Source of the DNA: a virus
Taxonomy: Duplodnaviria > Caudoviricetes
Length of the DNA: 32,089 nucleotides
Reading direction: 5' to 3' (one strand)
Virus record (IMG/VR): IMGVR_UViG_3300030397_001062
Location: 1 to 32,089 of that record
This document shows positions 1 through 32,089 of the stretch, one piece after another. The first letter of the stretch is position 1; each line of letters opens with the position of its first letter. The position numbers and the translations under genes are program-made. Under the pieces are notes generated by a model that had not been told where the DNA came from, did not search any database, and saw nothing but the letters and a program-made list of their open reading frames with translations.

Positions 1-184
1 CCGTTCGTTGACGAGCATCCCGGAAGGTTTCAACCCAACGGTCGGTGGCTCTCTCGATCTCCGTTCGTTGACGAGCATCCCGGAAGGTTTCAACCCAACG
101 GTCGGTGGCTCTCTCTATCTCAGTTCGTTGACGAGCATCCCGGAAGGTTTCAACCCAACGGTCGGTGGCTCTCTCGATCTCCGT
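1..184 (+). repeat. 60-bp tandem repeat, at least 3 units
   Basis: 1-60, 61-120 and 121-180 are identical except at positions 116 and 122. Confidence 0.97.
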
Positions 185-655
185 CCTGGTTTGCGGGCGG
201 AAACCAAAACGCCTCCCCCGGTAATTGGATTCGGTGAAAAACATGTGTTCGCAGACGGGATGTTTGGCGAAGTGATCTGCAAAAAGGAAAGGGACGGCAT
301 CACGACATGGAAGCTGGCCTGGGTCAACAAGAACAAGCCTGCTTTCTATCTCGTTCAACACGGTGAACATGCGGCACATGGCAAAACGATTCGCGATGCG
401 TTAATCGATGTTCGGTTCAAATCAGAATCACGCGACAGGTCTGACTACGAGGGCCTGGCGCTGGATCATGTCATGAGCTACGAAGACTGCGTGATCTGTT
501 ACCGGGTAATCACCGGGGCTTGCCAGTTTGGTGTAAGCGATTTTTTGGACAGCCGTCTGAAGGACGTCAAAGACGAGTACACGGTTGGGGAAATTATCGA
601 GTTGACCCGCGGTGAATACGGCGCTCACGCCTTTGCTTCATTTGTTGGGCGATGA
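2..655 (+). CDS. LRR-like 20-aa repeat phage protein (5' truncated by window edge)
   Basis: Open frame from the window edge. Three LTSIPEGFNPTVGGSL(D/Y)L(R/S) repeats precede a globular C-terminus (HGKTIRDA...YRVITGAC...GEYG). Confidence 0.8.
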   Translation, partial: RSLTSIPEGFNPTVGGSLDLRSLTSIPEGFNPTVGGSLYLSSLTSIPEGFNPTVGGSLDLRPGLRAETKTPPPVIGFGEKHVFADGMFGEVICKKERDGITTWKLAWVNKNKPAFYLVQHGEHAAHGKTIRDALIDVRFKSESRDRSDYEGLALDHVMSYEDCVICYRVITGACQFGVSDFLDSRLKDVKDEYTVGEIIELTRGEYGAHAFASFVGR

Positions 656-662
656 CCCATAG

Positions 663-700
663 AGGATCCACAGATTTCGCAGATTAACGCAGATTAGGAG
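663..700 (+). repeat. Dispersed CAGATT-triplet repeat, copy 1, ending in an RBS
   Basis: AGGATCCACAGATTTCGCAGATTAACGCAGATTAGGAG; 37/38 identical to 1023-1060. Confidence 0.95.
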
Positions 701-705
701 AAACC

Positions 706-879
706 ATGAATCAGCCTGTCAACGAACCATTGTACACCGTTGTGCTGACTAGTAGTCAGATATCGGCTGTCGTTACCGTGCTACGCGCCGCGGCAGAGAT
801 TCGCTGCGTAGAACACGACCCATTGAAAGATGCGATCAATTCTTTTGAGCGTTCCGTGGAGAGTCATGATGGCGATTAA
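706..879 (+). CDS. Small hypothetical protein (57 aa, MNQPVNEP...)
   Basis: AGGAG 5 nt before ATG 706, open to TAA 879; below the ORF-track length cutoff. Confidence 0.7.
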   Translation: MNQPVNEPLYTVVLTSSQISAVVTVLRAAAEIRCVEHDPLKDAINSFERSVESHDGD

Positions 880-1057
880 ACGCAAATGGGACATCCAGTT
901 CGGGGCCAATTGGTGGCTGTCACTGGGCATTCATATCGACCATACCGATCCCAGCATCACGTTTCACTTGCCCGGGTTGATCATCGTCATGGGCCGTTGC
1001 AAACAGCCGGGGTTCAGGAAGAAGGATCCACAGATTTCGCAGATTAATGCAGATTAG
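866..1057 (+). CDS. Small hypothetical protein whose C-terminus is encoded by the repeat (DPQISQINAD)
   Basis: GGAGAG before ATG 866/869; stop codon lies inside repeat copy 2. Confidence 0.6.
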   Translation: MMAIKRKWDIQFGANWWLSLGIHIDHTDPSITFHLPGLIIVMGRCKQPGFRKKDPQISQINAD

Positions 1058-1060
1058 GAG
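1023..1060 (+). repeat. Dispersed CAGATT-triplet repeat, copy 2
   Basis: AGGATCCACAGATTTCGCAGATTAATGCAGATTAGGAG, followed like copy 1 by 5 nt and ATGAATCAG. Confidence 0.95.
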
Positions 1061-1065
1061 TTGGG

Positions 1066-1557
1066 ATGAATCAGGAAACTCGCTTGGTTGGCCGTCGAAA
1101 GGTTTACGTGGCGTCTTCATGGCGAAACGTTGCACAACCGGGAGTCGTTGCAGCGATTCGCAGTTTGGGGCACGAGGTCTACGACTTTCGAAATCCGTCG
1201 AACGGTGGTCCGGATCCATTCGACGGGATGCTGGACGGTGGCTTTTCGTGGCGCGATATAGACGAACAGTGGCAATCGTGGGACGGCCATCAGTACATCA
1301 ACAATCTTTCGCACCCGTTGGCTGAGGCCGGTTACCGCGCGGACTTCGGCGCAATGGAGTGGGCTGACACGTTCGTTTTGGTACAGCCATGTGGTCGTTC
1401 TGCGCACCTTGAACTTGGCTGGGCTGTTGGTCAAGGGAAGACGACGGTCATGATGCTCGACGAACAAATTGAACCTGAGTTGATGGTCAAGATGTGCGAT
1501 CACATCTGCGTGGGACTGGGTGACGTTCTGGAACTGTTCGAAATGCTGAAGCGATAG
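1066..1557 (+). CDS. Nucleoside 2-deoxyribosyltransferase (NDT)-like protein
   Basis: KVYVASSWRN at the N-terminus and D...ADTFVLVQPCGRSAHLELGWAVGQGK, the typical NDT-fold ELG motif. Confidence 0.7.
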   Translation: MNQETRLVGRRKVYVASSWRNVAQPGVVAAIRSLGHEVYDFRNPSNGGPDPFDGMLDGGFSWRDIDEQWQSWDGHQYINNLSHPLAEAGYRADFGAMEWADTFVLVQPCGRSAHLELGWAVGQGKTTVMMLDEQIEPELMVKMCDHICVGLGDVLELFEMLKR

Positions 1558-1560
1558 TTG

Positions 1561-1583
1561 GCAGAAGGACGCAGATTAGGGAG
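1561..1583 (+). repeat. Partial CAGATT repeat copy (3' half plus RBS)
   Basis: GCAGAAGGACGCAGATTAGGGAG lies just after the NDT stop and before ATG 1590; GGACGCAGATTA is shared with the 4808 copy. Confidence 0.7.
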
Positions 1584-1712
1584 CCACGGATGATGAAACG
1601 AATCTGGCATTGTTTTAGCTGGCTGTTCAATCGGCGTTACCGCTGTTGGAAGGGAAAAGCTGTTCTACATGGCTTGTCATTTTGGTGAAGTTGGTACGGG
1701 GGAACTGGTGCG

Positions 1713-2015
1713 ATGATGTTCAAGGAATCAAAACTTCCCGTCAGGACTGGCAAGGAGCGCAAAGGCTCCAAATTCCTCGACTTTGTAATGGTTGTTGCCG
1801 CGGTTTTGATGTTGGTCACGGCGTGTTCGGCGGTTTGCCTTTTCTTCGCAGCGTGGGCAATCGGGATTTGGGCGGAAGGACAAAACGATCTTCGAAACAG
1901 GTTGTTTTATTCGTCGTTTTGGTGCCTTGCGTTTGCGTTCGTTTCTTTTGCCGTTGGCTTCGGGACAAGCGAGTTAGATGAACAGACGTACGGGAAAAGG
2001 AATGAAACGAAGTAA
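1713..2015 (+). CDS. Small membrane protein (2 TM)
   Basis: Two long hydrophobic stretches; overlaps the next start. Confidence 0.6.
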   Translation: MMFKESKLPVRTGKERKGSKFLDFVMVVAAVLMLVTACSAVCLFFAAWAIGIWAEGQNDLRNRLFYSSFWCLAFAFVSFAVGFGTSELDEQTYGKRNETK

Positions 2016-2433
2016 ACCAAAACCAAAGCGAAAGCGACCTCGTCACGGCACGATCAAGGTCAGCGGCAATCAGTTCGCGGCTGCCGATGAGGGCACGGAG
2101 CAAATCCTGATGGACCATGGCTTGCACGCTGATTCGGTGTTTTCCGGCGAGTTGATGAAATGCGTGATCTGCAATTGCCAGGAACAATCCGAGCCCGGTG
2201 TCGAGTCGCAATGGCGAGCGCTGACCGTTGACGGCAAGACCTGGTATGCCTGTCCGGACGAGTTCCCGCCCGATCGGGCGTCGCCCGAGAAATTCAAGAA
2301 CGCTTACCAGCGAGTCCTGATGGTGATTCAGTTCCAGCTGCAATTGCTGGATTTGACTCGCGAACAGGTCAAGGCGCTGCAGCTGCTGAAGAAGCCCGTT
2401 GACTGGAACGACGATTGGTGGGGGGAGAATTGA
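2002..2433 (+). CDS. Hypothetical protein, basic N-terminus, possible Zn-binding (CxxC...C)
   Basis: ATG 2002 after a purine-rich RBS; CVICNC and YACPDE motifs. Confidence 0.7.
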   Translation: MKRSKPKPKRKRPRHGTIKVSGNQFAAADEGTEQILMDHGLHADSVFSGELMKCVICNCQEQSEPGVESQWRALTVDGKTWYACPDEFPPDRASPEKFKNAYQRVLMVIQFQLQLLDLTREQVKALQLLKKPVDWNDDWWGEN

Positions 2434-2434
2434 T

Positions 2435-3769
2435 GTGCATGCTCTGCAATGGATTGAAAAGCATGGTCGTTATCGGCGCTTTGTCAAAGCGAACCAACTG
2501 CGCTACGCGCTGCAGCGTGAAAAGCGAACCTGTACCTGGTGTGGCAAGCCGGTCGGCAAGGGCCGTTCGAAATGGTGCAGCGACAAGTGCGTGGATGAAT
2601 ACCACGGCCGCATGGATCCACAGATCATTCGACGCCGTGTCGCCGAACGTGACCGCGGCGTCTGCGCGATGTGCGGTCACGATGCGACGGACTGGTCGCG
2701 AGAAATCGACATTCAATTGCGCACTTTCTATCTCCGGGTCTTCAATGTCCATCAATATGGTGGCTGCGATTGTCCGTGGTGCCAGTACCGCGATCGTCGC
2801 AAGTGGGAAGCGGATCATATCGTGCCTGTATGCGAGGGCGGCGGTTGCTGCACGATCGACAATTACCGCACGCTTTGCCTTACCTGTCACAAGGCGGAAT
2901 CAAAACGTCTCTCGCGGAGGCGTGCAATGATCGGCAAGGTTCACCACCAGGACGCCATCAAACTGATGCAGGAAATGCAGACGTGCGCGCTGAAGCCGGC
3001 TCTGCTGTTCGTCGATCCGCCGTTCAACATCGGCCGCGACTACGAAGGATACGACGACAAGAAGTCAAAGGCCGAGTTCGAGGACTTCATTGTCGATCTG
3101 TGCTGGCACGGTATCCGAACCATCGTCCCCGGCGGCATCTTCGCGATTCATTGTCCCGATGACATCGCCGCCCTGGTCCTGACACTCGAACACCACGAGG
3201 CATTGGACGAAGCTCGACGCGTGCACTGGATCAATTGGTATTACGGTTTCGGCCAGTGGACACGGTCAACGTTCATCCAGACTCGTTGTCATTTGCTGGT
3301 CTACACCAACACCGAGTTCAAACCGACCTTCAACGCCGACGACATCTTTATCGAAAGCCTGCGACGCAAGATTGGCGACCCTCGCGCCGTCGGACGCAAA
3401 GGCGACGATGGCCAATGGGAGGTTGAGCCCGCTGCGGACGAAGGCTGGGTCGTACCGGGCACTGTCTGGGGCATCGAGGACAACGACGGTCCGCATTGGG
3501 GCCGAGTCCAGGGGAACAACAACGAACGCTGGATCAAAAAGAACGGCGCGCTGGTCGATCACGACAACCAGTTGCCGGAGAACTATCTGGAACGAATCAT
3601 CCGCGCATGGACCAACCCGGGCGAACTGGTTTGCGATCCGTGCGGCGGGAGTGGCACAACGGCCGTCGTGGCCGAGGCCCTGCAACGACGCTGGATCACG
3701 GGGGACATTTCCAAAACGAACTGCGCCTCGATCCGGAGACGACTGAAGAAAGGAAGCGTAAGGCTATGA
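2435..3769 (+). CDS. HNH nuclease fused to a beta-class N6A/N4C DNA methyltransferase
   Basis: GTG 2435 after GGAG. HNH: RDRGVCAMC...WEADHIVP...GG...NYRTLCLTCH. MTase: motif IV DPPF precedes motif I DPCGGSGTT. In-frame ATG 2927 has its own GGAGG. Confidence 0.85.
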   Translation: MHALQWIEKHGRYRRFVKANQLRYALQREKRTCTWCGKPVGKGRSKWCSDKCVDEYHGRMDPQIIRRRVAERDRGVCAMCGHDATDWSREIDIQLRTFYLRVFNVHQYGGCDCPWCQYRDRRKWEADHIVPVCEGGGCCTIDNYRTLCLTCHKAESKRLSRRRAMIGKVHHQDAIKLMQEMQTCALKPALLFVDPPFNIGRDYEGYDDKKSKAEFEDFIVDLCWHGIRTIVPGGIFAIHCPDDIAALVLTLEHHEALDEARRVHWINWYYGFGQWTRSTFIQTRCHLLVYTNTEFKPTFNADDIFIESLRRKIGDPRAVGRKGDDGQWEVEPAADEGWVVPGTVWGIEDNDGPHWGRVQGNNNERWIKKNGALVDHDNQLPENYLERIIRAWTNPGELVCDPCGGSGTTAVVAEALQRRWITGDISKTNCASIRRRLKKGSVRL

Positions 3770-4320
3770 CAGCAATCGCCGGTCTTGTTGAAAACGGAGT
3801 GGTCTGGATTGGTGGCGATTCTGCCGGCGTCGGAGGCTACTCCATGCAGGTTCGCAGTGACCCCAAGGTGTTTCGAAACGGTGAGTTCCTGATCGGATAC
3901 ACGACGTCGTTTCGCATGGGCCAGATTCTGGAGCATCACCTGTCGCCACCCACACCCCACGAAGGCGATGCCGGCATGGACTACATGGTCAAACGTTTTA
4001 TTCCTGCGGTTAAGTCAGCGTTCAAAAGTAACGCGTTCCAAAGGTCTTTTGACGGGCGGGATTACGGTGGCGAGTTTCTTGTTGGTTATCGGAGCGAGCT
4101 TTACGTGATCGAATCGGACTATCAGGTTGCGCGTGTGTGCCAACAGTACTACGCCTGCGGCTGCGGAATGGATCTGGTGCTGGGAAGCCTTCACACAACA
4201 GACCAGTACGAGATGCCGCCACGCGAGCGGATCGAGTTGGCGTTGTCGGCCGCCGCTGAATTCAGCGCTGGCGTCTGCGAACCGTTCCACATTTTTTGCA
4301 CGGAGAAAGCAAGTGACTAG
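3766..4320 (+). CDS. HslV/proteasome beta-subunit-like Ntn-hydrolase
   Basis: ATGA-coupled start; M-T-A-I-A-G...GGDS...PKVF gives an N-terminal Thr, the Asp17-Ser and Lys33 equivalents, and a late ACGCG (GSG-equivalent) motif. Confidence 0.75.
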   Translation: MTAIAGLVENGVVWIGGDSAGVGGYSMQVRSDPKVFRNGEFLIGYTTSFRMGQILEHHLSPPTPHEGDAGMDYMVKRFIPAVKSAFKSNAFQRSFDGRDYGGEFLVGYRSELYVIESDYQVARVCQQYYACGCGMDLVLGSLHTTDQYEMPPRERIELALSAAAEFSAGVCEPFHIFCTEKASD

Positions 4321-4876
4321 CAAACCCAAAATCAAAACCGTTGAAGAGAACCCGACTGGACTTCATCAACGGTACGTCTTGACGAAGGCCGACGGATCAC
4401 CGGTCGATGACGATGCAGTCTACTTCGTGTTGCGACTGGACAAGTACGGTGACGACCCTGACCACACCCAGTTCTGTCGTGATGCGGCGCGAGAGTATTG
4501 CAAACGCGTCAACAACCGCACTGACGACGAACATCCGTTGCGTTTGGTCGGCAATGAACTGTGGAACCTGCTGAACGACATTGAAGGTGGCAATGTATAT
4601 CGCCAAGCCGCCCAAGGTGTCGTTAAAGGAAAGGAAGTTGCGGGCGAGATCCTGAAAGCAATCGGCATGGAGGATCGACGGGTTACGAAGATTGAAATCC
4701 TGTTTGAAAAGGATATTCCAGTGACGATCGTTTGTCGCTACCAGGCAGGCCCTGAACAAGCCGATGCGATTGTCAACTTTGTGACCAAGCGTGATTGGGA
4801 AGAAGTCGAGGATCCACAGATTTCGCAGACGGACGCAGATTATGACGTTGCGGGAGGAAACGAGAACGGATCGTGA
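4313..4876 (+). CDS. Hypothetical phage protein
   Basis: GTG 4313 after GGAG; GLHQRY...YFVLRLD N-terminal domain; repeat-encoded DPQISQTDAD near the C-terminus. Confidence 0.7.
   Translation: MTSKPKIKTVEENPTGLHQRYVLTKADGSPVDDDAVYFVLRLDKYGDDPDHTQFCRDAAREYCKRVNNRTDDEHPLRLVGNELWNLLNDIEGGNVYRQAAQGVVKGKEVAGEILKAIGMEDRRVTKIEILFEKDIPVTIVCRYQAGPEQADAIVNFVTKRDWEEVEDPQISQTDADYDVAGGNENGS
4808..4842 (+). repeat. Dispersed CAGATT-triplet repeat, copy 3
   Basis: GAGGATCCACAGATTTCGCAGACGGACGCAGATTA, running directly into ATG 4842. Confidence 0.9.
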
Positions 4877-5084
4877 TGGTGTGCCTTGCCGGGTGCTGTG
4901 CTGCAACGATGGCGCTCGAGATGAAGTCCACGCACGCGATCTGACAGACAGTCAAGTTGAGCATTGGTCTCGACGAATCGGGGCGGCCAATTTCCGGATT
5001 TGGAACATCCTAAAAGATGAAGCTGATCGACGCGGCATCAGTTCATCTGAAAACGACTGCCGCGGACAAGGAATGTTGTTCTGA
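4842..5084 (+). CDS. Hypothetical protein (80 aa)
   Basis: Fills the gap and ends 3 nt before the next ATG; start uncertain. Confidence 0.55.
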   Translation: MTLREETRTDRDGVPCRVLCCNDGARDEVHARDLTDSQVEHWSRRIGAANFRIWNILKDEADRRGISSSENDCRGQGMLF

Positions 5085-5087
5085 CCG

Positions 5088-5960
5088 ATGGATCGACAAC
5101 TGACATTACATGGCGTCATGGATGAGGCCGAGGCGAAGGAACTTTGTTACGAGCAACGAATGGCGCGGTTGAAAGAGCTGTTGCCGGCCGTCGGCATCAA
5201 TCCCAACACGACTACGTGGAAACTGGCTGTGATGATTTGTTTCCTGCCCAAACGAACACTTGGCCCCGTCGACTGGCGGAACGAGGATCTGGCGGCCGAC
5301 GAATTCATGCGTCACGAAAACGGCAAGCCGCCAAAGGTCTCCACCATCCAGGCATCGCTGCGTCGACTTCGCAAACTGGGCATCGTGCGGCAGACCTGGG
5401 ACGGCCAGCGGCATCGGTCTGTACGGGAGATAAACCACCATAAGGTCGCGTTGCTTTGCGACCAGTTGAGGGTGGATTCCACGGTGGATTCCACGGTGGA
5501 TTCCACCGTGGAATCCACCGTGGATTTGAGGGTTGAAAATTCGCGCGCCATATATGTACCTCTAACCTCTGAACCTCTTAACCCGTTAACCAATGAACCC
5601 CCGGAGGTCGAGACAAGGAAGGATTCGGGGCAGGGGTTAAGGGGTGAAGATTTACCACCAAAGGCTGCACCGGTCGCCACGGAATTCTCGTTGCACCAGC
5701 AGGAGCATCAGCAACGAGTTTGGGCGCTCGAGCTATTGGCCACTCACGATCTCGGCTGGGTAAGTCGTCTCTCGAAAGTCGATCGCGAAATCATCGACGA
5801 GCTGGTTGCCAACTACTCCAGCGATTTGGTCGCCGAAGCCGTCAGCCAAAACAACCAACATCTGCATGACCGCCGCAAGGCCGGCACCCCGGTCAACTAT
5901 CCGATCTCCAACCTGCGTCGCATCGCCGAACGCCTTGACGACGAGGAGCGCGGACGATGA
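5088..5960 (+). CDS. Putative phage replication initiator (N-terminal wHTH, repeat linker)
   Basis: STIQASLRRLRKLGIV wHTH-like segment; central (VDST)n linker encoded by tandem repeats, a lambda O-like layout. Confidence 0.6.
   Translation: MDRQLTLHGVMDEAEAKELCYEQRMARLKELLPAVGINPNTTTWKLAVMICFLPKRTLGPVDWRNEDLAADEFMRHENGKPPKVSTIQASLRRLRKLGIVRQTWDGQRHRSVREINHHKVALLCDQLRVDSTVDSTVDSTVESTVDLRVENSRAIYVPLTSEPLNPLTNEPPEVETRKDSGQGLRGEDLPPKAAPVATEFSLHQQEHQQRVWALELLATHDLGWVSRLSKVDREIIDELVANYSSDLVAEAVSQNNQHLHDRRKAGTPVNYPISNLRRIAERLDDEERGR
5472..5526. repeat. 12-bp tandem palindromic repeats, putative origin iterons
   Basis: GTGGATTCCACG-type unit x4.5; 5478-5524 is a perfect inverted repeat with 23-bp arms around T5501. 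Confidence 0.85.
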
Positions 5961-6553
5961 GCAAGTTGAAAGCACCCATTCTGCAAGGAGGAATCACGAT
6001 GAATCAAATGACCGGCTATTGCAAGGTTTCGCACTACCGGAGCGAAGGTGTCAGAGATGCCGTTGAGGCTCATTTGCGACGTTATGGGCACGAGTCATTC
6101 CAAATACAGGAGGACTCTATCTTGTTTGATATGCGGTACGGAAAGTCGCCAAATCATCATGTCTCTTTGTACGAAATAACAGGCGTCGGTCTGGAAGATT
6201 TGCTCCAATCCGAGCCCTATCCGGAGCACCGCCTTGGATGTGTTATTCAACAGGGTCAAACCATCATTCATGACCTTGGATATGGTTGGCGAAGCAGCAA
6301 GCAGCAGTACATCGAATTGACTGTTATTGGCGGACTGCGCGTATCGGATATCAGCACAGTGAAAATCGCCGTCAACGAGGCGCACGAGGTCGCCATCATC
6401 GTCGAACCCGATCAGCGTTATCAGGTCCAGATCGGATCAGCGTGTGACGAATGTGATGGACAACGCTATGTGGAAACTGAATCCACGCGCAAAGAATGCG
6501 AAGCGTGCGATGGCACCGGTCGCATACTTCCGCAAGGCGAGGATCAAGACTGA
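5957..6553 (+). CDS. Hypothetical protein with C-terminal DnaJ-type Zn finger
   Basis: CDECDG...CEACDGTG; ATGA coupling to the upstream gene. Confidence 0.7.
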   Translation: MSKLKAPILQGGITMNQMTGYCKVSHYRSEGVRDAVEAHLRRYGHESFQIQEDSILFDMRYGKSPNHHVSLYEITGVGLEDLLQSEPYPEHRLGCVIQQGQTIIHDLGYGWRSSKQQYIELTVIGGLRVSDISTVKIAVNEAHEVAIIVEPDQRYQVQIGSACDECDGQRYVETESTRKECEACDGTGRILPQGEDQD

Positions 6554-6828
6554 TGTCGCAAGAAAGAATCAATGATTTTCTGAAAGTCTTCGAAAGTCGC
6601 GTCACCGACCATGACGCATGGCGAATAACGATTGCTGCCTTCCTTGATGATTTGCTATCGAACGATCAGCAGTTGTTGGCGGCGTTGCTGGTTCGACATG
6701 CAAGACGCGAATTTGAAAGACTCGATGACAACGGATCGACTTCCATACCGGAACAGTTCACCCGGATCATGAATGACCTGGATATCGAATTCGCACGATG
6801 CGAGTACGTCTTAAATCCGACCGAATGA
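6553..6828 (+). CDS. Hypothetical protein (91 aa)
   Basis: TGATG coupling; GAGG upstream. Confidence 0.65.
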   Translation: MSQERINDFLKVFESRVTDHDAWRITIAAFLDDLLSNDQQLLAALLVRHARREFERLDDNGSTSIPEQFTRIMNDLDIEFARCEYVLNPTE

Positions 6829-6838
6829 GGAACAGGGC

Positions 6839-8584
6839 ATGAGCGCCATCAAAATCTCCAAACAACTCAAACTGGACTTCTCACTCGTGGCCGATGCGAC
6901 GGCGGTGTTCGGCAGACGTGGCAGCGGCAAAAGCAATACGGCTGGCGTGATCGTCGAGCAATGTCTGAAGGCCGGCCACCAGGTCGTGGTGCTGGATCCC
7001 AAAAACGAATGGTGGGGCCTGCAATCTTCGCGGAACGGGCAACGTAAAGGTCACTCCATTCCAGTGATTGGCGGACCGGACGGAAACCTGCCACTGGGCG
7101 AGAACGACGGCAAGGCGATTGCGGAACTGCTGGTCCAGCGCAGGTTGCCGGCCGTGCTGTGTGTGCAGGCATTGCCCAGCAAAAAAGCCATGCAACGATT
7201 CGTGACGGCCTTCGCGGAACAGCTGCTGGTGCTGAAGTCCGACAAGAAAAACCGTTCGCCGCTGTTGGTCGTGCTGGAGGAAGCACGACTGTTTGCGCCG
7301 CAACGTGTGGCGGCCGATCAAGCCAAGATGTTAGGCGCCGTTCAGGAGATCATTCGCATCGGTCGATCGTACGGTTTGGGATGCCTGATGGTCGACCAGC
7401 GTCCGGCCTCGGTTAACAAGGACCTGTTGACGCAAATCGAATTGCTGATCTGTCACCAGGTTACCGGTCCGCACGACAAGAAGGCGCTGAAGGAATGGAT
7501 TGCGGACAACGATAGCGACGATCACGGTCCGGAGTTCCTTGCGTCACTGGCCGGCCTTGGAAAAGGTGAAGCGTGGTTTTGGTCGCCGGCACGCAAACTG
7601 TTCCAGCAAACGCAAGTTGATCTGCGCAAGTCATTCGACGCAGCCGCCACGCCGGATGTTGACGCCAGCTACGAACCACCGAGAGTTCTGGCGAACGTCG
7701 ACATCGAGAAATTAAAGCAGGTACTCGGCGAGACTGTCGAGAAGGCCAGGGAGAACGATCCGCGTGAACTGAAAAAGAGAATCGCCCAATTGGAAAAGGA
7801 GGCGATCATGTTGAAGCGTGTTTCGGCGCCGCCTGATCAGGACGTGATTGATCAGGCTGTTGAAAAGGCGGTGGCGGAAAACGAAAAGCGGTGGAAGAAG
7901 GAGTTTTCATCCGTTCGCGATTCTCATCGTGCCGCTGTCGACCTGCTGGATCAAGTTCGTGATTTGGTCACCGAACGAAAAGGCACATTTGCCGATTTCG
8001 TTTTGTTGGAGGATCTGGAGAAGGAATCGGCCGGCCGGAAGAAACGCAAGTCCAGCGGTCGACCGAACTGGGCGCCACGCAATGGTCGCAAAACGGAACG
8101 CGCGGAAACATCTGACGAGCCAACGGAACTGCGTGGCGGCGAACTGAAAGTAATGAAATGCGTGGCTCAATATCCCGAGGGCGCGTCACGGAAACAGATC
8201 ACGGTCAACACAGCTTACAAACGCTCCAGTCGAGACACGTTTATCAACCGGTTGGCCGCCAAGGGGTTTGTCGAGACGGACCGCGGCGGAAGCGTAACGC
8301 CAACCGAAGAAGGCATCGCAGCACTGGGATCCGACTACGAACCATTGCCCAGTGGACAAGAACTGCGCGAATACTGGCTGGACCAACTGAGCGGAGGCGA
8401 ACACCGGGTATTTCAATACCTGATTGAGATCTACCCACGGACCGCAACTCGTGAAGAGATCAGTGATGCCACCGACTACAAGCGTTCGAGTCGGGATACG
8501 TTCATCAACCGGTTAAAGAACCGCAACGTGATCGAGATCGGAAGCGGGTTTGTGGGTGCATCGGAAGAACTGTTTGAGGGATGA
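6839..8584 (+). CDS. HerA/FtsK-superfamily (DUF87-like) ATPase with coiled coil and two C-terminal wHTH repeats
   Basis: Walker A GRRGSGKS, VVLDPKNEW, Walker B VVLEEA, arginine-finger GRSYG, DQRP; YKRSSRDTFINRL occurs twice. Confidence 0.85.
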   Translation: MSAIKISKQLKLDFSLVADATAVFGRRGSGKSNTAGVIVEQCLKAGHQVVVLDPKNEWWGLQSSRNGQRKGHSIPVIGGPDGNLPLGENDGKAIAELLVQRRLPAVLCVQALPSKKAMQRFVTAFAEQLLVLKSDKKNRSPLLVVLEEARLFAPQRVAADQAKMLGAVQEIIRIGRSYGLGCLMVDQRPASVNKDLLTQIELLICHQVTGPHDKKALKEWIADNDSDDHGPEFLASLAGLGKGEAWFWSPARKLFQQTQVDLRKSFDAAATPDVDASYEPPRVLANVDIEKLKQVLGETVEKARENDPRELKKRIAQLEKEAIMLKRVSAPPDQDVIDQAVEKAVAENEKRWKKEFSSVRDSHRAAVDLLDQVRDLVTERKGTFADFVLLEDLEKESAGRKKRKSSGRPNWAPRNGRKTERAETSDEPTELRGGELKVMKCVAQYPEGASRKQITVNTAYKRSSRDTFINRLAAKGFVETDRGGSVTPTEEGIAALGSDYEPLPSGQELREYWLDQLSGGEHRVFQYLIEIYPRTATREEISDATDYKRSSRDTFINRLKNRNVIEIGSGFVGASEELFEG

Positions 8585-8588
8585 AAAC

Positions 8589-8765
8589 ATGTTTCGTGAA
8601 TGGTTGTATAGCGCGGTGGCGGAATTGATTGCGTTCGGCATGGTCTCGATGGCCGTGTTCAACGGGATCGAAGGCAAATGGGTCGAGGGCGGAATCTGTC
8701 TGCTGCTTTACTTCGCGTTCGATCTCATGATGTGGTACGCCGACTGGGAAAGCGAGAAGCCATGA
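8589..8765 (+). CDS. Small 2-TM membrane protein
   Basis: Hydrophobic 58-aa ORF between coupled genes. Confidence 0.6.
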   Translation: MFREWLYSAVAELIAFGMVSMAVFNGIEGKWVEGGICLLLYFAFDLMMWYADWESEKP

Positions 8766-9070
8766 TCGGAACACAAATGGTTTACCGATTCACGGGCGAG
8801 ACCGTCACGGTCCTGCGCGAGAACCGGAACTGTATTTGGGTCGAGCTGGCCGGCCGCGGCCGTTGCCAATTTTGGAAAGCCAATTTGTCAGACATGTTTG
8901 CATTGGAAGGATCCCATGACACGTCGCAAGGACTGGCAGACGCTGAAGAATCGAATTCTTCCATGCCGCAAACGCAGGAACAAATCAAAGGAAGCGGCGT
9001 ATGCCCAGATGACCAGCTTAGCCAGATCAACCGGGATCCCGAAAAGCCGGTTCAAAGTCTACTTCTGTAA
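8762..9070 (+). CDS. Hypothetical protein
   Basis: ATGA coupling; the C-terminal half overlaps the next gene. Confidence 0.45.
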   Translation: MIGTQMVYRFTGETVTVLRENRNCIWVELAGRGRCQFWKANLSDMFALEGSHDTSQGLADAEESNSSMPQTQEQIKGSGVCPDDQLSQINRDPEKPVQSLLL

Positions 9071-9107
9071 ACGGTGCCGACACTGGCACGTCGCCAACAA
9101 GGATTGA
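8916..9107 (+). CDS. Small basic Zn-finger-like protein
   Basis: GGAAGG RBS; C...YFCKRCRHWH motif. Confidence 0.65.
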   Translation: MTRRKDWQTLKNRILPCRKRRNKSKEAAYAQMTSLARSTGIPKSRFKVYFCKRCRHWHVANKD

Positions 9108-9110
9108 AGG

Positions 9111-9491
9111 ATGGAAACCGATACCAACAAATTTGAACAGTGGGCCCTGCTGGAAATCATGGGCCACCAACGTTACGCCGGTCTGCTGACGGAACAAACG
9201 ATCGGCGGCGCATCGTTTCTGCGAATCGATATCCCCGAGGTCGATGGCAAGCAGGCGTTCACGAAGTACTTCGGCGCCTCGTCGGTCTACAGTATCACAC
9301 CCATGGAAAAGGACGCCGTGCTGATTCTGGCTGGCAAATTGCGACAGGAACCGATCAAGCCATGGGAACTTCCCCGCGAATTCCAGAAGGGCATCACGTT
9401 CAACGAAGCCAACGAACGGGATGATGGTGACATTGAGTTAGATGACGAAGACATTGATCTGATTGAACTGGACGAACCGGATCATGCTTAA
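9111..9491 (+). CDS. Hypothetical phage protein with acidic tail
   Basis: WALLEIMGHQRYAG...FLRIDIP...SVYSITP; D/E-rich C-terminus. Confidence 0.75.
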   Translation: METDTNKFEQWALLEIMGHQRYAGLLTEQTIGGASFLRIDIPEVDGKQAFTKYFGASSVYSITPMEKDAVLILAGKLRQEPIKPWELPREFQKGITFNEANERDDGDIELDDEDIDLIELDEPDHA

Positions 9492-10056
9492 CCTGCGACC
9501 AACTGACATTTCGATTGGCATCGACCCGTCGTTGACCGGTACGGCGGTATGCCTGGGAGTCGGAGACGGTTTTTTTGCGCGACGGTTTCCCAGTGTCAAA
9601 GTCGATGGTGGTGTCTCGGCACGCATCCAGCGAATCAACGACATCGTGGCCGACGTCGTGAACTGGATCGAAGACCGCTGCGGCGATCGGATTCCGTCCG
9701 CCTGTTTCCTGGAAGGCTATGCCCACGCCGGCAAAAAGCTGTACCACACCGGCAACTTGCAAGTCGAATTCGGTGGCGTGTTGCGTAGCGAGCTGATCTA
9801 TCTGACTCGCCACATCTATGAAGTCTTGCCCAAATCGCTGAAACGATTTACGGCCGGAACCGGAAAAGCAGACAAATCCCAGATGACGTCGGCCGTAAGG
9901 ATGCTTTACGGTCACCGCTTCGCCACGGATGACGAAGTGGACGCCTGCGCCTTGTACTACATGGGCAGGATTATTTCAGGAGCCGAGCCCGCACGGTGCG
10001 AGCGGCAGGAAGCCATGATCGGCGATTACGAAAAGATCATCGCAACAAGGACATGA
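9484..10056 (+). CDS. RuvC-like Holliday junction resolvase
   Basis: IGIDPSLTGTA, LEGY, K..TAGTGKADK, DDEVDA acidic catalytic set. Confidence 0.85.
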   Translation: MLNLRPTDISIGIDPSLTGTAVCLGVGDGFFARRFPSVKVDGGVSARIQRINDIVADVVNWIEDRCGDRIPSACFLEGYAHAGKKLYHTGNLQVEFGGVLRSELIYLTRHIYEVLPKSLKRFTAGTGKADKSQMTSAVRMLYGHRFATDDEVDACALYYMGRIISGAEPARCERQEAMIGDYEKIIATRT

Positions 10057-10925
10057 CCGTGGCCAAGAAGAAAAAGGTAGCGAAGAAGACTGCCAAAAAG
10101 AAAACCACAACCAAAAAGCCTGCGACGAAAAAGAAGGCGGCCAAAAAGTCGGCCACAAAGAAGACCACAAAAAAGAAAGGCCCTCGATTGCCGAAAGGCG
10201 TCGAGTTGATCGATGGCAAGATCGTCATGGCGCCGGACGTTTTTGAGAAGTACCTGCACGAACACAGCGCGTTGACCAAAATCAACAAGAAGAACGACGA
10301 GATCAAACGTCTCAAGGCCGTCATGGAGGAAAAGAAGGAACAGGCTGCCACTGCGAAGAAGTCGTGGGAGAACGCCCAGCAGGATCTTAACGATCTGGTT
10401 CAGGATTTGAACTCGCCGCAAAAGCGACTACCGGGCATGGCCGCCGCCGATTTGCAGGAAGACAGCGCGGTCAGCGAATCCAGCGACAAGCCGACCGATG
10501 ACAAGTGGATGGATCAAACCTTGCGCGAAGCCGGCATCAGTAACGGCCACGCCAAAAAGCTGGAAGCCATTGGTGTGGAAACGTTCCGCCAGCTGGAGCA
10601 TCTGCGTTCCGGCAAGGATCCGGATCGGCCGCGAGGATTGTCCGATGTAAAAGGACTCGGCGAAAAGGCCGTTACCGAAATCGAAACGATCACGCTGGAC
10701 TTCATTGCCAGCAATTCGTCCGGCACCGAGGCCGGCGAAGGTGTCGAGAAAGGCATGATGGTGAAACTGACGCGAGACATTCGCGGTGCTGCCAACAAGA
10801 AGGACGGCATGTTCGAAGGCACCGAATGCGAAGTCGTGAAGGTGGATGGTGACAAGATTCAGGTCAAATCGAAAAATGGAAAGAATGTGACGCTGGAGCC
10901 CGAAGACTTCAGCGTTAGCGTTTAG
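10053..10925 (+). CDS. Histone H1-like / helix-hairpin-helix DNA-binding protein
   Basis: K/A/T-rich N-terminus, coiled coil, HhH-like AGISNGHAKKL and VKGLGEK, and a beta-rich SH3/KOW-like C-terminus. Confidence 0.7.
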   Translation: MTVAKKKKVAKKTAKKKTTTKKPATKKKAAKKSATKKTTKKKGPRLPKGVELIDGKIVMAPDVFEKYLHEHSALTKINKKNDEIKRLKAVMEEKKEQAATAKKSWENAQQDLNDLVQDLNSPQKRLPGMAAADLQEDSAVSESSDKPTDDKWMDQTLREAGISNGHAKKLEAIGVETFRQLEHLRSGKDPDRPRGLSDVKGLGEKAVTEIETITLDFIASNSSGTEAGEGVEKGMMVKLTRDIRGAANKKDGMFEGTECEVVKVDGDKIQVKSKNGKNVTLEPEDFSVSV

Positions 10926-10934
10926 TTCGAAGAC

Positions 10935-11172
10935 AGCCCTCATTTAATCGCGAGAGTCGGGAACGCGGAACGTCAGGGGCTATACCGTGCCGCTTCAGGA
11001 CAGTTTTGGTTTCGCATGGGATTATTCCTTTCGCTGTGTTGTTGCCTCACGGACCTTTGTAAGCGCGGGTAAAAGTGACGTTCAGTTCCTCAAGCTGGCG
11101 TGTTTGGCGCCGGTGGGATTCCCGACACCCAAACAGGCATCGGTGGCAAGCATCCTCAGCCACCATGTTTTT
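10935..11172. ncRNA. Candidate structured RNA/leader
   Basis: Complementary pairs 10968-75/11076-83, 10985-89/11048-52, 10956-63/11119-26, 11101-07/11129-35, and 11142-47/11159-64 followed by a T-run. Confidence 0.4.
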
Positions 11173-11209
11173 GGGAAAACTATTGAAAGGCAATTAAGGA
11201 GATATCTTC

Positions 11210-11692
11210 ATGCTGGTTTTGGTTGATATGGATGGGGTGGTTTCAGATTTCGACGGGCATGTCAAAGCGGTATACGGAAAGCCGATGTCGGAAATGACGA
11301 ACAGGGAGAAAGACAAATTCTGGGATGCCGAATGTGTATCGCACCGTTTCTTTGCAAATTCGCCGGCAATCCCGGAAGGTCTTGAATTTGTGAAGCGGGT
11401 GGAGAGCGCAGGAATCGAAATGACGTTTCTGACGAGCACCGGCGGTGAATTGCAGCACATCGACATCGCAAAACAGAAACTCGATTTCCTTCAACGCAAT
11501 GGAATGGGCCATTTACCTGTTGCGTTTGCGACAGGAACGAAGTGCAAGGCGTCTTTCGCCAGGCCGGGTTGCGTATTGGTCGATGATCGCGACAAAGTTG
11601 TCGATGCGTTCAGGGAGCGAGGCGGCATCGCCCATCTTTTTACAAGAGGCAATTGGCTGTCGATTTTCGATTCGATTGCTCGACAAAGTTGA
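11210..11692 (+). CDS. HAD-superfamily 5'(3')-deoxyribonucleotidase-like protein
   Basis: Motif I DMDGVVSDF, motif II LTS, K...LVDDR motif IV; AAGGAG RBS. Confidence 0.85.
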   Translation: MLVLVDMDGVVSDFDGHVKAVYGKPMSEMTNREKDKFWDAECVSHRFFANSPAIPEGLEFVKRVESAGIEMTFLTSTGGELQHIDIAKQKLDFLQRNGMGHLPVAFATGTKCKASFARPGCVLVDDRDKVVDAFRERGGIAHLFTRGNWLSIFDSIARQS

Positions 11693-11697
11693 TTGAC

Positions 11698-11898
11698 ATG
11701 AAAATTATTGTTACAGAGCATTGGTTTGAGCGTACGAATACTTGGGGACACACGATATGGACGTGTACGTTTACTGAACTCTGGATTGCGTTACCGGGAA
11801 ACCGGGTAGAGTTGCAGGAGTCAACTCAAAAGGTAGTGGCGTTTCTGCGTCAACCGTGGACACGAACCACCAAACTGAAGTACCAAAAGCGGCAATGA
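11698..11898 (+). CDS. Hypothetical protein (66 aa)
   Basis: ATG 5 nt after the previous stop. Confidence 0.5.
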   Translation: MKIIVTEHWFERTNTWGHTIWTCTFTELWIALPGNRVELQESTQKVVAFLRQPWTRTTKLKYQKRQ

Positions 11899-11937
11899 GC
11901 GACACTGAGAAAAAGATAACCGAGCGGAGAAAAGATC

Positions 11938-12192
11938 ATGCAAGAAAACGAACAGGCCAAAGCCCTTCCGGTTGTTATGCGGCGCTGGTTGTTCCGTGGC
12001 GAAGATTGGAATGATGACGATTTCTACATTGACGAAAATGGAGCGGAAGTCTGCGAGGATGCAGCCGTGCCGTGGGTGGGTTCGGAGTTAGACGCAAAAG
12101 CGGAGGCCGATCGCCGCTGCGATTTGTGGGAAGAATCAAACGAAGCTTTTATCGCAAAAATCACAATCGAGTCGCGTGGTAAGGCCACATAA
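11938..12192 (+). CDS. Acidic hypothetical protein (cassette-like gene 1)
   Basis: GGAG RBS; stop codon lies within GCCACATAAG, complementary (8/10) to GTTATGCGGC near the gene start. Confidence 0.7.
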   Translation: MQENEQAKALPVVMRRWLFRGEDWNDDDFYIDENGAEVCEDAAVPWVGSELDAKAEADRRCDLWEESNEAFIAKITIESRGKAT

Positions 12193-12198
12193 GGCCGA

Positions 12199-12546
12199 GT
12201 GAAAATTATGAACGAAGAAAAGATTCAAGGAACAACAAGACCGCCCAAGCCGGCTCCCGTCCATCCGTTTGCTATCTGGATTTGGGAGTGGGGTTTCATT
12301 TCAGGTCTGTTTTCAATTGCGTTTGGGAGTGCGGCATATACTTGCGGATTGAAAACAACCATGATTCGATTTGAGGTTCTTGGATTGATACTCTGCTGGT
12401 TCGGGATGCGTGCATGGTGGAAAGCACCGGTGTTTGGCGATTTGAAAAATGATTCAATCAACATCCGCGCTGTAATCCTGCTGCTTTTCGCGTGGGTGTT
12501 GATTTGCGGAACGTGGTATTTGGTCGAAGGTGTTCAATCCAGATAA
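12199..12546 (+). CDS. 3-TM membrane protein (cassette-like gene 2)
   Basis: Hydrophobic segments; stop codon lies within AATCCAGATAAC, complementary (11/12) to GCTATCTGGATT at 12271. Confidence 0.7.
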   Translation: MKIMNEEKIQGTTRPPKPAPVHPFAIWIWEWGFISGLFSIAFGSAAYTCGLKTTMIRFEVLGLILCWFGMRAWWKAPVFGDLKNDSINIRAVILLLFAWVLICGTWYLVEGVQSR

Positions 12547-12606
12547 CGTCGTAGATGACCACGCCGTTCGTCTAATGTCTTCCCCAGCGGTAAATCTTGA
12601 AGGCAG

Positions 12607-12924
12607 GTGATGCCCAGTTGTGACGAAAATTTGCTGAAAGTGATCACGCTAACGGCCGATACGGTTTGGACGGTCGGTTTTGCCAAGTTGTGGTTGCGGC
12701 GCGGGGAACCAGTCAAGGTCGGCGTGTGTCATCCCGAGGAACTGGGGGTGTGTCGCAGCAAGCATGACTGTCATGAAGAATCACAGGAGAAGCGAATTCT
12801 ATTGAAGAGCGACGAAAAACTGATCGTCGGCGCCATCGACATCTGGCTTCATGATTCCCACAAACCGGTCAGTTTGGTATTATGCTACCGGGGTGATCAG
12901 CCGATCACCAAACAGACAATTTGA
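12607..12924 (+). CDS. Hypothetical protein
   Basis: 105-aa ORF in the right orientation; its 3' end overlaps a predicted promoter. Confidence 0.4.
   Translation: MMPSCDENLLKVITLTADTVWTVGFAKLWLRRGEPVKVGVCHPEELGVCRSKHDCHEESQEKRILLKSDEKLIVGAIDIWLHDSHKPVSLVLCYRGDQPITKQTI
12855..12883 (+). promoter_or_regulatory. Putative sigma70-type promoter
   Basis: TTCCCA-17 bp-TATTAT with TG extended -10. Confidence 0.5.
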
Positions 12925-12950
12925 TTGGCCACATACGGCGCAAAACCATC

Positions 12951-13002
12951 AAGGCCACCCGACGCATCGTTGTTGCGAACGATTCGTCGGGTGGCCTTTT
13001 TT
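12951..13002 (+). terminator. Long intrinsic terminator hairpin
   Basis: AAGGCCACCCGACG/CGTCGGGTGGCCTT stem plus inner ATCGTT/AACGAT, ending in T6. Confidence 0.85.
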
Positions 13003-13039
13003 ATTGCGCTACCGGCCAGTGCCCACGGAGGTCATTGCA

Positions 13040-13327
13040 ATGGGATGGGACAAAATTCAGGGCGCGATCCGGATGGGCGCCGCGGTCGTCGCAGGAACAT
13101 TTCTCAGTTGGGTTGCAACGTGGACCGGTGTCTTCCTGGACGGGGAATCCGAGACCGCCTTCGTCCAGGCAATTTCCATCATCTTTTCAGTGGTCTATTA
13201 CCTCACTGTTCGCGCGCTGGCCAGCAAGTTCCCTGCGCTGGAATGGTTGTTGGTAATCCCCAGGTCACCCGTTTATGTGGAACCGCGAAACCGAATCGCT
13301 GCCGCGCAGCGCGTCAAAAACATGTAA
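13040..13327 (+). CDS. Small membrane protein, holin-like
   Basis: GGAGG RBS; 95 aa, two TM segments, basic C-terminus; first gene of the late block. Confidence 0.55.
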   Translation: MGWDKIQGAIRMGAAVVAGTFLSWVATWTGVFLDGESETAFVQAISIIFSVVYYLTVRALASKFPALEWLLVIPRSPVYVEPRNRIAAAQRVKNM

Positions 13328-13354
13328 CGAAGTTTCTTTTGAAAGGTAACGATC

Positions 13355-13891
13355 ATGCGTTTTACACTCTCTCCCGAAGTCGCCAGTATCGCCGCAGGTT
13401 TTGACGGTCGTGAGCCGTTCCGTGCCGGCCTGAAGGAAATGCGTTCCGAGTTGGCAAGGTCATGGAAGTTTTTCCAGGCTGCCAAGGTGCGAACGGTCCT
13501 GAACTTTTTGCGTTTGTTTGAAGAAGCCTACCAGCGTGCTGTGCAGAAGGCCGGCGAGGCTGCTATCGAGCGTGGCATTCACATTGCCGAGGCCGGCGAC
13601 TTCTTCAAGTGGTTCCTGGAATGGCTGCAAAACGGCGGCTGGGAATTCATCCTGGACATCATCATTGGTGGCGGTCGCGGCGCATCGGTGGAAGCCGTCG
13701 CAACAGCTGGTGGCGTTGCCAACGCCAGCGCATTCTCCGCACCGGACCCATCCCGACCCGGTTGCGATTTTGAATCCGGCTTCGGAGTCGAGGTCGGTAT
13801 TGGCGCAATCGTTCGACATGTCGTTCGCGAGGAATTGCAACGAGCGCACGGTTCCAAACCAGAGATCCTTCCGGAAGGCGACCCGCGGTAG
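13355..13891 (+). CDS. Hypothetical protein
   Basis: AAAGGTAACGA leader; amphipathic DFFKWFLEWLQNGGWEFILDII helix. Confidence 0.7.
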   Translation: MRFTLSPEVASIAAGFDGREPFRAGLKEMRSELARSWKFFQAAKVRTVLNFLRLFEEAYQRAVQKAGEAAIERGIHIAEAGDFFKWFLEWLQNGGWEFILDIIIGGGRGASVEAVATAGGVANASAFSAPDPSRPGCDFESGFGVEVGIGAIVRHVVREELQRAHGSKPEILPEGDPR

Positions 13892-13928
13892 TTTCAACCA
13901 ACCTGTGATTTGACCACGGAGACAAATC

Positions 13929-14891
13929 ATGTCGACAACGATTATCACAAGTCGAAACGACGAGCGGCGGTTCGGGATCCCGGATGACTGGGTGCCGCCG
14001 TTGCCGGGCGCGGCCATCATGACGGCCAATGTTCCGCCGATCTGGTCGATCGACGAACGTTTTCCGAAAATCTGGGAACAGGGCATCACCGGAAAGGAGG
14101 TGCGTGTTTCGGTGCACGACACGGCCGCCGGCAAAACCCATCCCAATCTTCCGAACCCGGTGTTCACTCGCAACCTTGCCGGCGGTTCCAACGGTGATCC
14201 ACATGGACACGGAACTCATTGTGCCGGCACGGTGCTCGGCCGCGACGGTGTTGGTTGCGCGCCCGAAGCGGACCTGATGCTGATCAAGGTACTGAGTGAT
14301 CGTGGCGGTGGGTCATCAACCGACATCAACGAAGCCCGTCGCATCGCAGCTGCCGAAGGTGCCGACGTTCTTTCGGAATCGTTGGGCGGTGCGATGGGTG
14401 GCGAGTCCGATCGTCAGTCGATCGTGCGTGCCTATGAGAACGGCGTTTTGCTGGATGTCGCTGCGGCCGGCAACGCTGGCTACAACGGTCGCAACACGAT
14501 CGGTTATCCAGGGCGCTGGCTGGAGACGTGGTGTATCGGCGCCTACAACCGCAACGGCCGAATCTCCGGCTTCTCATCCGGCGGACGCGAAATCGATTGC
14601 GCCTGTCCTGGTGAACAGATCGTCTCGTGCCGCACCGGTGGCGGATTCACCACAATGTCCGGAACCTCGATGGCCACGCCATGGTGGGCGGGTTTCATGG
14701 CGCTGGTTATTCACAAGCGTCGCATTCTTGGCTGGAACGATTTAATCGGAGCCGAGGCATGGCGAAGGTTCTTTGATCAGCAGGGATTCTGGCGTGACGC
14801 CGGCGAGCCAGGCAAGGACGTTCGCTACGGTCGAGGCATTCCCAACATCGACGCAATTCTGGATTGGCTGGTCGAGCCCCTGTACGTGTAA
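13929..14891 (+). CDS. Subtilisin-like S8 serine protease
   Basis: Catalytic Asp VSVHDT, His HGHGTHCAG, oxyanion Asn AAAGN, Ser SGTSMATP; no signal peptide. Confidence 0.95.
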   Translation: MSTTIITSRNDERRFGIPDDWVPPLPGAAIMTANVPPIWSIDERFPKIWEQGITGKEVRVSVHDTAAGKTHPNLPNPVFTRNLAGGSNGDPHGHGTHCAGTVLGRDGVGCAPEADLMLIKVLSDRGGGSSTDINEARRIAAAEGADVLSESLGGAMGGESDRQSIVRAYENGVLLDVAAAGNAGYNGRNTIGYPGRWLETWCIGAYNRNGRISGFSSGGREIDCACPGEQIVSCRTGGGFTTMSGTSMATPWWAGFMALVIHKRRILGWNDLIGAEAWRRFFDQQGFWRDAGEPGKDVRYGRGIPNIDAILDWLVEPLYV

Positions 14892-14919
14892 ACGTGTGAA
14901 CAAAGGACGCTGAAGGAAA

Positions 14920-15762
14920 ATGAACAAGATCTTATTACTGGCGGGTTTCCTGGGTGCCTTTTTCGTTGCACCGCTGTTTGGTCAGGAGGCATACAAGGTT
15001 GATGTCACTGCCGGCACCGCCAAAGTCGTTATCGAGAAGTTACTGGTCGTTGATGAAACGACACTACGCGCCGAAACCACGGACGGTGGTGAAGTACCGA
15101 TCTTTCTGACCACCACGGACCGCCCCAACCCCCTTGTGCGGGCGTGGGAGCTGGAAGGCCGCTACGCGTTGTGGCCACCAAAGGTCATGCCACTACTTCG
15201 CGAAGGCGTCTGGGTGTTGGAAGGTCCGCCTGGTTCGCGGTGGTCGATCGAAGTGGTGGGCGGTGGCAGTTGGGAAACCGAAGAAGTTCAGTTCCCCGGC
15301 GCGCCGGCGCCTGATCGTGATGGTGATGGAGTACCAGACGCCGACGACAACTGTCCCGACACCGCCAATCCCGACCAGCTGGATTCAGACGGTGATGGAG
15401 TTGGTGACGTATGTGATTCTGTCGAACCGCCGCCTCCCGCTGGTGACTGGGACGAGCTTACCAAACTGGTTCAGGACTCGGACATTCCCGAGCAGGATCC
15501 AGGCACAGCAACTGCCTTGCGGAACGCTTACGAAACCGCGATCCGCCAAATCAAGGAGAACACACAATGGTCGATCGGGCTGGCGCTCGAGGCCATTCGC
15601 ACGCAGCGACGCAGCGCGTTTAATTCGCGACCGAAACCCATGAAAACGAACTGGGCTCCCTTGTTGGACGAAATGGGATCGTTCATCGCCGAACGGGAAC
15701 CGACTAACCCGCAGACGGAGCTGGTTCCGGCTCTGGACGCCATCGTGAAAGGATTGCAATGA
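14920..15762 (+). CDS. Exported protein with thrombospondin type-3 Ca-binding repeats
   Basis: Signal peptide MNKILLLAGFLGAFFVAPLFG; DRDGDGVPDADDNCPDTANPDQLDSDGDGVGDVCD. Confidence 0.85.
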   Translation: MNKILLLAGFLGAFFVAPLFGQEAYKVDVTAGTAKVVIEKLLVVDETTLRAETTDGGEVPIFLTTTDRPNPLVRAWELEGRYALWPPKVMPLLREGVWVLEGPPGSRWSIEVVGGGSWETEEVQFPGAPAPDRDGDGVPDADDNCPDTANPDQLDSDGDGVGDVCDSVEPPPPAGDWDELTKLVQDSDIPEQDPGTATALRNAYETAIRQIKENTQWSIGLALEAIRTQRRSAFNSRPKPMKTNWAPLLDEMGSFIAEREPTNPQTELVPALDAIVKGLQ

Positions 15763-16415
15763 AAAGCAAACGCAAAATCAAAAGCCTCGCATCAAAACTA
15801 CTAGGACTGTCACTGGTCGTGGCCCTGTTTGCCGTGCCGGCCATGGCGGCCGACCCGGTTGAAAAGGAAGACTATCTGGCAGCGTTCACTGACGTCGATG
15901 ACTCGAATGATTGGCTGCCGATGCTTGACCTGAGCACCACTGCCCGGGTGCAACAATGCTATATCGATGCAAACGGAAATCGGGTTTGCACTTCACCGCC
16001 AACAACCGTGCAGGAATTCATCATGGAGGAATACGCTGCACCGGAGCGGCAGCGAAACATTAGACGCGTTTACGCCGTTGCTCCCATGGACGACTGGATT
16101 ACCAGGCATCTGGCCGGCCTGGATGGAACGGACAACCACTCCTATTCGCTTGAGTACCTTGCCACGCTGACAACTTCCCAGAAGTGGGCCATCCATAACC
16201 GGGATCATGCCGGTGCGATGAACAGCAGTTTCGCACCGAACAACTTCACGATGTACAGCAACGGCGGCCATTTCACGACGCTGGGTGGCGGCATGGTTTA
16301 TTCCGGAACCACCGGACGCGTCTACAACCGATTCGGGCGGGCCATTCTGTTCGATGGCCAGGGCTGGTGGCCGCTGAAAGCCCTCGGCCGGTCCCAACCC
16401 ATGTGGAGGCGTTAG
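15759..16415 (+). CDS. Exported hypothetical protein
   Basis: Basic n-region, hydrophobic core, AMA cleavage site; ATGA coupling. Confidence 0.75.
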   Translation: MKSKRKIKSLASKLLGLSLVVALFAVPAMAADPVEKEDYLAAFTDVDDSNDWLPMLDLSTTARVQQCYIDANGNRVCTSPPTTVQEFIMEEYAAPERQRNIRRVYAVAPMDDWITRHLAGLDGTDNHSYSLEYLATLTTSQKWAIHNRDHAGAMNSSFAPNNFTMYSNGGHFTTLGGGMVYSGTTGRVYNRFGRAILFDGQGWWPLKALGRSQPMWRR

Positions 16416-16425
16416 CCAGCGACCG

Positions 16426-16902
16426 ATGCTTGAGCTGTTTAACTGGTTCCCGAATGCCCTTTGCCCGCTGGAATGTCTGACGGGCCATGGACAGGATTCG
16501 CAAGCGGCCTCGTGGACAACGTGGGGGGCGACGCTGACGGTAGGAATCCTGTACTGCATCATTCTTTGGCGATGGTGGATTATCTTCAACAGTTCGCCGA
16601 TGCAGCGGGCCCTGATGGGCATCTTTTTGTTATGCGCCATCTGCGGTTACTGGATGTTCAACCTGTCGTTCTTCAACGCACCCCTGGCCTATTCGATTCG
16701 TTTAATTGGCCTGTTTGGGTTGATCTTTTTCTGCGTCAAGTTCATCCGTTCCACGCTCCACGTGCGGCTGGAGGTTCATCGCGAAATGCAAAGCCTTCAG
16801 CAACTGCAACACCGCGCGATGTCGGTCAAGAATCTCAAAAAGCAGATTCGTCTCCAGGAGGAAATGAGACGCCACAAGGAAGAACTGGAGAGCCTGATTT
16901 GA
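16426..16902 (+). CDS. 3-TM membrane protein
   Basis: Three hydrophobic segments including IFLLCAICGY; C-terminal coiled coil. Confidence 0.65.
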   Translation: MLELFNWFPNALCPLECLTGHGQDSQAASWTTWGATLTVGILYCIILWRWWIIFNSSPMQRALMGIFLLCAICGYWMFNLSFFNAPLAYSIRLIGLFGLIFFCVKFIRSTLHVRLEVHREMQSLQQLQHRAMSVKNLKKQIRLQEEMRRHKEELESLI

Positions 16903-17432
16903 ACCAGATTGAAGGTATCGGTGACTGGATCGGCAAATACGGCCTGCCGATTGTCGTATGCAGTGTATTGATCCTGTTCGGCGTCTACGTGCTGGTAAAG
17001 ATCATTGGACCCGAACTAAAAGCACGAAGCCAGTTGAAGATCAAACGTCAGGAGGCAGAAGAAGAACGAAAGACACGACTTGCCGAGGCGGAACTGGACC
17101 ACCAATTGCAAATGAACAAATTGCAGGAGGAAAACCAGCGGTCATCACTGGAGCTGACCAAGGTGACCAAAAAGGCCGTCGAGGCGATTCAGGTTAGTCA
17201 GCGGCAAACCGTCGACGCGATTCAGCTTAGTCAGCGGCAGATTACCGATCCGCTTCACAGGCTGATCCAGCAACACCGCGACTACCGCGCCGGGTGGCAG
17301 TTCGAAACGGTCACGTTGAAGCGGGCAATCAAGGAAGCTGCCAACTATTTGGAACAAAACGGAACCCTGTCGAAAGAGCAGTCGCAAAAGATACAGGCGA
17401 CACTTGACGAAGGGCTCGATAACACGGAGTAA
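16899..17432 (+). CDS. Single-TM coiled-coil protein
   Basis: TTGA coupling after GGAG; TM YGLPIVVCSVLILFGVYVLV; internal 33-bp duplication at 17178-17240. Confidence 0.7.
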   Translation: MNQIEGIGDWIGKYGLPIVVCSVLILFGVYVLVKIIGPELKARSQLKIKRQEAEEERKTRLAEAELDHQLQMNKLQEENQRSSLELTKVTKKAVEAIQVSQRQTVDAIQLSQRQITDPLHRLIQQHRDYRAGWQFETVTLKRAIKEAANYLEQNGTLSKEQSQKIQATLDEGLDNTE

Positions 17433-17440
17433 AGACCATT

Positions 17441-18769
17441 ATGTTCGGTAACGCATTGAAAGCAATGATTTTTGCGTTGGCAACGGCATGCGCCTTTTCA
17501 TACCACCATCACGACCACGACGATTGTTGCGGTTCAGATCGATGCGGCTGGACGGAAATCACGTTGCAACAGCATCGCGACGATTCGAACGCCGCCGCGA
17601 ACGTGGTTCACAACTATCAGGTGCTGGAGCAAACTGAAAGCGCGGACGTGCTGTATGTGCCCAGTGACACCACACTGATTGCCGCGGGCAAAACGTGGAC
17701 CTATACGGGCAACGAACATTTTGCCGTCATCATGGGCGAACGGTCCCGGATCATGGGTGGCCAGTTCAATGTCGTCGCCTCGCGTAACGGCATTCGCATG
17801 AACGACCAGACAGAAATGGCGGGCGTTTCGGTCATCGGGGATCGGTTCGAAACCAACTCGGTGGTCAAAACGTACGGGGACGCCGTTTTACGACATTGCC
17901 AATTCCTTGGCGGCAAGAATTATGCAGTCGATGTTCAAAAGGGTGAGTGCCTGATCGAGTTCCCGGTATTTCTGGATTACAACCACCACGGGGTATCTTC
18001 ATCGGAAAAGGCCGAAAGCGTTATCGTTCGGTACTTTCGTTTCGCTGGATCCGATAGCGAAGATGGCTCGGCATTCCGTAACGCCTGCAGGAACCTTGTT
18101 GCAGAACATGGTGTTGTCAGTGGCGCAGCCCTGTTGAAACAAACGGGGCCAGAGGCCAGTTCGGTTTTCACCAACGTCACATCCCGCACCACGCGCCGTA
18201 CGCCATCGATTACGTGTGGTGGCAAATCCACTACGTTTCTCAATTGCGACATTCAGGGAGGCGTCTGGGCTCATGCCGGCGACGTTAAATTCATCGAAAC
18301 GAAGTTTGACGGCGAGACCGGAATCATCTACTTGCGTGACAAGCTGGTCAGCATGTTATTCGATCGGGCGGACTTCGGAGACCGCGCCGAGTGGGCGCTG
18401 CAAAACCACAAAACAAAAACAACTGATATTGAAGTGGTGATCAAGGACAGCCGCAACATCCCGACGCAGATTTTCCGCCGCGAATGGCCTGACGTTAACT
18501 ACAAGTTGCTGGGCGTTAATCACTTTGCCGACGGAACCGTTAAGGTCGAGATTCCTGGAATCGGCTTGCCGTTGACGAACGATTCATCAGCCATGGCCGC
18601 GTCTGGTCAACCGCTTCAATCTGTGATGGTCAAGCAGTGGTCGTTCGGTCCGTCTTTCGATCCGGAAACGATTCAACAGTTCGCCGAGTCGAGGGGACTG
18701 AACGTTAAGGCGATTGAACCGCATCCCGGTTACCCGGGCGATTGGTTGATGCACTATACGGATGATTAA
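17441..18769 (+). CDS. Exported protein, probable right-handed beta-helix (pectin-lyase-like)
   Basis: Signal-like N-terminus, HHHDHDDCC segment, then repeated short beta strands with G/N turns. Confidence 0.55.
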   Translation: MFGNALKAMIFALATACAFSYHHHDHDDCCGSDRCGWTEITLQQHRDDSNAAANVVHNYQVLEQTESADVLYVPSDTTLIAAGKTWTYTGNEHFAVIMGERSRIMGGQFNVVASRNGIRMNDQTEMAGVSVIGDRFETNSVVKTYGDAVLRHCQFLGGKNYAVDVQKGECLIEFPVFLDYNHHGVSSSEKAESVIVRYFRFAGSDSEDGSAFRNACRNLVAEHGVVSGAALLKQTGPEASSVFTNVTSRTTRRTPSITCGGKSTTFLNCDIQGGVWAHAGDVKFIETKFDGETGIIYLRDKLVSMLFDRADFGDRAEWALQNHKTKTTDIEVVIKDSRNIPTQIFRREWPDVNYKLLGVNHFADGTVKVEIPGIGLPLTNDSSAMAASGQPLQSVMVKQWSFGPSFDPETIQQFAESRGLNVKAIEPHPGYPGDWLMHYTDD

Positions 18770-18772
18770 AAC

Positions 18773-19426
18773 ATGCCGTGGGCTCTTGGGTTTGACGGCG
18801 CCTCAGACGATGTCAACTGCGGTGCCGATTCCAGTATTGACGACATCTTCTTCGAAACCGGGGGAGGCCGGATTGATGCGTGGATAACGCCCTACAGCGA
18901 CGGTGAAAACGACAATGGTGTCATTGCGTTCAAGTCAAATTGGTTTTTTCGCGTCCAATCGGAATCCAGTGGCAAGGTCGAACTGGAGTTTTGGCATTTC
19001 CGGGCCAGTAACCGAATGCGTTTCAGGACGACAAACGCCGTCGTGCCGATTGATACGCTGTCGCTGGTTTCAGCAACCTACGATGCCAACTCGCCGGGGA
19101 CCGTCGGCAAACTGTATCTGAACAATGTCGAGCAAACCGTCACGACAGTTACAACCGGATCGGGAGCGGCGGAAAGCGATGTTGGCGAAGATCTGATTTT
19201 CGGAAACAACGCAGCGCTATCGCGATGCTTCGATGGTTTGATTCACGAAATTGACATTGGTGTCGAACAGTGGCTGATTGACGAGGGCACCGGGACGACA
19301 ACCGCCGCCGAGGTTGAAAGCCCGGCTAACGATGGATCGATCACCGGTGCGGTTTGGGTCAATACCACCGTGCCAAGGGGAGCCGCCAGATTAGTGCAAA
19401 GGGGTCCATTCGGTGCCTTCCATTAG
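18773..19426 (+). CDS. LamG/concanavalin-like domain protein
   Basis: ALGFDGASDDV, IDAWI, VSATYD, KLYLNN, FDGLIHEI, DEGTGTT, NDGSITGAVW. Confidence 0.85.
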   Translation: MPWALGFDGASDDVNCGADSSIDDIFFETGGGRIDAWITPYSDGENDNGVIAFKSNWFFRVQSESSGKVELEFWHFRASNRMRFRTTNAVVPIDTLSLVSATYDANSPGTVGKLYLNNVEQTVTTVTTGSGAAESDVGEDLIFGNNAALSRCFDGLIHEIDIGVEQWLIDEGTGTTTAAEVESPANDGSITGAVWVNTTVPRGAARLVQRGPFGAFH

Positions 19427-19715
19427 CTACGACACAAGTTACCAAACCGTCAGGGTGTTCCACCCCATGACTCCGATGATCCCGACAGTCGTTGATATCC
19501 CATTGGTGACTGGATGGGAAATATCGGTTGGTGTATTGCCACTGGGAATTGTGATTGACGCCTTGACGGGGATCATCGCAGGAATCCCTCGCGTTATCGA
19601 ACAACAGGAAGTTGTCGTAAAAGCCTCATACGGGCTTTCCGACTATGAGGAATTTTCCATGACCATCGACGTATCCGATAAACCCACTTCAGGCGGGGCT
19701 CAATTCAATGGCTGA
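19413..19715 (+). CDS. Putative Ig (He_PIG-like) domain protein
   Basis: LPLGIVIDALTGIIAGIP motif. Confidence 0.65.
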   Translation: MPSISYDTSYQTVRVFHPMTPMIPTVVDIPLVTGWEISVGVLPLGIVIDALTGIIAGIPRVIEQQEVVVKASYGLSDYEEFSMTIDVSDKPTSGGAQFNG

Positions 19716-21588
19716 AGAACTTCTATGCAAGAAAAACACAGCGTACACCTATGAAATCGGGTTAGTCGACACTTCAGACACCAACAGCTTCAAGCCGTCT
19801 CCGACGATTGCCGCTGGTGATTTCAAGATCTCCAAAGATGGTGGGGCCGAGGCCAACCTTGCAACCCTGCCGACCGTTTCAAATTCCACGGTCACAATCG
19901 CCTTGTCGGCAGATGAAACCAATTGCGACCGATTCACGATCACCGGTATCGATCAAACGGCAACCAAGGAATGGGGTGACTACAAACAGCACTTCAAAAC
20001 CGCGACCAGGCGACTGGACGAATACGCCACACAAGCCTCCGTTGACACGATCGACGGAATCGCTGACGACATCAAAGCCGTCACCGAAAACCTGCCCAAT
20101 TCCGGTTCACTGACTGATTTGGCAACACTGGTATCGAGAGTCACCGAACCGCGGGCAGGGTACTGGGACAACCTGAATGTTGGTGGCAATGTCGCATCAC
20201 AGGCCGATGTCCAGGGCATCCTGCAAAACATCCGGGTAGCAGTCAGTGTCCCGCCCCAAATGGAACGACCGGATTCGGGCAGCACGACCTACCGGATCTG
20301 GATCTACGCTTACAATGAACAGCACCTCAATGAAGACCTGGATGAATTCCCGACCGTCACCGCCGAGGATGGACAGGGCAACGATCGATCAGGCAATCTC
20401 GGGTCCGTCGTAAAACCACTTGGAACATCGGGCCAGTATTACGTCGATTACACCGTTTCGGATTCACATGAAATCGATTCGCTGGTGATTAAGGTCAGCG
20501 CGGTTGAAGATACGGTTTCATCGACCTATATCGCCGGGTCTCACATCGTCGACACCACCGCCGTTGACTTCTCCGCCGCCGATCGTGCCAAGCTGGATAC
20601 GCTTCACGATACGAGACTGACAGGACCCCGAGCCGACAAACTGGACTCGTTGACATTCACGACGCCCAATCGTATCAACGCCCAGGTATACGGTCTGGAG
20701 GGCTCGGTGATTCAGGAAGGATCTTTTGCCAATGGTGCGATCACCGACCTGGCGATTGCCCCCAACGCCGTCACGTCAGAAAAAATCGAAAACGGAGCGT
20801 TGAACGGAAAAGGCGACTGGTTGCTGGCATCGGTATGGAACACGGTCATGGCCGGCATTACCTCGTTGGCTCAGTGGCTGGGATTATTGGGCGCGAAACA
20901 CACCGGCAATACCACCGCGCGAAACGAGATCAACGCGACCGGCGCTGGATCCGGAACCTACGACGAGACCAACCATTCACTCGAAGCGCAAGCCGATTCC
21001 GGCGGCGGCGGAACGGGAACAGGCGCGCGGACTGTCACACCAACGGTCACCAACGGAACCGATCCGCTGCAAAACGCCACGATTCGCTACACCGAACAAG
21101 GCGCGCCAGCAAATACCTGGTCAAGCCAGACGGACGTCAACGGACAGGTCGTATCCTTCAACCTCGACGATGCGACCTACGATGTCGCAATCACCAAGGG
21201 TGGTCACACGTTCGCCGGCACCACACTGGTTGTTGATGGCGACAAGACTCCCCCTCCGTACGTGATGACGCCGATCGCTATCGCACCATCAGGTGTTCCA
21301 GGAACGGTCACGGCATTCCTGGCCACCGTCAACGAATCAGGTCCAGTGGCAGATCAATTGGTCAAAGCCACTTTGGTTAAGCCACCGCCTGGCGATGGCA
21401 ATGCCTTTCTGCAAACCGAAGCATCCGGTCGAACCGATGGCAGTGGCTTGTTTTTGTTCCTCGCGTTCGAGAATGCCACCTACGAAATCACGATCGGGGA
21501 CAAGACGGTTTGCGTCGAGATCCCTGAAGGAGCCGCCGATCCGTTTGAAATCACGCCGGGGTTTCTGGTGTGTACTCGTTCCTGTTAG
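19708..21588 (+). CDS. Large T/G/A/S-rich probable virion structural protein
   Basis: Beta-rich N-terminus (FKISKDGG...NLATLP), AITDLAIAPNAVTSEKI repeats, carboxypeptidase-regulatory-like C-terminal domains (TDVNG, TDGSG). Confidence 0.65.
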   Translation: MAEELLCKKNTAYTYEIGLVDTSDTNSFKPSPTIAAGDFKISKDGGAEANLATLPTVSNSTVTIALSADETNCDRFTITGIDQTATKEWGDYKQHFKTATRRLDEYATQASVDTIDGIADDIKAVTENLPNSGSLTDLATLVSRVTEPRAGYWDNLNVGGNVASQADVQGILQNIRVAVSVPPQMERPDSGSTTYRIWIYAYNEQHLNEDLDEFPTVTAEDGQGNDRSGNLGSVVKPLGTSGQYYVDYTVSDSHEIDSLVIKVSAVEDTVSSTYIAGSHIVDTTAVDFSAADRAKLDTLHDTRLTGPRADKLDSLTFTTPNRINAQVYGLEGSVIQEGSFANGAITDLAIAPNAVTSEKIENGALNGKGDWLLASVWNTVMAGITSLAQWLGLLGAKHTGNTTARNEINATGAGSGTYDETNHSLEAQADSGGGGTGTGARTVTPTVTNGTDPLQNATIRYTEQGAPANTWSSQTDVNGQVVSFNLDDATYDVAITKGGHTFAGTTLVVDGDKTPPPYVMTPIAIAPSGVPGTVTAFLATVNESGPVADQLVKATLVKPPPGDGNAFLQTEASGRTDGSGLFLFLAFENATYEITIGDKTVCVEIPEGAADPFEITPGFLVCTRSC

Positions 21589-21643
21589 TTGGGTAAGGGG
21601 ACGCCACATCCCTGAACCGTCCCGAAAACCTGAATGATTCAAG

Positions 21644-22234
21644 ATGGCTCGTTACAAGTTTTGTCCGGATTGCAACAAGCGACTGGACATGGAAAAACAC
21701 CCGCAAATGTTTTGCGATAATTGTCGCAAGGCATACGGCCGCGCGAAGACGAAACGACGCAAGACCAGTCAGCGAGCGATCGCGACCGATGCGTTCAAGG
21801 ATGATTTACGCTGGAAGCCGCTGCGGCAGATCGTGTTATTGCGTGACCAGTTCAGTTGTCAAACGCATTATCGCTGTGGCGTTGTTGTCGCGCACCAAAG
21901 CAATCCGGTCGACCATATTGTTCCGCGTGACGTGATGCCGGAATTGACATGGGAGGCCGACAATTGCGAAACGCTGTGTCCATCATGTCACAACCGCAAA
22001 ACTTACTGGGAAGGGCAGGGCTTCGTGATCAACTGGCGCTTTGCCGAAGGACGCTGGGTCGTGTTCGGTGGCAGCCAGCGTAGCCTCGTCGCCTTTTCCA
22101 AACGAACGCAAACGGAAACCATGGAAGTGATGCGTAGCGTAACCGATCGATTTTGTCTCGTTGTCGACGATCGCGAAACGGCATTTGCCACCGCTCGCGA
22201 TTTGCAGGCACGACCGTTTGAACTTTTGAGGTAA
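21644..22234 (+). CDS. Packaging-associated HNH endonuclease
   Basis: WKPLR..VLLRDQFSCQ...VDHIVP...NCETLCPSCHNRKT; immediately upstream of TerS. Confidence 0.9.
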   Translation: MARYKFCPDCNKRLDMEKHPQMFCDNCRKAYGRAKTKRRKTSQRAIATDAFKDDLRWKPLRQIVLLRDQFSCQTHYRCGVVVAHQSNPVDHIVPRDVMPELTWEADNCETLCPSCHNRKTYWEGQGFVINWRFAEGRWVVFGGSQRSLVAFSKRTQTETMEVMRSVTDRFCLVVDDRETAFATARDLQARPFELLR

Positions 22235-22240
22235 CGAACG

Positions 22241-22741
22241 TTGAGTAGAAAAACCGGCAGACCGAGAAAACCAACCACCCTGAAGATAGCCGAGGGCACG
22301 CATCGCAAGGACCGCGACGGAGATCCGGAAAAGGAAGTCAAGGGCCGCAAGTTACAACGCAACTCCAAACCACCGTTCAAACTGAACCGCAACGAGCTGG
22401 CGATTTGGAAACGTGTACTGGATGTACTTTGCGCGAAAGGGCTGGCCACCGATCTGGATCGAGAGCCGATTGCGCGATACTGCCAGCACTCGTGGGAGGC
22501 GCGACTGATCCGTAACGAGATCCAGAAGAAAGGCCGGCTGATTCGCGGACGCGACAAGGGCCAATGGAAGGCCAACCCGTTATTCACCGTGCTGCGACAA
22601 ATTGAGCGAAACCTGATGTGGTTTGAATCGCGGTTCGGCATGACACCGACCGACCGGGCCGGCCTGAACATTGAAAACCTCAACATTTCCGAGAAGGCCG
22701 AGGATGGCGTGGCCAGCCGCAAACGTAAACAAGGTTCCTAG
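22241..22741 (+). CDS. terS: Terminase small subunit, P27 family
   Basis: GRPRKPTTLKIAEG, YC, ANP, FGMTPTDRA motifs. Confidence 0.92.
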   Translation: MSRKTGRPRKPTTLKIAEGTHRKDRDGDPEKEVKGRKLQRNSKPPFKLNRNELAIWKRVLDVLCAKGLATDLDREPIARYCQHSWEARLIRNEIQKKGRLIRGRDKGQWKANPLFTVLRQIERNLMWFESRFGMTPTDRAGLNIENLNISEKAEDGVASRKRKQGS

Positions 22742-22745
22742 TTTT

Positions 22746-22754
22746 TGCTATAGT
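22746..22754 (+). promoter_or_regulatory. Putative extended -10 promoter
   Basis: TGCTATAGT immediately after the terS stop; -35 weak. Confidence 0.4.
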
Positions 22755-22797
22755 TTGACTTAAACCAAATTCGACCATCACGTCGCACAAGACACAC

Positions 22798-22845
22798 AAG
22801 GTCACTGACCAGATCCCGTGCAGGATCCGGCAGTGGCCTTTTTTT
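22798..22845 (+). terminator. Intrinsic terminator-like hairpin between terS and terL
   Basis: AAGGTCACTG/CAGTGGCCTT stem plus inner GATCC/GGATC, ending in T7. Confidence 0.75.
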
Positions 22846-22869
22846 GTTGGACCTTCATCACGGACAAGC

Positions 22870-24753
22870 ATGGCCAAACGTGGCGACAAGTTGACGCGAC
22901 GCATGATCCGCACGGAATCTGACCGTGAGGCGATTCGCCAGGGCGCGCGGTTCAATCCCGAGACGGCCATGTACGCGGTGTGGTGGATTGAGCGTCACTG
23001 TCGGCTGTACGAGGGCACCAACGATCCGCTGGTCCTGATGTCGACGGCCGACCAGACCATGGACACGTGGGGATTCCACGAGATCGACCATTTCGATTGG
23101 GACGACAAGGAATTCCGCAAGCTCTGCATGGAACGGCTGGAGGCTCATCTGGCAGCCGTCGAGGATCCCGACCAGCACGTTGACTGGCAATTTGAATTTG
23201 TCATCCAGGTATTTGGCTGGCAAATGTACAGCGAACATTTCAAACGCTGGATTCGCCGTTTTCGCCAGTTCAATGTCTGGATCTCCAAGAAGAACAAGAA
23301 GTCACCCACGATGGCGGCCATTTCCATGTACCTGTCGCTGGGCGACGGAGAACCGGGCGCCAAGACATTCCTGCTGTCAAAGACCGGTGTTCAGGTTCGC
23401 AAGAATGCCTGCCGGCACGTCCAGCAAATGTGGGAGCGATCGCCGCTGATCTATGCCGAGTCAAAGTTCAATCAGAACGAAATGACCTTGCTGCACGTTC
23501 CCACGACCAGCTACATCGAGCCGCTGTCCAGTGACAACAAAAAACGCCGCGAATCCAACGAAGGGTTGAACGGCAACACGATGGTCGACGAGACCCACGT
23601 CGTTGACGAAGAAACAGTCGCGATCGTCAATCGCGCCGGAATCAGTCGCAGCGAACCGCTGCATGGTGAATTCAGTACGGCCGGCAAGAACATTGCGGGT
23701 TACGGTGGCAAGCGATTTACGTTGTGCGAAAAGATCGTCGCCGGCACCGAGATCAGCATCAAGCACTACGTCTACATTGCCGCCGCGCCGCAAGACACCA
23801 AACCGGAATCGTTGCGTGATCGCAAAACACTGATTCGCCTGGCAAAGATGGCCAACCCGGCACTCGGTCACACGGTGGATCTGAACGAGCTGATCGAGGA
23901 CTATCTGGAATCACGCCGCACGCCCAAGCAGCTGCGTGAGTTCATGATGTACCGCCTGAACATCTGGCAACAGGAAGGCACGCCCTACATTCGATTGTCG
24001 GACTGGTCGAAATGTGCGGATCCGTCAATCCGCTTTGAAGATTTTCATGGCGAAGACTGTCACTGTGCCTACGACCTTTCCGAAAACACCGACCTTGCCT
24101 CATGGTGTTGGGCCTTCGAACGTGCCGGCATGCACTATTTCTTCTGGGACCACTGGTTGCCGCGGCCGACGGCCGTGGAGTGGCTGGAGCAATTCGATTA
24201 CCTGGGCATGGAACAAAAGAAATGGATTCATTTGTTGCCCGGCCGCGTGCTGGATGAAGAACGCATGTTCCAGGACGTCAAGGCGCGAGCCGAAAACGTA
24301 CGCATCCGTTCCATCGGTTACGACCCGGCCAAATCGAAGTACTTCAACAAGTTGCTGGAGGACGAAGGCTACGACCTGTACCTGTTTCGGCAGAACAACC
24401 GCGAATACAACCCGCACGTCGAAAGACTGCAAACGATGGTGATCGGAAAGACGATCCCGGTTTTCGATGATGATGGCAATGTCACCGACACCGAAATCGA
24501 TCCGGAATCGCAACCGACCCTGATTCACGAAGACAACGAACTCGTCAACTGGATGATCGGTCATTGCCAGATTGACGAAGATCGATATCAGTACAAGCGT
24601 CCCGTTAAACCGGCGCGCGGTGATTACCGCAAAATCGACGGGGTGCAGACGGCCGTCATGGCAGTCCGCGGACTGACCGAACATTTAGGCGAAGAGGAAG
24701 AACCGGAATCCGCCTATCTGGATCGCGACGCACCGTGGCTGAAAGTCTGGTAA
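22870..24753 (+). CDS. terL: Terminase large subunit
   Basis: WQ motif, RRFR...KKNKKS Walker A, VDETH Walker B, STAG, ANPALG, nuclease YDLS..D, YDP, KIDG. Confidence 0.93.
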   Translation: MAKRGDKLTRRMIRTESDREAIRQGARFNPETAMYAVWWIERHCRLYEGTNDPLVLMSTADQTMDTWGFHEIDHFDWDDKEFRKLCMERLEAHLAAVEDPDQHVDWQFEFVIQVFGWQMYSEHFKRWIRRFRQFNVWISKKNKKSPTMAAISMYLSLGDGEPGAKTFLLSKTGVQVRKNACRHVQQMWERSPLIYAESKFNQNEMTLLHVPTTSYIEPLSSDNKKRRESNEGLNGNTMVDETHVVDEETVAIVNRAGISRSEPLHGEFSTAGKNIAGYGGKRFTLCEKIVAGTEISIKHYVYIAAAPQDTKPESLRDRKTLIRLAKMANPALGHTVDLNELIEDYLESRRTPKQLREFMMYRLNIWQQEGTPYIRLSDWSKCADPSIRFEDFHGEDCHCAYDLSENTDLASWCWAFERAGMHYFFWDHWLPRPTAVEWLEQFDYLGMEQKKWIHLLPGRVLDEERMFQDVKARAENVRIRSIGYDPAKSKYFNKLLEDEGYDLYLFRQNNREYNPHVERLQTMVIGKTIPVFDDDGNVTDTEIDPESQPTLIHEDNELVNWMIGHCQIDEDRYQYKRPVKPARGDYRKIDGVQTAVMAVRGLTEHLGEEEEPESAYLDRDAPWLKVW

Positions 24754-24774
24754 CACCAAGTCGAAGGAACGATC

Positions 24775-26631
24775 ATGCAAAACAATTTTTCTGTGAAGCC
24801 GGGCCCCGGTCGTTACGCCATGGCGTCGGCTCCACCGGTCGAGATCCTTTCTCCGATCGGCAACGACATCTACAAGCGTCAACACAACGGGTTCGCCATG
24901 ATCCCGTTCGGCAACAATTGTTTTCCTTCCATGGAAAAGAATGCCGTGCCGGTTACTCAATACTCCGTGCTGGGCATTCCGCCGTTCTGGCGAGCCACCA
25001 ACATCCTTTGCGGATTCCTTGGACGGATCCCGGTGGAACTAAAGCGGAAACGCCGCGGCAAGAAGTCGACGGTCGAAACAGGTGACGGTCGTCATTTCCT
25101 GATGTGCAAGAAACCGCATGCCAACTTGCGCGCACGTACATGGAAGCAGACGATGGGCTTGCACTATCAGGTTGCTCCGTCAGGTGCCTTCTCGGAAATC
25201 ATTCGCGACCCCGACACGAATGAACCGGAAGCCATCCTGCCGCTGGATCCCAATCGGGTGGCGTGGGGCGTCGAGGTCGATGCCAACAATCGACCCAAAC
25301 GAATGATCTACCTGTACATCGAACAGGATTTCTTTGGCGTGCCGTTGGGTCCGCCACGCATTATCGACCCGGCCAACATGCTGCACTTCAAAGGTCTGTC
25401 GTACGACGCCGTGATGGGAATCGACAAGATCGATTTGCTGCAACGCAAATTCGGATTGATGCTGGCCCGCACCGAGTATCAACGCAAGTACTACATCGGC
25501 AACGCGCGAATCCGCGGTTTTATCATGGTGCCGCCTGGTATGCAGGAGGTGTTCGGCACGATGATGGAAGTTATCTCTGAGCACATGGCCGCACAGGACA
25601 TGGATCCACTGAAGGCGATTCCGCTTTTTGACAATGCCAAGTTCGAGCGTGCCGACGACACGCCCGAAGATCAACAGTTGATCGAGGCCATGAAGACCGA
25701 CCCGGACACCTGCGGTGTCATCACGGGCGTTCCAGGATTCCTGCTGGGTGCCGACACTCGCGACAGTTACAAGTCGCTGGAGAAAGTCATGTCGTCATTC
25801 TTCACAACAACGGTTCACGACCAGTTCAACGAGTTTGAATCGGAAATGGACGACAAGATGTTGACCGAGGAAGAATTGCGAACCGACGAGCTGGGTTTTC
25901 GATTCGACCGCGGCGAGCTGATGGCCACTGACGTCGCCTCTTTCCACACAATGTTGATCGAGGACCTGCACGGCGGATTGATTGCGTGGGAAGAAGCCCG
26001 CGAAGCGATCGACCGTCACACTGATTCAAGCGATGGCACTTTCTTTGTGCCGCAAAACATCGTGGGCGCCGACCCGACTGACATCACCGGTTTGTCTCAG
26101 GGCAATGGCGATGACAAGGCCACACGGAAGGGGACGGGAGTCAATTGTGCGAAGCACCCCTCCGGGGCCGTCCCGGCAATTGACTCCCGTCCCCGTGATG
26201 CCGCCAACAACTGGGTCGCCGTTTACAACCTGACCGAGTCGACCGTGCGACGTGTCTGCGAACGAATCAGCAACACGGCCGCGAGGGCTTCCAAAAGTGC
26301 GGAGAAGTTTGAGTCGTTTCTGGACCAATTGGTGGAAGATAGCCGGGAACCGAAGCTCGAACAGGAAAACCTGCGCCCGGTTTATGACATCGCGAGAGGA
26401 TTCGGGATGCTGGACCATTTGCCAGGCACCCGGGTTTGCAATGTGTTTTACGATCGCTTGAAAGCGACCGCCGAACACTTGATGACCAAAGACCCCGACC
26501 ACTTCAGAAAACAAGTCGCCACGATTTGTGACGACACATCGAAGGAACTGCTGGTGCAGATTCCCGAACTTGTAACCGGGCACTGCGGTGCCGACGACGA
26601 TAAGGAGACCGATCATGGCGACGACGATTGA
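24775..26631 (+). CDS. HK97-family portal protein with C-terminal extension
   Basis: Position after terL; LPLDPNRV, MLHFKG, GVPGFLLG, EARE motifs. Confidence 0.9.
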   Translation: MQNNFSVKPGPGRYAMASAPPVEILSPIGNDIYKRQHNGFAMIPFGNNCFPSMEKNAVPVTQYSVLGIPPFWRATNILCGFLGRIPVELKRKRRGKKSTVETGDGRHFLMCKKPHANLRARTWKQTMGLHYQVAPSGAFSEIIRDPDTNEPEAILPLDPNRVAWGVEVDANNRPKRMIYLYIEQDFFGVPLGPPRIIDPANMLHFKGLSYDAVMGIDKIDLLQRKFGLMLARTEYQRKYYIGNARIRGFIMVPPGMQEVFGTMMEVISEHMAAQDMDPLKAIPLFDNAKFERADDTPEDQQLIEAMKTDPDTCGVITGVPGFLLGADTRDSYKSLEKVMSSFFTTTVHDQFNEFESEMDDKMLTEEELRTDELGFRFDRGELMATDVASFHTMLIEDLHGGLIAWEEAREAIDRHTDSSDGTFFVPQNIVGADPTDITGLSQGNGDDKATRKGTGVNCAKHPSGAVPAIDSRPRDAANNWVAVYNLTESTVRRVCERISNTAARASKSAEKFESFLDQLVEDSREPKLEQENLRPVYDIARGFGMLDHLPGTRVCNVFYDRLKATAEHLMTKDPDHFRKQVATICDDTSKELLVQIPELVTGHCGADDDKETDHGDDD

Positions 26632-27382
26632 CATTAACGGACCGCTGTACCCGTGGACCGAAAACGATTCCCGTCTTATTGCGGAAAAGGTACAGGAGGC
26701 TGGCACGGATGCCGAACTGGAAGTTCTGGTGCACAGTCCCGGTGGCAGTGTCTGGGAGGGAAAGAAGTTGTTCCAGTTGTTCATGGACCACAAGGGCCCC
26801 GTCAACGGGTACGTCACGCTGGCCGCCTCGGCCGCCAGTTACCTCAGTATGGCGTTTGACAAACTGTTTGTTTATGACTACAGCGAATGGATGGTCCACA
26901 GTGCGTTGACGTGGTTCGATTTCTTTGGCAACGCAAAGGAGTTGGAGATCGAACTTCCAAAACTGCAAAAAGAAGTGATCAACCTGCGAAACGAAGACAA
27001 GGCGCTGGCCAAAATCTACAGCGACCGCGGCAACATTTCGATCGATGATATGACGCGGTACATGGACGAGGAAACCACCTGGTACGGCAAGGACATTCTG
27101 GAAGCCGGGTTTGCGACCGACATTCTGGACACACCTCGTCGCGGTGCCGAAAAGGAGAACCTGGCCAAGTTCGATCTGGGTTGCTACAAGATGCACCGCA
27201 AGTCAGCGTTCCACGAAAAGTACGCCGAGGGGATCGAGCCGATGATGGCATGGGATGTCCAATCGGGCAGCGAAGAAACTGCGGCCGGTCCCGACGTTTC
27301 GTCCGACAAAATCCGCCATGTCGCCGCCAAACGCGCCGCCGCTCGGCAGCGACAAATTGAACTGCGTCAGCGATTGCGGTAG
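26615..27382 (+). CDS. ClpP-like prohead protease
   Basis: AAGGAG RBS; HSPGGSV, LAASAAS (Ser), MVH (His), MDEETTW, GFATDI. Confidence 0.92.
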   Translation: MATTIDINGPLYPWTENDSRLIAEKVQEAGTDAELEVLVHSPGGSVWEGKKLFQLFMDHKGPVNGYVTLAASAASYLSMAFDKLFVYDYSEWMVHSALTWFDFFGNAKELEIELPKLQKEVINLRNEDKALAKIYSDRGNISIDDMTRYMDEETTWYGKDILEAGFATDILDTPRRGAEKENLAKFDLGCYKMHRKSAFHEKYAEGIEPMMAWDVQSGSEETAAGPDVSSDKIRHVAAKRAAARQRQIELRQRLR

Positions 27383-27434
27383 GATAACCGGCGCATTGTA
27401 TTAGCTGAATTGATACTCCAGTGAAACATTGCAT

Positions 27435-27467
27435 GGGACCGGTTCTCCGGAGTCGGTCCCGCTTTTT
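27435..27467 (+). terminator. Intrinsic terminator-like hairpin
   Basis: GGGACCG/CGGTCCC stem followed by GCTTTTT. Confidence 0.6.
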
Positions 27468-27494
27468 CCAAAGGTAACGACTGGGAACACCACA

Positions 27495-27767
27495 ATGCCT
27501 CCAAAAAAGGTCGAGGGTCTGCCCTACGAAAGCTCGGCCCGTGTGCCAGGGTCAAATCGGCCAAGGTCATCCTGGGCGGGCAACCGTTGCGGTTTTGGTC
27601 CGCCAGGATGCTGGCCAGGCTGGAACCAGCGTTTTGATCGGCTGGAGATTCGCCTGCTACCAGAAGAAAAAAAGAAAATCGAGAGGGCCGCAAAAGCCGC
27701 AAATCTCAAGGTATCCGCATGGATGCGCGAAAAACTTGTGAAGGCAGCTGAAAAAGAACTAGGATAG
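27495..27767 (+). CDS. Ribbon-helix-helix DNA-binding protein with a hairpin-encoded N-terminal segment
   Basis: RLEIRLLPEEKKKIERAAKAANLKVSAWMREKL is a typical RHH; the upstream ~40 aa are low-order and overlap hairpin copy 1. Confidence 0.7.
   Translation: MPPKKVEGLPYESSARVPGSNRPRSSWAGNRCGFGPPGCWPGWNQRFDRLEIRLLPEEKKKIERAAKAANLKVSAWMREKLVKAAEKELG
27561..27612 (+). repeat. 52-bp hairpin element, copy 1
   Basis: 49/52 identical to 28057-28108. Confidence 0.95.
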
Positions 27768-28056
27768 ACATTTGTGTTTTGGTAAAAATTGAAAAGCTAA
27801 AGGCCGTTCCGTCGACGCCCGTTCATTAGATCCGGGTTCGCGACATACTAGGACCTCTAGCCAAGTGAGGCTTTCGGGCGCTTTTTTACGACTGGATTAT
27901 TTGTCCTCAGTCGGCAAGGATCCGCCTGCCCCACATGTTGCGGTTCGCCGCGCGCAACGGTCGCGACGTACCTAATCGCCCTTTTTGGGCACTTGTTGAC
28001 AACCGCCGAGCTGGATTGACCGTCAAATCAGAAGCAGCCCGACGGGACGCAAACGT

Positions 28057-28108
28057 CCAAGGTCACCCTGGACGGGCAACCGTTGCGGTTTTGGTCCGCC
28101 AGGGTGCT
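28057..28108 (+). repeat. 52-bp hairpin element, copy 2
   Basis: Direct repeat 496 bp downstream; further enclosed by AAGCAGCC/GGCTGCTT (28032-39/28116-23). Confidence 0.95.
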
Positions 28109-28319
28109 TGGTCACGGCTGCTTGGTCAGCCTTTTCATATTGGCATTGCTGTCTCCTTTCAGCTTGTCATTTTTCCTGGTACTGATTGGCTCGGCCAAAT
28201 CCTCGACGCTTTTGCTTGCCAAATCTTGTTGGTTTCATTGCCTTGGCCACCATTTCCCGGTTTTTGCCGAGCAAATCGCCCTGAATAAATTTGGAAGGAT
28301 AAAGTCGCATTGCGACTTT

Positions 28320-28347
28320 TCTGCGTTCATCTGCGCAATCTGTGGAT
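28320..28347 (-). repeat. Inverted, diverged copy of the CAGATT-triplet repeat
   Basis: Reverse complement reads ATCCACAGATTGCGCAGATGAACGCAGA. Confidence 0.85.
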
Positions 28348-28362
28348 AACTTTTTTCTCCTG

Positions 28363-28390
28363 GAACCGTGGGCTAACGCCCGGCGGCTGA
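28363..28390. repeat. REP-like small palindrome
   Basis: GAACCGTGGGCTAACGCCCGGCGGCTGA with a GGGC-TAAC-GCCC hairpin; resembles planctomycete intergenic REPs from recollection, not verified. Confidence 0.45.
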
Positions 28391-28406
28391 TTAAACCTGC
28401 GTAATC

Positions 28407-28462
28407 AATCCGCCCCTAATCCGGGTGGTTTCACTGAAAAAATCCGCCCCCAATCCGGGTGG
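28407..28462 (+). promoter_or_regulatory. 22-bp direct repeat pair upstream of the capsid promoter (putative operator)
   Basis: AATCCGCCCC(T/C)AATCCGGGTGG at 28407-28 and 28441-62; 21/22 identical. Confidence 0.75.
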
Positions 28463-28473
28463 CACCCACATCG

Positions 28474-28501
28474 TTGACTTCCCCCGACCATCTGACATAA
28501 T
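28474..28501 (+). promoter_or_regulatory. Putative sigma70-type promoter for the capsid unit
   Basis: TTGACT-16 bp-CATAAT with TG extended -10. Confidence 0.6.
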
Positions 28502-28578
28502 TCCCGCATTGGTGATCGCGCGATTGGCCGAGTCCATATCGTAGCCTTCACGTCAAAGCAGATCATGACGGACCCGAG

Positions 28579-28642
28579 AGTCACGTCGACTGTTAGCAGT
28601 ATTTCTCAAACGATACTGCCGGCGGTCGACGTGACTTTTTTT
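28579..28642 (+). terminator. Long terminator-like hairpin in the capsid leader
   Basis: AGTCACGTCGAC/GTCGACGTGACT stem plus GCAGTAT/ATACTGC, ending in T7. Confidence 0.8.
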
Positions 28643-28685
28643 GTGCCCGGCCCCGGCGATTCCAAATCAACGGAGGCCATTGGCC

Positions 28686-30386
28686 ATGACACTTCATTTT
28701 TTGGGCTCGGCCATCGAGTCCGTTTCTCAATACGGCGACTGGGGTCTGTTCGCGATCGTCGCCACCTTGATGCTGTTCGTCGCCGGCACGGTCATGAACA
28801 CCTTGCTGCCCACTGAAGACCTCGAAAAGCAGAAGGCGGAAATTGCCAACGAAATGACCGCCCTGAACCTGCTGGAAAAGGAGGGCGACTACGAGTGGGA
28901 CGACGACGAAAAGAAACGCTACAACGAGCTGGAAAAGAAATTCGACAAGGTTGAATCCAAGCTCGAGCGCTACAAGAAGCAAAACAGCCGGCTTTCCGGC
29001 GGTGGCGGCGGTGGCGGTAACCCGGGCCAGCAACAGAACCAGCCCGGCGCACGTCCTGGACAAAACCAACACGTCGCTGTCGTGCAAGGCCAGCCTGGTG
29101 CCGTTCCCGGCCAACATGGCGCACGCGTCAACACGAAGGAAGGATTCGAAGACGATCCCAAATGCGGATTCCGCAACGCCAACGAATTCTTTCATCACGC
29201 CATGATGTATTCCGAGCGTTGGCAAGGTCGCCGGCACGATTATAAGGACCAGCGGACCGAGTATCTGTCGACCATCAACGCAGCCAGCCGCGCCACCAAA
29301 CAGGCCGGGTTCGATGTGGCCGGTTATATCAACGAGTGTCACGATGGCGGTGACTGTGGTCCGGGTGCTACCGGAAGCACGACCGATTCGACGGGCAGTG
29401 TCTTTGTTCCGGTGGAATTCGCGCCGGACATGTTCAAGACTTCGCCGGACATGATGGCCGACGAACTGGGCACGACCAAGCGGACCAGCGGTGCGCCGAT
29501 GGTCGAGCGAAAGTATCGCGTCGACAAGGATCATCGCGACTCGGTTTCTGGCGGATTTCAGGTTGGGCGCAACTTCGAGCATTGCTGCCTGAAAAGTTCC
29601 GCTGCCAAGCACGGCAAGTACACGATCGCCATGACGCCCGTGTACGGTGCCTACTGTGCCAGCGAAATGATGCTGGAAATGAATCGCGACATGATCATTC
29701 AGGAAGTCGAAGACGGGTTTAATTCCGAATTCGACGCCCAGCGGATTGTCGAGATTCTGAACGCCACCGGCAGCGGCGAATACCGCGGCATCTGGCGTTC
29801 CAAAGCGCTGATTACCCACACGCCCGGCGGTCCCCTGGAAGCCGCCGATATCTGGACCATGACCTCGCGTCTGTGGACTGGACACGGATTGCGGAATCGC
29901 AGCAAGCATGGCAGCGGTATCCTGTGGCTGGCCGGTCTGGATTACCGCAAGGAACTGCGTTCGCTTCAGAACACCGACACCGAGAACCAGACCAACAGTG
30001 TCGTGCTGTACGATCCCAACAAGGGACCGGACTGGGCCAACGGATTGCTGGATGGCAACCCGGTGATCTTCACCGAGTTTGTTCCGCGTTCCGGATACAA
30101 ACACAGTCTCGGTCTGTACAACATGGCCGAGTTCGAGGAATACACCTGGCGACCGATGCGGAACGCCAGTTCGTTGCACGCTCGCTTCATGTGTAACGAA
30201 GCCGTGTTCAAGTTCTGGACTTACACAGGCGGTCAGGATCGCTGGGACAGCACGCTGATTCCAAAATCGGTCGAAGATGGCGACGAGGGCGATGCCTCCG
30301 TTTCGCCGTTTGTCGTGCTGGACGGAAACGCTCACGTCCAACCGAAACTGAATCGTCCGCACAACAAAAAGAAAACTGCCGCCTAA
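28686..30386 (+). CDS. HK97-fold major capsid protein with long N-terminal scaffold (delta) domain
   Basis: GGAGG RBS; coiled coil, G-rich linker, GSVFVPVEF, GLLDGNPVIFTE, C-terminal SPFVVL; position after portal and protease. Confidence 0.88.
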   Translation: MTLHFLGSAIESVSQYGDWGLFAIVATLMLFVAGTVMNTLLPTEDLEKQKAEIANEMTALNLLEKEGDYEWDDDEKKRYNELEKKFDKVESKLERYKKQNSRLSGGGGGGGNPGQQQNQPGARPGQNQHVAVVQGQPGAVPGQHGARVNTKEGFEDDPKCGFRNANEFFHHAMMYSERWQGRRHDYKDQRTEYLSTINAASRATKQAGFDVAGYINECHDGGDCGPGATGSTTDSTGSVFVPVEFAPDMFKTSPDMMADELGTTKRTSGAPMVERKYRVDKDHRDSVSGGFQVGRNFEHCCLKSSAAKHGKYTIAMTPVYGAYCASEMMLEMNRDMIIQEVEDGFNSEFDAQRIVEILNATGSGEYRGIWRSKALITHTPGGPLEAADIWTMTSRLWTGHGLRNRSKHGSGILWLAGLDYRKELRSLQNTDTENQTNSVVLYDPNKGPDWANGLLDGNPVIFTEFVPRSGYKHSLGLYNMAEFEEYTWRPMRNASSLHARFMCNEAVFKFWTYTGGQDRWDSTLIPKSVEDGDEGDASVSPFVVLDGNAHVQPKLNRPHNKKKTAA

Positions 30387-30465
30387 TTGACGGTTGATTG
30401 AAACCGCAATCGACACTGGAGTATCTGAAGCAACCTTTTTCAATTAACCAAAAATGGAGGCGACA

Positions 30466-30948
30466 ATGAGTTGCCGAGAAAAACGCGTAAAAGTCCAGTC
30501 GGTTTCCCATCCGGTGATGGAAGAGCTGACGGGCAACGGTGCCACGGCCGTGCAAATGACCCAATTCGTGGAAGGGGCGCAGGATTTCAATTGCTGGATT
30601 GCCTGGCTGACCGTCACCGGTGAAGCTGCCGCGCCCGCCAACTTGCCGACGGCGTTTCGCATTTATGGCGTGAAGGACAGTGGCTCGCCCGTTCCGATCC
30701 TGATCGTCGACAAATGCTTTGAAAACGCCGATGGTGATGCGCCGACAGACTGGAACGGCAAACTGTTCCTGGAAATCGACGAAACCGACCTCGGCTCCGC
30801 ACTGGGTGATGGTGATGCCAGCGAATTCACGGCGCTGCAGATCGAAATCGTGGCCCCGGCCACCAAGACCTACAACGTCTCGGTGCAGGGTTACAACGCC
30901 GAGTTTGCCAGCGAGGAAAACATCGCCCAGCAATTGACCTACGCGTAG
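30466..30948 (+). CDS. Putative head decoration/accessory protein
   Basis: GGAGG 5 nt before ATG 30466; acidic and beta-rich; directly after the capsid gene. Confidence 0.55.
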   Translation: MSCREKRVKVQSVSHPVMEELTGNGATAVQMTQFVEGAQDFNCWIAWLTVTGEAAAPANLPTAFRIYGVKDSGSPVPILIVDKCFENADGDAPTDWNGKLFLEIDETDLGSALGDGDASEFTALQIEIVAPATKTYNVSVQGYNAEFASEENIAQQLTYA

Positions 30949-30991
30949 GTCGACTGACGAACCAACGGCTTTACGTGACAAGTCGTTACCT

Positions 30992-31045
30992 CCAGCCGCG
31001 CGGATTTGTTTGCCCGCCGGTGTACAGTTCGTGCGGCTGGTTTTT
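30992..31045 (+). terminator. Long intrinsic terminator-like hairpin
   Basis: CCAGCCGCGCGGA/TTCGTGCGGCTGG stem with G-U pairs, followed by T5. Confidence 0.75.
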
Positions 31046-31082
31046 CAACTGTTAGCCTGTTACTGCAAAGCCGACAACAACG

Positions 31083-31832
31083 ATGCTGACACGCAGTTGC
31101 CCGATCCAGCAAACTTCCGAGTTGCGTTATCGCTGTGGCCAGCCGGCGGTTACCGACGATGATCTGGCAGGACAACTGCGGACCGATAAGAAGTTCATCA
31201 CCAACCACCAATGGAATCTGGCCAAGGCCGCCACCGGTTCCGTAGAACGTTACGTAAAGATCGGCCTGGTGCCGCAGGTTCGTGTTCTGCATCAAAACCG
31301 GTTTCCGTGGCGCTACGAACGCCGCCGCCTGGGAAACCGGATTCGTCTGGATTGGCGAGCCGCCTGGAGTCTCGAGCGCTGGCAATCGTTCGTGGCCGCC
31401 GCCGAGGCCGAAACAGCGCCGGATTGGTTGCAGGATTGCCACGCTGCGTTGCTGGACGAAGGTTTCGTCGCTGACCAGCTTCCCATCCTGATCACCTACG
31501 GTGGTTGTTGCAGTGACGATACGTCGACGCTGGACCACGAGGAAATCAAGCTGAAGAACACCGAGCAAGGTGATTTTCTCAGTCACGTCGATTGTTGCTG
31601 GCCTTGTCTGTCGTGTTGTTGCCCTGGTTGCGACGGCGTACAGATCAAATACATCGTCGGTTATCACGACCCGTGCCAGATCCTGAACCTGTATCCGCAG
31701 CTGCACCACAACATCCTTGCCTCGTTTGGCTGGATGCACGAGCAACCGGAACTGCAAAACCAGCAGTACACGCAGGAAGGCTGGGACCGCGTGCTGCGAC
31801 CGCTGCTAAACCAACTCCGCTGGACCATTTAA
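31083..31832 (+). CDS. Head-tail adaptor (HK97 gp6 / SPP1 gp15-like) with Cys-rich insert
   Basis: PAVT...QLR.D, AAT..VERY, VQIKYIVGY, P.L...IL pattern; position in the head module. Confidence 0.7.
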   Translation: MLTRSCPIQQTSELRYRCGQPAVTDDDLAGQLRTDKKFITNHQWNLAKAATGSVERYVKIGLVPQVRVLHQNRFPWRYERRRLGNRIRLDWRAAWSLERWQSFVAAAEAETAPDWLQDCHAALLDEGFVADQLPILITYGGCCSDDTSTLDHEEIKLKNTEQGDFLSHVDCCWPCLSCCCPGCDGVQIKYIVGYHDPCQILNLYPQLHHNILASFGWMHEQPELQNQQYTQEGWDRVLRPLLNQLRWTI

Positions 31833-31853
31833 CCGACCGAAAGGTAACGAACC

Positions 31854-32089
31854 ATGAACAAGCCTCCCGCCACGCCCGGCGAATTGAACGTTTCGGCCAG
31901 CATCTACCAGCAAGTCGTATCGGGTAAGGACGAACACGGCGCGAAGAAATACAAGTACGTGCTGCGTCGTAACGTCTTGCTGAAGGAACAGCGTCAAAAG
32001 TCCTCCAGCGAAGTGCTGGCCCATTCGCCTGAACCAGAATGGAAATCGAATCTGGTCTTGAACTGGTGGGACCAGATCGTGACTGGGAA
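31854..32089 (+). CDS. Head-closure protein (SPP1 gp16-like), 3' truncated
   Basis: ATG after GAAAGGTAACGA; PGELN...IYQ...DEHG N-terminal pattern; open to the window end. Confidence 0.6.
   Translation, partial: MNKPPATPGELNVSASIYQQVVSGKDEHGAKKYKYVLRRNVLLKEQRQKSSSEVLAHSPEPEWKSNLVLNWWDQIVTG

Follow-up and report, generated by a model that had tools for sequence, protein, structure and literature searches.

Why should two consecutive genes of a phage each end inside a motif complementary to a site near its own start, and does this arrangement derive from integron gene cassettes? We addressed this question in a tailed-phage fragment of 32 kb (from a linear virus record with an estimated completeness of 34%), which was analyzed over its whole length of 32,089 nt, hereafter called the window. 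The original prediction, made from the sequence alone, held that the phage had captured cassettes and domesticated their attC sites as translation starts. All six motifs behind this prediction were recovered in place. The complementarity between stop region and 5' region was reproduced (11/12 in gene 2 and 8/10 in gene 1), the TAA stops lie inside the motifs (12190-12192 in gene 1, 12544-12546 in gene 2) and the putative starts, ATG 11938 and ATG 12208, lie in frame upstream of the cores, 12 and 21 codons 5' of them. The core at 12271, however, is GCT and not GTT, and that at 12191 is AAG and not AAC. A 6-nt spacer separates AAC from GATGAC, one of 5 nt separates GTCCATC from GCT, and GATGAC and GTCCATC pair at 6/6 positions, leaving one extra C. 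The proposed L boxes are thus sound in spacing and pairing, but they belong to two different sites and not to a single shared one.

The weight of these matches differs between the two genes. When the stop region of each gene was compared with the first 100 nt, the 11/12 match of gene 2 was the best of 43 window genes (next 8/12) and was equalled by one of 1,806 cross-gene pairs. The 8/10 match of gene 1 was equalled by four of the 43 genes and by 65 of the 1,806 pairs (six if the match has to begin with GTT), and this motif pair is consequently weak when taken alone. Complementary R boxes flanking one ORF, as in a cassette, are present around both genes, at 11/12 and 8/10. The window contains no match to Rfam.

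The N-terminal leader of gene 2 (M...PAPVHPFAIW) resembles that of P0002, a relative of gene 1 with 67% identity that starts M...PAPVESIVIRRRW, and this likeness suggested that an attC arm is translated. In bacterial genomes, a scan for the motif yielded at least 135 loci, of which at least 103 among those listed are Planctomycetota by record title. An alignment and a covariance model were built from 98 of 152 extracted sites, all bacterial and 91-101 nt long with flanks, most Rubripirellula duplicates being excluded from the family alignment; as part of the search pattern came from the window itself, testing was repeated on 101 non-redundant sites free of the pattern. The hairpin of this family covaries, with pairing in 94.6% of cells, a value reached by none of 500 shuffles. 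Its sites form tandem arrays with a member every few hundred bases (276 matches in 66 loci), and in five of eight loci a match to the integron integrase (TIGR02249) lies within 1.5 kb of them. When translated, the family arm reads APVHxxV(I/R)R, as in gene 2 and P0002.

The segment 12246-12281 matches this family. In the profile made from the 101 pattern-free sites it scores 22.5 bits, which is rank 1 of 64,108 positions and within the training range, and this score was matched by one of 200 shuffled windows. Significant similarity to a bona fide attC family is found also with nhmmer at 12233-12278 (E 8.4e-4 and 8.3e-5; 14.4 bits for the arm, vs 9.5 for the best of 60 shuffles), while a pattern-derived profile limited to its pattern-free columns places the same arm in the top 8e-5. 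At the protein level, the gene 2 leader obtains the top score among 42 window proteins (22.3 bits); a leader-like score at ORF 8678 (3.5 bits) was rejected, as no attC features are present there. Judged by sequence, then, 12246-12281 is to be identified as half of an attC site of the Planctomycetota integron family, in line with the anticipated similarity to planctomycete integrons, and our data support the view that the motifs derive from attC sites of this type. The features that follow from this identification are collected in table 1.

Table 1. Features of the cassette-derived locus and packaging-related genes of the window (positions in nt; a single number is the position at which the gene or match is listed).
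Feature	Position	Strand	Description or basis
Site 0, decayed attC of gene 1	11915..11980	-	Proposed from register pairing
Gene 1, 84 aa	11938..12192	+	12-residue leader, probably attC-derived, fused to ~70-aa acidic domain
Site 1, attC of gene 2	12187..12277	-	83 nt, AAG to GCT
Gene 2, 112 aa	12208..12546	+	21-residue attC-derived leader and hydrophobic body
Site 1, R''-L'' arm, well preserved	12250..12277	-	Translated as PAPVHPFAI in gene 2
Site 2, R'-L' arm only	12541..12566	-	Intact core AAC 12545-12547 containing gene 2 stop
Next ORF, 105 aa	12607..12924	+	Would be third cassette; no family
Terminase large subunit	22870		Pfam/PHROGs
Portal	24775		Pfam/PHROGs
Head protease	26588		Pfam/PHROGs
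Major-head match, weak	28641		Pfam/PHROGs

The orientation of the sites can be deduced from three observations. In the folded bottom strand of attC, as described in the part of the work of Nivina et al. (2016, PMC5027507) covered here, the R' box (RYYYAAC) lies on the 5' arm and the R'' box with the extrahelical bases on the 3' arm, the outermost extrahelical base being a conserved T, with a 6-bp stem between. The plus strand of the window has this layout at site 1 (T 12255, six bases, C 12262). In bacterial arrays, moreover, 131 of 158 cassettes (89 of the 101 unambiguous ones) have their longest ORF on the opposite strand, and IntI is found downstream on the model strand, as expected for an array pointing away from it. 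Since unpaired bases, bacterial ORF direction and IntI position agree, the plus strand of the window is the attC bottom strand, with both genes antisense to their cassettes and the cassettes pointing leftwards. The typical, even if not obligatory, location of cassette ORFs on the attC top strand is not found here, both ORFs being on the bottom strand. This result reverses the labelling and direction of the cores in the original prediction: the motifs at the stops represent R', the crossover core, in reverse complement, and those near the 5' ends represent R''. The canonical crossover is thus located at the stops, and each putative start ATG within the loop of its own attC. What survives of the proposed capture and domestication is the attC origin, together with the placement of starts and leaders inside the sites; the direction, and the idea of an array, do not.

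Site 1 combines a preserved arm with a ruined one. From AAG 12191 to GCT 12273 it measures exactly 83 nt, the modal length of the family (83 nt in 38 of 101 sites) and well inside the 57-141 bp of attC sites in general. Its R''-L'' arm contains a stem, the unpaired T 12255, a 6-bp stem, the unpaired C 12262, a 5-nt spacer and the core GCTATCT, in which GTT is altered to GCT. The R' core at 12187-12193, which contains the stop of gene 1, is also mutated, so that both conserved triplets of the site are broken; its L' arm is unrecognisable and pairing between its own arms is lost (1/6 in the L box, 0/8 in the stems). The putative start ATG 12208 lies in the loop, a GTG at 12199 being an alternative. 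Site 2 retains the opposite arm, in which the core is followed by a 6-nt spacer and the L' box GATGAC (12554-12559), the arm forming the 11/12 complement of 12271-12282. This arm (12539) takes rank 1 and 2 of ~64,100 positions in two profiles, scores that were matched by 191 of 200 shuffles; no partner arm was found for it downstream, and neither the covariance model nor the half-site profiles detect attC features at the ends of the next ORF. A 34-nt hairpin at 12541-12574 (z -2.7, minus strand) was considered as a mini-attC and rejected for its length, which is below 57 bp, and its lack of L pairing.

None of the three sites folds on the bottom strand into the hairpin of a functional attC. 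Their minimum free energies are -3.9 (site 1), -4.9 and -6.7 kcal/mol, vs -11.7 to -30.1 kcal/mol in the family, and sites 0 and 1 fold no better than shuffled sequences (z 0.05 to 1.74). The triplets of a functional site are likewise missing, site 0 having only GTT, site 2 only AAC and site 1 the altered pair, and L'/L'' pairing is absent at site 0, which has no L'' box, as it is at site 1. The covariance model built here calls no complete attC: among 21 matches at E<=10 the best (0.18) is unrelated, and the three sites obtain E values of 0.96, 1.7 and 6.7. Hence the expected CALIN call, which takes at least two clustered attC sites, was not obtained with this model. A CALIN also lacks a nearby integron integrase, and here the original prediction was right, for none is found in the window by Pfam and PHROGs on 48 ORFs or by PF00589 in six frames, in a record that is only 34% complete; with no tyrosine recombinase in the window, the locus is not a complete integron either. 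Because no complete attC is called and none folds, the locus is a relic, neither an array nor a callable CALIN.

This bears on the idea that the locus is a working CALIN with cassettes that a host integrase could excise. The core and L' box of site 2 are indeed intact, and five of six tested phage attC sites recombine with IntI1 according to the part of PMC9892861 covered. Yet no site of the window has both arms, and with the folding energies just given, the two mutated triplets of site 1 and the missing L'' box of site 0, excision of the units at present appears unlikely and we find this reading scarcely credible. The arms flanking gene 2 raise another possibility, namely that the gene is one circular cassette opened in the attC loop, in which case 12250-12277 and 12541-12566 would be the halves of a single attC. 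These arms do pair with each other, the L box at 6/6, the outer stem at 4/5 and the sequence around the core at 11/12, and the own arms of site 1 fail to do so. The inner stem nevertheless pairs at 0/3, a failure seen in none of 283 well-paired own-arm sites that pass the other two tests, and neighbouring sites of bacterial arrays pair as well as these arms in 23 of 164 cases; moreover, site 1 has the exact modal length and the L' box of site 0 lies upstream of its gene, as in an ordinary array. We thus regard the opening of a circular cassette as very unlikely.

Site 0 can be recognised in the register of the family. An L'-box-like GATAAC at 11915-11920, accompanied by a stem, pairs in this register with the arm 5' of 11974; then follow the RBS-like GGAGAA at 11926-11931, the putative start ATG 11938 in the loop, an unpaired T at 11967 and the R'' core GTTATGC at 11974-11980. 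(Pairing register and length led us to take 11914-11920 as an L' box, its reading as a core being rejected.) The R' core is unrecognisable, and the L'' box is missing together with its spacer, a gap of 9 nt or three codons; with these 9 nt restored the site would be ~80 nt long. Two sequences retain the missing part. P0002 has three extra residues (ESI) at the position of the gap, and a 248-nt contig of one metagenome run (X1 record 2) carries the 9 nt absent from site 0, its sequence past the position equivalent to 11974 running through an L'' box complementary to GATAAC and a spacer of 5 nt into a GTT core. Since P0002 keeps the residues and the contig keeps the nucleotides, site 0 probably lost its L'' box through an in-frame deletion. 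Taken individually, site 0 does not stand out: it has an E value of 0.96 in the covariance model, and its core (11966), rank 5 of 64,142, is matched by 199 of 200 shuffles. Sites 0 and 2, which taken by themselves stay within the shuffle range, count only via position and pairing.

That P0002 and the X1 contig independently yielded the predicted 9 nt also argues against the notion that chance motif matches in ordinary phage genes account for the locus, as do the statistics of the half-site, the exact 83-nt spacing and the 11/12 match. Although the covariance model makes no call, Rfam has no match and 8/10 matches are common, we consider chance the least probable of all the readings discussed here, and for gene 2 it is largely refuted.

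The proteins themselves provide further information on the leaders. Gene 1 has no Pfam or PHROG family, and the ESM Atlas gives no family name for the product of either gene; the gene 1 domain, with the motif RRW...EADRRxDLWE...ESxG, belongs to an unnamed family, in which 110 proteins were collected at E<=0.001. Homology in this family starts directly after the GTT core in most members, and in 68 of 102 members the native N-terminus is short, with no more than 12 residues ahead of the W-x-F motif. From these alignments, the body of gene 1 is evidently a stand-alone domain that occurs with different leaders or none. The body of gene 2 is probably a membrane protein, to judge from its sequence; no relatives of it were found, and a locus scan of viral contigs was also empty. 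The search for related gene 1 loci gave little more: its sole locus in viral contigs (L001) is spurious, the scan of viral contigs with alignment A1 retrieved no locus, the two loci obtained with the same alignment in metagenomes (L002 and L003) are unrelated, and a pattern for the exact leader matched no viral stretch. One gene 1 relative, in L184, ends in an inverted, attC-like hairpin of 65 nt with an AAC/GTT core, which was equalled by one of 500 shuffles but reaches a covariance-model E of only 0.068.

Several results go against the reading as a remnant of inverted cassettes. Besides the missing covariance-model call and the weakness of sites 0 and 2 on their own, neither gene was found in 401 Planctomycetota genomes. 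Only four of the 109 other members of the gene 1 family have a leader that scores clearly or weakly in register (P0002, P0022, P0006 and P0086), and only four of 95 have an attC-like tail. Furthermore, the same leader is found before different bodies, which is unexpected under bottom-strand cassette exchange, because such exchange would move leader and body together; this mismatch leans toward swaps at the 5' G|TT. It could be that the 5' G|TT cores are working crossovers, with the leader fixed as a landing pad and the bodies swapped behind it, whether the top strand recombines (R''), the dead site is targeted as double-stranded GWT or microhomology mediates the exchange. Two contigs speak for such swaps. 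X1 record 2 (248 nt, depth 5.9) follows 11921-11974 with five differences and one gap and then continues into a different body, while X2 record 7 (550 nt, depth 12 vs 232) agrees with the window over 11955-11984, a stretch that spans the deletion junction, and departs from it thereafter. The original prediction that genes are swapped exactly at the G|TT positions thus receives weak support, as the two contigs diverge at, and 10 nt past, the core of gene 1, although no run branches at 12271. The gene 1 domain, beginning right after the core and accompanied by different leaders or none, fits the same scheme, and R'' recombination giving insertion in the opposite orientation has been described in the portion of PMC5027507 covered.

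Integrases, however, favour the bottom strand, and the scheme depends on two contigs of a single study, the possible source of the window DNA, in which chimeras may occur. In X2, contig junctions number about 8 over 16 kb, so that a junction this near would arise by chance with a rough probability of ~1.6%; the comparison covered 30 letters past each X1 or X2 junction, and X1 and X3 have no branch at 11984. The possibility of chimeras comes from one loose contig end, which resembles an amplification primer. The exchange of bodies at the 5' GTT core thus amounts to a weak hint, and as an explanation of the locus we hold it to be distinctly unlikely. A wider form of the idea, that phages invert attC sites, retain the half with ribosome site and leader as a fixed in-frame landing pad and exchange bodies at the dead R'' G|TT, appears doubtful.

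Arrays of the same attC family are present in viral contigs, and here the sites are intact. Of the 25 viral loci retrieved, four repeat earlier contigs; the model confirmed seven of the other 21, on six contigs, and the rest was treated as chance. The intact phage versions carry the leader M...PAPV(H/E)xxV, and their ORFs lie on the bottom strand, as do those of the window: 21 viral spacers gave nine bottom-strand, no top-strand and 12 ambiguous cases, so that bottom-strand ORFs account for 9 of 9 unambiguous phage cassettes vs 12 of 101 bacterial ones (Fisher p 6e-8). Among viral sites 5 of 25, against 9 of 277 among bacterial ones (p 0.003), contain an ATG in the loop that is in the frame of the core and open for at least 50 codons; the viral sample is small and pattern-selected, and two of its five in-loop starts belong to half-sites like those of the window. 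A ribosome-site motif is also present in four of these viral and three of these bacterial sites. Examples of such in-loop starts are MNKQNKPSSPAPVHRLV in L008 and MNNENNAIPAPVERLD in L168. No integron integrase exceeds the cut-off in the 10 viral records of this kind, two of which are 95% and 100% complete, and weak matches to generic recombinases appear in two of the 10. The intact arrays extend over L168:1781-4083, L008:43-1875, L164:316-1273 and L176:500-1560, with four to seven inverted attC sites each. Many of their ORFs extend into the site that follows. In L008 and L164, a related methyltransferase-like gene lies between different sites. These arrays suit tests of the crossover point better than the window does.

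As to the surroundings of the relic, genes 1 and 2 sit among small plus-strand ORFs 3' of a 5'-nucleotidase gene (11210), in a run that ends at a hairpin with a 21-bp stem (12951-12998; 95% paired, 6-nt loop, followed by a T-rich stretch). This hairpin is likely to be a terminator; it is absent from the output of the terminator scan, and the promoter and terminator scan of the window stayed at chance level. The window sequence is present in three aquatic metagenome runs of one study (X1, X2 and X3), and no RNA dataset is among the runs listed for its record. Given their position, both genes may be considered accessory genes. The type of attC suggests a host among Planctomycetota. This host assignment is tentative, as the terminase has matches of only 22-27% among 10 listed phages, and 201 Planctomycetota genomes contain no match to it at E<=1e-40. 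A blastn comparison of 11900-12640 with 50,697 phages yielded 16 short matches (E 0.2-0.8), none of them meaningful.

The window also has other repeats and domains of interest. GCAGATT-like repeat units occur at 663-714, 1023-1074, 1558-1580 and 4809-4860, with a reverse copy at 28320-28347, and three copies end in AGGAG directly 5' of small genes. In all three runs the contig graph branches at 4808-4842, where one loose end leads to a further copy 5' of a gene absent from the window; the element is possibly a second modular gene-start or shuffling element. A 60-bp tandem repeat (three units, 97-100% alike) occupies 3-184 within the ORF at the contig start, an array of 12-bp units that is also a long palindrome (23-nt arms, 100%) lies at 5471-5537 inside ORF 5088-5960, and a perfect 18-bp inverted repeat at 26130-26194 inside the portal gene is the best, non-significant match of the covariance model. 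ORF 2399-3769 joins an HNH domain and an N6/N4 DNA methyltransferase in one frame, and the region 5' of the packaging genes (13929-19715) encodes a subtilase, a TSP3-repeat protein, a laminin-G protein and an Ig-domain protein.

Altogether, we observed an attC family with a covarying hairpin, a half-site in the window that matches it (12246-12281), the strand on which the sites lie, their loss of folding and intact look-alikes in other phages. These observations lead us to conclude, with a probability of about 0.7, that 11915-12566 contains three broken attC sites of Planctomycetota type, the dead remnant of an inverted array whose R''-L'' arms have been kept as leaders. A host integron integrase may have introduced the cassettes in trans, by recombination of attC with attC or of attC with a secondary GWT site, and their backward insertion would have placed each gene on the transcribed strand of the phage. 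Read from the bottom strand, the purine-rich loop could then provide a ribosome site and an ATG in frame with the core, and with the start supplied by the loop no integron promoter would be needed. Subsequently, the non-coding R'-L' arms would be lost by drift or deletion, and the reading frame would preserve the coding arm, admitting changes such as the 9-nt in-frame deletion of site 0 and a change from a Val to an Ala codon in site 1. The genes would end locked in as ordinary accessory genes, their R''-L'' arms likely persisting as translated N-terminal leaders of 12-21 residues.

CALINs are already known in phages, 17 having been reported in 10,705 genomes, with five of six sites recombining (Qi et al. 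2023, PMC9892861). The relic shares with them small genes bounded by attC sites, a tailed phage and no nearby integrase; phage CALINs, however, have complete sites that are called by IntegronFinder/HattCI, whereas the window has no complete site, and the main text of that study, as far as covered, does not describe antisense genes or starts within attC, both of which appear in the window. The relic also resembles the sedentary Planctomycetota integrons (Pirellulaceae-type, 82-85 bp) in box sequences, spacers, unpaired bases and length. In those cassettes, by contrast, the ORF mostly has the direction of the attC top strand (89 of 101), and starts in the loop are rare (9 of 277), while the window has its ORFs on the opposite strand with in-loop starts. 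For bacterial genomes, the sections covered of Loot et al. (10.1101/2022.09.11.507474) propose that cassettes can insert at GWT targets away from integrons and become domesticated once the folded attC is deleted. The attG insertions and SALINs described there are similar in route of entry and domestication, but in the window half of each site is kept and is apparently coding. Insertion at R'' is a known route to a backward cassette; in the part of Nivina et al. (2016, PMC5027507) covered, it silences the gene relative to Pc, whereas the phage genes are backward with respect to their own attC and lie on the coding strand. We found no published description of inverted phage cassettes with starts inside attC in the searched listings of openly accessible papers, and the passages searched in PMC8876359 and PMC4889954 do not describe them.

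The window likely represents a late stage in the fixation of cassette genes by a phage, in which the hairpin is lost and half of it becomes protein. Since such relics are invisible to the covariance model built here, screens of this kind are likely to undercount phage genes that derive from cassettes, and the translated leader APV[HED]xxV offers a handle for finding them, while the type of attC gives a hint of the host (Planctomycetota) of an uncultured phage. If bodies were swapped at the 5' core, phages would present an exception to the bottom-strand rule of integron recombination, and if the leader were a landing pad, a dead integron site would serve as a module for gene fusion and expression that needs no integrase encoded by the phage.
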